A stretch of DNA of 64,000 nucleotides from Acidimicrobiia bacterium (lineage in GTDB: Bacteria; Actinomycetota; Acidimicrobiia; Spongiisociales; ZC4RG35): positions 10,343-74,342 of the forward strand of contig CBDCGI010000005.1 of assembly GCA_965216725.1 (NCBI GenBank), given 5' to 3'. The position numbers and the translations under genes were made by a program. Below, piece after piece: positions 1 to 64,000 of this stretch (its first letter is position 1; each line of letters begins with the position of its first letter). The notes below the pieces were generated by a model. It made no database searches. It was given only the letters and a program-made list of their open reading frames with translations, and was not told the DNA's origin.

Positions 1-857
1 TGGCTCAAACCCATACCGAGAACTCGACCACCGCGACCGAATCATGGAGAGGCTGGCGCCGCAGTGTCTTCTACGCGATCGTCACGGTGCTACTCGTGGG
101 AGTGGGGATCGTCTTCTGGAAAGTCAACCTGTTCCCGATACTGGCCTGGCTACCCGAGGAATTTCTCAACGACTTCTATGCATCACAGCTCGAGTTCGAT
201 CACATAACTCACGGAGACTTCGGGCCTCACGTCATTCACTATCTCGCGATCTCAGCCACGCACTGGTCGCTGATGATCGGGTTGGCGTTGCAGTACAGGA
301 ACCCGCTCTCAAAGGTTGCGCCGATGTGGCAAGTCACGGGTGGAATGACAGTGGTCACACTGACATACCCGTTCGCTGACGTCTCCCGAATCCCACCACC
401 TGTGTTTGCCATCATCGCCCTGGCCGTCGTCGCCGGATTGCTCCATCCCGCGCGCATTTTCAAGACGGCACCGAAGTTTCGTGACAGGCCGATGTGGGGC
501 TTAGCGCTGGCGGCAGCGGTACCGGTTGTGTTCATGATCGTCGACCAACTCGGGCTGCAGGCATCAGGCGTTGAGGCTGACCCCCACTGGCAAGGTCTGC
601 ACTACAACTTCATGGGTGAATTCGGACTCATCTTCCTGCTGGTACTGACACTTGGTGCGAGCTCCTTGCCGGGCTGGCGTTACTCGGTGTGGACCGGAAC
701 CTTCCTCGCTGCGCTGATGGGCATGGGCTTCGTCGTCTACCCGGATATGTCATCCAGCCAGGGACTCCTCTGGGGGCTGGCTCTAGTCGGTTTCGCTGGT
801 CTCTGGATCACCCTGGGTGAAAGGCGATATCGCACTGCGGTCGGAGTTCGAGGGTGA
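1..857 (+). CDS. Polytopic membrane protein X1, 5'-partial: the reading frame is open to the window start. Paralogous to the product of 3472..4212.
   Basis: Long ORF with multiple hydrophobic helices and no stop back to position 1 in frame. A C-terminal W-R/S-Y/F-S-V-W-T-G-T block is shared with the 3472..4212 product. Confidence 0.5.
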   Translation, partial: AQTHTENSTTATESWRGWRRSVFYAIVTVLLVGVGIVFWKVNLFPILAWLPEEFLNDFYASQLEFDHITHGDFGPHVIHYLAISATHWSLMIGLALQYRNPLSKVAPMWQVTGGMTVVTLTYPFADVSRIPPPVFAIIALAVVAGLLHPARIFKTAPKFRDRPMWGLALAAAVPVVFMIVDQLGLQASGVEADPHWQGLHYNFMGEFGLIFLLVLTLGASSLPGWRYSVWTGTFLAALMGMGFVVYPDMSSSQGLLWGLALVGFAGLWITLGERRYRTAVGVRG

Positions 858-859
858 CA

Positions 860-1468
860 ATGGGAACTGGCCGCGCCGTTGCCGTCGGTGCGGGCCTCGG
901 CTTGGCTTGGGCGGTCTCATTTCGGGCCTGGATGACCCATCTCCAGTTCGACTTCTTCAAGTCTTGGCCCGTCTACACCTGGAAAGGAACCTTCCTTTCG
1001 GTTGTGCTTCCTGCTGTGTTGGTGGGAGCACTACTCGGCTACGACTGGCAGCGACGCCGGCAAGACCAACCACGAATTCCGCTTGCCGTCTGGTCGCCGA
1101 TGCTGATGGCCATCATTCCAGCACTCCTCGCTGAAGACTTCATCGGCACCCTCCTCGAAAACGGGATGGGGAGTGGAGCCATCGCCATCGTCTTGATCGG
1201 GATGGGTGGCGGCTTCGCAATCTCGGGGCGGGGACTGGCTTGGCTCCGACTAGCGGTTGGATTGATCTTCGTCAGCGTCCTCACGGTCATGGCTGTCGGC
1301 TTCTACTTCTGGGATCGTTCCATTTCAGCATCCGGAGGATTCGGGGCTGTGTACCTGGTGGTCCTGCTCGTGTCGCTATCGATCGCTTTCTCAGTTCCGA
1401 TGACGGAACTGCAGGCGATCGGCCACCCCTACCGCGACGCCATAGAGGTGCCCTCAAGGATCTCGTGA
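860..1468 (+). CDS. Membrane protein Y1, paralog of 2879..3475.
   Basis: ATG at 860 (GTG at 854 overlaps the upstream stop as GTGA). RAWMTHLQFDFFKSWPVYTWKGTFLSVVLPAVLVGALLGY aligns with RSWMTHLAIQFNDWPRFTWEGTFLAVLLPAAVVGALIGW in 2879..3475. Multi-TM. Confidence 0.55.
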   Translation: MGTGRAVAVGAGLGLAWAVSFRAWMTHLQFDFFKSWPVYTWKGTFLSVVLPAVLVGALLGYDWQRRRQDQPRIPLAVWSPMLMAIIPALLAEDFIGTLLENGMGSGAIAIVLIGMGGGFAISGRGLAWLRLAVGLIFVSVLTVMAVGFYFWDRSISASGGFGAVYLVVLLVSLSIAFSVPMTELQAIGHPYRDAIEVPSRIS

Positions 1469-2145
1469 TCGTTCCACTTCTCAGCGACTTCGGGGCGAAG
1501 GAGAAGCTGACTCAGCGATCGGTAGAGCCAGAGCTTGTAGTCGCCTACTTCCCAACCGCGTTCCTCGACCAACAGCCGATAAGTCTCGATGCTGTTAATT
1601 GCGAAGGAGACGTCTGCGGCGGCTGCAGGTGTGAGGTCTTCCTTGAGGTCACCAGTAGCCGCCACCGCTTCCATCTGAGAGTGGATCGATTTCCATCTGG
1701 AGGACATCAGGAGTTCCCAGGCCTCTGCGATGTCTGGCTCGGTCGCCATGGCCGCGACCACCGTGGGGTAGATCGGGGCAAATCGCCGGTAGATATCGGC
1801 GCCGTTTTCGCACGCCAGGGCCAGGGTCCTTCGCCCGTCGGATGCGTTGAGGGCTTCGTCCACCCAATCTCGACTCGCTGTGTCGGTGGGCTCATCGGTT
1901 CTGCCGGCCATGAACATGAAGAGCTCTCCGAGGAGACGAGCCTTCGTATTGAAGACGTAGTACACCGTCTGTACAGCAACTCCAGCCTCGTCGGCGATGG
2001 CTTCGACGGTGGTCCCCGCATACCCGTGCTCGGAGAAGAGACGGCGGGCCGCCTGCAGGATCGACCTTCTCGTGGCGGCGGCTTTCTCTTTTCTCGTTGT
2101 CGTCTCTTTGGCGATGGTGTCTCGTCTCCCGATCCGGACTATCAG
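1429..2145 (-). CDS. TetR-family transcriptional regulator. The start codon is unresolved: no ATG, GTG or TTG lies in frame upstream of the HTH.
   Basis: Manual translation upstream of the track ORF gives RKEKAAATRRSILQAARRLFSEHGYAGTTVEAIADEAGVAVQTVYYVFNTKARLL, a classic TetR N-terminal HTH. An in-frame stop at 2176-2178 bounds the 5' end. Only CTG (2143-2145), ATA or ATC are available as starts. Confidence 0.7.
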   Translation of the reverse strand: MIVRIGRRDTIAKETTTRKEKAAATRRSILQAARRLFSEHGYAGTTVEAIADEAGVAVQTVYYVFNTKARLLGELFMFMAGRTDEPTDTASRDWVDEALNASDGRRTLALACENGADIYRRFAPIYPTVVAAMATEPDIAEAWELLMSSRWKSIHSQMEAVAATGDLKEDLTPAAAADVSFAINSIETYRLLVEERGWEVGDYKLWLYRSLSQLLLRPEVAEKWNDHEILEGTSMASR

Positions 2146-2780
2146 GACATCTTGGTCGGTGTCAGCGGTGCTGCCTCATCAGACATGTTCGACACTTCCA
2201 TCAATGCGGCAACCGACATCGCGACCAGGAACCCCTGTGCTCCCACTAGAGGCCATGCCGCCCACCCACTTGCGATGAACACGGGCGTCACCACCAGCAC
2301 TGGCCAGAGCCCTGCAGCCAGTATTGAGTATCGGCGCCAACCGATCCATTTCCGTTCTCGGACTGCCTTGACTCCGGCAACGATCAGTCCCGCGCCAGAT
2401 ACGAGGGCTGCTGCTCCAAGCACTCCGGTCACGACGACACCTGCGGTCGAATCAACAGGAGACTCGCGAAACAGAATGTACGCCAGCTCAGCAGGGACCA
2501 TCACTCCAAACGCGATTGCAGAGGTCGCCAAGGCACCGACTGCCGTCCCATTGGTTGCGTCGGAGTGACGAACACCCCAAGTTCCCGCTACCGCACCTGC
2601 GTGTACTACAGCCAGGACACAAGCCGTCCACCACACCTCTTCTGCCGCAGCCGGATAGCTGAGCTGGGTATCGGCCACCCGTGGTCCAACGACCATGTCT
2701 TTCAGGCCAAGGATCAGGCCGAGAGCTCCTCCAATCACCCCGAACCAACTCAGACGTTTCACCAACATTCGACGCAGCAT
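2142..2780 (-). CDS. Membrane protein, co-oriented upstream of the TetR gene.
   Basis: Hydrophobic multi-TM ORF. An internal ATG at 2780 is preceded by AAAGGAGGA with 6-nt spacing, which is preferred over the GTG at 2810. The stop at 2142-2144 abuts the TetR region. Confidence 0.55.
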   Translation of the reverse strand: MLRRMLVKRLSWFGVIGGALGLILGLKDMVVGPRVADTQLSYPAAAEEVWWTACVLAVVHAGAVAGTWGVRHSDATNGTAVGALATSAIAFGVMVPAELAYILFRESPVDSTAGVVVTGVLGAAALVSGAGLIVAGVKAVRERKWIGWRRYSILAAGLWPVLVVTPVFIASGWAAWPLVGAQGFLVAMSVAALMEVSNMSDEAAPLTPTKMS

Positions 2781-2878
2781 GATCGATCCTCCTTTGCTAG
2801 AGTGAGCCACTAGTGACGAACTATAGTACCGACTCTGGAAGCCGTCCGAAGAATGTCAAGACGGTTCACAGCGGGACG

Positions 2879-3475
2879 ATGCCCAGGGTTCGCGCCGTTG
2901 CCATCGGCGCCGCTGTTGGTCTAGCTTGGGCACTCGCTCTGCGCTCCTGGATGACTCACCTGGCCATTCAGTTCAACGATTGGCCGAGATTCACCTGGGA
3001 AGGCACGTTTTTGGCCGTGCTCCTGCCCGCGGCTGTTGTGGGAGCGTTGATCGGCTGGAACAGTGCGACCGGGGTCGGGAATAGCCGTGGTCGGCGGTGG
3101 GTGATGTGGTCTCCCGTGCTCCTGGCTGTGGGACCGGCACTCCTCGCGGACGATTTCGTAGGAACGCTCATGGACACAGGTGAAGGCAGTGGGGCCCTGG
3201 GTGTCGTCATCATCGGCATCTGCGGTGGGTTTGCGATCTCGGACCGCGGTCGCCCCTGGCTGCGCTGGACCAACGGACTCATCGCTGTGGGGGTCACCGG
3301 CGTCATGACCTACATCTTCTACTTCGCCGAACCGCCGTTCACGAGCAGCGACGCCTTTGGAGCCCTATTGCTAGTGATGCTGATGCTTGGGCTCGCCTTG
3401 GGTTGCTCGGTTCCGAGGCGGGAGTGGGGGCCAACCGGCAAACCCGTTGAGAGCGTCCACCTGGAGACACGATGA
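2879..3475 (+). CDS. Membrane protein Y2, paralog of 860..1468.
   Basis: See 860..1468. The ATG at 2879 aligns with the paralog's N-terminus (MPRVRAVAIGAAVGLAWAL vs MGTGRAVAVGAGLGLAWAV). The track ORF begins at the GTG at 2813. Confidence 0.55.
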   Translation: MPRVRAVAIGAAVGLAWALALRSWMTHLAIQFNDWPRFTWEGTFLAVLLPAAVVGALIGWNSATGVGNSRGRRWVMWSPVLLAVGPALLADDFVGTLMDTGEGSGALGVVIIGICGGFAISDRGRPWLRWTNGLIAVGVTGVMTYIFYFAEPPFTSSDAFGALLLVMLMLGLALGCSVPRREWGPTGKPVESVHLETR

Positions 3476-4212
3476 GCTTCGGCCTCCTTCGAAGTGCGTT
3501 GTCCCAACCCACAAGGGGCGGTGCAATCTCCGGGGCGGCGGCAGTGACGACGCTGGCCATCGGAGGCTCTTTGGCAACCTTCTTTCTGTCGTCCGCTCTG
3601 TGGCTCTCTCGTATGGGCTTTGCGACTCCGGGCGGTTCTGGCGGTCGCCCTTGGACCGTGTGGTTCGTGACTGTAAGCCTTCTACTTGTTCTCCTTCCGC
3701 CCTTCCCGGGAGGGTGGGTGTGGGGCTGGGGGCTTGCACGCATGTTTGACCGTCCGACGCGATCTGCGGCCAAAACCGGGGCGTTGGCATTCGGGGGAAT
3801 GGTATGGCTGACTGCCGCCCCCACCGATCTCACACAACTGTGGCTCGATGGCCTCCCCGCATGGATGCCCTGGGACGTCCATGGCTACTTCACGGTCGTC
3901 TTCATGGTCGAAGTAGCGGTTGTAGGCGGCGTCGCCGCCTGGCGTCTCGCCAAGCGACTCGGCTCCGGACGCTGGAGTTTCTCGGTTGGCGTCTGGACCG
4001 GAACGGCGGCCGCCCTCGGGTTTCTCATCGGCTCGGTCGTGGCTGCCGCTGTCGGCTTCCGGATCTACCCGTGGGTGAGACTGTCGATGGTCTGGGCGTT
4101 TCTTACCGCACTCCCGTTTTCAACCGTGGCTGCGGGTGCCGTGCTCGGTGCTTTGCTGCACCAGTCTCTACGCATGGATACAGATGAACGCGAATTCGTG
4201 GCCCGGCTCTGA
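3472..4212 (+). CDS. Polytopic membrane protein X2, paralog of 1..857. Its start overlaps the previous stop (ATGA).
   Basis: Multi-TM. Shares the C-terminal GRWSFSVGVWTGTAAALGFLIGSVV block with PGWRYSVWTGTFLAALMGMGFVVYP of the first gene. Confidence 0.5.
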   Translation: MSFGLLRSALSQPTRGGAISGAAAVTTLAIGGSLATFFLSSALWLSRMGFATPGGSGGRPWTVWFVTVSLLLVLLPPFPGGWVWGWGLARMFDRPTRSAAKTGALAFGGMVWLTAAPTDLTQLWLDGLPAWMPWDVHGYFTVVFMVEVAVVGGVAAWRLAKRLGSGRWSFSVGVWTGTAAALGFLIGSVVAAAVGFRIYPWVRLSMVWAFLTALPFSTVAAGAVLGALLHQSLRMDTDEREFVARL

Positions 4213-4343
4213 GACATCGGACGTGGGCTCTATCAATCTCTCCCAGACGTCGACCTTGCGGCCATCCGAACTCGACCGAGCCACCAATCTTGAGTCCAGC
4301 TCGGGAGTCCTCGACTTTGGTCGTTTGAAGTCAGAGAACCAGC

Positions 4344-4553
4344 CTTGTGGGGCGCCTGTGGACCGCCAGATCTCGCCGATCACCAATATCGGTGGTGAAG
4401 AGCGATCGCGAATCGCCCTGACCAGGGGATTCGGTGGAGCTGATCGGATTTGAACCGACGACCCCCTCGTTGCGAAAGATGCGGTCAAACCTCTCTGACC
4501 AGGGGAAACGCGCCGGTTGTGGTCCTTTGTGGGGCGGCTGTGGGCCGAGCGAC
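4344..4553 (-). repeat. Composite element A: R1 motif (4344-4375), CTGACCAGGG box, a tRNA-Ala 3'-half-like pseudo-tRNA (about 4432..4510, minus strand) whose 5' half is replaced by a GGTCA..TGACC hairpin, then R2 motif (4515-4553).
   Basis: The segment TTCGCAACGAGGGGGTCGTCGGTTCAAATCCGATCAGCTCCACC matches the tRNA-Ala at 16083..16159 from the anticodon loop to the acceptor 3' strand, with compensatory T-stem changes. It is flanked by cttgtggggcgcctgtgga... and gttgtgg..tttgtggggcggctgtgggccgagcgac. Confidence 0.6.
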
Positions 4554-4646
4554 ATGAGAGGTCGCGAGACGTGGTGAGATGAGGCAGCCAGTTGCTTCCG
4601 ATTTTGTCGTCGTGGGCGCAGGTCGCTCTGCCATGTCCGACCGCCG

Positions 4647-6056
4647 CTAGGACGGTCGGATGTTCTGATTCATGTGAAAAACGTTGTTGGGGTCGTACCG
4701 ATCCTTGAGCGTCACGAGACGCTCGTAAGTGTCGGCACCGTAGGCAGAGCGCACGGCGTCATCCGTCTCATTGGCGAGGAAGTTGAGATACGGATCGCCT
4801 GCCCCGACCAGCTGGAGATCATCCCAGGTGTCCCTCACCCAACTCACATGGTCGCTTCTCGGCTCGCCTTCGTCCCACTGGCCGATCACATTGAATACAA
4901 AGGGCTTGGTTCGATGCGGAAACGCGGTGGCCGAGTCGTCCACTCGACGTACCGCACCACCTAGATGATGCAGATGGAACGTGGAGTGCGGATTCAGGTT
5001 CTCAAGACTCCGACAACGTTCGACGATCGTCCCGATGACTTCCACAGAGAGCGTGTCGAGGTACGCCGTCTTCCAGTAGTTATGCGACCCGTATGGGGCC
5101 GAATTGTCGAACATGGACTGCAGAGCCAGATAAGGCATTGGGCCGACGATGTCGACTTCAGCCGCGGTGAAGTCTCGTAGCGGTTTGAGAGACGCCTCTG
5201 CCTGGCCTTGATCGCCTATGTGGCAGCAAGCGACAGCCACCATTGGGCTGCCAACCAGCTCGGAGGGAACAAATGGCGCCGGAGGAGCAGTGAGGAAAAC
5301 CACCATCGTTGTCAAGTCATCGGGAAGGTTCTCAACCCAATTCGAGTAGAACGACAGAAGATCCTCCGCCTTGTCGGCGCCATACATGATCACCCCTCCG
5401 TAGATGATTGGACCCACCTCGTGAAGCTCGTACTCGAACTCGGTCACGACGCCGAAGTTCCCGCCACCTCCGCGAAGCCCCCAGAGAAGCTCGCTGTTCT
5501 CCTCTTCATCGGCTCGAACGAACTGTCCATCTGCAGTGACCACATCTGCTCCGATGAGGTTGTCAACGGCTAGACCGTGGCGCCGCATCAGCCAGCCGAT
5601 GCCGCCACCCAGAGTGAAGCCGGCGATTCCAGTGGAAGTCACCAGACCCCCGGTCGTTGCCAATCCAAACGCCTGCGTCTCGTGGTCCAGCTCGCCCCAC
5701 AAGACACCGCCCTGAGCTCGGGCCCGTTTCGACTTCGGGTCTACGCGAATGCCTTTCATTGGCGACAGGTCGATCACAAGTCCGCCGTCCACCGTTGCGA
5801 AGCCGGCGACGTTGTGGCCACCACCACGGATGGCGATGTCAAGATCTTCGCTCCTTGCGAACTTGATGGCCTCGGTTACGTCAGCCGCCCCAACGCAACG
5901 AACGATCAATGCGGGATGTCTGTCGATATCCCCGTTCCACACAGTCCGGGCTTCTTCGTAGACGGCATCTTCGGGCGTCACCACCCATCCCCGGATCGCC
6001 TCTCGGAGCTCTTGTACGGTCGCATCGCCGAGTCTGGAGATTTGGGTGGTAGCCAT
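4647..6056 (-). CDS. FAD-linked oxidase of the BBE/VAO-like family (FAD-binding PCMH domain plus BBE-like C-terminus).
   Basis: RGGGHNVAGFATVDGGLVIDLSPM FAD-binding motif region. C-terminal YLNFLANE...YGADTYERLVTLKDRYDPNNVFHMNQNI is a typical BBE C-terminus. ATG at 6056. Confidence 0.8.
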   Translation of the reverse strand: MATTQISRLGDATVQELREAIRGWVVTPEDAVYEEARTVWNGDIDRHPALIVRCVGAADVTEAIKFARSEDLDIAIRGGGHNVAGFATVDGGLVIDLSPMKGIRVDPKSKRARAQGGVLWGELDHETQAFGLATTGGLVTSTGIAGFTLGGGIGWLMRRHGLAVDNLIGADVVTADGQFVRADEEENSELLWGLRGGGGNFGVVTEFEYELHEVGPIIYGGVIMYGADKAEDLLSFYSNWVENLPDDLTTMVVFLTAPPAPFVPSELVGSPMVAVACCHIGDQGQAEASLKPLRDFTAAEVDIVGPMPYLALQSMFDNSAPYGSHNYWKTAYLDTLSVEVIGTIVERCRSLENLNPHSTFHLHHLGGAVRRVDDSATAFPHRTKPFVFNVIGQWDEGEPRSDHVSWVRDTWDDLQLVGAGDPYLNFLANETDDAVRSAYGADTYERLVTLKDRYDPNNVFHMNQNIRPS

Positions 6057-6177
6057 TGAGGTTGCCTTTCAGAGTCCCTCTTCGGGCCGATGTCGGCCCG
6101 AATGCATTCCGCCACTTCTACACCCCGGCTCTTTGCGACGGCTTAGCAATGCCTTGCCAAACTTCTGTCGGCCGAAC

Positions 6178-9100
6178 TCACTTGTCCAAAGACGCCCGGA
6201 GCGTCAAACACCGGTTCGCCTCATCCTCATGGCCAATTCGCTCGAAGGTCTCCGCGGCCTCGGTCAAACACAGGTAGGCCTCCTCTTTGAGCCCTGCCGC
6301 CCGCTGAGCTTCTCCGAGATCGCGCTTAGTGCAGGCGATGTTGAGGCCGAACTCGCCAAAGGCGGCGACCACCGGCAGGGACTCGTTCAGTAGCGACACC
6401 GCAGACTCGGCGTCACCGCCAGCCAGAGCCGCTTGGGCTCGCTCGGTTCCGACCAACGCCAGGCCGATGCGGTCGGCTCGTTGCCGACACAACTCTGTGG
6501 CCTCCTCGAGATAGCTCGCGGCCTCATCCAATCGTCCGCGATCCGCCAGAACACGGACAATGCTGATGAGGCTGGCAACGACCCCTCGCAAGTGGCCGAT
6601 TCGTCTCCTCGAGTTGAGACTTCGCATCAGGTGATGCTCAGCCGCATCGAGGTCTCCGCTCTCGAAATCGAGTTGGCCCCGCCACGACAACGCAAGAGCC
6701 TGACCACTTTCGTCTCCGACTTCCTCGTAATGTCGAAGGGCTGCGTCCAGCAACGAGGCGACCTGATCTAACCGCCCAGACAGCCTCTCGATGTTCGCCC
6801 TAGCCACAGCCACGGAGGCGCTGGCATGACGGCCGATTCCGTCTTCCAGAGAAACGAATGTCTCGCACCACATGTACAAGGTTTCGCCTCTACGTCTGGT
6901 CGGAGCCCAAGCACCCAGCGTGTAGATGTCGAAGACACCAGGAGTCTCGAGGGTCGAGAGGAGCGTCTCGGCTCGATCGAGAAATGCTCCAGCTTCGTCA
7001 TAGTCGAGTCGGAATGTGGCGAGCATGGCCAGGCAGAGATATGCGGAGACCTCGAGCGCATCATCATCAACGCCACGCGCCAGGTCACGGGCTTGTTTGA
7101 ACAAGGCACCCGCGATCTCGAATTCGTCGCGATCGAATGGTCCTATCGCTGCGAGTAGCAGTGCCCGGCCAACCCGCGAATCGTCTGCCAGGGCCGTCGC
7201 CTCTGCGGCGCTCAGAGCGGCGAAACGCTCCATCTCCTCGAATCCCTTCCATCGAAAGGCAACCGCGGAGGCTGCCAACAGCAGGTCTGCCCGATCAGCC
7301 GACGGTCCAGATGCGTGCTCGAGTACACGCTCGATCAACTCGAGCCCTTCACCTAGATGGGCCAGCCAGAGCCAATAGGGCCACAGTCGCGACGCGAGAC
7401 GAACGGCAAGGCTGGGACTCGTGGCCAAGAGATGGTCGACTGCAGGGCCAAGTTCATCGCGTACCGCCGAGAGACGCGCGACCAGTTCAGCGCGGTCCGA
7501 CGCATCGGTCATCCCGCCGGATTCTGACAATCGGAGCAACCACTCGGCGTGGGAGTCCCTCGTTTCTCGGAGAGCACCCTGGTGTCGCAAGGAGTCGAGG
7601 CCGTACTCTCTCATCGTCTCGAGAAGGCGATAGCGGAACTGTCCGTCGGCCGTGATAGCGACCATCGACTTCTCGGCCAGACGACTGAGAAGAGAGGCAA
7701 TCTCACCCTGGATGTCCGACTGCGCTATCGACTGGGCTGCCTCCAGATCAAATGGACCGTTGAACACCGACAGCCTCAGAAACAAAGACTGCTCCGGTTC
7801 TGAAAGCAGATCGAAACTCCAATCGACGGTGGCCTTGAGGGTCCGCTGGCGACTCAAGGCAGTTCGCGCCCCGTCTACCAAAAGCCCCAAACGGTCATCG
7901 AGATTCTTCGCAACGTCGGCGACTGACAAGGTAGGAACGCGTGCCGCAGCCAGTTCGAGCGCCAAAGGCATACCATCGAGCCGGAAACACACCTGAGCAA
8001 CCTCGGTCATGTTTTCTTCGCTGACTTCGAAGTCTGGTTGCACGGCCTGGACCCGCTCACGAAACAACGTGATCGCGTCGAACCGATACATCTCGTCTGC
8101 GGGCGGCAGGTCAGTCGGGTCGGGTACGCGCAACGACGAGACTCTGCGAACTATCTCTCCCGGAACTCGGATCGGCTCTCGACTCGTGGCGAGCACAGTC
8201 AATCCGGGACAGCTCTCCAGGAGGTTTGCCATGGCTACGGCCACGCCATCAGCAACGTGTTCGCAATTGTCCAATATCAGAAGCACTTCGTCCTCGGCGA
8301 TTCGGTCGGCGACAGCCTCGACGGCGGTTCTATCAGGCCCGCGGCGAACGTCCAGAGCCCTCATCAGCTCCGCGGACACCTCATCTGCCCGTGCCACCGG
8401 GGCAAGTTCGACGAGGAACACACCACCACTGAAGTCGTCGAGATGCCTTCGGCCCGCTTCAACGGCCAGCCGAGTCTTTCCGCATCCTCCGGGACCGACC
8501 AGTGTCACCGTCCGACCACTAGACAGCGCCTCTCCGAGTTCGCGCAGCTCCTTCTCTCGCCCGACGAAACTCGACAAGGGAGCACCGATATTCGTCGCAG
8601 GTCGCGACCTGGAAGACGCTCCCGGCTCGACCGGTAACAAGCGGCCCATCGCGATTTCGTCACGAAGACTCTGCGACGTCTTGTCGGGTGCAACGCCCAA
8701 TTCGTCTTGCAGGACCCGCTCCAGCACGTCGTACTGACGCGCAGCAGCGCTCCTTTCGCCCGCCTTGGCGTAGAGCCGCATCAGCTCTCGATGAGCTGAC
8801 TCGTTGGTCGGATCCTCCACCAGGATCTGGCGCAAGAGGTCCGCCGCCGCGTTCGCCTCACCAGAGTCTTCGAGCGCGTTGGCCAGCCCACGCATGAGGT
8901 CCAGATTCAAGCGGTGAAGGATCTCCCGTCGCCCAATTGCCCAATCTGAATATCGATCATCCGGCAGGAGTTCTCCTGGGTAGAGATTCAGAGCGGTCTC
9001 GTAGTCCAATCTTGTCTGACTAACCAGCGCGTGACGCGCCGCAGACTCGAACTCCTCGACGTCCACCGAGAGCCCTCCGCCAGGGCACAAGACCAACGTC

Positions 9101-9393
9101 TCCGCCTCCAAGGACAGAAGGGCACGCCCGTCGCCACCCGCCGAATCGATCGCCCGTCGGGCGGCATGCAGAACCTGATACAGATTGTTGGCTGCTGCAT
9201 CCATATCCCTATCGGGCCACAGAAGATCAAGAACTTCGTCGCGCTGCTTTCGCCAACCACGCGAAAGGGCAAGCAGTTTGATTAGATCCCTGGCCTTGCT
9301 CAGACGCCACACCGATGGCTCGACGGATCGGTCGCCAACCCAGACTTGGAAGTCGCCGAGAAGCACAACACGGAGTTGGCTGTTGTGACCCAT
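6178..9393 (-). CDS. AfsR/SARP-like multidomain regulator: OmpR-type winged helix, BTAD, NB-ARC-like P-loop NTPase and TPR repeats.
   Basis: N-terminal LRVVLLGDFQVWVGDRSVEP...RDEVLDLLWPD (OmpR/SARP DNA-binding domain). BTAD segment LYPGELLPDDRYSDWAIGRREIL. Walker A TLVGPGGCGKTRLAVE. Long C-terminal TPR-like helical repeats. Confidence 0.8.
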   Translation of the reverse strand: MGHNSQLRVVLLGDFQVWVGDRSVEPSVWRLSKARDLIKLLALSRGWRKQRDEVLDLLWPDRDMDAAANNLYQVLHAARRAIDSAGGDGRALLSLEAETLVLCPGGGLSVDVEEFESAARHALVSQTRLDYETALNLYPGELLPDDRYSDWAIGRREILHRLNLDLMRGLANALEDSGEANAAADLLRQILVEDPTNESAHRELMRLYAKAGERSAAARQYDVLERVLQDELGVAPDKTSQSLRDEIAMGRLLPVEPGASSRSRPATNIGAPLSSFVGREKELRELGEALSSGRTVTLVGPGGCGKTRLAVEAGRRHLDDFSGGVFLVELAPVARADEVSAELMRALDVRRGPDRTAVEAVADRIAEDEVLLILDNCEHVADGVAVAMANLLESCPGLTVLATSREPIRVPGEIVRRVSSLRVPDPTDLPPADEMYRFDAITLFRERVQAVQPDFEVSEENMTEVAQVCFRLDGMPLALELAAARVPTLSVADVAKNLDDRLGLLVDGARTALSRQRTLKATVDWSFDLLSEPEQSLFLRLSVFNGPFDLEAAQSIAQSDIQGEIASLLSRLAEKSMVAITADGQFRYRLLETMREYGLDSLRHQGALRETRDSHAEWLLRLSESGGMTDASDRAELVARLSAVRDELGPAVDHLLATSPSLAVRLASRLWPYWLWLAHLGEGLELIERVLEHASGPSADRADLLLAASAVAFRWKGFEEMERFAALSAAEATALADDSRVGRALLLAAIGPFDRDEFEIAGALFKQARDLARGVDDDALEVSAYLCLAMLATFRLDYDEAGAFLDRAETLLSTLETPGVFDIYTLGAWAPTRRRGETLYMWCETFVSLEDGIGRHASASVAVARANIERLSGRLDQVASLLDAALRHYEEVGDESGQALALSWRGQLDFESGDLDAAEHHLMRSLNSRRRIGHLRGVVASLISIVRVLADRGRLDEAASYLEEATELCRQRADRIGLALVGTERAQAALAGGDAESAVSLLNESLPVVAAFGEFGLNIACTKRDLGEAQRAAGLKEEAYLCLTEAAETFERIGHEDEANRCLTLRASLDK

Positions 9394-9478
9394 TTGGAGG
9401 ACCCTATTTTGTCGGCTGCCACCGAGCCGAGGGATTGCGAGAGCACCTCGCAGAAAATGAGGGGGTCACGGCACGAAT

Positions 9479-9688
9479 CTTGTGGGCCCTCTGTGGAGCG
9501 CGAGAATCAACCAGCGCCTCAATCGGCTCGTCGGACGCGGTCAGAAATCGCCCTGACCAGAGTGTTTAGTGGAGCTGACGGGATTTGAACCCGTGACCCC
9601 CTCGTTGCGAAAGATGCGGTCATAGCCCTCTGACCAGGGGGAACGATCTGCAATTGCGGCGTTGTGGGGCGGCTGTGGGCCGAGCGAC
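9479..9688 (-). repeat. Composite element B: R1 motif (9479-9506), CTGACCAG box, a tRNA-Ala 3'-half-like pseudo-tRNA (about 9568..9645, minus strand) whose 5' half is replaced by a hairpin, then R2 motif (9661-9688).
   Basis: The segment TTCGCAACGAGGGGGTCACGGGTTCAAATCCCGTCAGCTCCAC is identical to the 3' half of the tRNA at 16083..16159 except for the terminal CTA (tRNA has CCA). The upstream ~130 bp also aligns with the region downstream of the real tRNA (15955-16082). Confidence 0.65.
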
Positions 9689-9875
9689 GTGAGATCACGT
9701 GAGACGCCGGGCATGCAACAAGATCGAAGAATGGCACACCCAACCGCAACTCTCCTATCGCCAGCGGCACACGCCACCTCGCCGGTCGTGACACGGGAAA
9801 GTCCACTCAGCATGGTGTTGGGGCGAGCACTGGCCATAGAATCTCTGACTCGTCTGGAGGGATACCACCGTCACT

Positions 9876-10559
9876 CTGAAACCGAGAACAATCTTCGTTG
9901 ACGAGAGTGGCGTGGGTGGTCAAGGACCCTTCATCGTCGTCGGCGCTCTCAAGTTCGCTAGGGACTACGGCTTGGTCACAAACGAACTTGTCACCTTGCG
10001 TGACAAGGCCAACTGGAGATCCGAAGCCCACTTTTCCAAGATCAATCGGACCACCGAGCATCTCTACCGGGAGACCATCAAGATTGTCGCCGAATCCGGT
10101 GCCCGCTTTAGGTACGTGGTTCACGATCGGCGGCAACCGAACCTCGACTTTGAACGCCATAAGGAACCCTGGAAGCGTGACGCTCAACTGGCGATTCGCC
10201 TCCTACGGTCGGCCACATGGACCGGCGAGACAGTCACGTCCATCATCGACTACGTGTCAACGCCGCGCTCGGTTAATTACGAGAACTACATCCACGTAGC
10301 TGTAAATCGGCTGCTCGGGGAGGAACAGGTTGTCTCTGTTCTCAGAATGGACTCCAAGACCTGTTGGGGCCTCCAACTCGCTGACATCCTCACTGGAGCG
10401 GTAGCGCACCAATACATGCAGTCAGTCAAGTCCGAGGTCAAGGCGACGACGCCAAAAGGGAGGGTCGCTGGGTTCGTCGCCGAGACCTACAACCTTGAGT
10501 CACTGATCATGGCTGATTCCAAGAAACTCAAAATGATCGGACTACCAAAGAAGGATTAA
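9876..10559 (+). CDS. DUF3800-family protein. The start codon is unresolved: the conserved N-terminus lies upstream of the first canonical start.
   Basis: Manual translation upstream of the GTG at 9912 gives TIFVDESGVGGQGPF, the (I/Y)(F/I)(I/V)DESG signature of DUF3800. C-terminal LQLADILTGAV matches the second DUF3800 signature. No ATG, GTG or TTG lies between the in-frame stop at 9846-9848 and the motif (candidates: CTG at 9876, ATC at 9891). G+C is visibly lower than in the neighbouring genes. Confidence 0.55.
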   Translation: MKPRTIFVDESGVGGQGPFIVVGALKFARDYGLVTNELVTLRDKANWRSEAHFSKINRTTEHLYRETIKIVAESGARFRYVVHDRRQPNLDFERHKEPWKRDAQLAIRLLRSATWTGETVTSIIDYVSTPRSVNYENYIHVAVNRLLGEEQVVSVLRMDSKTCWGLQLADILTGAVAHQYMQSVKSEVKATTPKGRVAGFVAETYNLESLIMADSKKLKMIGLPKKD

Positions 10560-10695
10560 GGGTTCACTAAAGGGCACCGACGCTATAGAGTGGACGGTGT
10601 CCACGGTGTGAGTCTCCGACTCCTAGCCGTGGCCGAGGTGCGAGCCCCCGGCTCTCAGCCTCGCAGCGCCACACGGCGCAACACATCATTACTCA

Positions 10696-10727
10696 GGAAG
10701 GGGCCTCTCAAACGGGAGGTCCCTTCC
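10696..10727. terminator. Hairpin GGAAGGGGCCTC-(loop)-GGGAGGTCCCTTCC followed by tcctttat, lying between convergent genes. Candidate bidirectional intrinsic terminator.
   Basis: Imperfect 12-bp stem followed by a T-rich tail, read directly from the sequence. Confidence 0.4.
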
Positions 10728-10879
10728 TCCTTTATCGGCCAATCTCTTGGTCCGCGGGCGACAGACCCAGATCTTTCGAGCCGGGGATGTCGCTCGAATA
10801 GATGGACTGCGGGCCCGGCGTGAGTCAGGAACCACGAAGATCGCGTGAGTGTGTGCAGGGTCAAGGCCTGAGATTGTGG

Positions 10880-11158
10880 TCAGGAGCAGTTCTGAAGGAA
10901 TTGCTCGATCGCCGCGTCATCCTCAAACGTCGAAGCCAACTCGGACGCTCGTTTGATTGGTCCCTTGACCTCATTTGGGGCGACCTCATATAGAGCGGCC
11001 ATCGCCTCTTGCCTGCTCTGGTCCCGCACCGTCTCGTACGTCTGACAGAACACACCGATCTCCTCGACGGTCGCTGGCAACGGAGCCGTGGTCGCAGTGT
11101 TGGGAGCGCCAGCACACGCAGCCAACACCACCGCCATCAAGACCATGTGTCGCCTCAT
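10880..11158 (-). CDS. Small secreted lipoprotein, about 92 aa.
   Basis: N-terminus MRRHMVLMAVVLAACAGAPN: signal peptide with LAAC lipobox. The ATG at 11158 overlaps the stop of the upstream gene (ATGA). The long N-terminal extension in the track ORF is read-through and is not supported. Confidence 0.5.
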   Translation of the reverse strand: MRRHMVLMAVVLAACAGAPNTATTAPLPATVEEIGVFCQTYETVRDQSRQEAMAALYEVAPNEVKGPIKRASELASTFEDDAAIEQFLQNCS

Positions 11159-11964
11159 GAGGACAGTTTGTGACGCAAGCTCCGGATGATTCGTATCACG
11201 AGTGCAAGTCCGGCAATCGCCCAGCAGGCCAACATTCCTTGAATTGCGAACCCCGCCAGAGAGTCGGCCGTCTCGACCGACCAAGGCAGTGCGATCGGGT
11301 TTGGAATCGAGCCGACGAGCATCGGATGAAACAGGGCGATTATCCCGAGCGCTGCTGCCACGACGTAGGTGAATCGGACTGCCCAGCGCCAACCTCTCGA
11401 AGGGAGGCGGCCGTTGGGGATCGTCATCAAGAAACGAGGAACGATCACTACCAGCAGAAGGATCCACGTAACCGAACCAACTAGCGCCGCGAGCCGACCG
11501 CCGGGCAGACTCCCAGGTTCGATCATCGTCCCCCTTACCGCATACGCACCGGCAACCGCACCGACCAAGTCGACTAGTGGACCGAGAATCAGAAGCCATC
11601 CGATCTGATTCCCCCACCTGAGCACCAGTAATGCTCCAAGAGCAGCGATTGCAGTCAGCACCACCGGATACGCAAATCCACCGTGATCATCGAATGGGAC
11701 ACATTCCACCTGCCCTGAAGCGACGAGCTCCCCGGCGTCGGAACAGACAGGCTGGCCGCTGTAAACAAGCTGCTCGTAAGCCTCGACGTCGAAGTCACTT
11801 GAGCTGACGTAGCTCGGGATCGGTTCATCGGATAGACCGGACTCGAGCACCGTCAGCACCAACCCAAGGGCCAATACCAGAAAGACCAAGCCGTAGATCC
11901 GGACTCGCCGTCTGCCGTAGGTAGTCGGCCTGGCATGGGGTTCCACTGTTGTGTTCGAATTCAC
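11155..11964 (-). CDS. Membrane protein that is a stand-alone paralog of the transmembrane sensor domain of the histidine kinase at 12074..14269.
   Basis: LLLVVIVPRFLMTIPNGRLPSRGWRWAVRFTYVVAAALGIIALFHP aligns with HK VVLGPLLLLTFPNGRLVSTRWRWVPGVALLSGALLLVQLAHP, and the flanking helices also align. The GTG at 11964 is preceded by AAAGGAGGAGAAGGA. Confidence 0.55.
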   Translation of the reverse strand: MNSNTTVEPHARPTTYGRRRVRIYGLVFLVLALGLVLTVLESGLSDEPIPSYVSSSDFDVEAYEQLVYSGQPVCSDAGELVASGQVECVPFDDHGGFAYPVVLTAIAALGALLVLRWGNQIGWLLILGPLVDLVGAVAGAYAVRGTMIEPGSLPGGRLAALVGSVTWILLLVVIVPRFLMTIPNGRLPSRGWRWAVRFTYVVAAALGIIALFHPMLVGSIPNPIALPWSVETADSLAGFAIQGMLACWAIAGLALVIRIIRSLRHKLSS

Positions 11965-12073
11965 TCCTTCTCCTCCTTTGGAGACGTCATTCGAACGTAA
12001 GGTCCGATCCGGCCAACCGACACATGGCCTACCCCACATCTGATCACCGTGGAGACACCACCCGGCTTTAGGT

Positions 12074-14269
12074 ATGCCAACGGTGTCTCCAACGCCCCGT
12101 GGTTGGCATGATTGGGCGATGACCCGGGCCTGGATGGTTTTAGTGGGTGTCCTGATCGCTGCCGTGGCCACGCTCGTCCTCACGCTGGGAACCTCGGACA
12201 CGCGAGCACCTGTCGTCGCCTTCGAAGATTTCACCTATCAGGAGGCCGAGCGGACCCTGAGCGAGGTTCCACTACTGCTGGCAGACGACCCGGCGCTTGA
12301 CGTTGAAGACTTGGATGGTCGATACCCGCTCCTGACTGCCATCGAAGGGCCGGAGCCTGCAGGCGTGGCATGGGCAGCCCTCGGCGTTCTGACCGCACTT
12401 CTTGGGGTTCTTGCCTGGGTCCGGGCATCCAACCGGTTCGGCTGGTATCTGATGGCGGTTGGAATCGTGGCGGTGGCGTTTGGAATGGCGCGCGCTGTCT
12501 CCGATTTCGCAGTCCACAGAAGCCCTACGGAATCGGTCTTCGGATCCCAGGCGGCTTTTGCACTCGCAGACACTCTGTGGATTCCCTTGGGTGTCGTCTT
12601 GGGGCCGCTTCTCTTGTTGACGTTTCCCAATGGCCGGCTTGTCTCGACGAGGTGGCGCTGGGTTCCAGGGGTGGCGTTGCTGTCCGGTGCGCTTTTGTTG
12701 GTTCAACTGGCTCATCCCCGTCGTTACGACGGACGTGCCCTGGCTCCATACCCAGCTCCGAATCTCGACATCCTCGAGCCTCTCTTCAATCTGGGGATCT
12801 ACCTATGGATGCTGGCCTTGGCGGTCGCCGGTTTGTCTCTGATAGTGCGGTTCTTCCGATCGGCCGGCTCAGAGCGGGACCAGCTCAAGTGGGTTACGTA
12901 TGGGCTCGTGGTCTCCCTAGCTCTGCTCGCCTTGTCAGACCTGGCGCAGCGATTCGGCGGTGATCCAGCCATCTGGGGGCCCGTTGCCAGTGCCGGCTTC
13001 CTCTTCTTGTTACCCCTCACGTTTCTCTTCTCGATCTTTCGCTACCGACTTTTCTCTATCGACATCGTGATCAACCGCACAGTGCTGTTCGGTGTCCTCT
13101 CTCTGCTCGTGGCATTGACATACGTCGCTGCCATCGCAGTGGCTGGATCGCTGGTAGGAGCCGGAAATGTGACGTCAGCTCTCATTGCGATGACCGTCAC
13201 GGCCTTCGCGTTCGAGCCACTGCGAGTGAGGACCGTGTCCCTCTTCGACCGGCTCGTCTGGAGGAGGCGCTCGGAGCCAGGCGACGCGCTGACCGAAGTA
13301 TTCACCACAATCGAAGACCGAGACGGAGATGAGGGCATGACGACCGTCGTCGGTGCCGTTGCTGAGGCTACCAATGCCCGCTACGTGGCGCTTTGGATCA
13401 ACAATGGGGAAGACATTCGGCTGTTGGTGACAGCTCCTTCGGACGTTGAACAGTCGCTGGACGACGGGTGGGACGTCGTCGCACCAGTTGGCGACACCGG
13501 AGCTCTCGGGGTCCGCATGTCACCCGGCGACCGGCTCCGGCGACAGGAGAGGAGACTTGTCCACGACCTGGCGGGGCTCGCTGCGCTCCTCCTCAAGAAC
13601 AACCAGTTGCGGTCAGATTTGGACGGCATAGTCGCTGAGCTCGAAACCAGGCACGGCGAGCTCATAGCCGCCGAAAGACGTCTGCAGGATGTCGTCGATC
13701 GGACACGAGCGGATGTGGAGCGCGACCTCCACGACGGGGCACAGGCGAGAGCTGTTGCCCTTGCCTCGGCCATCGGATTGGCCCGGGTCGCCCCCACCTC
13801 CACAGACCCGCAGCAACTGGCTTCTCTAATCGAGAACGCAGAAGAGGAGGTCGTTTCCTTCGCAAACGGCCTGTACCCCGCCGCTCTTGGCGCGAGCGGA
13901 CTCGAAGGAGCGATTCGGGGTCAAGCTCGCCTCCTCCTGCCGGACGCAGTCGTCCAAGTGGAAGCTGACGGGGTACCCCAAGACATCGCGGCAGTTGCGT
14001 ACCTGGTGGCCAGCGAAGCCATCTTGAACGTGGCCAAGCACGCCGGGTCGTCGCAAAACCCACCAAGGATCAGATGCGCGACGGATGGTTCCGAGCTCAG
14101 CATCGTTGTCAGCGACGACGGACCAGGCTTCTCGGTTCCTGCGCGGTCGACTGGCTCAGGGCTCAAAAACATCAGGGAGAGAGTCGAAGCCCTGGAGGGC
14201 TCCCTTCGTGTTGACTCGACGCCCGGCTATGGAACCAACCTCCTAGCCACAATCCCTGTGACACCATGA
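12074..14269 (+). CDS. Sensor histidine kinase: polytopic N-terminal sensor with FPNGRL / RWRW motifs, a HisKA_3-type DHp domain and an HATPase_c domain.
   Basis: About 350 aa of membrane region, then ERDLHDGAQARAVAL (HisKA_3 H-box), then ILNVAKHAGS...VSDDGPGF...GSGLKNIRERVEALEG (N, G1 and G2 boxes). The start could instead be the internal ATG at 12119. Confidence 0.8.
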   Translation: MPTVSPTPRGWHDWAMTRAWMVLVGVLIAAVATLVLTLGTSDTRAPVVAFEDFTYQEAERTLSEVPLLLADDPALDVEDLDGRYPLLTAIEGPEPAGVAWAALGVLTALLGVLAWVRASNRFGWYLMAVGIVAVAFGMARAVSDFAVHRSPTESVFGSQAAFALADTLWIPLGVVLGPLLLLTFPNGRLVSTRWRWVPGVALLSGALLLVQLAHPRRYDGRALAPYPAPNLDILEPLFNLGIYLWMLALAVAGLSLIVRFFRSAGSERDQLKWVTYGLVVSLALLALSDLAQRFGGDPAIWGPVASAGFLFLLPLTFLFSIFRYRLFSIDIVINRTVLFGVLSLLVALTYVAAIAVAGSLVGAGNVTSALIAMTVTAFAFEPLRVRTVSLFDRLVWRRRSEPGDALTEVFTTIEDRDGDEGMTTVVGAVAEATNARYVALWINNGEDIRLLVTAPSDVEQSLDDGWDVVAPVGDTGALGVRMSPGDRLRRQERRLVHDLAGLAALLLKNNQLRSDLDGIVAELETRHGELIAAERRLQDVVDRTRADVERDLHDGAQARAVALASAIGLARVAPTSTDPQQLASLIENAEEEVVSFANGLYPAALGASGLEGAIRGQARLLLPDAVVQVEADGVPQDIAAVAYLVASEAILNVAKHAGSSQNPPRIRCATDGSELSIVVSDDGPGFSVPARSTGSGLKNIRERVEALEGSLRVDSTPGYGTNLLATIPVTP

Positions 14270-15060
14270 CATCCCAGAGCCTTCCCGCCACGGCACGCAT
14301 ATTGATCTCCAGTGCTAGCGGCCTCGTCGCCGTGACAGTCTTCTCTCTCATGGCGCTGCCGTTCGGCTTCGCAGGGCTCACCGAGCCGACACCAGCGCCC
14401 ATCCTCTTGGGCGCTGCAATTCTGACAACTGTCATGCCACAGGTTCGCAGGTCTATGGGGCGGGTCATTGAACGGAATCCAAGATGGGCGAGCGGCGACT
14501 CATATGAGCTCATGGCAGCCGGATCGCGCCTCAAGCCTGAGACCGGGCCCAATGCTGTGCTCAGCGAACTGGCTGAGCTTGCCCGAAGGTCTGCGGCTGG
14601 CAGTTCAGCCAAGGTCCAATCCGAAATCGGTGAAGCAGAATCCGGCACTCCCAGCTCAACCGCGTTCCGAACCTCCGTGAACCACCTAGGCCGGGAGATC
14701 GCTTCAATAACGGTAACGAGTTCTAGCCCTCTGAAGCCTCAGCAGCGAAAGAGAGTGGAGCAGCTGGCATTGTCAGTCGGAGTGGTTGTAGCCAATGCTG
14801 TTGTCATCGGCAGCATCGAGGAGAGAATCTCGGAGTTGGATCGCACCATCGAACTCATCACGATGAGAAGAAGGTCTGTCGTCGAAGCGGAGGCAGCGGA
14901 AAGGCAACGGGTCGCCAGCGATGTTGTCGCCGGGACCGAGCCCATGTTTCGACAACTTGAGTCATCCATAGGGGCCGGGGACTTCGGCGACGCCGCAGAC
15001 ACGTGTGACCAGCTCATAGTGTTTCTCCGTGGCTTCTCGACGGCCATGCGGGAGCAATGA
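14266..15060 (+). CDS. Histidine-kinase-like protein with 2 TM helices, a juxtamembrane segment and a DHp-like region. It has no phospho-acceptor His and no ATPase domain.
   Basis: The start overlaps the HK stop (ATGA). SSPLKPQQRKRVEQLALSVGVV...EAEAAERQRVASDVVAGTEPMFRQL aligns with HK SPGDRLRRQERRLVHDLAGLAAL...RTRADVERDLHDGAQARAVAL. The H-box His is replaced (ASDVVAG vs ERDLHDG). Confidence 0.5.
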   Translation: MTSQSLPATARILISSASGLVAVTVFSLMALPFGFAGLTEPTPAPILLGAAILTTVMPQVRRSMGRVIERNPRWASGDSYELMAAGSRLKPETGPNAVLSELAELARRSAAGSSAKVQSEIGEAESGTPSSTAFRTSVNHLGREIASITVTSSSPLKPQQRKRVEQLALSVGVVVANAVVIGSIEERISELDRTIELITMRRRSVVEAEAAERQRVASDVVAGTEPMFRQLESSIGAGDFGDAADTCDQLIVFLRGFSTAMREQ

Positions 15061-15752
15061 CGATACGTGTACTGGTAGCGGAGGATGATCTCCTGGTTCG
15101 TCGCGGCATCGTCGCCCTCCTAAGCACACAGGACGACATCGAAATCGTCGCCACAGCCGAAGACCTGGAAACGCTCCTCTCTGCCGTCTCCGAGCACCAG
15201 CCAAGTGTCGTGCTCACTGACATCAGGATGCCGCCGAGCCACACCGATGAGGGGATACGAGCCGCCGTCACCCTTGCGGACCGCCATCCAGGTGTGGGTG
15301 TTGTTGTCCTGAGCCAGTATGACGACCCCGAGTACGCAGTGAGGCTGCTCGAAGACGGGAGCGAGGGGCGCGGCTACCTCCTCAAAGAGAGGGTCTCGAA
15401 CGTGGCACATTTGGTGGAAGCCCTCCAAAAAGTGAATCGAGGCGGTTCGTACGTAGACCCCAGGGTGATCGATCGCTTGGTTGACGCGAAGAGGTCTGAG
15501 CCATCCGGCATCAAGTGGCTTACTCCGAGGGAAGGTGAAGTCCTCGCCGAGATGGCACAAGGGAGGGACAATGCAACGATCGCGGACACTTTGTCGATCA
15601 ACATCCGGTCTGTCGAGAAACACATCAACTCGATCTTCGCCAAGCTGGGCCTGACCGAAGAGAGCGGCATCAGCAAGCGAGTCGCTGCCGTTCTCTCCTA
15701 TCTCAATGCAGCCGACGATGCTCCAGGACACAACAAGGCTGACACCCCCTGA
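15057..15752 (+). CDS. NarL/FixJ-family response regulator: REC domain plus LuxR-type HTH.
   Basis: VLVAEDDLLVRRGI...VVLTDIRMP receiver domain. C-terminal LTPREGEVLAEMAQGRDNATIADTLSINIRSVEKHINSIFAKLG LuxR HTH. Start overlaps the previous stop (ATGA). Confidence 0.85.
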   Translation: MTIRVLVAEDDLLVRRGIVALLSTQDDIEIVATAEDLETLLSAVSEHQPSVVLTDIRMPPSHTDEGIRAAVTLADRHPGVGVVVLSQYDDPEYAVRLLEDGSEGRGYLLKERVSNVAHLVEALQKVNRGGSYVDPRVIDRLVDAKRSEPSGIKWLTPREGEVLAEMAQGRDNATIADTLSINIRSVEKHINSIFAKLGLTEESGISKRVAAVLSYLNAADDAPGHNKADTP

Positions 15753-16082
15753 CGATCCGAGAAATCTCAAACGCCGGGTCACGGTCCGAAACCCGGTTCT
15801 AGGAGCCGCCGCGAGTTCTGAGGGACCAAGCCGAGTTCTCGGAGAGTGATCGGCGTCGCTTGACCGGCAGTCCCGTGGCACGCCTGCCACTTCTGGGCAC
15901 CAAGAGCTACAGCCCTCGCTCGATCGACTTCGCTCAGGAACCAGCAACTCAGCCTGACCCCCTCGCAGCAAATGAGGGGGTCAGCGATCAGATCTTGTGG
16001 GGCGCCTGTGGAGCGCGAGACTCGACCAACGCCCAATTCGGCCGACTGGGAGCCAGTCAGAAACGGTCCTGACCAGGGCAAA

Positions 16083-16159
16083 TGGTGGAGCTGACGGGAT
16101 TTGAACCCGTGACCCCCTCGTTGCGAACGAAGTGCTCTGCCAGGCTGAGCTACAGCCCC
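16083..16159 (-). tRNA. tRNA-Ala, anticodon CGC.
   Basis: The reverse complement reads GGGGCTGTAGCTCAGCCTGGCAGAGCACTTCGTTCGCAACGAGGGGGTCACGGGTTCAAATCCCGTCAGCTCCACCA: a cloverleaf with a G3:U70 pair, anticodon-loop CGC and an encoded CCA. Confidence 0.85.
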
Positions 16160-16300
16160 GTGTTTGGGAACGAGAATTGTACCGATGGACTTCGAGATGA
16201 CCGCATTCGGCGATTCCGCGCGGGGAACGTCCCAAATCTGACCCTCTGCTCCTAAGGAAGCCGGGTTGGGCAGCGGCCGGGCCGTTTCGTGAGCCCCCGC

Positions 16301-16747
16301 CTAGCTGACGGCGTCTTGCACCAGCGCCTCGACCCGTTTCGCAACCTCGTCGGTCCATTCGACAATGGCGAAGCTCGTCGACCACATGTCGCCTTCGTCC
16401 AACCGAGCACTATCGGAGAAACCGAGGGTCGCATAGCGGGCGTCGAATTTCTCAGCAGATTGGAAGAACAAGACCACATCTTTGCCGTCGGCATACGCGG
16501 GCATTCCATACCAGGTCTTCGGCAGGAGATGCGGGGCGATTCGAGTGACCGCAGCGTGCACTCGCTCGGCGATATGTCGATCGTTGTCGGGCATCTCGGC
16601 GATCGCGTCGAGCGCTGCCTGCAGGTTGTCGGCCTTCTTCCTTCCGCCGCGTTCGGCTTTCAGTTCCTCCGCCCGTTGTCTCATCGCGGCGCGCTCCGTC
16701 TCGGTGAAACCCGACTCCTGACGTTCTTCGTTTGCTTGTTGGTTCAT
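16301..16747 (-). CDS. DUF1801 (YdhG/YdeI-like) domain protein.
   Basis: MPDNDRHIAERVHAAVTRIAPHLLPKTWYGMPAY resembles the DUF1801 core. ATG at 16747 (MNQQANEERQ). Confidence 0.45.
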   Translation of the reverse strand: MNQQANEERQESGFTETERAAMRQRAEELKAERGGRKKADNLQAALDAIAEMPDNDRHIAERVHAAVTRIAPHLLPKTWYGMPAYADGKDVVLFFQSAEKFDARYATLGFSDSARLDEGDMWSTSFAIVEWTDEVAKRVEALVQDAVS

Positions 16748-16851
16748 GCTGCTCCTATCGAGGCTAAGTGACCTGAGCCCCACGGCCCCAGTTGGCAATT
16801 CTGTTTGGCAAATGTCCCATATGTGACGCCGTCCTCCTAAGGACTGCGGGT

Positions 16852-17460
16852 TTAGGAACCCGAGAGGTCCCGACGCAGCCGCTCTTGGACCACTGTGGCG
16901 GTCAGATCGGCACGAGAGCGTTCAACCAAGGACCGTGACACGTCCGTGGTGCGTCGCAGTCCGTGGGTCATGCCGTCGGGATAATCCACCTCGGCCAGCC
17001 GGTCAACGATCTCGTCCATCACCTCGAGTATGCGCGCTGCCTCCGTCACCCGGTCGGAGCGGAGCAAGTCGAGCAGTCTTCGACGCATCTCCCCCACCGA
17101 CTCGCCTAATCCGTGCAAATACGGGACAGGGTCCACACCGAGTTCCCCGAAACCAGGGAGGTCATGGCCTCGGAACAGCGCGGCGGTAAGCCGCGCTTCC
17201 GAATACTCCTTGGCCGCGTCGTGCGAATAGCCGGCGTTGGCGATATCCGGATGACCGGCCAACGCCTGTTGCATCGCAACCAGTCGATCGCCCGCCTCAG
17301 ATATCAACTCATCAGCACGGTCGACCTCGCCGCGATGCAGGGCCCTGATGGCGTTGGCGCAGGCTCTGATGACCTTGCGCGATTCAGTGATGGCGATCTC
17401 ACGAGCTGAGAAGCGCTCGTCGAGTATGGCCCTGGCTGCTTCGATTGAATCTGGGCTCAT
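16852..17460 (-). CDS. Translin-family-like protein (COG2178-like).
   Basis: YLHGLGESVGEMRRRLLDLL resembles the translin/TRAX Y-x-x-G-x-x-D-x-x-GEL-x-R motif. All-helical, about 200 aa. Confidence 0.35.
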   Translation of the reverse strand: MSPDSIEAARAILDERFSAREIAITESRKVIRACANAIRALHRGEVDRADELISEAGDRLVAMQQALAGHPDIANAGYSHDAAKEYSEARLTAALFRGHDLPGFGELGVDPVPYLHGLGESVGEMRRRLLDLLRSDRVTEAARILEVMDEIVDRLAEVDYPDGMTHGLRRTTDVSRSLVERSRADLTATVVQERLRRDLSGS

Positions 17461-17471
17461 CGCCTGGCGGA

Positions 17472-17909
17472 CTAGTTGGCGATGACTCGTATCTGCGGCT
17501 CAGCGGACGAAGCCGTCCGCTCGGAGACATGAACCAGCTTCATGCGCTCCCGCTTTCGCTGGTTCATCTGCGAGACGGCAGCAGCGAACAGCACGATGAG
17601 GGAATCCAGGAACAGGTGAACCAGCAACCAGGCCCAGGAACCCGAGCTCCAGGCCATGTAGAGCGAACCCAGCGCAAGAACTCCGAGGATGAGAAAAACC
17701 CTCCGTCGCCGGCTCCTCATGACATCCCGCTCATTGATCTGCCGGCTGCTGAAAGGGCGACTCTGAACGTCATTCATAACGTGGGTCCAGTTGTCGAATT
17801 CCTCCGTGGAATTGATCGGAGCGTCCTTACGCCCAAAGAAACTGGGGAAAAGGTAGATGCCCCACACCCCTGCAATCAACAGGAGGCCGACCAAGATGCT
17901 GGCTTCCAT
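17472..17909 (-). CDS. Small membrane protein.
   Basis: Two or three predicted TM helices. ATG at 17909 preceded by GGAGTGA. Confidence 0.4.
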   Translation of the reverse strand: MEASILVGLLLIAGVWGIYLFPSFFGRKDAPINSTEEFDNWTHVMNDVQSRPFSSRQINERDVMRSRRRRVFLILGVLALGSLYMAWSSGSWAWLLVHLFLDSLIVLFAAAVSQMNQRKRERMKLVHVSERTASSAEPQIRVIAN

Positions 17910-17971
17910 TTACCTAAATCACTCCGTCCGAAAATCGAGCGTAGCCGCCGGGGCCGCGCTCAAGCAACGAC

Positions 17972-18451
17972 TTACTCCCTCTCCCAGGCTCCGGACCTTC
18001 CCCCACTCTTTCGCAAGAGGCGGATCTTCTCGATCGTGACCTCCCGCTCCACGCTCTTGACCATGTCATAGACCGTGATGGCCGAAATCGAGACGGCAGT
18101 AATGGCTTCCATCTCGACGCCAGTGCGACCGTGGGTGCTAACGGTAGCTCGCACCCGAATCCCATGCCCAGTCGACTCGAGATCAACGGCTACCGAGTCG
18201 AGCTCGATGGGATGGGCCAGAGGCACCAGCTCCCAGGTTCGCTTCGCTGCTTGGATACCGGCGATGCGCGCCGTGGCGGCCGCGTCACCTTTGCCGAGCC
18301 CACCACCCACGAATCGGTCGACCATCTCGGCCGACATTGACACCAGGGCCTCTGCCGTCGCCTCCCGACGTGTCACCTCTTTGTCACCCACATCGACCAT
18401 GTGGACCTCTCCGGCTTTGTTGAGGTGTGTCAGCTCTGACGATTCACTCAT
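17972..18451 (-). CDS. moaC: Cyclic pyranopterin monophosphate synthase MoaC.
   Basis: LTHLNKAGEVHMVDVGDKEVTRREA...AGIQAAKRT...ITVYDMVK is a typical MoaC. Confidence 0.85.
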   Translation of the reverse strand: MSESSELTHLNKAGEVHMVDVGDKEVTRREATAEALVSMSAEMVDRFVGGGLGKGDAAATARIAGIQAAKRTWELVPLAHPIELDSVAVDLESTGHGIRVRATVSTHGRTGVEMEAITAVSISAITVYDMVKSVEREVTIEKIRLLRKSGGRSGAWERE

Positions 18452-19672
18452 TCATCGCACCTCTTCGGACTCGCCCGACTTGATCAACTCCATTGTCATC
18501 GTCTCCCCTTGCTCCACTTTGGACACGCCGACAGGTACCACCGCCAACCCGTCGGCGTATGCGGCAGCCGACAGAACGTTCGATGACTGACCTCCGGACG
18601 CCTCCACCACCCAAGAACCGTCTTCACGGCCCACGACCCGCACCCGGAGGAAGACCTGCTTCGCCGGATCGGTCTCGAAATCCTGACCTGCGATTACGCC
18701 AATCCGGGGCCTGAAAAGCGATCTCGACCCTGCCATCTTCAGTAGGGCGGGCCGCACCAGCTGTTCGTATGACACGAAGGCCGATACCGGATTGCCGGGT
18801 AGGCCGAAGAATGGTGTCCCGCCGAAAACCCCGAACGCGAAAGGCTTCGCCGGCTGAATCGCAACCTTCCAGAACCCCACTTCGCCGCCTCCTTCGAGCA
18901 ACAGTTTGGTGACGTCGTGATCCCCCATTGATACCCCACCACTGGACACCATGGCGTCGAGATCGGTCCCTCGTTCCAGAGCCGTAGCCAGTTGGGCCGG
19001 ATCGTCGGGGATTCGGCCTAGATCCACCCCCTGCAAACCTGTCGCTTCGAGCATCGCGGCAATCATCGGACGGTTGGAGTCGCGAATCATCCCAGGCTGT
19101 AGGGGGCCACCGTCGATCGCTGCCAGTTCGTCGCCAGTGGACATGTAGCCGACGCGAACCATGCGGTACACGGTCGGCTGATGGATGCCCAGAGTCGCCA
19201 GAACACCGATATGGGTCGGACCGAGCCGCGTTCCGACTTCGAGGACCAGATCACCGGCGGTGACGTCGCCACCGGCGGGTCGGACGGCAGTTCCTTCGGA
19301 GACCGCTACAAGGATCTCGACTTTGTCCCCGTCTGAATCGGTGTCTTCAACTCTCACCACCGCATCCGCGCCATCGGGCATCGGCGCCCCGGTCATTATC
19401 TTCAATGCCTCTCCACGGCCGACCGTCGTCGTTGGAATCATCCCGGCGGCAAGGTCTCCGATCAGCCTCAGAACCGAGCCTGGCTCTGCCACGTCCGCAG
19501 AGCGAACCGCGTACCCGTCCATGGCCGAGTTCCGGAAAGGCGGAACATCCTCGGCGGCCAGCAGGTCCTGGGCCAGTATCCGGCCCAAGGCCTCAGCCAA
19601 GGGGACATCCTCGGATTCGACAGGAGAAACGAGATCCAAGACCCCTGCCAGGACCTCCTCGATTGGGGTCAT
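18452..19672 (-). CDS. moeA: Molybdopterin molybdotransferase MoeA.
   Basis: MoeA N-terminus (FRNSAMDGYAVRSAD) and MoCF-binding domain (VSSGGVSMGDHD). ATG at 19672 preceded by GGAGTGG; the track ORF start at 19708 would overlap galU. Confidence 0.85.
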   Translation of the reverse strand: MTPIEEVLAGVLDLVSPVESEDVPLAEALGRILAQDLLAAEDVPPFRNSAMDGYAVRSADVAEPGSVLRLIGDLAAGMIPTTTVGRGEALKIMTGAPMPDGADAVVRVEDTDSDGDKVEILVAVSEGTAVRPAGGDVTAGDLVLEVGTRLGPTHIGVLATLGIHQPTVYRMVRVGYMSTGDELAAIDGGPLQPGMIRDSNRPMIAAMLEATGLQGVDLGRIPDDPAQLATALERGTDLDAMVSSGGVSMGDHDVTKLLLEGGGEVGFWKVAIQPAKPFAFGVFGGTPFFGLPGNPVSAFVSYEQLVRPALLKMAGSRSLFRPRIGVIAGQDFETDPAKQVFLRVRVVGREDGSWVVEASGGQSSNVLSAAAYADGLAVVPVGVSKVEQGETMTMELIKSGESEEVR

Positions 19673-19685
19673 CTCGATTCCACTC

Positions 19686-20489
19686 CTAGTCCTCGGCCCG
19701 GCTGTCAAACTCGACGCCGAACTGGTGGCGACCCAGCTCCAGCGAAGCCTGCAAGAGGCCGAGCGGAGTCCCCACGTCTAGGAGATCGTGTTCGGAGACA
19801 AATCCGCGGAGACGCCCTCGCTCGCCAAGAATGTGTATTGCATCGGTGAGTTGGATCTCACCGCCTGCCCCTGGTTCCAGACCGCCCAGGATCTCGAACA
19901 CTTCGGACGTGAACAAGTATCTCCCCACGATCCCGAGATTGCTGGGGGCCGCTTCGACACCAGGTTTTTCGACGGCACCAGCCAGATCGAGATACCCCTC
20001 CCGCTCGTCGGAATCGGGTATGACGATCCCGTACTTCGACAAGTACTCCTCACCGAGGCGGCGAACACACACAACCGACGTGTCACCGTCTCTACTTCCC
20101 GAAGCAAGCTGGGACAGAACATCTGCTCCTGGGCGAACGATCATGTCAGCGAGCAGACAGAAGAAGGGACGATCGCCCACCATGTGCATTGCCTCGTTGA
20201 CGGCATGACCCAGGCCCAGTGGCTCCTCCTGGACGACTGGCCTCAGCCCAACGTCGTCCAAACCGGGCAGCGGCCCTTCGAGGCTGAAGTGCTGGGCAAC
20301 CAGGTGACCGGCGTCGAGGTCGACCACGACAATGGCCTCCTTGGCGCCGGCACGAGCCGCCTCTTCGACCGCATACTGGATCGCGGGACGGTCGACGACC
20401 GTCAGCAGCGCTTTGGGCACCACCCGCGTCGCCGGACGCATCCGAGTGCCCCGTCCCGCCGCCGGGATCACCGCAACGTCAATACTCAT
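19686..20489 (-). CDS. galU: UTP--glucose-1-phosphate uridylyltransferase.
   Basis: VIPAAGRGTRMRPATRVVPKALLTVVDRPAIQY nucleotidyltransferase motif. ATG at 20489 preceded by AACGGAGGAA. Confidence 0.85.
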   Translation of the reverse strand: MSIDVAVIPAAGRGTRMRPATRVVPKALLTVVDRPAIQYAVEEAARAGAKEAIVVVDLDAGHLVAQHFSLEGPLPGLDDVGLRPVVQEEPLGLGHAVNEAMHMVGDRPFFCLLADMIVRPGADVLSQLASGSRDGDTSVVCVRRLGEEYLSKYGIVIPDSDEREGYLDLAGAVEKPGVEAAPSNLGIVGRYLFTSEVFEILGGLEPGAGGEIQLTDAIHILGERGRLRGFVSEHDLLDVGTPLGLLQASLELGRHQFGVEFDSRAED

Positions 20490-21088
20490 GTGGAAACCTT
20501 TTCCTCCGTTCCGCTGACCATCCGCCTGATGTTCCCCCTGTGCCGCCACACCACGAGCACGAGCATCAATCCCGTCCAAAGAAGGCTCAGGCCGGCCACA
20601 CCCTGCCACACCAGAAGAGGGATCGTCATGATGACGACCACCATCGAGCCGACCGAGGCGGTCTTAGTCACCACTACCACAGCCACCCAGATGGCAATGT
20701 CGAGTATGCCGACCAAAGGGGCAGACCAGAGAAGCATTCCCGCGCTCGTGGCCACGCCTTTCCCGCCACTAAACCTGTGGAAGACGGGGTAGCAATGCCC
20801 TACCACAGCTGCCAGGCCTCCGGCGAACGCCCAATGTGTGATCTCGGCGGCGCCGTCGGCAGCTGCAATCGTGGCCATCGCGGCGCCGATGAAACCCTTG
20901 AGCATGTCGAGAAGGAAGACCAACGCCCCTGGGAAACGTCCCAATGTGCGTCGCACATTCGAAGCGCCCGGGTTGCCACTGCCCTCGTTGCGAATGTCCA
21001 CCCCGTACATCCGAGCCACGATCACGGCAAAGTCGATGCTTCCCACCACATAGGCGGCAACCAGGGCGAGAGCTATCTGGGGAGTCAT
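20486..21088 (-). CDS. plsY: Glycerol-3-phosphate acyltransferase PlsY.
   Basis: GSGNPGASNV motif. Polytopic. The stop overlaps the galU start. Confidence 0.8.
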   Translation of the reverse strand: MTPQIALALVAAYVVGSIDFAVIVARMYGVDIRNEGSGNPGASNVRRTLGRFPGALVFLLDMLKGFIGAAMATIAAADGAAEITHWAFAGGLAAVVGHCYPVFHRFSGGKGVATSAGMLLWSAPLVGILDIAIWVAVVVVTKTASVGSMVVVIMTIPLLVWQGVAGLSLLWTGLMLVLVVWRHRGNIRRMVSGTEEKVST

Positions 21089-21182
21089 CGCTGGCGATGA
21101 TATCGACGAGTCACGGAATGGAACCAGCGAGCACACGGTTGTAGAATTCGCCCCGTCCACCAACCCCTAGCGGTCGAACCTC

Positions 21183-21458
21183 ATGCCTACCTACGAGTAC
21201 ACCTGTAAAAGCTGCGGCACCAATCTCGAGGTGTTTCAGTCGTTCTCGGACAAGCCGCTCAAAAAGTGCCCGGAATGCGCCGGCGAGCTTCAGAAGGTGT
21301 TCCACGCTCGAGGCGTCGTCTTCAAAGGAACCGGCTTCTACGCAACCGACTCCAGGGGCAAATCCGCCGCCGAGAACGGGGACAGCAAGCCAGCGAAGAA
21401 CGGCGCCAAGCCCAAGCCTGCCGAAAAGAAGCCGGCCTCCACCACGTCCGGCGACTGA
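21183..21458 (+). CDS. FmdB-family zinc-ribbon protein.
   Basis: MPTYEYTCKSCG...KKCPECAG: CxxC...CxxC zinc ribbon with a Lys/Pro-rich tail. Confidence 0.7.
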   Translation: MPTYEYTCKSCGTNLEVFQSFSDKPLKKCPECAGELQKVFHARGVVFKGTGFYATDSRGKSAAENGDSKPAKNGAKPKPAEKKPASTTSGD

Positions 21459-21503
21459 CGCGCCACCCTTCCCTGGGCTCCAATCCCGGCATACGTTGGA
21501 CGT

Positions 21504-22022
21504 GTGCTTTGGCTACAGACCCCAGCCTGGGGACGACGGCTGGCAGCGCTCGCCCTGGCCGGTATTGCCGTCTTCGTCGAGTTCTCGCCGTCGTCGTCTG
21601 CGGATCATCCTTTTCTCACCTCAGACGTCGTAGCCGGCGACGAGATAGGCGACTGGAACACTGACATGCGCCAGGTACCCGAAGGCGTATTCGGCGAAGT
21701 GAGCTTGCCAGCGGTGGCCGGCCAGCCCATCAACGCCGGCGAGCCCCTATTGGCATCGATGCTGGGAGGTGCCGAAGACCTGGTTCCCCCTGGTTGGCTG
21801 GTGCTCGAAATCGAGCTACCCCCATCAGCGACCCGGGGTTCATCGGCGAAGCTGGTGCTGGTGAACACGGGAGACATCTTCGACGCGGTCGTGGTCTCAG
21901 TGTCGGGCGAAAGCGCGCTGGGTGCGACTCGAGGAGAAGTTGCCGTAGAGGACCGAGCAGCGGGAGCCGTGGCTGGCGCAGTCGCCCGGGGCGACGCCTT
22001 GGCCTTGATCGAGACCCGATGA
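21504..22022 (+). CDS. SAF-domain-like secreted or membrane-anchored protein.
   Basis: N-terminal hydrophobic segment, then a VVAGDEIGD...AGQPINAGEPL SAF-like segment. Sits between fmdB and uppP. Confidence 0.35.
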   Translation: MLWLQTPAWGRRLAALALAGIAVFVEFSPSSSADHPFLTSDVVAGDEIGDWNTDMRQVPEGVFGEVSLPAVAGQPINAGEPLLASMLGGAEDLVPPGWLVLEIELPPSATRGSSAKLVLVNTGDIFDAVVVSVSGESALGATRGEVAVEDRAAGAVAGAVARGDALALIETR

Positions 22023-22041
22023 GAGCCGCCACTAGCGTGGC

Positions 22042-22818
22042 ATGGTGCTCGAAACCATCGTCTGGGGGATCATCCAGGGGCTGACCGAGTTCCTGCCCGT
22101 GTCTTCGTCGGGCCACCTGGTGGTGATTCCGGCGTTCCTCGCGGAACTGGGGTTTGACATCTCGGCGCCGTCGCTGGCCGTTTCAGCGGTGCTCCATTTG
22201 GGGACTCTGCTCGCAGTCGTCTTCTACTACCGGCGGGATCTCGCCAAGGTTCTTCGGATGCGGCACGACGCCGAAGGCCGGACGATCGCACTACTTGTCG
22301 GTGTCGGCACCGTCCCGGTGCTGGTCGGCCTACCACTCGAGGCCACTCTCGACAACTTTCAGGACACCGCTAGAAATGTGGGATGGGCCTTGATCGCGAC
22401 AGGGTTGGTTCTGGTGGCGGGGCAAAGGCTCGCCGTAGGCACGCGGGCCCTGACCACGGGAAAGGTCCCCGATGCGATCGTCGTCGGGATCGCACAGGCC
22501 TTTGCGCTGATACCGGGTATCTCTCGATCGGGAGTGACGATTTCGGCCGGCAACGGTCGGAAGTTCGATCCATCCGAGGCGGCGCGTTTTGCCTTTCTGC
22601 TGGGCATTCCAGCCATAGCAGGGGCCGGAATCTCCCAGTTGCCGGACCTCTTCGAGGAAGGCGGGTCGGGCGGCGAGCTAACCGTAGGTCTTCTCGTCGC
22701 CGCTGTGACCGGGTATCTGGCGATCTCGCTTCTTCTCAACGCCATCCGGCGCGTCGGTCTTTACCCGTTTGCCGCGTACTGCCTTCTCATCGGGGGCCTC
22801 ACGTTGGCATTCCTCTAG
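22042..22818 (+). CDS. uppP: Undecaprenyl-diphosphatase.
   Basis: GLTEFLPVSSSGHL and SRSGVTI motifs of the BacA/UppP family. Confidence 0.85.
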   Translation: MVLETIVWGIIQGLTEFLPVSSSGHLVVIPAFLAELGFDISAPSLAVSAVLHLGTLLAVVFYYRRDLAKVLRMRHDAEGRTIALLVGVGTVPVLVGLPLEATLDNFQDTARNVGWALIATGLVLVAGQRLAVGTRALTTGKVPDAIVVGIAQAFALIPGISRSGVTISAGNGRKFDPSEAARFAFLLGIPAIAGAGISQLPDLFEEGGSGGELTVGLLVAAVTGYLAISLLLNAIRRVGLYPFAAYCLLIGGLTLAFL

Positions 22819-22853
22819 GGGTCTAACCTCGGCTCACCTACCACGGAGATGAC

Positions 22854-23333
22854 ATGACACACCCCCTGCTCCAGGAGCAAATGGACAGGCGCGCCTACGT
22901 CCGCACATTGCTGGATCGGACGCCAGATCAGTACGCCGCCGTACGCGACCTGTGGAAGGCACATTCTCTGGCGGAGGACGCTCGAGACATCCCGGGTTTG
23001 ATGGCCACTCTCACCGAGGACTGTGTGTACGAGCTACCGCAGTTCGGCCACAAATGGGAAGGGCATAGCGGTGCGACACGCTTCTACACGGAGCTTCTGA
23101 CCGCGTTCCCTGATATCGACTTCGCCCTGACCAACATCATCGTCGGGCCCCAAGGGGTATGCGAAGAGGCAGTCACCTGGGGTACGCATCGAGGGGCCTG
23201 GCTCGGGGCCGAGCCCAGCGGACAACAGGTGGTATGGCGCAACGTCATCTTCTTCCCGTGGGATCCCGACGAGCGGCTCTTCACCGGTGAGAGGGTGTAC
23301 TCATACTTCCCCGACGGTGAGATCGCCGGTTGA
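22854..23333 (+). CDS. SnoaL-like / NTF2-like fold protein.
   Basis: The size and the ATLTEDCVYE...WRNVIFF pattern resemble SnoaL-like polyketide cyclase-family proteins. Confidence 0.45.
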   Translation: MTHPLLQEQMDRRAYVRTLLDRTPDQYAAVRDLWKAHSLAEDARDIPGLMATLTEDCVYELPQFGHKWEGHSGATRFYTELLTAFPDIDFALTNIIVGPQGVCEEAVTWGTHRGAWLGAEPSGQQVVWRNVIFFPWDPDERLFTGERVYSYFPDGEIAG

Positions 23334-23423
23334 CCCAGTCGGGCCGCAGCATCCGCGGCACGGTGCTTTCATCGAGGTTCGCTTGTGTCGAGCCGCTTTT
23401 CGTTGAGCCCGCTTTTTGTCGAA

Positions 23424-23612
23424 CCTGCACCAGAACGCGCCATACGCGGCTCAATGCACGGTCGACAAAACGGATCCCACCCTCACTCCACGAGCCTGCA
23501 CCAGAACGCGCCATACGCGGCTCAATGCCGGGTCGACAAAACGGATCCCACCCTCACTCCACGAGCCTGCACCAGAACGCGCCATACGCGGCTCAATGCC
23601 GGGTCGAGGAAC
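23424..23612. repeat. Tandem direct repeat with a ~70-bp unit, about 2.6 copies, in the convergent intergenic region between the SnoaL-like gene and dapB.
   Basis: Unit ctgcaccagaacgcgccatacgcggctcaatgc(a/c)(c/g)ggtcgacaaaacggatcccaccctcactccacgagc appears at 23424-23493 and 23494-23564, with a partial copy to about 23612. Confidence 0.85.
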
Positions 23613-23652
23613 CATGCTGGCTCGATGGCAACCCGAGGCGAGAGTCGTCGAA

Positions 23653-24399
23653 TCAGATGACGGCGTCGAGACCGACATGGACACCTCGACCCAGTCGGCC
23701 CACACCCCGGATTGCCGCCAACGCGCCTCCCACAAACGACTGGTAGCTGGTGGAAAGGTGCTCGAGCGTGAGGACCTCTCCCCCATTCGACAACACAACT
23801 TCCTGTTGAGCGATGACGCCCGGCAACCGAAGCGAATGCACCGACACCCCTTCCACGTCGGCACCCAGTGCACCATTGACCAACTCCTCCGACCGCCGAA
23901 TCGAGGAGCCGCCTGCCTGCGCAATACGGGCCGCGGTGGCAAGAGCCGTTCCCGAAGGTGCATCGGGTTTGGATGCACCGTGACGCTCTACCACTTCGAC
24001 CGCCTCGAAATGAGCGGACGCCTCTCCGGCGAAACGCATCATCAGCACCGCTCCGATGGAGAAGTTGGGGACGACCAGGCAAGGCCGATCTGAATTCCAT
24101 TGCGATTCGAGCAGGCCAAGACGCTCCGTGGTGAATCCGGACGTGCCCACAACGGCCGCCACACCCAGCTCACACCAGGCATCGAGGTTGTCGAGGACGA
24201 CATCAGGGTGCGCGGTCTCCAACACCACATCAGCCTCCACGACGTCGAAGGTTGCGGCGACGGCGACACCAGCGATCACCTCTCCAGCGCGGTTGGGGTT
24301 GTAGAGAGCTGCCAACTCGATGTCGTCGGCGGCGGCGATCGCCTCGATTATCGGAGTTGCCAGCCGTCCGCCGGCACCCGAAACCGCAACCCGGGTCAA
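23653..24399 (-). CDS. dapB: 4-hydroxy-tetrahydrodipicolinate reductase.
   Basis: MTRVAVSGAGGRLA NAD-binding N-terminus and DapB C-terminal domain. TTG start at 24399 overlaps the stop of the upstream gene (TTGA). Confidence 0.8.
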   Translation of the reverse strand: MTRVAVSGAGGRLATPIIEAIAAADDIELAALYNPNRAGEVIAGVAVAATFDVVEADVVLETAHPDVVLDNLDAWCELGVAAVVGTSGFTTERLGLLESQWNSDRPCLVVPNFSIGAVLMMRFAGEASAHFEAVEVVERHGASKPDAPSGTALATAARIAQAGGSSIRRSEELVNGALGADVEGVSVHSLRLPGVIAQQEVVLSNGGEVLTLEHLSTSYQSFVGGALAAIRGVGRLGRGVHVGLDAVI

Positions 24400-25709
24400 G
24401 CCAACGCCTCGTTCAGAGACTCTTCGAATACCTGCAGCGTCTTGGCAACATCCTCGTCGGTGTGAGCGGCGCAGATGAACCAGGTCTCGAGCGCATCCGG
24501 ACACGGCATCACACCCTTCCTGATCATTCGCATGCAGACGTCCTCGTAAAGGTCACCGTTGTGTCGGGCGGTGTCGCGGAACTCGGTCATGACCCCTTCA
24601 CCGATGAACACCGAGAACATCGAAGGATGGCCGGTGATGCTGGATGTCACCCCGCGATCGGCCAGGACCCCAGCCAACCCTTCCATCAGAGCGACACCGA
24701 CGGAGTTGATCCGCTCGTGAGGCTCGCCGGTCGACAGCCGGTCGATCGTCGCCGCAGCGGCCGCCGTCGACGTGCCGTTGCCCGAGTAGGTCCCCGCCTG
24801 CCCGATTCCGCCTTCGAGCCACCCTTGTGCGGCGGATCCTCGCATCGCAATTGCCGCGACCGGGTAGCCGTTACCCATCGACTTCGCATAGGTGCCGATG
24901 TCCGGAGTCACCCCAAAGACCTCTTTGGCTCCTCCCACGGCGGTCCGGAATCCGGTCTTGACCTCGTCGAAGATCAACAGCGCCTCATACTCGTCGCAGA
25001 GCTGGCGCAGCCCCTCGAGGAAACCTGGGATCGGCATGATGCCGAACGTATTTCCGAGGATCGGCTCAACGATCACCGCGGCGATCCTGTCGCCCTCGTT
25101 ACGGAACAGTTTCTCCACGATGTCGAGGTCGTTGTAAGGCAAGGTCCGGATGTAAGTCCTGATCGTTTCGGGTATGCCCTTGCTGGTCGGTGCCGGAGTT
25201 GGCTCTTCTCGGTCCCCCAGGGCCTCCACTTTCGAGCTGGCGGTGGAGAACATGACGTAGTCGTGCACCCCGTGGTACTGGCCTTCGAACTTGAGCACCA
25301 CGTCACGTCCAGTCAGGCCTCGCGCCAGACGGATGGAATGCATCGTGGCCTCGGTGCCGGTGTTGGTGAACCGCATCGTCTCGGCCCAGCCCAGTGCGCC
25401 GATGACTTTCTCCGCCGCCTCCACCTCGCGGCGCTGGGTCATCGCAAAGCTGGTTGCTCCGTCTCTCGCCGCCTCCGCCACCGCATCGGCGACAGCTTCA
25501 TCGCCGTGACCGAGAATCACAGGGCCGAACCCAAGCTGGTAGTCGATATAGCGTTTCCCGTCCATATCGATGAGGTGGCCGCCCTCTCCGCGATCTATGA
25601 CGATCGTGTCCTCGTCACCCCAATATCGGAACTGGCTAGACACCCCGTTGACCAGGGAGCCTTTCGCCCGCTGAAACCATTGGCTTGTCTGCTGGCCCTG
25701 CAGGCCCAT
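24396..25709 (-). CDS. Class-III aminotransferase, glutamate-1-semialdehyde 2,1-aminomutase-like.
   Basis: GSLVNGVSSQFRYWGDED...IDYQLGFGPVILGHGD...FDEVKTGFR is the PLP fold-type I class-III pattern. Confidence 0.75.
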   Translation of the reverse strand: MGLQGQQTSQWFQRAKGSLVNGVSSQFRYWGDEDTIVIDRGEGGHLIDMDGKRYIDYQLGFGPVILGHGDEAVADAVAEAARDGATSFAMTQRREVEAAEKVIGALGWAETMRFTNTGTEATMHSIRLARGLTGRDVVLKFEGQYHGVHDYVMFSTASSKVEALGDREEPTPAPTSKGIPETIRTYIRTLPYNDLDIVEKLFRNEGDRIAAVIVEPILGNTFGIMPIPGFLEGLRQLCDEYEALLIFDEVKTGFRTAVGGAKEVFGVTPDIGTYAKSMGNGYPVAAIAMRGSAAQGWLEGGIGQAGTYSGNGTSTAAAAATIDRLSTGEPHERINSVGVALMEGLAGVLADRGVTSSITGHPSMFSVFIGEGVMTEFRDTARHNGDLYEDVCMRMIRKGVMPCPDALETWFICAAHTDEDVAKTLQVFEESLNEALA

Positions 25710-25745
25710 GAAACACGCTCCTGAAGTCGGATCGAGCGGCGAACG

Positions 25746-27191
25746 CTAGCCCGTGCGGAACGGCTGGGTAAGGAGCTGGTCAACCGGGGCGAAGTCATCC
25801 CGCAGCGGCCTCGCATTGTCGATGAAGACGGCGAGACGCCGTCCCGTGAACCCGTTCTCCGAGCCACCTCTGGCGCGGATGCGAGCTTCGATGTCCTCCA
25901 CCGCGATGGGCCGATCGGACCCGACGACCACGAAGTTCCCGCCTGTTGTGCCCTGCAGATAGCTGGGAGGACCAAAAACGGCTACCTCATCGAACACCGC
26001 CTGCATCGCCGCCAGCTCGGCTCGCACGAAACCCAGCGGGGGGTAGTCGATGATGTTTGCCACATAGATGCCACCGTCTGCGAGCCGGGACTGGATGGTC
26101 TCGATGAACTCGGTGGTGGTGAGATGCCAGGGAACGCTGAAGCCACTGAATGCGTCACCCACTATCAGGTCGAGCGAACTTGGCGCCAAATCGGCAAGTG
26201 AGTTGCGGGCGTCGTCTACGACGACGGCATCGGATTGCTCGAATCCGAGCTCGGAGACTCCGATGTCCACCAGCTTCGAGTCGATCTCCAAGATCGTGTT
26301 TTTCGTCCCGGGACGGGTGGCGGTGAGGAAGGTCGGGTAGGTGAACCCGCCGCCACCGATGTGGGCAACCTGAAGGGGCCCTTCGGGGAGCTGCGTGGAT
26401 ACCACATCGTCCAGCGCCCGCAGATATCGGAACTCGAGGTGAGTGGGATCGGCGAGGTCGACGTAGCTGTTCCGCACCGTATCGAGGACCAGGGTCCGCC
26501 CCGAGGACCTGTCGTCATCGGCCACAACCAGCGCACAGTGATAGGTGGTTTCGAACTGACAGGGTGGCTCGCCCAAGAAGAGGAAGGCTCCGAGGAGAGC
26601 AAGGACGGCAAGTGACCAGCTCCAACTGGCGCCGGTGAGAATCACTCCGGTGACCGTGATGGCTGCGCCCAAGAGATACACGATGGGCCTGGTCGGGAAA
26701 GCGGCAATGAGGAAGTAGCCGGTGAGGAAAGTGCCCAGGATGGCGCCGGCAGTGCCTATGGCAGAAAACGAGCCGACAACCGTCCCCGTCTCGTCCAGTG
26801 ACGCCAATCTGATCTTGACCACCACGGGGGCCACCGCCGACAGAATCGCTGCGGGCAGGAAGAACCCGAGTGCCGTGATGAGGACGATCTGGATGGGTGC
26901 TGGCGAGAATTCGGGCCCTACCAGGTCGACGATGATGGGTGCCGCGACGGCGGCGAGCCCACCGAAAACCAGCAAAGGACCGGGAAGACGGTTGGGATCG
27001 CTCCGGTCGGCGAGCCGGCCGCCTATCCATGCCCCGGTTGAGATCCCGGCGAGGATGACACCGATGATCCCGGTGAACACCTCCAAGCTCACCCCCAGAT
27101 ATGGAGCGAGGATCCGGCCGGCGAGGATTTCGAGGACCAGCACGGCTGCAGACGTCGAGAACACGAGGACCCTTGCCAGCCGCTGAGACAT
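25746..27191 (-). CDS. Fused polytopic-membrane plus spermidine-synthase-like (aminopropyltransferase / class I MTase) protein.
   Basis: N-terminal ~200 aa multi-TM region, then VAHIGGGGFTYPTFL...LDLIVGDAF spermidine-synthase-like fold. Confidence 0.7.
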   Translation of the reverse strand: MSQRLARVLVFSTSAAVLVLEILAGRILAPYLGVSLEVFTGIIGVILAGISTGAWIGGRLADRSDPNRLPGPLLVFGGLAAVAAPIIVDLVGPEFSPAPIQIVLITALGFFLPAAILSAVAPVVVKIRLASLDETGTVVGSFSAIGTAGAILGTFLTGYFLIAAFPTRPIVYLLGAAITVTGVILTGASWSWSLAVLALLGAFLFLGEPPCQFETTYHCALVVADDDRSSGRTLVLDTVRNSYVDLADPTHLEFRYLRALDDVVSTQLPEGPLQVAHIGGGGFTYPTFLTATRPGTKNTILEIDSKLVDIGVSELGFEQSDAVVVDDARNSLADLAPSSLDLIVGDAFSGFSVPWHLTTTEFIETIQSRLADGGIYVANIIDYPPLGFVRAELAAMQAVFDEVAVFGPPSYLQGTTGGNFVVVGSDRPIAVEDIEARIRARGGSENGFTGRRLAVFIDNARPLRDDFAPVDQLLTQPFRTG

Positions 27192-27225
27192 GACCGCATG
27201 CTATGGCCCTGTGTAACTTTGCAGG

Positions 27226-28662
27226 ATGGCTCAAGATCTGAAGATCCTCATCGGCGGAGAATGGACCGAAGGCACCGGAGAAGAGTTCTACGAGATCTCC
27301 TCGCCCGCCACCGGCGAACACATCTACAACGTGCCCAAAGCCTCTCCTGCCGACATCGACCGGGCAGTCAAAGCCGCACACGAGGCGGCTGACGAGATGC
27401 GTCACTGGACGGCGTTCGAGAGGGCGGAGATGTGTCTTCGCGTCTACGACCTCTGGCAAGAGCGCATAGAGGATGTGGCTCGAATCCTCACTCTCGAGCA
27501 GGGCAAGCCTCTCCAAGAGGAGTCGATCGACGACATCGCCGAGTCCGGGGACTACTTCCAGATCGCCGCCGAAGATGTGAAGCGACTCGCAGGAGAGGTC
27601 ATCCCGACGACCGAAAGGAACCGTCGGATGTTCACGGTGCACCGGCCGGTGGGAGTCTGGGCGGCGATCACGCCGTGGAACTTCCCTGTGATGATTCCCA
27701 TGGAGTACGTAGGGCCCGGCCTGGCGACAGGCAACGCCTTGATCGTCAAGCCCCCGGAGTTCACGTGTTGGGCGCTGCTCGAAATGGCTGAGGTCTTTGG
27801 CGAGGCGGGTGTCCCCAAAGGGGCGATTTCCATCATCCCGGGTGCCGGCGAAATAGGGGAACTACTGGTCACCCACGACGGCGTGGACGCCGTGGGGTTC
27901 ACCGGGTCGTCTGCAACGGGCAAGAAGATCGTCGCCGCGATGGGACTCAAACGCTCGATCATGGAAATGTCGGGAAACGGGCCGACGGTGGTCACCTCCG
28001 ATGCCGACGTGAAGAAGGCGGCGGAAGCCGCGGTTTATGGGGCCTACTACAACGCAGGCCAGGTCTGTGTCGCCACGGAGCGGCTCATAGTGGTCGACGA
28101 GGTGCACGACGAGTTCGTCGAGGCGTCCATCAAGGCCGCCGATGTCGTCAAGCTAGGTGACCCGTTCTCGGAGGCAACCAACATGGGCCCTCTCAACAAC
28201 GAGCCGACAGCGGCGAAAATGGACGAGCACATTGCGGACGCCGTGGCCAAGGGAGCCGAGCTCGTGATGGGCGGGGCCAGGGCCAAGGGGTTCCCGACCG
28301 ACCTCTACTACGAGTTCACCATCCTCGACAGGGTGCCCGAGCACTCGTTGGTCTCCCAGCAGGAATCGTTCGGCCCGGTGCTGCCCATTCTCACCGCTAA
28401 AGACGACGAAGACGCAGTGGGAGTCGCCAACCGGACCCATCTAGGCCTTCAGGCTGCGGTCTTCACCAACGACCTCACCAAAGCGTTCTGGTACGCGGAT
28501 CGGATTCGCTCTGGGACCGTGATCGTCAATGACTCCACCGACACCTGGGAGACGTTCCAGCCCTTCGGCGGAGCAGCCGGCACCGACACGGGATGGGGAC
28601 GGCAGCGAATCGAAGAGTTCACCGATCTCCAAACCGTGGTGTTCACGCTGCGCGACGAGTAG
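27226..28662 (+). CDS. NAD(P)+-dependent aldehyde dehydrogenase.
   Basis: Catalytic Cys in YNAGQVCVATERL and a Glu region EMSGNGP. Full-length ALDH. Confidence 0.85.
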   Translation: MAQDLKILIGGEWTEGTGEEFYEISSPATGEHIYNVPKASPADIDRAVKAAHEAADEMRHWTAFERAEMCLRVYDLWQERIEDVARILTLEQGKPLQEESIDDIAESGDYFQIAAEDVKRLAGEVIPTTERNRRMFTVHRPVGVWAAITPWNFPVMIPMEYVGPGLATGNALIVKPPEFTCWALLEMAEVFGEAGVPKGAISIIPGAGEIGELLVTHDGVDAVGFTGSSATGKKIVAAMGLKRSIMEMSGNGPTVVTSDADVKKAAEAAVYGAYYNAGQVCVATERLIVVDEVHDEFVEASIKAADVVKLGDPFSEATNMGPLNNEPTAAKMDEHIADAVAKGAELVMGGARAKGFPTDLYYEFTILDRVPEHSLVSQQESFGPVLPILTAKDDEDAVGVANRTHLGLQAAVFTNDLTKAFWYADRIRSGTVIVNDSTDTWETFQPFGGAAGTDTGWGRQRIEEFTDLQTVVFTLRDE

Positions 28663-28684
28663 CCGGGGCCAATGACGAGTGCAT

Positions 28685-28707
28685 CAGGCCACCTGATAGG
28701 TGGCCTG
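28685..28707. terminator. Perfect hairpin CAGGCCACC-tgata-GGTGGCCTG between convergent genes. Candidate bidirectional terminator.
   Basis: 9-bp perfect stem with a 5-nt loop, read from the sequence. Confidence 0.5.
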
Positions 28708-28724
28708 ACACACACGAACGGTTG

Positions 28725-29408
28725 CTAGAAGCTGGGCCCTCCGCCTCCTGACGAAGAGCCTCCATCGTCTGGGCTGCCGTATCTGGCCCACCACTTCTTG
28801 CCGGCATCGATGCCACCGATCCCGAACGCGATCGCGCCAGCGATCGCCACTGCGGTGACCAGGATCTTCACGATGTCCTCGGCGAAGTTGATATCGAGCA
28901 TGTCGAGAGCGAAGAGCACTCCAAACAGAACGACGCCGATGTTGACCAGCGATCCGAGCCAGCCGACGTTCTGGCGTTCAGCGAACGGCTGAACGAGCCC
29001 AGCCGCCCATCTTCCGGCGGCGGCAGAAATGATCACAATGATCGCCGCCAGCAATAGCAGGGGTATCCAGGCCAGCAGTCGCTCCAGGAGATCCTCGATA
29101 GTGTCCATCCGCAGTATGCGGGTGACAATGAGGAGCAGGGCGACGAGCAGGTAGGCATAGATGATCGTGGCCGCCACCGAGGCGGGGGTCTGGCCCGTTC
29201 CCTCAACTGCCCGGGAGATCCCTGACGTGCTCCAAACGTTCTCCATGGCGGGGGATCCCAGCAGTCTCTCGGTCAGCCTCCTCAGCCACCGGATCACCCA
29301 ACGACCAATGATGAGCACGAGTAATGCGGCGATGATCAGAATTCCCCATTCGACGATCGCCTCGCCTAACTCCTCCGCTCGTTCAACAAACCGGTCCCAA
29401 AATGACAT
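28725..29408 (-). CDS. Membrane protein with repeated TM helices (conserved-TM-helix family-like).
   Basis: ATG at 29408 preceded by GGAAGGAG. Hydrophobic repeats and a Gly/Ser-rich C-terminus. Confidence 0.45.
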   Translation of the reverse strand: MSFWDRFVERAEELGEAIVEWGILIIAALLVLIIGRWVIRWLRRLTERLLGSPAMENVWSTSGISRAVEGTGQTPASVAATIIYAYLLVALLLIVTRILRMDTIEDLLERLLAWIPLLLLAAIIVIISAAAGRWAAGLVQPFAERQNVGWLGSLVNIGVVLFGVLFALDMLDINFAEDIVKILVTAVAIAGAIAFGIGGIDAGKKWWARYGSPDDGGSSSGGGGPSF

Positions 29409-29489
29409 AGGTCTCCTTCCTGTGGGCACCGGCGCCGAACCTACGCGAGTGGAAATGCCGGATGCAGGACAGGAGCAGGGAGCCGTCGG

Positions 29490-29711
29490 CTATTCGGTCA
29501 TGGTCGCCGCCATGCCGGCGAAGCCACCTCCAAAGGCACCAAGCAACACTCCGGGGAGGATGGCAGTGGCGAAAGAATCGGCGAGGTCGTTGTCGGTGAA
29601 AAGCCAGATCGCCGCAGTAATCGCCACGATGACGACCGGCAGCCCGATCAATACTCCTTTGATGATCGCCTGGCCCATGATGGCCGCTGGTGTCCGTTCC
29701 ACTTCCGCCAT
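29490..29711 (-). CDS. Small membrane protein of 73 aa.
   Basis: Two hydrophobic helices. Tentative. Confidence 0.3.
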   Translation of the reverse strand: MAEVERTPAAIMGQAIIKGVLIGLPVVIVAITAAIWLFTDNDLADSFATAILPGVLLGAFGGGFAGMAATMTE

Positions 29712-29729
29712 GAGACGATTGTGCCAGAT

Positions 29730-31016
29730 TCAGTCCGAGCCGGTTGGCCAAGGATCGGAAACGACGTCCGCAGGCAAGTCGAGCCTCTTCACCCCGATGA
29801 TGAAGGGGAGTCGCAACACATAGAGGGCTCCCGCCACGACATAACCGGTGCCGAGCGAGTGCACGTCCGCGACCCGTCCCAGCGCAGGTTGTGTGACCAC
29901 TCCGCCGGCGCTCCCCATCAGGGAGTTGAAGGAGAGGACGGTGGCCCGCTGGGCGGACGGAATCACCTCGTTCATGTACGCCTGCTGCATAGGCCCGCTC
30001 ACCGCCCAGACCAGCGCAGTGATCGCCAACAGCGCAATTGCCGTCCAGAAGCCCAGAGGCCGTGGCAGACCCTCGGCTAGCCCGACCATCACCAGCGCCA
30101 ACGCACCGACGATTATCTCGACGATTATCAGGGAGGTACGTGACCGGAACACCCGGCGCACCGTGTTAACCGAGCTGCCGCCGGCGATCTGGGCAACCGC
30201 GAACAACGCGGCCGCAATGCCCGACAGATAGATGGCGTCCGGGTCACCGAATAGCTCGAGGAGATATGGCTGGAACGCGTAGAACACCCAGATCCCGACA
30301 CCCGCCGCGAAAGGAGCCCCGAGCATGAACAAGCGGATGGGCGGGTTCCCAATTCCGTGGGTCAAGGAACCGCGCACGATCGACCGCATTTCGCCCGAGA
30401 TCGAACGGCTCTTGCGAGGCTCAAAACCAAGGTCGTGCATCCAGAGGAAAGCCGACCAGATCACGGCAACCAAGAGCACCGATCTGGCCAGATAGGGAAT
30501 GCCGAGACTCACGGTTCCGAGGACGCCTCCGAGGATGGTGCCGACAAGTGTGGCGAGCCCGGTCGCCGCCTGGCCACGCCCAAACACCCCCTCCAAGGAC
30601 CCTTCGAATCCGGTGGCGTCGAGCGCGTCGACGAGCCAGGCCTCAGTCGCACCGGAGAAGAAGGTGAATCCCAGGCCGATCAGCGCGGAGACGAGGATCC
30701 ACCAGATGATTCCCGCCGACCACACCCAGAGCAGGAGGTAGGCGAGCGTTGCGACCAGCAAGGTTGCCGCTCCGAGAATGAAAGACGCCCTGCGGCCCCG
30801 TGCATCAGCCACTACTCCGGTGGGGACCTCGAACACCACCATTCCAGCCGTGAAGGCTGCGTTGGCGACAAAAGCCTCGGTGATCGAAAGCCCGGCGTCC
30901 AGAAGGAACAGGGTGTTGACGCCCCAGATGAGAGAGGCTGCCAGAGTCTGGAGAAGGACCAGTGTGAGATAGGTTCGTTGGATTCGCTCGGGAGTGTCTC
31001 GGGGTCCGGGTTCCAA
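29730..31016 (-). CDS. MFS transporter.
   Basis: Twelve-helix pattern and a D-R/K-x-G-R-R motif (ADARGRRASFILG). TTG start at 31016. Confidence 0.7.
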   Translation of the reverse strand: MEPGPRDTPERIQRTYLTLVLLQTLAASLIWGVNTLFLLDAGLSITEAFVANAAFTAGMVVFEVPTGVVADARGRRASFILGAATLLVATLAYLLLWVWSAGIIWWILVSALIGLGFTFFSGATEAWLVDALDATGFEGSLEGVFGRGQAATGLATLVGTILGGVLGTVSLGIPYLARSVLLVAVIWSAFLWMHDLGFEPRKSRSISGEMRSIVRGSLTHGIGNPPIRLFMLGAPFAAGVGIWVFYAFQPYLLELFGDPDAIYLSGIAAALFAVAQIAGGSSVNTVRRVFRSRTSLIIVEIIVGALALVMVGLAEGLPRPLGFWTAIALLAITALVWAVSGPMQQAYMNEVIPSAQRATVLSFNSLMGSAGGVVTQPALGRVADVHSLGTGYVVAGALYVLRLPFIIGVKRLDLPADVVSDPWPTGSD

Positions 31017-31037
31017 GTCGGTTAGCGTACCGCCGGG

Positions 31038-32045
31038 ATGTACACGCCTTACGAGAAGCGCCGGGACGAGGTCCCCTTTGCCTCATCGGAGTACATCTCA
31101 TTCGCTTCACGCAACTCGTTCCTCGGCGTTCCGGCAGTGACTCTCAACGATCTCGGCGACGGCGATGTCGTCATCGTCGGGGCACCATTCGATTGGGGGA
31201 CATCGTTCCGGCCCGGCGCCCGGTTCGGGCCGGCCGCCATCAGGAACGCTGACTACGGAGCCATGGATGGTTATCGCCCACACCTCCCCACCGGCATCGA
31301 CCCCTTCGGCGTTCTCGGCGTGGTCGACGTGGGCGACGTCTACGTCAGGCCGGGCGAGCTGGAGATTTCGATCGACCGCATTGCCGACGTCGTCGAGGCC
31401 GTCGCCGCCGCGGGCAAGGTACCGGTGGTTCTTGGTGGCGACCACACCATCACGTGGCCCGACGCGCTCGGCGTGGCGCGGGTCCACGGTTTTGGGGAAG
31501 TTGCGCTGATCCATTTCGACGCGCACGCCGACACCGGATTCATCCAAAACGGATCGCTTCACGGACACGGGACACCAATGCGGAGGTTGATCGAATCTGG
31601 AGCCGTTCCCGGCCATCGCTTCGTCCAGATAGGGCTCCGGGGCTACTGGCCCGAGCCCGAGGTGATGGAGTGGATGCGCGAGCAGAAGATGCGGTCATTC
31701 ATGATGGGTGACATCGTGGAGCGCGGGTTGGACGCCGTGGTCGATGAGGCGGTCGACTACTCCTTGGCAGGCGGAGCCAAAGGAATCTTTCTCTCCGTTG
31801 ACATCGACGTAGTCGACCCGGGTCTTGCCCCAGGCACCGGAACCCCCGAACCCGGTGGCCTCAACTCGCGCCAGGTGCTGGACACTGTGCGCCGACTCTC
31901 CAAGGACCTGAAGGTCCTGGGCGCAGACATCGTCGAGGTCTCGCCCCCCTACGACGGGCCAGGCGAGCAGACCGCCTACCTCGCCAACCGGGTGGTGCTG
32001 GAGATCCTCAACGGCATGGCAGAGAGGAAAGCCGCCACGGGCTGA
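31038..32045 (+). CDS. Agmatinase / ureohydrolase (arginase-family) enzyme.
   Basis: GGDHTIT, DAHADT and SVDIDVVDP manganese-binding motifs. Confidence 0.8.
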   Translation: MYTPYEKRRDEVPFASSEYISFASRNSFLGVPAVTLNDLGDGDVVIVGAPFDWGTSFRPGARFGPAAIRNADYGAMDGYRPHLPTGIDPFGVLGVVDVGDVYVRPGELEISIDRIADVVEAVAAAGKVPVVLGGDHTITWPDALGVARVHGFGEVALIHFDAHADTGFIQNGSLHGHGTPMRRLIESGAVPGHRFVQIGLRGYWPEPEVMEWMREQKMRSFMMGDIVERGLDAVVDEAVDYSLAGGAKGIFLSVDIDVVDPGLAPGTGTPEPGGLNSRQVLDTVRRLSKDLKVLGADIVEVSPPYDGPGEQTAYLANRVVLEILNGMAERKAATG

Positions 32046-32099
32046 CCCGGGGCGGATCATCTGCGCAGGTCTCGTGCGAATTCGCCCGGGACGACTGAC

Positions 32100-33128
32100 T
32101 CAGAAGCGGAACGACTCCCAAGGCTGATCGCCGGGGACACCCCAGACAGCCTTCATCTCACGCTCCCGAGGGTTCATGATCACGGCGCCGCAGGTTGCGG
32201 TCGAGACCGGATCCAGGGCGCGCTTCGAGATCCGGGGATTGGCAAAGAATTCCTCGAAGTCATGCGCCAACTGACGGCCTACCTCGAGTCGGATGTCGGA
32301 GTCCTCGACATAGACCTGCTCACGAAAGCCTTCCTCGAGCCGGGTCTCGGCCTCGAGGCAATGGTTCGAATGCACGAAAGGCTCGTTCTCGATCCGGGTC
32401 ACATGTTGTCGGTCCGGCATGGCTTCGATATTCACGCCATGCCCGTCAGGGCCCACGATCGCGAAGTTGTGCCCTCCGGCTAGCGGGGCATCAAGGACGC
32501 ATTTCACGGCGTCATCGAGATCTGACTGCTGGAGGACTTTGCGGACAACAAATGGCCAGGTGACACCGGGACGGCCGATTGATGTCAGATTGTTGATGCC
32601 GACACCGATGCCCGCCTCGTTCATGCCGATCTGACCGAGACACCCCATGGTCGTGTGCACATATGCCGCCGGGCCCGAATCCGGCTCGACATGAAGAAGG
32701 ATCACGAACTCGCCGGCAGACGCATGCATATCCCATGTCTGGGCATAGGCGCCCGATTCTGGGTCGAGCACCAAGGTGCATTCGTCGATCACCGGGGACT
32801 CGGCTCGAGCGCGGACGACATCGATCAAATCAGTGAACCCTCCGACAACAACTGCCTCTTCGGGACTGATGCCAGCCGACGTCGCCAGCGAAACCATCTC
32901 CTCGTGGAGGTCGGGCGCATACCGATGATGAAAAGGAAGTGTTTCGACGGCGAGATCAAGCACCTGACCTGGCGGAACGCTCCTGCCCGACCATGCCCTT
33001 TCACTGGCAAGGGCGAGCCGATCGCTGAGATAGCTCGAGATGCCGTCAGCGTATCTGGCTCCGTGGGCGCGCCCCCGTCGGGCGGCATCACCCGACACAT
33101 GGAGGACACGAAGAGGGCCGGTATGCAT
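32100..33128 (-). CDS. Peptidase C45-family acyl-CoA:6-aminopenicillanic acid acyltransferase-like autoproteolytic enzyme.
   Basis: Length, a conserved Cys (DECTLVLD) and overall similarity to isopenicillin-N acyltransferase-like (Ntn-hydrolase) proteins. Confidence 0.6.
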
Positions 33129-33181
33129 CGGCTCAAGTTAACGCGACATGCGCGACAACACACTGGTACGTTCCGCCCTCC

Positions 33182-34258
33182 ATGATCCAGGAAGCCGCCG
33201 CAGTTGGCCTTCACGGTGTCACCAAGAGGTTCGCCGGGGATGTGACGGCAGTCGATGCCATCGATCTCGAGATCGGCGATGGCGAGTTCTTCTCGCTCCT
33301 CGGTCCGTCGGGCTGTGGCAAGACGACCACCCTCAGGATGATTGCCGGCCTCGAGTTCCCGACCGAAGGCAGCGTTCAGATCTTTGGCGAGGAGATGGGC
33401 ATCAAGCCGCCCAACAAGCGTCCGGTCAACACCGTCTTCCAGTCTTATGCACTGTTCCCTCACATGAGTGTTGCCGACAACGTGGCCTTCGGCCTCCGCA
33501 TGCGAGACGTGGAGACCTCAGAGTTGGAGCGACGCGTCGACGACGCGATCGACCTCGTCCGCCTGTCGGGAATGGGAAATCGCAAGCCAAAGGCCCTCTC
33601 CGGCGGACAGCAGCAGCGAGTCGCCCTGGCCAGGGCCTTGGTCAACCGCCCCAAGGTGCTTCTCCTCGACGAGCCCCTCGGTGCCCTCGACCTCAAACTC
33701 CGCCAGGCTATGCAACTCGAGCTCAAGGACATCCAACAAGAGGTGGGCATCACGTTCGTATATGTCACCCACGACCAGCAGGAAGCTCTGACGATGTCCG
33801 ATCGCATAGGTGTGATGAACGAGGGGAATCTGCTTCAGGTGGGGACTCCAGAGGAGATCTACGAGTCCCCAGTCAACAGATTTGTCGCCGACTTCATAGG
33901 TGAGACCAACTTCATCGAAGGCGAGGTGACCAAACCCGGCGAGGTCCGACTCTCCAATGGCGCGATTGTGATGGCGCGGACCAGCAGCGACCCGGGCTCC
34001 AAGGTGACCCTCACACTCCGACCGGAGAAACTCCGGGTCAATCCGCCAGACACTGCCATTGAAGAGGGCCGATGCTCACTCGAAGGCGAAGTGGTGCGGC
34101 GCATCTACTACGGCGACGCCCTGTATTACGAAGTCGACGTCGGCGCCGGGATTGTCGATGTGATGGTCGAGAACCGGCCGGGTCTCCAACGGTGGGATCA
34201 GGGCGACCAGGTGATCCTCGATTTTCACCCTGAAGCGGCAGAGGCACTCACCGAGTGA
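33182..34258 (+). CDS. potA: Spermidine/putrescine ABC transporter ATP-binding protein.
   Basis: GPSGCGKTT Walker [16 protein letters not shown] signature, and C-terminal TOBE domain. Confidence 0.85.
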
Positions 34259-35151
34259 CCCGACTCGACTCTCGCTCCGAGCCAGCGGTAACGCCGGACC
34301 TGGAGGCTGATGCCGAGCGGGCACGGTCCCGACGAGGTCTTTTCACCGCCCTCCCCGCATACGTGTATCTGATCGTCTTCTTTGCCATCCCGTTGGTGAT
34401 TGTCTTCGTCTTCTCGTTTGCGTCGCGAAGCCGCACCGGCAGGCCGATCCTCGAAGACTGGAACCTCGACTCCTGGGAGAAGCTGCTCGACCCGCTGGTG
34501 CGGGAGATCGCATTGCGCAGCCTGGGAGTTGCAGTGCTGAACACGCTGCTTTGCCTGCTCATCGGCTACCCCTTTGCATATTGGATCGCGACACGCCGCT
34601 CGGCGGCGGTGCGTTCTCTGTTGCTGGTGCTGGTGCTGATCCCGTTCTGGTCCAACTTCCTGGTAAGGACCTACGCATGGCGGACACTTCTCGACTCCGA
34701 CGGCTTGGTGACCCAGTTCGGCCAGGCGACCGGCCTCTGGGACCAACTCCTGTTCACGCTGCCGGCGGTCTTCATCGGGCTTCTCTACGGATACCTGCCC
34801 TTCATGGTCCTTCCGCTATACGCCGCCATAGAGCGGATCGACTGGAGCCTCGTCGAAGCGGGGCGCGACCTGTATGCCAACGGTTGGAGCGCATTCCGCA
34901 AGATCACCCTGCCTCTTTCAAAGCCGGGCATCATCGCCGGGTCGATCCTGGTCTTCATCCCAAGCCTGGGCGCATATATCACCCCCGACATCCTCGGAGG
35001 CGCCAAGACGACTCTCCTCGGAAATTACATCGTCACCCAGTTCGGGTCAGCGCGAAATTGGCCGTTCGGATCGGCTTTGTCTGGTGCGATCCTCATCGTC
35101 ATGCTCATCGCCTCGGTCTATTACTTCCGTTCTGGAGCCGACGAGTTGTGA
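34255..35151 (+). CDS. potB: Spermidine/putrescine ABC transporter permease.
   Basis: Polytopic permease with the EAA-loop region. Its start overlaps the potA stop. Confidence 0.8.
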
Positions 35152-35960
35152 GCTATCGCGAAGGCACGGCAAACCGACCAGGGGTCGACCGAATCCTGAC
35201 GATCAACGGCTGGCTCGTATTTTTCTTTTTGTATGTGCCGATTCTGATCGTCATGGTCTTCTCCTTCTCGGACAACCCCAACGTCGGTATCTGGGGAGGA
35301 TTCACCCTCGACTGGTACGACCGGATGTTCGGCAACGAGCAGCTGATGCGTGCTCTTCGGAACTCGGTGGTGGTGGCACTGGTATCGACAGTGATCTCCA
35401 CCGTCCTCGGAACCGCGGCCGCAATAGCCCTGGAGAGATATCGCCGATGGCTCGGGAGGGGTGCGTTCGACGCGTTGCTATATCTGCCGGTGATCATCCC
35501 CGACGTGACCATGGCCGTGATGTTGCTCCTGTGGTTCACCCAGATCGGGACGACCCTGTCTCTCACGACCATCATCATTTCCCATATCGCCTTCAATATC
35601 TCGTTCGTGGCGATTGTCGTGAGGGCCCGGCTGGCCAATATGGATGAGTCGCTCGAGGAAGCGGCGGCCGATCTCTACGCAGGAAGGTGGCAGGCGTTTC
35701 GAAGGGTGACCTTGCCCCTCATCGCTCCCGGGGTCATCGGAGGAGCACTGCTCGCCTTGACGATCTCACTCGACGACGTTGTGGTCACCTCCTTCGTCCA
35801 GGGGCCAGGATCGACGACGCTTCCGGTCTATGTCTTCGGCCTGATCAAGAGGTCGGTCACGCCTGAGATCAATGCCGTTTCTACTTTGATGTTGGTAGCG
35901 TCAATGGTGCTCGTCTTCGTGTCTCTGGGTTACCAGGGATACCGCGGGTCGAAAGAATGA
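35148..35960 (+). CDS. potC: Spermidine/putrescine ABC transporter permease.
   Basis: GTG start overlapping the potB stop (GTGA). EAAADLYAGRWQAFRRVTLP EAA loop. Confidence 0.8.
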   Translation: MSYREGTANRPGVDRILTINGWLVFFFLYVPILIVMVFSFSDNPNVGIWGGFTLDWYDRMFGNEQLMRALRNSVVVALVSTVISTVLGTAAAIALERYRRWLGRGAFDALLYLPVIIPDVTMAVMLLLWFTQIGTTLSLTTIIISHIAFNISFVAIVVRARLANMDESLEEAAADLYAGRWQAFRRVTLPLIAPGVIGGALLALTISLDDVVVTSFVQGPGSTTLPVYVFGLIKRSVTPEINAVSTLMLVASMVLVFVSLGYQGYRGSKE

Positions 35961-35973
35961 TTGGGAGGACGGA

Positions 35974-37122
35974 ATGAAGAGATTGATGGCCCTGTCGTGG
36001 GCCTTTGTGCTGGTCCTGGCTGCCTGTGGCTCAGATGACGGGAGTGATGTCCAGGCGGCGGCAGACGCGTGCGAAGCCGGAGAGACAGACGGGGACCTCA
36101 ACTTCTACAACTGGACCGAATACATCCCCTACGGCTCGGCGGCCGAGGACGCGGAGGTGGATGACCTCCTGGCAGCCTTCGAGGAGGAATTCGGAGTGGA
36201 GGTCACCTACACGGAGTACGACTCCAATGAGACGATGCTCGCCCAGGTGGAAGCGGGCGGAGCCCCTTACGATTTGGTGGTCCCTTCCGACTACATGGTT
36301 TCGATCATGTCCGATGCCGGACTCTTGGTGGAGTTAAACGACGATGCGATTCCCAACCTCGCCAACCTCGATCCGGCTTTCACTGGTCTCCCCTTCGACC
36401 CCGATGACCAATACTCGGTCCCCTATCAGTGGGGAACCACTGGAATCGGGTTCAGCTACGAATATGTAGATGACACCGACGGTGTCTCGTGGGGGGTCAT
36501 ATTCGACCCGGAACAGCGCGCCGACCACGCAGGCAAGATCTCGTTGCTCAACGACGAGCGAGAGGTATTCGCCGGGGCCCTCAAGTATCTGGGTTACTCA
36601 CTCAACACAACTGACCAGGGTGAACTGGACGAGGCAATTGAGCTGCTGAAGGAGACCAAAGGGGATATCGCGACGTTCAACTCAGATTCGTATTGGGATC
36701 TGGTGACTCAAGGCGAGATCTTTGTCGCCCACGGCTACAGCGGCGACTTCTTCGCGGCATACGACGGAGTCTCTACAGACGACTACGACGCATACGAGGA
36801 CTTTGGCTACGCCATTCCCAACGAGGGAGGCGTTGTCTGGGTGGACACCATCGCCGTCCCGACGACCGCCGAACATCCTTGCACCGCGATGACCTTCATC
36901 GACTTCCTGCTGGATGCCGAGAACGGCGCCACTCTCACCAACTACAACTACTACGCAAGCCCGAACGCGGCAGCCTCGGATTTCATCTTCGAGGAGATCC
37001 TGGAAGATGAGACCATCTATCCACCGCAGGAGATGCTCGACGACGGCTCGCTCGAATTCATCACCGACGTCGGCGATTTTGCCACTGCGTATGCGGATGG
37101 CTTCGCTGAGGCCAAGAGCTAG
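35974..37122 (+). CDS. potD: Spermidine/putrescine-binding periplasmic lipoprotein.
   Basis: Signal peptide with lipobox (LAACGS). PotD/PotF-family substrate-binding fold. Confidence 0.8.
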   Translation: MKRLMALSWAFVLVLAACGSDDGSDVQAAADACEAGETDGDLNFYNWTEYIPYGSAAEDAEVDDLLAAFEEEFGVEVTYTEYDSNETMLAQVEAGGAPYDLVVPSDYMVSIMSDAGLLVELNDDAIPNLANLDPAFTGLPFDPDDQYSVPYQWGTTGIGFSYEYVDDTDGVSWGVIFDPEQRADHAGKISLLNDEREVFAGALKYLGYSLNTTDQGELDEAIELLKETKGDIATFNSDSYWDLVTQGEIFVAHGYSGDFFAAYDGVSTDDYDAYEDFGYAIPNEGGVVWVDTIAVPTTAEHPCTAMTFIDFLLDAENGATLTNYNYYASPNAAASDFIFEEILEDETIYPPQEMLDDGSLEFITDVGDFATAYADGFAEAKS

Positions 37123-37130
37123 GCCGATTT

Positions 37131-37163
37131 CTCCCCCAGCGATCGCAACGTTTGCTGGGGGAG
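37131..37163 (+). terminator. Hairpin CTCCCCCAGC-(13 nt)-GCTGGGGGAG immediately after potD. Candidate intrinsic terminator with no U-tract.
   Basis: Perfect 10-bp G+C-rich stem read from the sequence. Confidence 0.45.
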
Positions 37164-37186
37164 TCGAGGCCTGACGCCACGGAGGG

Positions 37187-37723
37187 GTGGTGCAACGAAT
37201 CTCTGTCATCGGCTCGTCAGGATCGGGCAAGACAACAGTCGCTCGTCGCCTTTCCCGCGTCTTGGGCCTGCCCCATTTGGAGCTCGACTCAGTGTTCCAT
37301 CAGCCGGGTTGGGAACCCCTCCCCGATCCAGAATTCCGGGCACGGCTGGAAGAATTCGCGTCGGGTCCGAAGTGGGTGGTCGATGGCAACTACACCAGCC
37401 ACGGCACCGCCGAGCTGGTCTGGCCCCGAGCCGATTCGGTCGTCTGGTTGGACTTGCCCAGGCGTTCGACCACCTGGAGGGTGACCAAAAGAACCATCAA
37501 GAGGGCCGTGACACGTGAAGAGCTGTGGAACGGGAATCGGGAGCCTTTGACCAACCTCTACAGCCCTGACCCCTACAAGAACATCGTGGTTTGGTCCTGG
37601 ACAAGACACCGTGGGACCCGTCACCGGTATGAGGAACACCAAAAGTTGGGGACCTGGTCCCACTGCGAGGTCCATCGGCTCCGTTCTAGAACTGACGTTG
37701 AAGTCCTGTTGGCCAGCCTGTAA
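37187..37723 (+). CDS. P-loop NTPase of the adenylate-kinase / topology-modulation (FlaR-like) type.
   Basis: Walker A VIGSSGSGKTTVARRL and a small kinase-like fold. Confidence 0.5.
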   Translation: MVQRISVIGSSGSGKTTVARRLSRVLGLPHLELDSVFHQPGWEPLPDPEFRARLEEFASGPKWVVDGNYTSHGTAELVWPRADSVVWLDLPRRSTTWRVTKRTIKRAVTREELWNGNREPLTNLYSPDPYKNIVVWSWTRHRGTRHRYEEHQKLGTWSHCEVHRLRSRTDVEVLLASL

Positions 37724-37737
37724 CTACGATCCCGAGC

Positions 37738-38979
37738 ATGTCCTCCTTCTGGCACCCATTTGCGGAGATGTCCCGGGTCAAGCTGGATCCCTTCATCATC
37801 GACCGTGGCGAAGGCATCTACGTCTACGACGAGTCTGGCAAGCGTTACCTCGATGCGGCAGCTTCTCTTTGGTACATGAACGTCGGCTACGGGCGCGACC
37901 AGATCCTCGACGCGATGGACGCCCAGGCCCGCAAACTCCCCGCTTTCCACACATTCATCGACTACGCCACGAGGCCACCGCTCCAACTAGCCGAGAGAAT
38001 CGCCGCGGTAGCCCCGATCCCTGACTCCAAGGTCTTCTTCGGATCGGGGGGATCTGACGCCGTGGACAGCGCGGCCAAGATCGCGAGACGATACTTCAGC
38101 GTCATCGGGCAACCCGAGCGGACCGTTTTCATCTCACGGGAGTGGGCTTATCACGGCATGCACCCGTATGGCACGACACTCGGAGGGTTGGAGGCGAACC
38201 GAGAAGGCTACGGGGGTGATCTGGTCAGCGACGTGGTGCGCGTGCCTCATGACGATCCTGAGGCAGTGGAGAAGGCCATTGAGCACGCAGGCCCGGAGCG
38301 TATCGCCGGCATCTTTGTCGAGCCGGTGATAGGAGCCGGCGGAATCAGGCCCGTTGACGCCGACTACCTCCAGACGGTTCAACGGCTGGTCCACGATGCC
38401 GGCGGTGTCTATGTCTCGGACGAGGTCATCACAGGGTTCGGTCGGGCCGGCGACCATTGGTTTGCAGCGACCAAGTTCGGCCTGGAGCCTGATCTGATCA
38501 CGTTTGCCAAAGGCGTCACCTGTGGATACGCCCCACTGGGTGGGGTTATCGCGGCCCCTCACATCGCCGAGCCCTTCTTCACGCAGCCGGGCCTCGTCTT
38601 CCGCCACGGTTACACCTACTCCGGCCATTCCGTGGCGTGCGTGGCCGGCCTGGAGGTGATGTCCATCATCGAGGCCGAAGGGCTGCTGGAGCGGGCGGGC
38701 AAGCTCGAGCAGGAGATCTACCAAGCCCTGACGCCACTCGAAGAACTCGAGGTGGTCGACCACATCAGACGCGGCGTCGGGGCCCTCGCCGCCATTCAGC
38801 TTCGAACCGGCGACGACGAGACCCTGCCCAATCGCGCGGCGGCCGCCTGCCGCGAAAAAGGAATCATCACCCGTGCCATCGCCGGGGGTGGACTCCAGGT
38901 TTCGCCACCCTTGATCATGTCCAAGGCTCAGGTCGTCGAAATGTCGGAGCTCTTCGCTGCCGGTCTCGGGACCCTGTGA
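37738..38979 (+). CDS. Class-III (omega) aminotransferase, putrescine / beta-alanine-pyruvate transaminase-like.
   Basis: AASLWYMNVGYGR, DEVITGFGRAG and FAKGVTCGY (PLP Lys). Confidence 0.8.
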   Translation: MSSFWHPFAEMSRVKLDPFIIDRGEGIYVYDESGKRYLDAAASLWYMNVGYGRDQILDAMDAQARKLPAFHTFIDYATRPPLQLAERIAAVAPIPDSKVFFGSGGSDAVDSAAKIARRYFSVIGQPERTVFISREWAYHGMHPYGTTLGGLEANREGYGGDLVSDVVRVPHDDPEAVEKAIEHAGPERIAGIFVEPVIGAGGIRPVDADYLQTVQRLVHDAGGVYVSDEVITGFGRAGDHWFAATKFGLEPDLITFAKGVTCGYAPLGGVIAAPHIAEPFFTQPGLVFRHGYTYSGHSVACVAGLEVMSIIEAEGLLERAGKLEQEIYQALTPLEELEVVDHIRRGVGALAAIQLRTGDDETLPNRAAAACREKGIITRAIAGGGLQVSPPLIMSKAQVVEMSELFAAGLGTL

Positions 38980-40250
38980 AATCGACCCCATTCTGGGTCG
39001 ATGACTTTCCCAGGCCCCATGGACTTGACACAGCGCTGCCAGGAGAGACCGATTATCTGATCGTCGGCTCCGGCCTGACCGGGCTCTCTTGTGCGTTGCG
39101 CCTGGCAGACTCCGGGAAACGCGTGACCATCCTCGACTCGGGCGAGATCGCGTCTGGCGCCTCGTCGATGAATGGGGGGATGGTGTCCCCCGACGTCAAA
39201 GCGGGGATGAAAGCGATCGAGGCACGACATGGCCCCTCTGTCGCTGACGAGATGTGGGCATCCACGGTGGAATCGGTGACGCTCATCGACGACATCGATA
39301 GTCGCTACGGGCTCGACGCCGTGGTCGCCAGGGGCGGGATGACCGGTCTCGGCCTGCGGGCTGACGACCTGAGCCGGTTCCGCGACCAAGTCGACTGGTA
39401 CAACGAGAGATTCGATACCGGCTGGCAGGCCGTGGACCGGGAAGGGATCGGCGCCCTTGTAGGTGAATCCAGAGCCTTCACCGCCGCCTTCTACGAGCCC
39501 GAAGGGCTCGGGGTCCACCCCGCCCGTCTCGCTTTTGGGTTGGCCAGGGTGGCTAGGGACGCGGGAGTTGACCTGGTGCCCCAGGCCGGCGCGGAAGTGA
39601 TCGAAAGCGACCGATCCGGATTCGCCATACGCACCGCTCAGGGTCGGGTGAAGGCAGGGAATGTCATCTTGGCAACCAATGGATACACAACAACTCGGCC
39701 GCTGCCCGCTCTGAGAAAGAAGTTGGTTCCGGTCGGTTCCTACGTGATCGTGACGGAGCCTCTTCCTGAGGCAACCGCCAAGGCCATCTTCCCCACCAAC
39801 TCGATGGCCTACACGCCCCGGCGTCTCCTCAACTACATGAGGAGAACTCACGACAACAGAATCCTCATAGGCGGGCGGCGAAACCTGCGTACCGGCCTCG
39901 ATCTCGAAGAGTCGGCTGCCGATCTAAGACGCCGGCTCATCCAGTTCTGGCCTCATTTGGAAGAGACCGAGATCAGTCACGTTTGGGGCGGTCAACTCGC
40001 AGTGCCTTTCGACCTGACACCCCATATCGGACGTATCGGTGGGGTGTGGTACGCCCTGGGATATGCCGGCCACGGAGTCGCCCTTTCTACTCAGCTCGGC
40101 CACGAGCTTGGGGGGATGCTTCTCGGAGAGAGCGCGCCCAGCGTCTACAGCCGCATCCCGCATAGGGGACGGTTCTACTACAGGGGACGCCCATGGTTCC
40201 TGGGCCCAGCCTCGATTCTCTTCAGGACTCTCGACAGATTCGGCCGATAG
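38976..40250 (+). CDS. FAD-dependent oxidoreductase, DAO-family, gamma-glutamylputrescine oxidase-like.
   Basis: GTG start overlapping the previous stop (GTGA). DYLIVGSGLTGLSCA dinucleotide-binding motif. The long N-terminal extension of the track ORF is not supported. Confidence 0.75.
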   Translation: MKSTPFWVDDFPRPHGLDTALPGETDYLIVGSGLTGLSCALRLADSGKRVTILDSGEIASGASSMNGGMVSPDVKAGMKAIEARHGPSVADEMWASTVESVTLIDDIDSRYGLDAVVARGGMTGLGLRADDLSRFRDQVDWYNERFDTGWQAVDREGIGALVGESRAFTAAFYEPEGLGVHPARLAFGLARVARDAGVDLVPQAGAEVIESDRSGFAIRTAQGRVKAGNVILATNGYTTTRPLPALRKKLVPVGSYVIVTEPLPEATAKAIFPTNSMAYTPRRLLNYMRRTHDNRILIGGRRNLRTGLDLEESAADLRRRLIQFWPHLEETEISHVWGGQLAVPFDLTPHIGRIGGVWYALGYAGHGVALSTQLGHELGGMLLGESAPSVYSRIPHRGRFYYRGRPWFLGPASILFRTLDRFGR

Positions 40251-40260
40251 GGTTGTGCGA

Positions 40261-40557
40261 ATGACGATTTGCCCGTTTGCTCTGGCGACCGGCACCGCGT
40301 GCCCGGGGTGTGGAATGACCCGGGCGGTGATCAACTTGCTGAAGGGTGACATCGGAGCCGCCGTCGAGTTTCACCCTCTGGCTCCACTGATTCTTGGCCA
40401 GCTCGTCTTCATGGCCGTCTGGTGGTTCTTGCGGCGAAGTGACGCGGTCGGACCCATCCCGCGCCGGGTGGGCAACGCTGTGGTTGTCGTCACGGCGCTC
40501 GCCATGCTCTCGGTTTGGGGAATGAGGCTCTCGGTCGGAGGGCTGCCCCCGGTGTGA
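40261..40557 (+). CDS. DUF2752-domain membrane protein.
   Basis: CPFALATGTACPGCGMTRA signature followed by two TM helices. Confidence 0.5.
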   Translation: MTICPFALATGTACPGCGMTRAVINLLKGDIGAAVEFHPLAPLILGQLVFMAVWWFLRRSDAVGPIPRRVGNAVVVVTALAMLSVWGMRLSVGGLPPV

Positions 40558-40574
40558 GCACCTAGCTCCTCAGC

Positions 40575-41435
40575 TCAGGCGGCGAGGTCGATTTCGGGTT
40601 TTGGCTCCCTGTCGAGAGGTTTGCTCTCGGGTCGCCTGCGCTTCCCGTACCAAGTCGCCACCACCGCAGCGGCGGCAGTAGCTCCAACGATCAGGGGCTC
40701 CGTCCAGTGGCCCCCAAGGACGGAAGAAGCTGCCTCGGACACCGGCGCCCTCCCCCCGCCCGGGTCGACGACCCAAGAGCCGATCCGCAACAGCACCGCA
40801 AATGACAGCCCGCCCAGCGCGATTCGTTCCAGCAGTCTCCTCGCTTCGGCCGACTTGTCATCGGAGGTTGTCAGCAAGTAAGCACCCACTGTGAGGAGAA
40901 CGAGCGCAGCGAGCACCGTCGCTATGCCAAGCCGGCTTGCGAGCTCGGACTCGGGACCTATGCGCGGGCGCTCTCCAGGCTCGTTTATGACCAGGGGGTC
41001 GAGATCCTCCACTACCGAATCGACTTCGGTCCGAGAGACGTCGAGTCCCGCCGTGCGGAGTGCCGCCGTGATCTCGGGAACGGAGGGCTCCATGGCGGCT
41101 GCAACATCCACCGATGAGCCCGCGGACCCGCCGGCCGCCGCCGCAGCGACGACCTCGGCGACGAGCTGGCTCAGCGCGTCGTCCACCGCTGAGGATGCCA
41201 GCACCTCAGCTGCGGCCAGGTCGGCACCGTCCCTTTCGAAACCGGCCGCCACAAGCTCCGCCTCCAGCCACCGTGAGAAACGGTCTTCGACCAACTGCGA
41301 CGCACCCAAAGGCGACGCGGCCTCGGCGAGGGCATCGGTATCCACCACAACAGCCCTTCCCCAAAGAGAAATGAAGAAGACGGATAGGGCGACGCTAAAC
41401 ACCCAGCCGGCGCTGTGATTCAACAGACGGCGCAT
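40575..41435 (-). CDS. Membrane protein, hypothetical.
   Basis: N- and C-terminal TM helices around an Ala/Asp-rich helical region. Confidence 0.4.
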   Translation of the reverse strand: MRRLLNHSAGWVFSVALSVFFISLWGRAVVVDTDALAEAASPLGASQLVEDRFSRWLEAELVAAGFERDGADLAAAEVLASSAVDDALSQLVAEVVAAAAAGGSAGSSVDVAAAMEPSVPEITAALRTAGLDVSRTEVDSVVEDLDPLVINEPGERPRIGPESELASRLGIATVLAALVLLTVGAYLLTTSDDKSAEARRLLERIALGGLSFAVLLRIGSWVVDPGGGRAPVSEAASSVLGGHWTEPLIVGATAAAAVVATWYGKRRRPESKPLDREPKPEIDLAA

Positions 41436-41439
41436 AGTC

Positions 41440-42522
41440 TCAGTTGATCACCAGGGCAGGGTTAGTGCGAATCCTCGGGCGTTTCTCCTCAACGGCCGAT
41501 GCCAGGGCTTCGAAGGACGCCTCCGCCTCCGAGCCCGGCGCTACAACCGAGACCGGGTGACCGGAGTCGGCACCCCGTCCCATCGCCGGGACCAAGGGTA
41601 TCTGGGCCATGAGGTCCACCCCGAGCTCTTCAGCAAGGGTTGCGCCTCCCCCGGAGCCAAACAGCTCATATCGCTTGCCGTCATCCCCGGTGAACCAGGA
41701 CATGTTCTCGACGACACCAACCACCTCTTGATCGACCTCGGCGGCCATCAGAGCCGCACGTCGGGCGACTCGCTGTGCGGTTGGTTGCGGCGTGGTGACC
41801 AACACCACCTGAGCACGGGGAAGGAACTGCGACATCGAAATCGCGATGTCTCCGGTTCCGGGAGGCATGTCCACGATCAGGAAATCCGGGTTGTCCCAAA
41901 ACACGTCCTTCAGGAACTGTTCAATGGCTCGATGCAACATGGGTCCCCGCCAGATGACGGCTTTGTCCTCCCCGACGAAGTAATCCATGGACATGACCTT
42001 CACCCCGAAGGCAACGGGAGGGATGATCGACTCGCCCAGCATCGTGGGAGGGTGATCAACTCCCATCATCGCCGGTACCGAGAAACCCCAGATGTCACCG
42101 TCCACGATTCCGACGGTGTGCCCTGAGCGACGCATGGCGACGGCCAAGTTGCAGCTGACCGACGACTTCCCGACGCCTCCTTTCCCCGAAGACACGGCAA
42201 CCACACGGGTCGTAGAGCCTGGCTGGCCGATACCTGGCCCTGATTTGGCAACGAGCTCGGCCATCCACCTCCCTGCTGACTCCTCATCCAGGACATCGGC
42301 AGTGATGTCGGCGCCTCGGCCGAACGGCTCCAAGGCATCCCGCAAGAGAGACTCGAGGTCTTCGGGCGCAGCAGGCGAGGGAAGAAGGAGATCCACCTTC
42401 ACCTTGCCAGTCACGGTCTTCGAGACGTCTTTGACCATTCCCAGCTCCCCAAGCGTCCTACCGACGAACATCGGCGATTCGATGGACGCGACAGCTTGTC
42501 GTGCTTGATCTGTGACGGACAT
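41440..42522 (-). CDS. mrp: Mrp/ApbC/NBP35-family iron-sulfur cluster carrier ATPase.
   Basis: N-terminal DUF59/MIP18-like segment, then VSSGKGGVGKSSVSCNLA deviant Walker A, and a C-terminal CxxC (CNLxxxC). Confidence 0.85.
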   Translation of the reverse strand: MSVTDQARQAVASIESPMFVGRTLGELGMVKDVSKTVTGKVKVDLLLPSPAAPEDLESLLRDALEPFGRGADITADVLDEESAGRWMAELVAKSGPGIGQPGSTTRVVAVSSGKGGVGKSSVSCNLAVAMRRSGHTVGIVDGDIWGFSVPAMMGVDHPPTMLGESIIPPVAFGVKVMSMDYFVGEDKAVIWRGPMLHRAIEQFLKDVFWDNPDFLIVDMPPGTGDIAISMSQFLPRAQVVLVTTPQPTAQRVARRAALMAAEVDQEVVGVVENMSWFTGDDGKRYELFGSGGGATLAEELGVDLMAQIPLVPAMGRGADSGHPVSVVAPGSEAEASFEALASAVEEKRPRIRTNPALVIN

Positions 42523-42546
42523 GTTTCCCCTACGACAGCAGTGGTT

Positions 42547-42562
42547 AGAAGACCTCGAAAAC
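42547..42562. promoter_or_regulatory. Perfect 16-bp palindrome GAAAACTATAGTTTTC in the divergent mrp / regulator intergenic region. Candidate operator.
   Basis: Self-complementary sequence read directly. Lies 28 nt upstream of the regulator's ATG. Confidence 0.45.
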
Positions 42563-42589
42563 TATAGTTTTCAGCAGGCAATATCAGGC

Positions 42590-43306
42590 ATGGACACCAA
42601 GACACTCGATCGGCAGATCAAAGATCTCACCTCGGCACTAGGCGATCCGACCCGGCGCGCCATCTACATCTCGGTGCGGGAGTCGGCGAAGCCGCTCACC
42701 ACGTCCGAGATCGCCGGCCTGTTCGGAGTTCACCCCAATGTGGCACGGCATCATCTCGACCTCCTGGTCGAGGAGGGCTTCTTGTCCGTTGCCCCTCCCC
42801 GGCGACGCAACGGCGGCCCCGGCGCCGGACGCCCGGCAAAGCGTTACGAGGCCACCAGCAAAGAAGTCTCCGTGCACTTCGCACCGCGCCGGTTCGAGAT
42901 GCTCGTCGAGATGCTGATCAAAGTTCTCGACGAGTTGGGGCCGGAGAATATCTCTGAGGTCGCAGAAAAAGTGGGTCGCTCATACGGGGAGGAGCTGGCT
43001 GTCGAGATCGGTCCCAGCACCCAGCCCGGCTATGACGACGCCATACAGGCGGTAGCTCAGGCAATGACCGGCTTGGGATTCTCCATCAACCCCGAGCCGG
43101 AGGAGCACCGACTCCTGACTTCCCACTGCCCGTTCGGGGAGGCGGCAACCAATCACCCCGAAGTGATCTGCTCTCTCGACAGAGGCATCGTCGCCGGTCT
43201 CTTTGGGGGTCTGTCTTACTCCTGCGACCCCGTGGTGATTCCTCACAAGGTGCTCGAAGACGACTGCGTTACCGAAGTGCCCGTCACCATCGGCGTTTCG
43301 GGTTAG
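42590..43306 (+). CDS. ArsR-type winged-HTH regulator with a Cys-rich C-terminal domain (SufR-like).
   Basis: LGDPTRRAIYISVRESAKPLTTSEIAGLFGVHPNVARHHLDLLVEEGFL is an ArsR HTH. Four C-terminal Cys residues. The track ORF start at 42512 would overlap mrp, so the ATG at 42590 is preferred. Confidence 0.55.
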   Translation: MDTKTLDRQIKDLTSALGDPTRRAIYISVRESAKPLTTSEIAGLFGVHPNVARHHLDLLVEEGFLSVAPPRRRNGGPGAGRPAKRYEATSKEVSVHFAPRRFEMLVEMLIKVLDELGPENISEVAEKVGRSYGEELAVEIGPSTQPGYDDAIQAVAQAMTGLGFSINPEPEEHRLLTSHCPFGEAATNHPEVICSLDRGIVAGLFGGLSYSCDPVVIPHKVLEDDCVTEVPVTIGVSG

Positions 43307-43418
43307 TGGTTTCGGCGTTCGAAAAACCTCACGTTGTTCGCGGCTGTGCCCTGATAGAGAAGGCGGAGGGCCGAATTAGTGTCATGAGAAAGAACAACTG
43401 ACGACCCGAAAGGCGACC

Positions 43419-46142
43419 ATGAACCACGATCCATTCGGGGCGCGCGCTGCGATCGACACCCCATTGGGCCCACGCCAGATCGTCCGGCTCGACGCAATCG
43501 ACGGCGCCGACAACTTGCCCTACTCGATCAAGGTCCTGCTCGAATCCGCGCTTCGCAACTTGGACGGAACCTCCATCACAGCGGACGACGTAGAGCGGAT
43601 TGCCCGCTACGACGCGACCAAGGTCGGGGACCAGGAGGTCCCCTTCATACCGGGCAGGGTGGTCCTCCAGGACTTCACCGGAGTACCAGCCGTTGTCGAC
43701 CTGGCAGCCATGCGCTCTGCCATTGTCCGGATGACGGGCGACCAGACTGCCGCCCTCAAGGTGAACCCACAAATCCCCGCTGACTTGGTGATCGACCATT
43801 CGGTCCAGGTCGATGCCTTTGCGAGACCCGATGCACTTGTCATCAATTCGCGCAAGGAATTCGAGCGCAACCAGGAGCGGTACGAGTTCCTCAAGTGGGG
43901 ACAATCCGCCTTCGCCGACTTCCGGGTCGTCCCTCCCGCTACCGGCATCGTCCACCAGGTGAACCTGGAATATCTGGCCAGAGTCGCTTGGGACGACGGC
44001 ATCAGCATCTACCCCGACAGCCTGGTTGGCACAGACAGCCACACGACGATGATCAATGGTCTCGGAGTGGTGGGCTGGGGTGTTGGAGGAATCGAAGCCG
44101 AGGCGGCGATGGTGGGCCAGCCGATCTACATGCTCCTCCCGGAGGTCGTCGGCTTCAAGCTCACAGGTCAGCTCGCCGACGGCGCAACCGCGACCGATCT
44201 CGTGCTGCGGGTCACCGAGATGCTTCGGGCCCACGGCGTGGTGGGGAAATTCGTCGAATTCCATGGGCCGGGCCTGGCAGATATGCCCGTGGCCAACAGG
44301 GCAACCATCGCCAACATGGCCCCCGAGTACGGGGCGACCGTCGGGTTCTTCCCGGTCGACGATCAAACCCTCTCCTATTTGAGGCTGACGGGACGAGACG
44401 ACAAGCTGATTGACACCGTCGAGCAGTACTACAAACAGCAGGGCCTCTGGCATTCCGATCGCGACATCACCTACTCGGCATACCTAGACCTGGATATGTC
44501 GACGGTTGTCCCGTCGCTGGCCGGCCCGAAACGGCCCCAGGACCGCATCTCGCTGTCCGGCATGAAACACCAGTGGCGACAAGACCTGGCCAACACCTTT
44601 GGGCGGGCAAGCCAGGCCCACCACGGCACAGTCGGAGGCATGGCGGCCGAGGGCGGGCCACCGGCAAACGAGCCTTCAGCGCCTGGCACCGCGGAAGTCA
44701 CCTACGAGGGTGAGAGCCTCCAACTGCGAGATGGGCACGTGGTGATCGCTGCCATCACGTCGTGCACAAATACCTCGAACCCCGACGTGATGATCGGCGC
44801 AGGCCTCGTGGCGAGGAAGGCACGCGAACTCGGCCTGGCTAGGAAGCCCTGGGTGAAGTCTTCTCTTGCGCCGGGCTCCAAGGTGGTGACGGAGTATCTG
44901 CAGAGCGCAGGCTTGCTCGATGACCTGGAACATCTCGGCTTTCATGTGGTTGGATACGGGTGCACGACGTGCATCGGGAACTCCGGTCCCCTCCCGCCCG
45001 AGATCTCCCTTGGGATAAACCAAAACGATCTAGTCGCCGCCTCGGTGCTCTCCGGGAACCGGAATTTCGAAGGCCGAATCTCGCCTGACGTCAGGGCCAA
45101 CTATTTGGCTTCACCACCGCTGGTCGTGGCCTACGCGCTCGCCGGCACCGTCGACTGGGATCCTTCCAATGAGCCACTCGGGACCACCGACGATGGCACA
45201 GAGGTCTTCCTCTCGGATATCTGGCCTTCTCAGGAGGAGATCGCCGGCCTCGTCGCGGCCAACGTCAACCAGCATCAATTCACAGACAAATACTCGGATG
45301 TGTTTACAGGCTCCGAGGAATGGCGTGCGATCCGCACCCCAGAGTCGGCCCTCTACGAGTGGAAAGACGACTCGACCTACGTCCAGGAGCCACCTTTCTT
45401 CACCGAACTGACACCGGACGTGGGGCCGATTGAGGCGATCGTGGGAGCACGAGTCTTGGTGATGGTGGGGGACTCGGTGACGACCGACCACATCAGTCCC
45501 GCCGGTTCGATCGCAGCGAACTCTCCGGCGGGCCAATACTTGATAGAGAAAGGCGTTCAGCCAGCGATGTTCAACTCCTACGGCTCACGCCGTGGAAACG
45601 ACCGAGTCATGACACGGGGGACATTTGCCAACATCCGGGTTCGCAACCAGCTGGCACCCGGAACGGAAGGCGGCTGGACGACCGACTTCTTGGATGGTCA
45701 GCTCAAGTCGATCTACGAAGCTTCTATCCACTACCAGGCCGAAGGTGTTCCCTTGGTGGTCTTGGGAGGTCTCGATTACGGCATGGGATCGTCGCGCGAC
45801 TGGGCGGCAAAAGGATCCTTCCTGCTGGGGGTGCGTGCCGTCATCGTGGAGTCCTTCGAGCGGATTCACCGTTCCAATCTGGTGATGATGGGGATTCTCC
45901 CCCTTGAGTTTGCCGACGGCGACAACGCCGCCAGTTTGGGATTGGACGGGACCGAGGTCTTCGACATACCTGTGGGCGACGACTTGTCGCCAAAGCAGAG
46001 AATCTCCGTCACGGCTACGCGTCACGATGGGACCTCGATCTCCTTCGACTCGGTTGCGAGGGTCGACACACCCATCGAGGTGGACTATCTGCGCAATGGT
46101 GGGATCCTTCACTACGTGCTGAGAAGGATGGCCTCTGGCTGA
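43419..46142 (+). CDS. acnA: Aconitate hydratase A.
   Basis: 907 aa full-length aconitase with cluster-binding CTNTSN..CIGNSG motifs. Confidence 0.9.
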
Positions 46143-46185
46143 AGACACCCCGATCACCCCTGATCCGCTGCCAACGAGGTTCGGG

Positions 46186-46689
46186 TTGCTCACCGCCGTG
46201 TTCCTCGGGGTGGTCGCGGTAGGGCTGGTTGTGGCCTGGATCGTCGCCGATGGCTCAGGGGACGATGTGGCGGGACGCAACAAGCCGGCCCCGAACTTCT
46301 TGGTGGATCTACTCGATGGCGGCGAATTCGAGCTCTCCGAGCACCTAGCCGAGGACGGGCGCCCGCTGGTGCTCAACCTCTGGGCCTCCTGGTGCGGGCC
46401 CTGCCGCGCCGAGATCCCGGAGATCTCTGATTGGGCTGCAGCCAACCCGGATGTCTACGTGTTGGGAGTAGCGGTCGAGGACCGTGAGGCCGATGCCCGC
46501 GAGCTCGCCGCTGAACTGGACCCGTCCTATGACCTGGCGATTGGCGACCAGGATTTCCGCAACTCATATCCGAGCATCGGGTTGCCGGCCACCTACTTCA
46601 TCGATGCGGACGGCGACATCGCCGAATTGGTCAACGGCATCGTCACAGCCGAGTCCCTCGACGAGATGGTGGGCGCTATATCCGGCTGA
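46186..46689 (+). CDS. TlpA/ResA-like membrane-anchored thiol:disulfide oxidoreductase.
   Basis: N-terminal TM helix and a WASWCGPCR thioredoxin-fold CxxC. Confidence 0.7.
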   Translation: MLTAVFLGVVAVGLVVAWIVADGSGDDVAGRNKPAPNFLVDLLDGGEFELSEHLAEDGRPLVLNLWASWCGPCRAEIPEISDWAAANPDVYVLGVAVEDREADARELAAELDPSYDLAIGDQDFRNSYPSIGLPATYFIDADGDIAELVNGIVTAESLDEMVGAISG

Positions 46690-47365
46690 GGTAGTCGATG
46701 TACTCCAGATTGGGGCCCGAAACCAGTTCCGCCGTGATGATGAGTCGCTCCCGGGCCGAGTACTTCGGGTTGCACGTGGTGAGCGTGAGCCAGCCGCCTT
46801 CTTTGGGGTTGGTGACCCAGACATCGGTTGGCAGAACGACAAACGCCTCACGGACCTCATAAACGTGAGTACCGATCGCCGTCTCGACTTCGATCACATC
46901 TCCCTCATCGAGCTGATCGAAATCGTGGAAGGGACGGCCGTAGGTGGTGCGGTGGCCAGATATGACGGAGTTTCCCGGCTGACCCGGCAGAGGTGTCTCC
47001 GGCATGTGTCCTGGCCCCTTGGTCAGAGTCTCTCGGTCGACACCTTCAAAGACGACAAAGTCGACGTCCAGCGTCGGTACTGAGATCCTGGCGAAACCGT
47101 CCCGGACGTCGGGCTCGGGCTCCTGGTAGAAGCTGACGGGCTCGGGCGGAGATCCGTCGGGCGTCGATTCGGGGACGACCTCCACGACATCGGGGGGCAC
47201 TGATCGCTGCTCTTCCAGATGCACAACAAGTTCTGCCTGGGCGTCGTCCTGCACTCGCGCATTGACAAAATCGGTGCCGTAGAGCTGCCAGCCGATGTAA
47301 CCGAAAATGAAGACGCCACTCCAAATGAGGGTCCAGCCCACAACCTGGATTCTTCGCCGCACCAA
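46676..47365 (-). CDS. Sortase (class E-like).
   Basis: N-terminal TM anchor, catalytic TLTTCNP (TLxTC) and conserved His region. Confidence 0.75.
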   Translation of the reverse strand: MVRRRIQVVGWTLIWSGVFIFGYIGWQLYGTDFVNARVQDDAQAELVVHLEEQRSVPPDVVEVVPESTPDGSPPEPVSFYQEPEPDVRDGFARISVPTLDVDFVVFEGVDRETLTKGPGHMPETPLPGQPGNSVISGHRTTYGRPFHDFDQLDEGDVIEVETAIGTHVYEVREAFVVLPTDVWVTNPKEGGWLTLTTCNPKYSARERLIITAELVSGPNLEYIDYLSRI

Positions 47366-47413
47366 GTCAGGCTAAATCGGGTTCGAGCAAAAGCTTCTAG
47401 GTCTCAAGACCAA

Positions 47414-48187
47414 TCATTCCGTCCAGGTCGGGTCCCGCTTCTCGAGAAAGGCGTTGACTCCTTCGGCGGAATCCTCGCTCAGCATGATTTCGGTTAGGGC
47501 GAGCTGGAGCCGGTCTAACGCGGTGTCAAGGTCCGCAGCCAACATGCCAAAGAACGAGTCTCGACCCAGCATCGTCACCGTCGGGCTGGTGGCCATGATG
47601 GCCTCGACGACCTCGTCGACAGCGGTGTCGAGCTCGGATCGGGGCACCACTCGAGAGACAGCCCCCAGCCGATTCGCCTCCTCGGGATTGATCATGCGCC
47701 CGGTGAGCATCATCTCGAGAGCCGCCTTTCGGGGCATGGAGCGAGCGAGGATGGCCGAGATCATCGATGGCCAGAGCCCGACTCTCGCCTCGGTGGTGCC
47801 CAATTTGGCGTCGTCGACACAAACCGTGATGTCACAAGCGACCGCCAACCCGAACCCGCCGGCAAGGGCGTGGCCGTTGACACGCGCCACCGTCGGCTTT
47901 CCCCCGCGCCACATCTCACGAAAGAGATCGGCAAAGGCCGCTCGTTGTCCATGGAGGCCGATCGCCTCGTCGGCGAAGGATCCGGCCAGATCTCCGCCCG
48001 CCGAGAAAGCACGCTCGCCCGCGCCGGTGTAAACGATGACCCTCACGCTGTTGTCTGCGACCGCCTCGCGGGTGGCTGCCGTGAGGCCGGCCATCGTCGA
48101 TACCGACAGAGGATTCATCTTCTCGGGCTCGTTGATGGTGATGGTTGCCCGCCCAGCATCTACCTCGTAGAGGGGGTTTGACTCCAT
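47414..48187 (-). CDS. Enoyl-CoA hydratase/isomerase family protein.
   Basis: VIVYTGAGERAFSAGGDL crotonase-fold motif. Confidence 0.8.
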   Translation of the reverse strand: MESNPLYEVDAGRATITINEPEKMNPLSVSTMAGLTAATREAVADNSVRVIVYTGAGERAFSAGGDLAGSFADEAIGLHGQRAAFADLFREMWRGGKPTVARVNGHALAGGFGLAVACDITVCVDDAKLGTTEARVGLWPSMISAILARSMPRKAALEMMLTGRMINPEEANRLGAVSRVVPRSELDTAVDEVVEAIMATSPTVTMLGRDSFFGMLAADLDTALDRLQLALTEIMLSEDSAEGVNAFLEKRDPTWTE

Positions 48188-48224
48188 TCCCGATCAGCCT
48201 TTCACGTGATTACCGTCAACAGCC

Positions 48225-48815
48225 ATGTTATGGCTTGCGATCGTCCTCTTTCTTGCTCTTGTGATCGCAATGCTCCGGGGCGGCCGGCTATCGAACCTGG
48301 GCGACATCAGATTGCGCGCCTGGTGGCTGCTGGTGATTGGCGTGGCGCTGCAGTTGGGTACCCGCCTGCTGCCTGAAGATGAGTGGGCCGAGACGACGGG
48401 CGTGGCGATGGTTCTCCTCTCGTTTGGCCTGCTTCTGCTCATGGTGATCCTCAACCGTCGTGAGCCGGGCATGTGGTTGGCGGGTCTTGGGATACTCATG
48501 AATTTCACAGTGATCGCTGCCAACGGCGGAATGCCAGTGATGCGAGAGGCAGCCGAGGTGGCGAGTGGGTTTACCGTCTCCGAGCCAGACATCTCTGGCT
48601 CGTTCAATCATGTTCCCCTCGACGAAGACTCGAATCTGGTTTTCCTCGCCGATGTGATCCCGCTGCGGCTGGGAACCATGGGCACGGTGATCAGTCTCGG
48701 GGATGTTCTCTTGGCGGTCGGTTTGGGCCGCTTCCTCGAGGCCGAGCTCAGACGACCCAGAAGGTGGTTCCGTCACGGAGCCTCCGCAGAACCAGGGAGT
48801 GCTGCGGGCAGCTGA
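48225..48815 (+). CDS. Membrane protein, hypothetical.
   Basis: Four or five hydrophobic helices. No recognisable catalytic motif. Confidence 0.4.
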   Translation: MLWLAIVLFLALVIAMLRGGRLSNLGDIRLRAWWLLVIGVALQLGTRLLPEDEWAETTGVAMVLLSFGLLLLMVILNRREPGMWLAGLGILMNFTVIAANGGMPVMREAAEVASGFTVSEPDISGSFNHVPLDEDSNLVFLADVIPLRLGTMGTVISLGDVLLAVGLGRFLEAELRRPRRWFRHGASAEPGSAAGS

Positions 48816-48822
48816 CCGGGCG

Positions 48823-50070
48823 CTATCCAGTTCGGACCGTTGTCAGCACGCCCCTGGTCTGGAGAAGGCGTCGCACCGAGGCCACAACCCTGGGGTCGTA
48901 TTCGTACGCAGCTCCGGCGTGGAGGTTTTCCAAGGCCTGGAGTGGCGAGAGACCCTCTTCGTGAACCTGCCAGTCGTACGCAGCCGCGACCTTGATGATG
49001 CGGGAGACGATGGAAACCTCCGGATCAGACTCTTCGCCGGGTCGCCGGTAAGGCTCGTAGAGGTCGCGGACATGAGAGGCGACTTTGTCCAAGTAAGGCG
49101 ACTCGGCAATGATCTCTGCGCTCCAACGGGCAATGTCGTCGTCGGTAAAGCCCATCCTGAGCACTTGAGGCTCGTTGAGACTGACACGGCCGATGTCATG
49201 CATGAGCGAGGCGTATTCCACTTCTTCCACCTCGAGGGGACCGAGCCCTATCTCCTTGGCGATCGAGGAGGCAAGAGCGGTGGTCCGATCGGCGTGGCCG
49301 TCGACGCCCAGCCCTGAGACCTCAGGAATCCGTGCCAGAGCGCGAATGGTCTGCTTGTAGGTGACGCGTGTCTCTTGAAATCTTCGGAATGCACTGTGGG
49401 CGAACGCGTACGGGAGGACAGAGATCGGAGCGGCCCACCATCCGATCGCCGGGAACATCTCACCGAATAATGCCCCGGTGAGCGCAAGCCCGACGAACAC
49501 GTTGAGATCGTGGATCAGGGCTCTGGCCAGATAGGTGCGGGATAGTTCCCTGGGGCCGAGGATGAGAAGCGCGCGAAGGGTCACCTCGACCAGAATCCAC
49601 GCAGCCAATGCCACACTGAACGGAAGCAGATCCTCCCAACCGCCATCCAGGTTGGCGAAGACTCCCACTCGCATCATCGAGTAGACGGATGCGTAGGTCA
49701 CGTAGCCGATCAGACGTCGGGTGAGGGAGGGCAAAAGCTCACCGTGCTCCTCGCCACGCGAATACCGGAGAGTCCAAACCAGGGCCAAGCCCAGGCCATA
49801 GACACCTATGGCACCCGCCAGATCGACGCCCTCACCGTCGCCGAGCACGAACGGAATCGCCGCCGCGACTGCCACCCCTGTTGTGAAGCGGTTGCCAGAG
49901 TTGGAGGTCGAGACTCCGATGAGTGATGCCACCGCAAGCATCGCGATTGCGGCAACTAGACCCAGCGGCTGAGTCGAAGCCCTCACGACGCCGCTGATTC
50001 CCACGACCAGGGCAACGACAGGGAACGCCCACGAGAGGGCGGCGACTGTACGCTTGCTCCACTCAGCCAC
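48823..50070 (-). CDS. Membrane-anchored HD-domain protein, HD-GYP-like but without the GYP motif.
   Basis: Polytopic N-terminus. YASLMHDIGRVSL HD motif. No HHExxDGxGYP. Confidence 0.6.
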   Translation of the reverse strand: MAEWSKRTVAALSWAFPVVALVVGISGVVRASTQPLGLVAAIAMLAVASLIGVSTSNSGNRFTTGVAVAAAIPFVLGDGEGVDLAGAIGVYGLGLALVWTLRYSRGEEHGELLPSLTRRLIGYVTYASVYSMMRVGVFANLDGGWEDLLPFSVALAAWILVEVTLRALLILGPRELSRTYLARALIHDLNVFVGLALTGALFGEMFPAIGWWAAPISVLPYAFAHSAFRRFQETRVTYKQTIRALARIPEVSGLGVDGHADRTTALASSIAKEIGLGPLEVEEVEYASLMHDIGRVSLNEPQVLRMGFTDDDIARWSAEIIAESPYLDKVASHVRDLYEPYRRPGEESDPEVSIVSRIIKVAAAYDWQVHEEGLSPLQALENLHAGAAYEYDPRVVASVRRLLQTRGVLTTVRTG

Positions 50071-51457
50071 GGAGGGTCAACTCCGGTTCCTCAGCCAGAC
50101 GGCGGGCCATTTCCTCGTCGTTCACGTGAGGAGCCCCCCAGGTCTGGCCGGTCTTGTTCAGCGCCCTTTCGAACGCGTCAACGACGTCGGGGTGGAACTG
50201 GCGCCCGGAGTGCCTGCGTAGCTCTCCCAAGGCGTACTGCTGTGACAACGCCATCCGGTAGCTGCGTGCCGACGTCATGGCGTCGAAGGAGTCGGCAACG
50301 GCGACGATGGAAGCCTCGAGGCTCGGAGTGCGCCCTTCGGTGTGCCCCTGACCTCCGTAGCCGGTCCCGTCGTAGTTGGAGTGATGGCCGGAGGCGATAT
50401 AGACCATCGGTTGCAGGAAATCCACTTCGGCGAGGATCTCCTCCACGAGGTGGGCGTGCTTCTTCATCTCCTCGTACTCGTCGTCGTCGAGACGACCTCT
50501 CTTCCGAATCAGCTCGGTGGGGACGGCCAATTTCCCCAGATCATGGATGAGTGACGCCCACTTCACCGTTTCCAGCTGGGTGCCTGTGAAAGCCAGCTCC
50601 TCTCCGATCAACTGGGCGAAGTAGGCCACACGCTCCGTATGACCTCTGGTGTACATGTCTTTGGCCTCGAGGGTCTTGACGAAACCTTTGATCGAGCTGA
50701 GATGGGCCTCTCGCAACTGGGAAAAGGCATACAACGACATGTGGCCGATGCCATAGACCCCGACCACCAGCACCAGGAGGGCAGGACGATCCACGATGAG
50801 ATAGGCGGCACCGATCAGACCTCCGAGAAGGCCCATGCCCACTTCCGAGGTGAAGATGACGTGCATCTTCGACCAGGGCTCCAGGTTGTCTCCGCCAAAT
50901 ACACTCTTGACCGCCGCGCGGATCATCAAAGTCTGCACGGTGACGTAGGCAAGAGCTGCGAGTGTGCAGGCAACCGCCACACGAACGAGATCCTCCTGGC
51001 CAATGTCGACTACCCGACCCAGATTTGCGTCGAGAATGAAACCGGCCACCGCAGCAGCAACGACGATCTGGCCGGCGTTGGCCACCGGTTGGAACACACG
51101 ACGATCCCGGAGATCATCCGGAGTGAGAAAAGCGGTGGCCCCCATCAGGGCCATGCCAAACATGGCGTCCGATCCGGGTTGGATGGCGAAGATCACCCCG
51201 GCCGTCATCATCACCATTACTGACGATGAAGCGAGCATCCGATCGTTCACCTCGACAGCGAAGAAGTCGAGAATCACAAAGAGGATGGTGAAGGGGAGCC
51301 AGACGGACCAAGAGAACGGCTCAGATACCGCGTAGGAGACCACAAGCGCTGAGACGCCGAGAGCCAGATATGTGGCTCCGATCTTGAGCTTCCGTTGCGC
51401 GGTCAGACCAAGACGGTCATACCGTCCCCGCCAGCCGTTTCGTTGATTCCATTCCAT
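50063..51457 (-). CDS. Membrane-anchored HD-GYP domain phosphodiesterase.
   Basis: Polytopic N-terminus. HTERVAYFAQLI, ASLIHDLGKLAVP and HHSNYDGTGYGG (HD-GYP). Confidence 0.7.
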   Translation of the reverse strand: MEWNQRNGWRGRYDRLGLTAQRKLKIGATYLALGVSALVVSYAVSEPFSWSVWLPFTILFVILDFFAVEVNDRMLASSSVMVMMTAGVIFAIQPGSDAMFGMALMGATAFLTPDDLRDRRVFQPVANAGQIVVAAAVAGFILDANLGRVVDIGQEDLVRVAVACTLAALAYVTVQTLMIRAAVKSVFGGDNLEPWSKMHVIFTSEVGMGLLGGLIGAAYLIVDRPALLVLVVGVYGIGHMSLYAFSQLREAHLSSIKGFVKTLEAKDMYTRGHTERVAYFAQLIGEELAFTGTQLETVKWASLIHDLGKLAVPTELIRKRGRLDDDEYEEMKKHAHLVEEILAEVDFLQPMVYIASGHHSNYDGTGYGGQGHTEGRTPSLEASIVAVADSFDAMTSARSYRMALSQQYALGELRRHSGRQFHPDVVDAFERALNKTGQTWGAPHVNDEEMARRLAEEPELTLRG

Positions 51458-51468
51458 AACCGGGCCCC

Positions 51469-51486
51469 GACAGTTGACTAACTGTC
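51469..51486. promoter_or_regulatory. Inverted repeat GACAGTT-gact-AACTGTC lying 12-30 nt upstream of the HD-GYP start codon. Candidate operator.
   Basis: 7-bp perfect arms read directly. Located at the 5' end of the HD-GYP gene, within a 420-bp lower-G+C intergenic region. Confidence 0.4.
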
Positions 51487-51879
51487 ACATATGGAGGTGG
51501 TGAGCCGGCGTCTTTCCTCAGCCGATCCTTAACCCTTTACGCAACCAGCCTCCGCCGGTGGGCGTATTGGGGAAATCGGTATCCGTGCAAACGGGCCATT
51601 TTGATCTCGACGCTCACCTCGGGGTGTCTATTTCACCGACCTGGTGTCGGTGCTGACGATCCGCTCCGCTGGGTAGTAGATGTGCGTTTTACTTCATAGG
51701 CCGACGTCTGACGCCGGTCTCACCCTTCCCGTCGATCTCTCGACGGAACCTTCACATGTCAAAAGGCCCCTGACTTCGCCCGCCATGTGGGCCGGGGCTG
51801 ACGGGTCAAGGACCACATCGCCCCACGGCTACCTGAATGGATAGCTCCAGCGGGAGCCAATCTAGAGGTTCGGTACCGG

Positions 51880-52566
51880 GTGAACAAGAAGAAAGTCACT
51901 CAATGTCGTCACGGGCGACGCTCCGAGTTGTACGCTTCCCTGGCCATGGATGTTGTCGCCCTCCAGGAGAAGATCACTCGCATCGATGGGGTCGAAGCGG
52001 CACGAGTCGTGGGCGGCAAAGGCAGAGTCGCCGAGATTCATGTTCTTGCCCGCCGCAACAAGACCCCAAAACAGCTCGTACGCGATGTGCAATCACTGAG
52101 CCAGGCCCTGTTCGGCCAAGACATCGACCGGCGTGTGGTCTCGGTGGTCCAACTAGCCGACTCCGACCTCGACGGAGGAGTCAGGCCGGCTCTGGTGGAC
52201 GTTGCGGAGACGCTCGACGGATCACGGGCCGAGGTCAAGGTCACACTCCGCTGGGATGGCCAACTCCTCACCGGGCTGGCCACCGGCGCCGCGGCATCGA
52301 CGATGCGAGCGCGCCAGGTTGCCGAGGCAACTGTTGACGCGATTCGAGCCGCCACCCACCCAGACGCCGCATTGGCGGTCAGTTCGATGGACGTGCCGAC
52401 TCTCGGAAGCCGCAAGGTGGCGGTGGCACAAGTGGTCCTGGTCACCGAGGCCACGGAGAAACACCTGATCGGCGCGGCCTATATCGACGAAGACGAAGCG
52501 CGCGCCGTGGTACGTGCGGTGCTGGACGCCCTGAATCGCGTCTTGCCCGACTTGAAGACCGACTAG
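51880..52566 (+). CDS. Tandem-domain protein with Asp23/Gls24-like repeats. The start is uncertain and could be the ATG at 51946.
   Basis: Two ~75-aa repeats matching the pattern GV...V.V.V.....G..I.EV...V. Tentative. Confidence 0.3.
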   Translation: MNKKKVTQCRHGRRSELYASLAMDVVALQEKITRIDGVEAARVVGGKGRVAEIHVLARRNKTPKQLVRDVQSLSQALFGQDIDRRVVSVVQLADSDLDGGVRPALVDVAETLDGSRAEVKVTLRWDGQLLTGLATGAAASTMRARQVAEATVDAIRAATHPDAALAVSSMDVPTLGSRKVAVAQVVLVTEATEKHLIGAAYIDEDEARAVVRAVLDALNRVLPDLKTD

Positions 52567-53576
52567 CTGCGAATCTGTCGGATCACCTCCGACTGGGCAT
52601 CGGGGTCGAGCGACATCACGTTGCCCAGGGCATAGAAGCCGACCCGTTGCAATCTTCCGGTGCACCGATCCCTGATCGCTTCGCCAAGCTTTTCGATGGG
52701 GGCGATCACCGCCACTGCCTCTACGGCCTCGTCGGGCACGACGCCGATCATCTTGTCCCACTCTCCACGCCTCGACATCGCACGCAGCTCACCGTTGAAG
52801 TCCCAATCCTCGGCCTCGAAGATTGGTGCGTAAGACGGCGTTGACCCGTAGAACGAGATCTGCTGGCGGATCGGCTCCATCGCCTGCTCCAATTCGGCCT
52901 GACTCTCACCGGTGGCAACAAACAGGGCGGTAACACGCTCGACATCGCCAAGGGTGCGTCCACCTGCCTCAGCGCCCTCTTCGATCTGCGGCAGCACAAC
53001 ATCGTCCAGATAGCGTGCCGTGTGAAACGGGTGGACATGGAAACCATCGCATATCTCCCCTGCCATCCTCGAGAGGTAAGGGCCTACGCCCGCGATGTAG
53101 ACCGGAACATCCGGGTGGTTGATCGGACCTGGATCAAAAAAGGGTGTCATCAGAGAGAATTGGTAGAACTCACCGTCATAGCGAAGTGGGGTCGACTGTT
53201 GCCACGCGTCCCAAATGGCACGCATGGACAGGATGTAGTCGCGAAGACGGGGACCGGGCTTGTCCCAAGCAGTCGAGAATCGACGGGTGATATGCGCCCT
53301 CACCTGGGTTCCAAGTCCGAGCATGAACCTGCCTCGGGACATCCGGGCTAGATCCCATGCCACCATCGCCATTGCCATCGGCGACCGAGGAAAGGCCACC
53401 GCGATTCCCGTACCCAGCTCGAGATCGGCCCCCACCGACGAGGCCACCGCCAAGGGAAGAAAAGGGTCGTGCTGAGTCTCGGCGGTGAAGAAACCGTCGA
53501 AGCCGATGCTTTTGGCCCGTTGTGCAGCCTCGGCGGCGACCTCGGGGGCGCCTGAGTACCAGAAATCCACTTTCAT
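52563..53576 (-). CDS. F420-dependent luciferase-like monooxygenase (LLM class) oxidoreductase.
   Basis: MKVDFWYS...GFDGFFTAETQHDPFLPLA...RFMLGLGTQVRAHITRRFSTAWDKPGPRLRDYI is the LLM TIM-barrel pattern. The track ORF N-extension is not supported. Confidence 0.75.
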   Translation of the reverse strand: MKVDFWYSGAPEVAAEAAQRAKSIGFDGFFTAETQHDPFLPLAVASSVGADLELGTGIAVAFPRSPMAMAMVAWDLARMSRGRFMLGLGTQVRAHITRRFSTAWDKPGPRLRDYILSMRAIWDAWQQSTPLRYDGEFYQFSLMTPFFDPGPINHPDVPVYIAGVGPYLSRMAGEICDGFHVHPFHTARYLDDVVLPQIEEGAEAGGRTLGDVERVTALFVATGESQAELEQAMEPIRQQISFYGSTPSYAPIFEAEDWDFNGELRAMSRRGEWDKMIGVVPDEAVEAVAVIAPIEKLGEAIRDRCTGRLQRVGFYALGNVMSLDPDAQSEVIRQIRS

Positions 53577-53946
53577 GAAAGCCAGGTTAGGGGGGCTCGC
53601 CGAGCGGGTAGCCTTGGTAGCCATGAATCGAGCCGCAAAGCTGCTGGGAATCATTGGAGGAGCAATCGCGATCCTTTGGGCCATGCGCGACCGGTTCATC
53701 TCGGTCGCGGCGTCTCGCGAACCCGAATCGCCACACTTTCGGGCGGTGACGCCGATCCGTGTCGGTGACAGGAGCGTCAGTGAGATCGACGGAATAGGGC
53801 CCGTCTTCGCCGGCCGTCTCCAGGATGCGGGTCTCGAAACGATCTCAGATTTGGGTGCGGCGTCTCCCGATCTGGTGGCAGAGGCGGCCGGAGTGTCGGC
53901 AGCCCGTGCCCGCGCCTGGATCGAGCAGGCCCGCTCTGTCGACTGA
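53575..53946 (+). CDS. Membrane-anchored helix-hairpin-helix (DUF4332-like) protein. The start is uncertain and could be the ATG at 53623.
   Basis: TM helix (LLGIIGGAIAILWA) then IDGIGPVFAGRLQDAGLETISDL HhH. The ATG at 53575 shares the CATG with the divergent LLM start. Confidence 0.4.
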   Translation: MKARLGGLAERVALVAMNRAAKLLGIIGGAIAILWAMRDRFISVAASREPESPHFRAVTPIRVGDRSVSEIDGIGPVFAGRLQDAGLETISDLGAASPDLVAEAAGVSAARARAWIEQARSVD

Positions 53947-54973
53947 CTCGCCGTACCTGACGGCACCAGAAGCACTCGGCGACCTCCTGGCGGATCAGCC
54001 GCCGTATCGCACCCGACAGCTCCAGTACTGGCTCTATCAACAACCCGTGACGGACGCCGACTCGATGACCAACCTGCCAATGGAGCTGAGGGCAGCGCTG
54101 GGGCCCGTGTTGTGGCCATTCGAAGTGGAGGCGCATCAGTCCTCAGATTCAGGCGCAACCGTGAAGTGGTTGTTCCGTGCCCGGGACGGTGCCGCCTATG
54201 AGGCGGTGCTGATGGGATATCGGAACCGGGTCACCCTCTGCATTTCGAGCCAGGCAGGCTGTGCACTGGGGTGCACCTTCTGTGCCACGGGTCAGTTCGG
54301 CTTCGAGAGGCACCTGGATGCAGGAGAGATCGTGGCCCAGGTTGCCTATGCGCGGGCATTCGTGCGCGAGCTCGGTCTCCCGGGATCGCCGGACCGGGTC
54401 ACCAACGTCGTGTTCATGGGGATGGGCGAGCCGCTGGCCAACTATGAAAGAGTCCGAGAGGCGATCCGACGCATGGTGGACGTGATGGGAATCTCGGCTC
54501 GATCGATCACCGTCTCCACAGTCGGCATGGTCCCCGGGATACGAAAGCTCACCGACGACCCGTGGCCCGTATACCTCGCCATCAGCCTCCACGCCGCCGA
54601 CGACGATCTCCGATCAAGCCTGGTGCCGATCAACAAGAGATACCCGCTGGCCATGCTGGAGGAGGCGGCCCAGGCATATTTCGATCGCAAGGGAAGACGT
54701 ATCTCGATCGAGTGGACGATGATCGACGGCATCAACGACACCCCCGATCAGGCCGACAAACTGGCGGGCATCGCCCTCAGGTTGAGGGCACACGTCAATC
54801 TCATCGCTCTGAACCCGACCCCACTCACTGAAATGGCTGCCTCTTCCAAAGCCAGCATCCAGTCGTTCGCAAAACGGCTTTCCGACAAAGGGGTCAATGT
54901 GACCGTTCGGGACACGAGAGGGCGCGACATCGACGCCGCGTGTGGGCAGCTCAGGGTAATTGCTGGCAAATAG
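53906..54973 (+). CDS. rlmN: 23S rRNA (A2503-C2) / tRNA methyltransferase, radical SAM enzyme.
   Basis: CALGCTFCATGQ radical-SAM CxxxCxxC, GMGEPLAN, and C-terminal Cys. The GTG at 53906 places about 37 aa before the conserved YRTRQL, typical for RlmN. No ATG is available. Confidence 0.8.
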   Translation: MPAPGSSRPALSTDSPYLTAPEALGDLLADQPPYRTRQLQYWLYQQPVTDADSMTNLPMELRAALGPVLWPFEVEAHQSSDSGATVKWLFRARDGAAYEAVLMGYRNRVTLCISSQAGCALGCTFCATGQFGFERHLDAGEIVAQVAYARAFVRELGLPGSPDRVTNVVFMGMGEPLANYERVREAIRRMVDVMGISARSITVSTVGMVPGIRKLTDDPWPVYLAISLHAADDDLRSSLVPINKRYPLAMLEEAAQAYFDRKGRRISIEWTMIDGINDTPDQADKLAGIALRLRAHVNLIALNPTPLTEMAASSKASIQSFAKRLSDKGVNVTVRDTRGRDIDAACGQLRVIAGK

Positions 54974-55024
54974 GCCCCCCGTGGGTAGTCTTCTTCGGGC
55001 GGAGCGGTTCAGGGGCTGAAGGAG

Positions 55025-56203
55025 TTGTGCCTTCACATGCCCAAGCTTCGTCGTACGCGTGCAGCCGCGGTCACTCTCTCCCTCATCCTGATTGTGGCGA
55101 CGGTGTCTGTCGATTACACGGTCCAGCAAGGCGACACACTCGGCCGGATTGCCCGCGATCAAGGTGTATCGCTGAGTGATCTCATCGAGGCCAACGACAT
55201 CGACAACCCCAACCTGATCTATCCCGGACAGGTTCTGATCATCCCCGGCGAGGAGGGGAAACCTCCCGTGATCCACATCGTCAGCAGGGGCGAGACGCTC
55301 AACAAGATCGCAGCGAGCTACGGAGTCAGCGCTGCCACCTTGGCCAAGATCAACGAGCTGTCCAACCCCAATCTGATCTACCCGGGACAGGAGCTCGTCG
55401 TCGAAGAAGGTAAGGAGCCCGGAGATCCGGGCAACGGTGGAGCTGGTGGCGGAGGCACCAACGACCCCTACCAGGCCACGCGCTCCGGCCGAACCCACAT
55501 AGTCCGGCGAGGGGAGACCCTCCAGTCGATAGCCGCCCAGTACAAGGGAATCTCAGCTGCGAACATCCAAAGAGCCAACGGCATGGTCGACGGTCGCATC
55601 TACTCGGGAACCCGCCTCTTCCTGGATGGCCCCTCCTTCACTGCCGGGGGTGGGCAGGGTCAGGCCCAATACCGTGTCGTACGTGGCGATCGGCTCAGTG
55701 ACATCGCCGCTCGCTTCAACACGTCCGTTGGAGCCATTGCCCGGCTCAACGGCATCCAGAACGTCAACCAGATTGGAAGTGGCCAGATACTCAAGCTCCC
55801 CGGTGGCAAGGGGTCATGGGTTTGCCCGGTTGACTCGGGGACGTTCTTCAACGATTGGGGCTTCCCTCGTTCGGGTGGCCGCTACCACGAGGGGAACGAC
55901 ATCTTCGCCGCATTTCGGACACCCGTAAGGGCGCCCGTCTCCGGCGTGGTTCAGTTCATCACAGGGAGCGTGGGCGGCTACCAATTCACCCTCATGGGAG
56001 ACGACGGGGCGCGTTATCTCGGAAGCCACATGGACGGTTTCGAGGGCGAGAGCGGGCGCCGGGTGGAGGCGGGAGAGGTCGTTGGATACATCGGCAACTC
56101 AGGCAACGCTGTGGGGACCCGTCCTCACCTCCATTTCGGGATCTACATCGGCGCCCTCGCCGTCAACCCCTACCCGAGCCTGCAGGCAAACGGCTGCAAA
56201 TGA
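55025..56203 (+). CDS. Secreted peptidoglycan hydrolase with four LysM domains and a C-terminal M23 peptidase domain.
   Basis: Four repeats of the YTVQQGDTLGRIA type. C-terminal HEGNDIFA...GNSGNAVGTRPHLHFGIY (M23 HxxxD / HxH). Confidence 0.8.
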   Translation: MCLHMPKLRRTRAAAVTLSLILIVATVSVDYTVQQGDTLGRIARDQGVSLSDLIEANDIDNPNLIYPGQVLIIPGEEGKPPVIHIVSRGETLNKIAASYGVSAATLAKINELSNPNLIYPGQELVVEEGKEPGDPGNGGAGGGGTNDPYQATRSGRTHIVRRGETLQSIAAQYKGISAANIQRANGMVDGRIYSGTRLFLDGPSFTAGGGQGQAQYRVVRGDRLSDIAARFNTSVGAIARLNGIQNVNQIGSGQILKLPGGKGSWVCPVDSGTFFNDWGFPRSGGRYHEGNDIFAAFRTPVRAPVSGVVQFITGSVGGYQFTLMGDDGARYLGSHMDGFEGESGRRVEAGEVVGYIGNSGNAVGTRPHLHFGIYIGALAVNPYPSLQANGCK

Positions 56204-56400
56204 GAGTTCTGAGTGATGCTCAGGCCTGGATCGACGCCGTGCGCGCCCTAGCCGGCCGCTGGAGCATAAGTCGAGCCCACCGGGCCCATCAGAGGGCGAT
56301 GCGACCCAGGGTGACACCGCTCCGGCTCATACACGGAGACGAAATCGCCGGTTCCCACAACCAACAATGGGATCCACCACTCGACGAGGCGGTTTGAACT

Positions 56401-57009
56401 TCAGCGAGAGCGGGTGATCTCGAACCGATCCCGCGTGAGGGTGTAGCTGGTGCCCGACATGCGCCCGACAGCGTCGATTACCTCAGGCTTGACTCTCGTC
56501 CCGTCAAGGGCGTCTTCACGGACGTGAATCGCCAGCACCTGACCAATGACTAGACGGGTCGTGGGCTCCTCGCCGAAAGCCAGCATCTCTTCGACCCTGC
56601 ACTCCAGATTCGCCGGGGCCTCATCGACGAGCGGCGCATCGGTCACCGATCCCGGCACCGGAGTAAGGCCTGCGATCGCGAACTCATCGTCGTCGGGGCC
56701 GAAGGAGCCCGAGGTGACACTCATCGCTTGAGCCAAGTCGGCGGACACGATGTTCACGGTGAACTCCCCCGTTTGATTTGCCAGCTCGACCGAGTCCTTG
56801 GGCCGATCGGGGTGACGGCCCCCTGAGAACAGGACCATTGGCGGCGAGGTGGAGACTACGTTGAAGAACGAGAACGGAGCCAGGTTGTAGCTCCCGTTTG
56901 GCCTTCGGGTTCCGATCCAACCAATCGGCCTGGGCACCACGAGGCCGGACAACAGCTTGTAGCGGTCGCGGCGTTCGCTCCCGTCGAGGGCGAAGAAGGC
57001 CTTGTTCAA
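56401..57009 (-). CDS. Flavin reductase (NADH:FMN oxidoreductase family).
   Basis: LLSGLVVPRPIGWIGTRRPNGSYNLAPFSFFN flavin-reductase-like domain. Confidence 0.75.
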   Translation of the reverse strand: MNKAFFALDGSERRDRYKLLSGLVVPRPIGWIGTRRPNGSYNLAPFSFFNVVSTSPPMVLFSGGRHPDRPKDSVELANQTGEFTVNIVSADLAQAMSVTSGSFGPDDDEFAIAGLTPVPGSVTDAPLVDEAPANLECRVEEMLAFGEEPTTRLVIGQVLAIHVREDALDGTRVKPEVIDAVGRMSGTSYTLTRDRFEITRSR

Positions 57010-58664
57010 ACCAGGGCCTCACGCAGGTGATCCAGCCGAATTGGCCCCGCCTCGAGCATTCTGCGATGGAAGTCGGCGAGGCTGAAGTCGGATCCCTGGT
57101 TCTTCATGGCCTCGTCGCGAATGTCGATGATCACTCGCTCGCCGACCTTGTAGGAGATTGCCTGGCCCCACCACCCCAGGTACCGCGTCACTTCGGATTT
57201 GGCAATGTCGAGGGCCTGCACAGCTACCTGATGCATGTAGTCGACACCGATGTCGTAGTTCCAGACCTCACCGGCGTGGAGGGGCGCGCTGTCGGGAATC
57301 CTCAGCTGGAGGTGGCATCCGATGTCCAGCACGACCCGCACCGCTCGAAACAGCTGGCTGTTCAGGTAGCCCAGTCGCCACTCTGGATTCTCCAAAAAGC
57401 CCAACTCGTCCATGAGACGTTCGGCGTATAGCGCCCAACCTTCTCCGGAACCTGAATACCAGATGGCAAGCCGATGGAATCGCGACAACTGCTCACGAAG
57501 CAGGGTGACGGTCCCTACCTGGAGGTGGTGGCCGGGAAACCCTTCGTGGTAGGCGGTCGAGACCTCACCCCAATAAGGAAGACGCTCCCGCTCACCTGGC
57601 GCATACCAGATGGATCCCGGCCGTGAGAAGTCCTCAGAGGGTGCGGCATACCAGGCGCCGAGTGGCCCCCCCGGGGGAGCCACATTGACCGTGACCACCT
57701 TGATCTCGTCGGGCACATCGAAGTGTGTTCCGCTCAGTTTGGCGACGGCGTCATTCTGAAGGCCCTGAACGAAGTCGATGAATGTCTGACGGTCGGGGGC
57801 AGAGCGCTCGGGGTCGGTGTCGAGCAGGTGATAGACCTCCTCCAGGGAAAGCCCCGGATCGATGAGTCGAGCCGTGGCCCGGGACTCATCAAGCAAGCGA
57901 GAGACCTCGCCCCAGCCCCATTCGTATGTCTCCTCGAGGTCGATCTCGGTCCCGAGGAACTGGTCGAGATCTTGCAAATAGCGCTCCTCCCCGACGCCGT
58001 CCTCGGAACGAGCATGAGGCAGATAGTCGGCCTCGAGCCAGCCTGCGAACTCGGCAGCAGATGCACGCACCCGTCCCAAAGCCGCGCTCAGAGCCTCAGG
58101 GTCGCCTCCTGTGTCGGTCGCCTCCGCCGGGAAGGAAGCGAACCTGTTGTCGTCTGCCGCGATCTCACGTGCCTGCTGAATCACACTCTCGACCTGGCGT
58201 CTGGCCGCAGTCCGGCCTCTGCCCAGACCCACTTCGAGAGACTCTCGATAGCCGGCCAGCGGCTCGCCGAACGACGCGAAGCGTGCCTGGATGTTGGCCC
58301 AGTTCTCGGGTCCGTTCCGAGGCATGAGATCGAATACACCGACCATCCCCTGAAGAGGGCTAGCGATGTGGTTGAGGTCCTCGACCCAATCTCCCCGATC
58401 GAACGAATCGACCCTCTCACCCAGATATGCGGCCATCACCTTGGCAGCTCGGGCCTGCACCGGATCAGGATGGTCGAGGTGCTGAATCAGCCGAGATCGA
58501 GCCGTTCTCTGCAAGTCGGCGAGCTCCGCCACGTCATCGGGCCCAAATCCTGGCCACCGATCATCGTGGCCGCTGACACCCATGTAGGTGGCGCCGAGTG
58601 GGTTGAGTCTGCAGTAATCGTCGGTGAAGGCGTCTGAGATCTGAAACGGGCTTGGGTCGGTCAT
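57006..58664 (-). CDS. DUF885-family protein.
   Basis: Length and a conserved HEGFPGHHLQ segment, typical of DUF885. Confidence 0.65.
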   Translation of the reverse strand: MTDPSPFQISDAFTDDYCRLNPLGATYMGVSGHDDRWPGFGPDDVAELADLQRTARSRLIQHLDHPDPVQARAAKVMAAYLGERVDSFDRGDWVEDLNHIASPLQGMVGVFDLMPRNGPENWANIQARFASFGEPLAGYRESLEVGLGRGRTAARRQVESVIQQAREIAADDNRFASFPAEATDTGGDPEALSAALGRVRASAAEFAGWLEADYLPHARSEDGVGEERYLQDLDQFLGTEIDLEETYEWGWGEVSRLLDESRATARLIDPGLSLEEVYHLLDTDPERSAPDRQTFIDFVQGLQNDAVAKLSGTHFDVPDEIKVVTVNVAPPGGPLGAWYAAPSEDFSRPGSIWYAPGERERLPYWGEVSTAYHEGFPGHHLQVGTVTLLREQLSRFHRLAIWYSGSGEGWALYAERLMDELGFLENPEWRLGYLNSQLFRAVRVVLDIGCHLQLRIPDSAPLHAGEVWNYDIGVDYMHQVAVQALDIAKSEVTRYLGWWGQAISYKVGERVIIDIRDEAMKNQGSDFSLADFHRRMLEAGPIRLDHLREALV

Positions 58665-58682
58665 GGGGCCAGGGTAGAGCTA

Positions 58683-59744
58683 TTGATATCGTGTCCAGTA
58701 GTGAGCGATCTGATCCCTGTGAGAGACGACGAGGGATTCGATGTCGCTGCCCTCGTAACATGGCTGGTGGGCCAGGACAGCCTTCCTCATGAGTCACCCG
58801 AAATACTCCAGTTCGGCGGAGGCAAGGCGAATCTGACCTATCTGCTGCGCTTTCCGTCGGGAGAGGAATTGGTTTTGCGGCGCCCGCCCCTGGGTCCGGT
58901 CGCCGCGTCCTCGCATGACATGGGGCGCGAATATCGGGTGCTGTCCCGTCTCTGGAGGGAGTTCGACAAGGCCCCCCGTGCGCTGGCGCTGTGCGACGAC
59001 CCCTCGATCATCGGGGCAACCTTTCTGGTTATGGAACGCCGTGACGGAATTGTCGTCCGGCAGAAAGTACCCGACATCTTCGGTGGCGGTGCTGACACGA
59101 ACGCCAATCGCGTGCTCTCTAACGCCGTGGTGGAGACCCTCGCCGAGTTCCACGCAGTCGATCCGGCCTCTTGTGACCTGGATCAGCTGGGCCGACCGGA
59201 AGGGTTCCTGAAGCGACAGGTCGATGGGTGGCTCACAAGATGGGACGCCGCCAAGGATGATGACAATCCCGTCGCCGATGAGGTAGGCAGGTGGCTGTTG
59301 GACCACCTGCCGTCGTCGCCTGAGCCCACCCTCCTCCACAACGATTGGCGTCTGGACAATATGGCGGTGAGCTCCGACGATCCAGGCCGCTGCGTCGCCG
59401 TGTACGACTGGGACATGGCAACCAGAGGTGACCCCCTCGCCGACCTGGGGACTCTGATGGGATCGTGGTTCGACCCGGGCGAGGCCCCCGAAGGTTTGGG
59501 CATGATGCCGACCACGGCTCCGGGTTGGATCCCGAGGAGCCAGGCCGTTCAGATGTACGGGGACTACTCAGGCCGGGACCTGTCGGCCGTCGACTGGTAT
59601 CTGGTCTTCGGTTCATGGAAGCTGGCCGTCATCCTCCAGCAGATCTTCATCCGCTGGCTCCGTGGACAGACCCGGGACCAGAGGTTCGCGGGTCTTGGAG
59701 ATGGAGCCCGTGTCCTTTTCGAGCTGGCAGCCGAACGCCGGTGA
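58683..59744 (+). CDS. Phosphotransferase-family (APH-like) kinase.
   Basis: LHNDWRLDNM catalytic loop and DWDMATRGDPLADL (Brenner/APH motifs). Confidence 0.7.
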   Translation: MISCPVVSDLIPVRDDEGFDVAALVTWLVGQDSLPHESPEILQFGGGKANLTYLLRFPSGEELVLRRPPLGPVAASSHDMGREYRVLSRLWREFDKAPRALALCDDPSIIGATFLVMERRDGIVVRQKVPDIFGGGADTNANRVLSNAVVETLAEFHAVDPASCDLDQLGRPEGFLKRQVDGWLTRWDAAKDDDNPVADEVGRWLLDHLPSSPEPTLLHNDWRLDNMAVSSDDPGRCVAVYDWDMATRGDPLADLGTLMGSWFDPGEAPEGLGMMPTTAPGWIPRSQAVQMYGDYSGRDLSAVDWYLVFGSWKLAVILQQIFIRWLRGQTRDQRFAGLGDGARVLFELAAERR

Positions 59745-59782
59745 TTGCTTGCCCCAGAGTGGGGCCATAATTACCGACTCGC

Positions 59783-60748
59783 ATGCATGCCGTTGAAGCC
59801 CAGGACATCGTCAAGACCTTCGATGACGTGGTGGCATTGAACGGAGTCACCGTCGCTTTCGAGCCCGGGATCATCTACGGCTTATTGGGACCCAACGGTG
59901 CGGGGAAGACGACCCTTATCCGGGTCCTCACCACCCTGCTGAAGCCCGACTCGGGTTCGGCGAGCGTTGCCGGTATCGACGTTGCCGCAATGCCGGTGGC
60001 GGTTAGGCACAGGATCGGCCTCGCCGGCCAGTACGCGGCGGTGGACGAGTATCTGACAGGACGCGAGAACGTGGAGATGGTGGGTCGGCTCTACAACCTC
60101 GAGGCCGCCGAGGCCCACAGGCGCACCAGTGACCTATTGGAGAGGATCAAACTCACTGAGGCCGCCGATCGGCAAGTGAAGACTTACTCGGGTGGAATGC
60201 GCCGCCGACTCGACCTGGCCGCCTCGATCGTCGGCCGTCCCGAGGTTCTCTTCCTCGACGAGCCCACAACCGGAATCGACCCGGCCTCGAGACTCGACCT
60301 GTGGGACCTCATCGAGGAGTTGGTCGAAGGTGGTACCACCCTGCTCCTGACTACCCAATACCTCGATGAGGCAGACCGCCTGGCCGACCGCATCGGTGTG
60401 ATCAACCACGGTCGGCTGATCGCCGAAGGCACTTCCGACGAGCTCAAGACCCAGATGGGTGGTGACGTGGTCGAGATTCACGTCTCAGAGAGCGATCGCG
60501 CCGGCGCCGCCCAGGCGCTGATGACGGTGAGTGGCGGGGAGCTGGCTCAAGAGAGGAACACATTCTCGATTCCCGCTCCAAACGGCTCGAGAACGTTGAC
60601 TGCCGTTGTCCGCGAGCTGGATGCCCGAGGCGTGGAGCCCAACGACATAGCCCTGCGGAAGCCGACGCTGGACGACGTCTTCCTGGCTCTGACCGGCGGG
60701 CGGACCGAAGCCGAAGTCGGTGCTCCTGTGGAGGTACAAGGAGAATGA
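59783..60748 (+). CDS. ABC transporter ATP-binding protein (DrrA-like).
   Basis: GPNGAGKTT, LSGGMRRRLDLAASIV and LLFLDEPT. Confidence 0.85.
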   Translation: MHAVEAQDIVKTFDDVVALNGVTVAFEPGIIYGLLGPNGAGKTTLIRVLTTLLKPDSGSASVAGIDVAAMPVAVRHRIGLAGQYAAVDEYLTGRENVEMVGRLYNLEAAEAHRRTSDLLERIKLTEAADRQVKTYSGGMRRRLDLAASIVGRPEVLFLDEPTTGIDPASRLDLWDLIEELVEGGTTLLLTTQYLDEADRLADRIGVINHGRLIAEGTSDELKTQMGGDVVEIHVSESDRAGAAQALMTVSGGELAQERNTFSIPAPNGSRTLTAVVRELDARGVEPNDIALRKPTLDDVFLALTGGRTEAEVGAPVEVQGE

Positions 60749-61578
60749 CCGTCACCGCCGAAATGGCAACTCGGATCGGGCCTCGACAGGCTCTCACCCA
60801 CATTCGGGTGGTCACTAAACGCAATGTGTTGCGAAACCTGAGACTCCCCCAGTTGCTCCTCTTCGCCACGGTGCAGCCAGTGATGTTCCTGTTGCTCTTC
60901 AATTACGTTTTCGGCGGAGCGATCATCTCGGGTGGCGAGGCAGGAGCCGACGATTACATCAACTACCTCATACCCGGCATCCTGGTGCAGACGGCGGTGT
61001 TCGGAGCGGCGCAGACTTCACTCGGCCTCACCGAAGACCTGGCAGCGGGTGTCATCGACCGTTTCCGTTCCTTACCGATCGCACGGTCTGCGGTCCTCGC
61101 CGGACGGACGATCGCCGACTTCTTGCGAAATCTGTTCGTCAACATCTTGATGCTGGTCGTCGGGTTCTTGATGGGCTGGCAATTCGACCAGGGCTTCGTC
61201 CGAATGGCGACCGGCGTGCTGATCGTGCTCTTGTTCGGCTATGCGATGTCCTGGGTCATGGCGACGATCGGCCTGGTGGTAAAGACGCCTGAGGCTGCCC
61301 AATCAGCGGCTTTCCTCCCAATGTTCCCGTTGGTGTTCGCCTCCTCGATCTTTGTTCCGGTGGAGACGATGCCGAGCTGGCTGCAAACGTTCGCCGAGGT
61401 GCAACCGATCACGATTCTGTCCAACACGGCCCGTTCGCTGATGCTGCCCGAGGAAGCCGCATCCTTCCTTGGACTCGACAGCGCAACGCTCATCGTCCAG
61501 TCGCTTCTGTGGATCCTGGCGATTCTTGTCCTGTTCGTGCCCCTTGCGGTTCGCCAGTACCGGAAGACCGTCAGCTGA
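60745..61578 (+). CDS. ABC-2 family transporter permease (DrrB-like).
   Basis: Six TM helices. Start overlaps the upstream stop (ATGA). Confidence 0.75.
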   Translation: MTVTAEMATRIGPRQALTHIRVVTKRNVLRNLRLPQLLLFATVQPVMFLLLFNYVFGGAIISGGEAGADDYINYLIPGILVQTAVFGAAQTSLGLTEDLAAGVIDRFRSLPIARSAVLAGRTIADFLRNLFVNILMLVVGFLMGWQFDQGFVRMATGVLIVLLFGYAMSWVMATIGLVVKTPEAAQSAAFLPMFPLVFASSIFVPVETMPSWLQTFAEVQPITILSNTARSLMLPEEAASFLGLDSATLIVQSLLWILAILVLFVPLAVRQYRKTVS

Positions 61579-61600
61579 TAACGGCGGTAGGTTGACATCG

Positions 61601-62482
61601 ATGAAGGCCCTGGTTGGAACCACTTCGGGTTTGCTCACCGTCGACAGCTCGGTGGAGGAGCTCATAGCAGGTACGCGGATCAACCACGTCCTCACATCGG
61701 AAGATGGGTGGTGGGCAGTCGACGGCAAGGGCCGGGTCCATCACAACGGGCAGGTGGTTGCATCGATGCCGCCAGAAACGACTCCCCTATGTGTGCAACC
61801 AGGACGTGACGTGACCTGGATCGGCACCTCGGAGGCCCACCTGTTTGTTCTCGAGGGCGACCGACTCAGCAAGGACGAGTTCTTTGACAACTCGCCAGGC
61901 CGAGAAGCCTGGCACACCCCGTGGGGAGGCCCGCCCGACACCCGGTCTCTGGCTTTGGACACCGATCTCACACTCTTTGTCAACGTTCATGTCGGTGGGA
62001 TTCTCAGATACGACAACACCGGCCCGACACCCACTCTCGACATCACTGCCGACGTCCACCAGGTGGCCGCCCATCCCAGTCGAGGTGGAGTTGTGCTTGC
62101 GGCATCTGCTCGAGGTCTGGCTTTCTCACGCAATGGCCACGACTTCGACTTCGTCGATGACGGGCTGCATGCTCCCTATTGCCGCGCCGTCGCCGTTGCC
62201 GACGACTGGCTTTTGGTGTCGGCATCAACCGGGCCCCGTTCCGATCGGGCGCGGGTCTACCGATCACAGCTGGGGGCCACGACGCTCCAGCCGGTCACGG
62301 CGGGGCTGCCAGAGTGGTTTGACGCCAATGTCGACACCCATTGCCTGGCCGTGAGCGGCCCGTCCGCGTTCTTGGGTCACGGAGACACGCTCTGGCGATC
62401 GGACGATGCCGGTTTGAGTTGGTCGGTGGTTGCGGACAAGCTGCCGCGCGTCACCTCCGTGGCGGCTTGGCCCTCGATCTGA
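61601..62482 (+). CDS. BNR/Asp-box repeat beta-propeller-like protein.
   Basis: SDDAGLSW Asp-box (S-x-D-x-G-x-x-W) plus repeated beta-strand pattern. ATG at 61601; the track ORF N-extension is not supported. Confidence 0.45.
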   Translation: MKALVGTTSGLLTVDSSVEELIAGTRINHVLTSEDGWWAVDGKGRVHHNGQVVASMPPETTPLCVQPGRDVTWIGTSEAHLFVLEGDRLSKDEFFDNSPGREAWHTPWGGPPDTRSLALDTDLTLFVNVHVGGILRYDNTGPTPTLDITADVHQVAAHPSRGGVVLAASARGLAFSRNGHDFDFVDDGLHAPYCRAVAVADDWLLVSASTGPRSDRARVYRSQLGATTLQPVTAGLPEWFDANVDTHCLAVSGPSAFLGHGDTLWRSDDAGLSWSVVADKLPRVTSVAAWPSI

Positions 62483-62520
62483 CCGTCCGCGCCACCTCTC
62501 CGCCATCGCCCTGCAGGCCG

Positions 62521-62660
62521 CACCCCCTCCGCCGCCTTCGGCGCCACCTCCCCTCATCGGCCCTAATGGGCCTCACCCCCTCCGCCGCCTTCGGCGCCAC
62601 CTCCCCTCATCGGCCCTAATGGGCCTCACCCCCTCCGCCGCCTTCGGCGCCACCTCCCCC
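62521..62660. repeat. Tandem direct repeat with a 53-bp unit, about 2.6 copies.
   Basis: Unit caccccctccgccgccttcggcgccacctcccctcatcggccctaatgggcct. Each unit contains a GGCCC-TAAT-GGGCC hairpin. Confidence 0.85.
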
Positions 62661-62661
62661 A

Positions 62662-62745
62662 ATGGTCGCTCCGCTCCCTGGGGGAGGAAATGGTCGCTCC
62701 GCTCCCTGGGGGAAGAAATGGTCGCTCCGCTCCCTGGGGGAGGAA
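62662..62745. repeat. Tandem direct repeat with a 28-bp unit in three copies.
   Basis: Unit atggtcgctccgctccctggggga(g/a)gaa occurs three times with no intervening spacers. Confidence 0.85.
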
Positions 62746-62752
62746 ATGGCCG

Positions 62753-63337
62753 CTAGTAGTCGATCCCTCGTCTGGCCATGATCCCGGCGTCGAAGGCGTG
62801 TTTGACCTTCTTCATCTCGGTGACGGTGTCGGCGGTGTCGATCAGGTCTTCGGGTGCATCGCGGCCGGTCAGGATGACGCTCACCGCCTCTGGTCGAGTA
62901 CGCAGGACCTCGACGACGTTTCCGAGATCTATCCAGCCCCAGTTGATGGGATAGGTCACCTCGTCCAAAATCACCAGCCCGTACTCCCCCGACTGGATCA
63001 CCTGACGTGCCGCTTGCCACGCATCACGCGCCAGAGCTTCCGACTCGTCCATGTCATCGGAGTCCCAGGTGAAACCGTCCCCGAGAGCCCGCCACTCGAT
63101 ACCCAGTTGGCGGCCGATCTTCTCCTCCCCAACACTCCAATCTCCTGACTTGAGGAACTGAACCACCGCGACTTTCCAACCCCGGGCCACCGCTCTGATG
63201 GCGGTGCCGAACGCGGCGGTCGATTTGCCTTTACCGTCGCCGGTGTGGACCAGAATCAGACTCGGTGCTCGTTCGGTGGCCTTCCGAGGTGGATCAGTCG
63301 GAGGAGTTTCAGAGGGAGGAGTCGGTGCTTCAACCAT
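62753..63337 (-). CDS. cobO: Cob(I)yrinic acid a,c-diamide adenosyltransferase (CobO/BtuR type).
   Basis: HTGDGKGKSTAAFG P-loop and YGLVILDEVTY. Typical length. Start overlaps the upstream ABC gene's stop. Confidence 0.85.
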   Translation of the reverse strand: MVEAPTPPSETPPTDPPRKATERAPSLILVHTGDGKGKSTAAFGTAIRAVARGWKVAVVQFLKSGDWSVGEEKIGRQLGIEWRALGDGFTWDSDDMDESEALARDAWQAARQVIQSGEYGLVILDEVTYPINWGWIDLGNVVEVLRTRPEAVSVILTGRDAPEDLIDTADTVTEMKKVKHAFDAGIMARRGIDY

Positions 63338-64000
63338 GTTCTCTTCTCGAAGGAATCACTATCGGACCGTTACCGTCGTGAACGACCCTGACGCGTGAAC
63401 CGTAGCTTGATCGCAGCACGTCCTCGGTGAGCACCTCGTGGGGAGAGCCCTCGACCTCGATACGTCCTCGTGTGAGCAGTGCAAGACGATCGGCAAACTG
63501 ACCGGCGAGTGTCAGATCATGAATGGCCGTCACCACGGTCAAGCCACCGGAGCGACGCAGATCGTCGATCATCTCCAGCACCTCCAGGCCATGCCCGACA
63601 TCGAGACTCGACGTCGGCTCGTCGAGCAACAACACTGGCGCCTCCTGGGCCAGCGCCCTGGCGAGCACCGCCCGCTGTGCCTCGCCACCGGAGAGGGTTA
63701 CGAGTTGCCTATCCGCAAGATCGACCATGCTCACTCGCTGCAGTGCCAACTCAACCGAATCCAGGTCGTGGGGGCGTTCCGACTTGAGATATCCGAGATG
63801 TGGGGTTCTGCCCAAGAGCACGTAATTGGCGACGCTCATCTCATCAGGCAGGTGCGGACGCTGGGGCATCCATGCGACGTCCAAACCTGGCCGGGCGACA
63901 CCGCCGTTCAATTCCACCTCACCAGAGAACGGAACTGCACCGATCGCTGATTTGATCAGAGTTGACTTGCCTGCGCCGTTGGGCCCGATCAGCCCAAGCC
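63330..64000 (-). CDS. ABC transporter ATP-binding protein of the FecE/BtuD-like iron-siderophore/cobalamin type. 5'-partial: it continues beyond the window end.
   Basis: LSGGEAQRAVLARAL and LLLDEPTSSLD. The reverse complement of 63940-64000 encodes the Walker A GPNGAGKST, so the gene starts outside the window. Confidence 0.75.
   Translation of the reverse strand, partial: LGLIGPNGAGKSTLIKSAIGAVPFSGEVELNGGVARPGLDVAWMPQRPHLPDEMSVANYVLLGRTPHLGYLKSERPHDLDSVELALQRVSMVDLADRQLVTLSGGEAQRAVLARALAQEAPVLLLDEPTSSLDVGHGLEVLEMIDDLRRSGGLTVVTAIHDLTLAGQFADRLALLTRGRIEVEGSPHEVLTEDVLRSSYGSRVRVVHDGNGPIVIPSRREHG

Follow-up and report, generated by a model that had tools for sequence, protein, structure and literature searches.

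We asked whether a two-component locus at 10880-15752 of the window (the whole 64,000-nt stretch of DNA analysed here, from an uncultured Acidimicrobiia bacterium) encodes, beside its histidine kinase, free-standing paralogs of parts of that kinase, and what such proteins could do. In the original prediction, the sensor module of the kinase and its DHp-containing stalk each had a separate paralog encoded beside the signalling unit, and sequence analysis supports this structural reading. It had also held that the architecture was not known as a characterised system; likewise, no published description of the layout was found in the literature. Judged by homology and conservation, the five proteins of the locus make up a conserved signalling module around an ordinary, predicted catalytically competent NarL-class two-component system, and the gene content and homologies of the module, taken alone, are very probably as described below.

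The five-gene locus and its two-component core

The five genes span 4.9 kb, and every open reading frame of the original prediction was recovered in the ORF listing, at the coordinates that had been given. The minus strand carries a 92-aa lipoprotein (10880..11158), which has a signal peptide with the lipobox LAAC, and a 269-aa sensor-only membrane protein, here called S (11155..11964). The plus strand carries the sensor histidine kinase (HK, 12074..14269), a 264-aa kinase paralog that lacks the phospho-acceptor His and the ATPase domain, here called D (14266..15060), and a 231-aa NarL/LuxR-type response regulator (RR, 15057..15752). The ATGA overlaps that had been described were present between S and the lipoprotein (11155-11158), HK and D (14266-14269), and D and RR (15057-15060).

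HK is 731 aa long if read from ATG 12074, or 716 aa from ATG 12119, and its predicted layout runs from about 10 TM helices through a GAF-like linker to a DHp domain of the HisKA_3 type and a HATPase_c domain. The last was matched by Pfam at E 2.3e-9 (38.1 bits, cut-off 26.4 bits) and contains NVAKH, DDGPG and GSGLKNI as N, G1 and G2 boxes. The phospho-acceptor H553 (nt 13730-13732) lies in VERDLHDG, in keeping with the ERxRxxR(E/D)LHD context expected of this class; the motif is kept in six of six loci, and kinases with a HisKA_3 match show the canonical ERRRLERDIHDGAQQ in the aligned position. The Pfam HisKA_3 model gave no match to the window HK at E 0.1 or better, and the NCBIfam models MctS, UhpB, LiaS and NarQ matched its DHp-CA half, all below their own cut-offs. 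The regulator following D was of the LuxR type, as expected, with Pfam Response_reg (E 2.8e-16) and a GerE helix-turn-helix (E 3.8e-12) both above cut-off; the NCBIfam models MctR, MadR and NarL matched below cut-off. Across the six loci, RR is 63-88% identical and keeps its acidic pocket (DD) and the phospho-acceptor Asp of TDIRMP, and HK keeps the H-box, N-box and G1. By these motifs, the core two-component system is predicted to be competent in all six loci.

In the divergent intergenic region (11965..12118), an alignment of the six loci shows three motifs kept in all of them, namely CGTG (12048-12051), CACCAC (12056-12061) and ACGGTGT (12080-12086), and three alternative HK starts are found (ATG 12074, GTG 12083 and ATG 12119). 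The motifs may be an operator or may be related to the start codons. An RNA hairpin of CACCAC with ACGGTGT over the HK start was considered and found to be unsupported (RNAalifold -4 kcal/mol, with neither compensatory pairs nor covariation among the six loci). A promoter and terminator scan gave nothing above shuffled expectation, Rfam matched only tRNA in the whole window, and PADLOC returned no defence-system match for the five proteins except generic HTH/REC hits for RR.

S and D as conserved paralogs of kinase parts

Translation of S starts at GTG 11964, which is preceded by a strong AAAGGAGGAGAAGGA ribosome-binding site. The protein crosses the membrane with six TM helices; its extracytoplasmic loop 1 (~50 aa) carries an ECVPFDDHGG motif and two conserved Cys. 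The claim that it is a paralog of the HK sensor proved significant: BLASTP aligned S with HK at E 9e-14 (35% identity over 165 aa), and tblastn aligned S residues 9-262 at E 3e-9 (28% over 267 aa). S matches HK residues about 16-265 colinearly, a stretch that comprises the kinase's outer loop and first six TM helices, and both FPNGRL/RWRW and IPNGRLPSRGWRW align between the two proteins. Because FPNGRL/RWRW falls in a predicted cytoplasmic loop (topology inferred), this shared feature is not obviously a ligand site. The AlphaFold model of S (pLDDT 92, pTM 0.87) showed six TM helices with a small alpha/beta insert; Foldseek found no significant match to it in the PDB (best E 0.18, generic helical bundles), and Pfam gave no hit at E <= 0.1 except a sub-threshold DUF6199. 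S orthologues are 47-80% identical and 266-269 aa long (286 aa as called in L004), and they form their own clade, separate from the HK sensor regions of the six loci, to which they are 18-27% identical.

The lipoprotein has, besides LAAC, two further conserved Cys (in FCxxYE and at the C-terminus). Every one of the six loci has an orthologue (45-76% identity) that keeps the lipobox and both of these Cys, and in all six the LAAC lipoprotein and the six-TM S are encoded divergently from HK. No Pfam or NCBIfam family was found for the lipoprotein, nor a significant one for S, and neither belongs to the SaeP/SaeQ families. The membrane module of S is found elsewhere too, both in PDZ fusions and in free-standing proteins of ~375-470 aa whose genes neighbour thiolase and AsnC genes but no kinase.

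D begins with a TM hairpin (residues 8-33 and 43-70), followed by juxtamembrane helices, a small domain with a GAF fold (about residues 91-170), a long helix leading into DHp alpha1 (172-236), and alpha2 (240-263). The protein ends with this second DHp helix, and no Pfam HATPase_c hit was obtained, which confirms the claim that D has no ATPase domain. Its AlphaFold model was confident. Pfam as a whole gave no hit for D at E <= 0.1, and a LiaF/DUF2154-type domain, as would mark a third component of the LiaF/VraT type, was found by Pfam in neither D nor S.

The relation of D to the kinase was less direct than had been predicted. Pairwise comparison with the neighbouring HK was not significant (BLASTP E 0.15), and hhalign of 8- and 4-sequence profiles gave a probability of 0.4%, because both profiles (Neff about 1.5) are too shallow. 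Indirect support for the paralogy came from a D-family profile searched by HMMER against 1.84 billion proteins: about 87 HK-like proteins were matched (best E 3.7e-9), from the last TM pair through the GAF domain to the whole DHp, those sampled carried GAF, HisKA_3 and HATPase_c domains, and the cognate HKs were matched at domain E 1e-6 to 1e-7. The profile thus links D to HisKA_3 kinases, and the homology, which had been described as juxtamembrane plus DHp, holds for the DHp but is larger in extent, since it takes in the TM hairpin and the GAF domain. Against PDB sequences the same profile gave only chance matches (E >= 0.07).

In hmmalign, RRRSVVEAEAAERQRVASDVVAG of D was placed on ASRQRIVAAQDAERRRLERDIHDG column for column, with V221 (nt 14926-14928) on the His column. 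The column holds V, I, L, R or Q in 17 of 17 family members and His in none, so the reported loss of the H-box histidine is seen in all of them; His is absent from 46 of the 87 profile matches as well. This indicates that His-less HisKA_3-like proteins form a sizeable family without annotation, and the module may be the visible tip of a much larger set of them in Actinomycetota. With HK homology and a predicted loss of catalytic capacity, D is read as a membrane-anchored pseudo-kinase, and shares these two traits with pseudo-histidine-kinase accessory proteins such as RocA, DivL and FasB/C. By these comparisons, D is no near duplicate of the HK beside it: its closer relatives are other HK-like proteins, many of which lack the His; neither S nor D looks like a recent duplicate, and both are placed as ancient paralogs of kinase parts. 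Since D resembles the neighbouring HK so weakly, their compatibility as heterodimers cannot be read from sequence.

The five-gene layout recurred when the neighbourhood was searched for in other genomes, and was found in six independent loci (the window, L001, L002/3, L004/5, L010 and L012/13), all from uncultured MAGs or metagenomes. The HK/D junction is a 4-nt overlap wherever visible, and the D/RR junction is a 4- or 8-nt overlap or a 2-nt gap. A D homologue that overlaps its flanking genes by 4-8 nt is also present on two short contigs; in L011 an RR gene follows it, and the remaining neighbours on both contigs are cut off. A search for related loci with the close D alignment returned solely an already-known MAG chromosome.

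D is 263-265 aa long across the six loci and 27-89% identical, with 64-89% in close orthologues and about 30% in L010 and L012. In these distant loci HK is 45-50% identical; D is therefore the faster-diverging protein, which could reflect a looser or different partner. The DHp helices are its most conserved part, as expected if the DHp surface is the functional one. dN/dS was about 0.2 for D, S, the lipoprotein and HK (S 0.16-0.20; lipoprotein 0.23-0.36; D and S together 0.16-0.26, equal to the kinase). Together with the recurrence, this indicates that the genes of the module, including D, whose reality as a gene had been in question, are real and under purifying selection. A related kinase in L014 stands in a plain HK-RR pair with neither D nor S, which points to D and S as additions to a plain two-component system. 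A 118-aa protein encoded divergently from this kinase was rejected as a lipoprotein homologue, as it showed no BLASTP similarity and no signal peptide.

Possible roles of D and S

A handful of pathogens have provided the known examples of histidine kinases tuned by accessory proteins or pseudo-kinases, for the most part singly and through genetics. Drawing on sequence and analogy, we propose that D and S act as modulators of the kinase, and give the five-protein module including this mechanism a probability of roughly 0.5. D would most likely dock on HK via its TM hairpin and DHp helices, in a mixed four-helix bundle or hetero-oligomer; the resulting asymmetric or inactive kinase unit would set the kinase/phosphatase balance, and the GAF domain of D could add a cytoplasmic input. 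S and the lipoprotein would most likely form an extracytoplasmic/membrane co-sensor that touches the homologous TM bundle of HK, as SaeP/SaeQ do with SaeS or the RocA TM region with CovS.

A bolder version, which we put forward only tentatively, is that of a naturally "disassembled" kinase, working as hard-wired hetero-oligomers of an HK protomer with D and of S-lipoprotein at the HK sensor bundle. HK and D would then pair in a DHp bundle that is asymmetric by necessity and acts as a half-of-sites kinase/phosphatase switch under control of the GAF domain of D, and S-lipoprotein, possibly redox-sensitive through its Cys pairs, would compete with or complement the six-helix bundle of HK. If true, the module would embody a new regulatory logic: domain-level paralogy of the kinase supplies its accessory proteins.

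Elements of these proposals have precedents. In group A Streptococcus, the N-terminal TM domains of the pseudokinase RocA suffice for CovS binding and shift CovR phosphorylation (PMC7028121, PMC7380576). As an HK-homologous, catalytically inert membrane accessory, RocA parallels D (a pseudo-kinase) and S (TM only), but it is a single full-length protein, encoded apart from covRS, that keeps its His and a degenerate ATPase domain, whereas in this locus two truncated paralogs apparently divide the task, and D has neither ATPase nor His. The kinase class also differs (HisKA_3/NarL here). The Fas system (FasB/FasC/FasA) has two kinase-like genes in tandem upstream of one regulator, and FasB and FasC heterodimerise, with a TM-plus-DHp-only FasC and a DHp-plus-ATPase-only FasB each being sufficient (PMC12675982); those truncated forms are laboratory constructs in which each partner has a catalytic element, while D is naturally truncated and has neither. 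An actinobacterial parallel to D is the frameshifted ChrS of Corynebacterium glutamicum, which lacks its CA domain yet still alters signalling and heterodimerises with the paralogous HrrS (PMC9491836). That pseudokinase is laboratory-evolved and keeps its His, whereas D is ancient, conserved, His-less and in an operon with its presumed partner. RetS of Pseudomonas aeruginosa, which disrupts the GacS DHp dimer (PMC8498467), is likewise a kinase-family protein acting on another through the DHp, but is a complete hybrid kinase whose gene lies elsewhere in the genome, unlike the minimal His-less stalk D.

Accessory proteins beside two-component systems are also found in CseA-CseBC and LpqB-MtrAB of actinobacteria and in SaePQRS of Staphylococcus aureus, and lipoprotein modulators of actinobacterial kinases are known (PMC9739842). 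In the Sae system, a lipoprotein (SaeP) and a polytopic membrane protein (SaeQ) form a ternary complex that switches on the SaeS phosphatase (PMC5083920). The likeness is by analogy only; SaeQ is not a SaeS paralog, whereas S is a paralog of its own kinase's sensor. In AbrC1/AbrC2/AbrC3 of Streptomyces coelicolor, two tandem kinase genes stand ahead of a single NarL-type regulator (PMC9739842). Unlike D, the AbrC kinases are both catalytically active; by analogy, an AbrC-like HK-HK-RR operon is a plausible ancestral state for HK-D-RR.

Compact and evolutionarily stable, the locus has two accessory membrane proteins that can each be recognised as a paralog of a defined kinase part, S of the sensor bundle and D of the TM-GAF-DHp stalk. 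It suits the question of how DHp and TM bundles choose their partners, and could show whether asymmetric (one-His, one-ATPase) dimers have a physiological use and by what path domain duplication yields new regulators; at five genes, it is small enough for synthesis and reconstitution.

Other roles can be weighed against modulation of the kinase by D and S. In histidine kinases, response regulators dock on the DHp hairpin, which is also the most conserved part of D; D is translationally coupled to RR as well as to HK and is too divergent from its cognate HK for an obvious shared dimer interface. D might thus be a homodimeric, membrane-tethered decoy or scaffold whose His-less DHp bundle binds RR or RR~P, buffering or localising it, and forms no heterodimers with HK. 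We consider this rather unlikely: D retains a TM hairpin and GAF domain colinear with the kinase stalk, which a simple cytoplasmic decoy would not need, and across loci the specificity region of the cognate HK is not consistently mirrored in the residues of D past the H position. An obligate Fas-like heteromeric kinase, with HK inactive or unable to signal unless joined by D, would fit the HK-D-RR order, strictly kept in every locus seen and suggestive of stoichiometric co-production, and has a precedent in heterodimerising kinase-like proteins with dispensable domains (PMC12675982). It is nonetheless improbable, as each Fas partner contributes a His or an ATPase and D contributes neither, HK has all the motifs needed to work as a homodimer, and a related kinase exists in a plain HK-RR arrangement.

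S and the lipoprotein could, instead of being co-sensors, be an RR-regulated output from the shared divergent promoter region, or an independent membrane module. The free-standing and PDZ-fused copies imply kinase-independent roles, and the conserved intergenic motifs could be an RR operator, but S-lipoprotein is divergently linked to HK in six of six complete loci whose neighbourhoods otherwise differ, and S is specifically a truncated six-TM version matching the N-terminal half of HK, so we judge this, too, to be improbable. Output and feedback co-sensor are in any case compatible, SaePQ being both (PMC5083920). That D and S are merely decaying remnants of a duplicated kinase gene, as pseudogene fragments or mis-called ORFs, might be suspected from the lack of any catalytic element and of any Pfam hit in D. 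Their conservation already refutes this, with intact frames of near-constant length at the identities given for the six loci and dN/dS values equal to those of the kinase; the confident AlphaFold models, the strong ribosome-binding site of S and the translational coupling point the same way, leaving the idea with hardly any probability.

Genomic setting of the locus

The locus had been placed in a tRNA-associated segment, and this was borne out in part. A ~180-nt degenerate repeat, made up of the 3' half of a tRNA-Ala and 127 nt of flank, brackets it (9441-9621 and 15956-16137, about 80% identity). The other marks of an island were not seen: the ORF listing has no integrase between the repeats, GC is 0.58-0.62 in the segment against about 0.61 elsewhere and thus shows no compositional shift, and the module is present beside the same tRNA in relatives. 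In L002, a 28-nt probe taken from the tRNA part of the repeat found no second copy. Among the ORFs of the bracketed segment that were scanned against Pfam, one besides the five genes had a family match, DUF3800 (9912-10559). The module adjoins tRNA-Ala and MoaC in L001 and L002 as well.

Organization and recurrence of the five-gene module

The module consists of five genes at 10880-15752. On the minus strand, S, a 269-aa sensor-only membrane protein (11155-11964), begins at a GTG preceded by a strong AAAGGAGGAGAAGGA ribosome-binding site, and the gene for a 92-aa lipoprotein (10880-11158, minus) overlaps it by ATGA. The plus strand encodes the histidine kinase HK (12074-14269), the 264-aa protein D (14266-15060) and a REC-GerE response regulator, RR (15057-15752), with ATGA overlaps at both the HK/D and the D/RR junction as well. 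Alternative HK starts are GTG 12083 and ATG 12119, the latter being the usual call in orthologues. Hydropathy gave about 10 TM helices for HK, 6 for S and a 2-TM hairpin for D. Pfam matched HATPase_c in HK and Response_reg and GerE in the regulator, and no significant Pfam match was obtained for S, D or the lipoprotein. The NCBIfam models MctS, UhpB, LiaS, MadS and NarQ matched the half of HK that holds the dimerisation domain (DHp) and the ATPase part (CA), and MctR, MadR and NarL matched the regulator; since all of these fell below the equivalog cut-offs, the pair is a NarL-class system without a named type.

The five-gene layout recurs in a 2.6-Mb Acidimicrobiia MAG chromosome (L001/L009), in a second Acidimicrobiia MAG (L002/L003), in metagenome contigs (L004-L006) and, at far greater distance, at L010 and L012/L013, where identity to the window is ~30-35% for D, 45-50% for HK, 53-58% for S and 63-65% for RR. 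Two further short contigs carry a distant D homologue with flanking genes overlapping by 4-8 nt, and in one of them (L011) the downstream gene is an RR. Full-length homologues were found in seven clusters for D (64-89% identity) and in twelve for S (52-100% identity). Nei-Gojobori dN/dS values were 0.19-0.26 in D and 0.19-0.25 in HK, 0.16-0.20 in S, 0.23-0.36 in the lipoprotein and 0.13-0.16 in RR. The homologues, the recurring layout and the dN/dS values together bear out that D is a real gene. Furthermore, HK keeps VERDLHDG, the N-box and G1, and RR its acidic pocket, in every locus, so that a competent core two-component system is always paired with a D that lacks the phospho-acceptor His. 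P0151 (in L014), a more distantly related kinase that has this type of sensor, is paired with an RR alone, neither D nor S being present; the two thus look as if they had been added to a plain HK-RR pair, and have so far been seen in this group of loci only. In the L004/L005 lineage, the lipoprotein gene is called at 64 aa and its C-terminal part is absent (L004 3667-3861, L005 1865-2059), with the other four module genes intact; either a frameshift or a true shortening could account for this.

Between S and HK, the elements CGTG, CACCAC and ACGGTGT at 12048-12086 are invariant in six loci (the window, L001, L002/3, L004/5, L010 and L012/13), whereas the surrounding intergenic sequence has otherwise diverged. 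No RNA covariation was detected for them across these loci. The GTG within ACGGTGT (12083) is the HK start as called in L012, and an in-frame 'WHDW' peptide is conserved in five of the six, L010 having an in-frame stop. Operator and translation control are candidate roles for these motifs.

S and the kinase sensor

The original prediction that S is a paralog of the HK sensor held up. BLASTP aligned the two with E 9e-14 (35% over 165 aa), and by tblastn the similarity takes in S residues 9-262 (28% identity over 267 aa, E 3e-9). In a 12-sequence alignment, S and HK are colinear from TM1 through a ~50-aa outer loop to TM6 and have in common N-x-x-G-W, (F/I)P(N/S)G-L-S--WRW, HP and a final Arg. 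The positive-inside rule would place FPNGRL/RWRW in a cytoplasmic loop. The outer loop of S carries two conserved Cys and an ECVPFDDHGG motif, whereas the HK loop is without Cys; the lipoprotein has two conserved Cys beyond its lipobox Cys. Across the six loci, S proteins are 47-80% identical among themselves and HK sensor regions 39-82%, yet the two groups are separate, with only 18-27% identity between them, so the duplication is an old one that has persisted.

The AlphaFold model of S was confident (pLDDT 92, pTM 0.87), with six TM helices and a small alpha/beta insert, and none of the solved structures matched it significantly. Plain HisKA_3 kinases contain this membrane module too. Among P0153, P0159, P0161 and P0163 it was further seen both fused to PDZ domains and as free-standing proteins of ~375-470 aa, the latter adjoining thiolase and AsnC genes (L007, L008). 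The module is thus reusable and uncharacterised, and no Pfam family covers it.

D and the kinase stalk

D had been proposed as a paralog of the kinase DHp. Compared directly with the neighbouring HK, D gave no significant match (BLASTP E 0.15), and hhalign of two shallow profiles returned a probability of 0.4%. A link to HisKA_3 kinases emerged, however, when a D-family profile was run by HMMER against 1.84 billion representative proteins, yielding 97 matches. Ten were stand-alone homologues of 223-272 aa, including D's own cluster (E 2e-149 to 2e-13), and about 87 resembled HKs, with lengths near 400 or 700 aa (best E 3.7e-9); in these the alignment to the profile runs from the last TM pair into the DHp. 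Six of the HK-like matches, when scanned with Pfam, carried GAF, HisKA_3 and HATPase_c between them. hmmalign placed D's RRRSVVEAEAAERQRVASDVVAG on the canonical ASRQRIVAAQDAERRRLERDIHDG, with V221 at the His column, and the second helix, QLIVFLRGFSTAM, aligns with HisKA_3 alpha2 (e.g. LDALRRLSRGI). In the 17 D-family members, the phospho-acceptor column holds V, I, L, R or Q and never His. Conservation among distant members is highest in the two DHp helices (35-39% identity vs 16-27% elsewhere), and among the full-length proteins closest to D, those that lack the His and have a degenerate CA domain are over-represented. Taken together, the profile matches, the H-box alignment and the His-less column identify D, at the level of sequence, as a kinase stalk comprising a TM hairpin, a GAF domain and a complete DHp, with neither phospho-acceptor nor ATPase. 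The proposed kinship thus stands for HisKA_3 kinases as a family but not for the neighbouring HK by direct comparison, and D is no recent duplicate of the kinase next to it.

Loss of the His is also seen beyond the module. Just 34-36 of the ~87 HK-like matches (P0053-P0139) have His at the phospho-acceptor column; in 46 it is replaced by R, S, D, E, T, Q, L, I or A, and a crude motif test found 29 of these 46 to lack the N-box and G1 as well. The counts point to a large group of putative, unannotated His-less HisKA_3-like membrane proteins, in ~400-aa 2-TM and ~700-aa 10-TM forms.

Possible mode of action and genomic setting

D retains the parts of a kinase that serve dimerisation and signal transmission (TM hairpin, GAF, DHp), has lost both catalytic elements, and is co-translated with the kinase and the regulator. 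The most economical reading is that D acts as a pseudo-kinase partner in mixed assemblies with HK. Such assemblies would form via the DHp four-helix bundle and/or TM contacts and would bias the kinase/phosphatase balance, with the GAF domain of D as a possible second input, while S and the lipoprotein would act on the homologous six-helix bundle of HK from the membrane and the outer face. Each step has precedent in a known system: RocA acts on CovS through the RocA TM domains (PMC7028121, PMC7380576), FasB and FasC form a heterodimer with dispensable domains (PMC12675982), a CA-less ChrS pairs with HrrS (PMC9491836), the DHp dimer of GacS is disrupted by RetS (PMC8498467), SaeP and SaeQ join SaeS in a ternary complex (PMC5083920), and CseA and LpqB are lipoproteins that work together with actinobacterial kinases (PMC9739842).

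Rival readings are that a D homodimer is a decoy for RR, that the assembly is an obligate heteromer of the Fas type, or that S and the lipoprotein are an output and not a co-sensor. Gene decay, which would make D and S remnants, is effectively excluded, as the conservation data speak against it. Our literature search found precedents for pseudo-kinases and for accessory proteins, but no description of a two-component system in which the sensor and the DHp stalk have stand-alone paralogs as accessory proteins. The module is real and conserved, is conceptually close to known accessory-protein systems and, as far as these searches show, is undescribed.

The module had also been placed inside a tRNA-associated segment. 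Indeed, a ~180-nt degenerate direct repeat (9441-9621 vs 15956-16137, 79-82% identity), made up of the 3' half of tRNA-Ala(cgc), a gene at 16083-16159, and ~127 nt of its downstream flank, brackets the five genes and a DUF3800 gene. However, no GC shift was found across the module segment, no integrase was identified among those of its ORFs that were scanned with Pfam, and the module adjoins tRNA-Ala and MoaC/MoeA genes in L001 and L002 too. In L002, a 28-nt probe taken from the tRNA portion of the repeat detected no second copy, and in L001 this exact probe had no match. The association with the tRNA stands, but the module is not demonstrably recent island cargo; old integration and duplication are candidate origins of the repeat. 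Other neighbourhoods surround the module in L004, L010 and L012.

The DUF3800 gene (9912-10559, plus; 215 aa, Pfam E 1.4e-5) lies between the repeat and the module; L001 and L002 lack it there. Its product shows a match to PDC-M04A, a candidate defence family in PADLOC (E 1.2e-11). Directly past the repeat, a gene not at this position in L001-L003 (6178-9393, minus) encodes a regulator of the BTAD/SARP type, 1071 aa long, that has a STAND NTPase (AAA_16) and TPR repeats.
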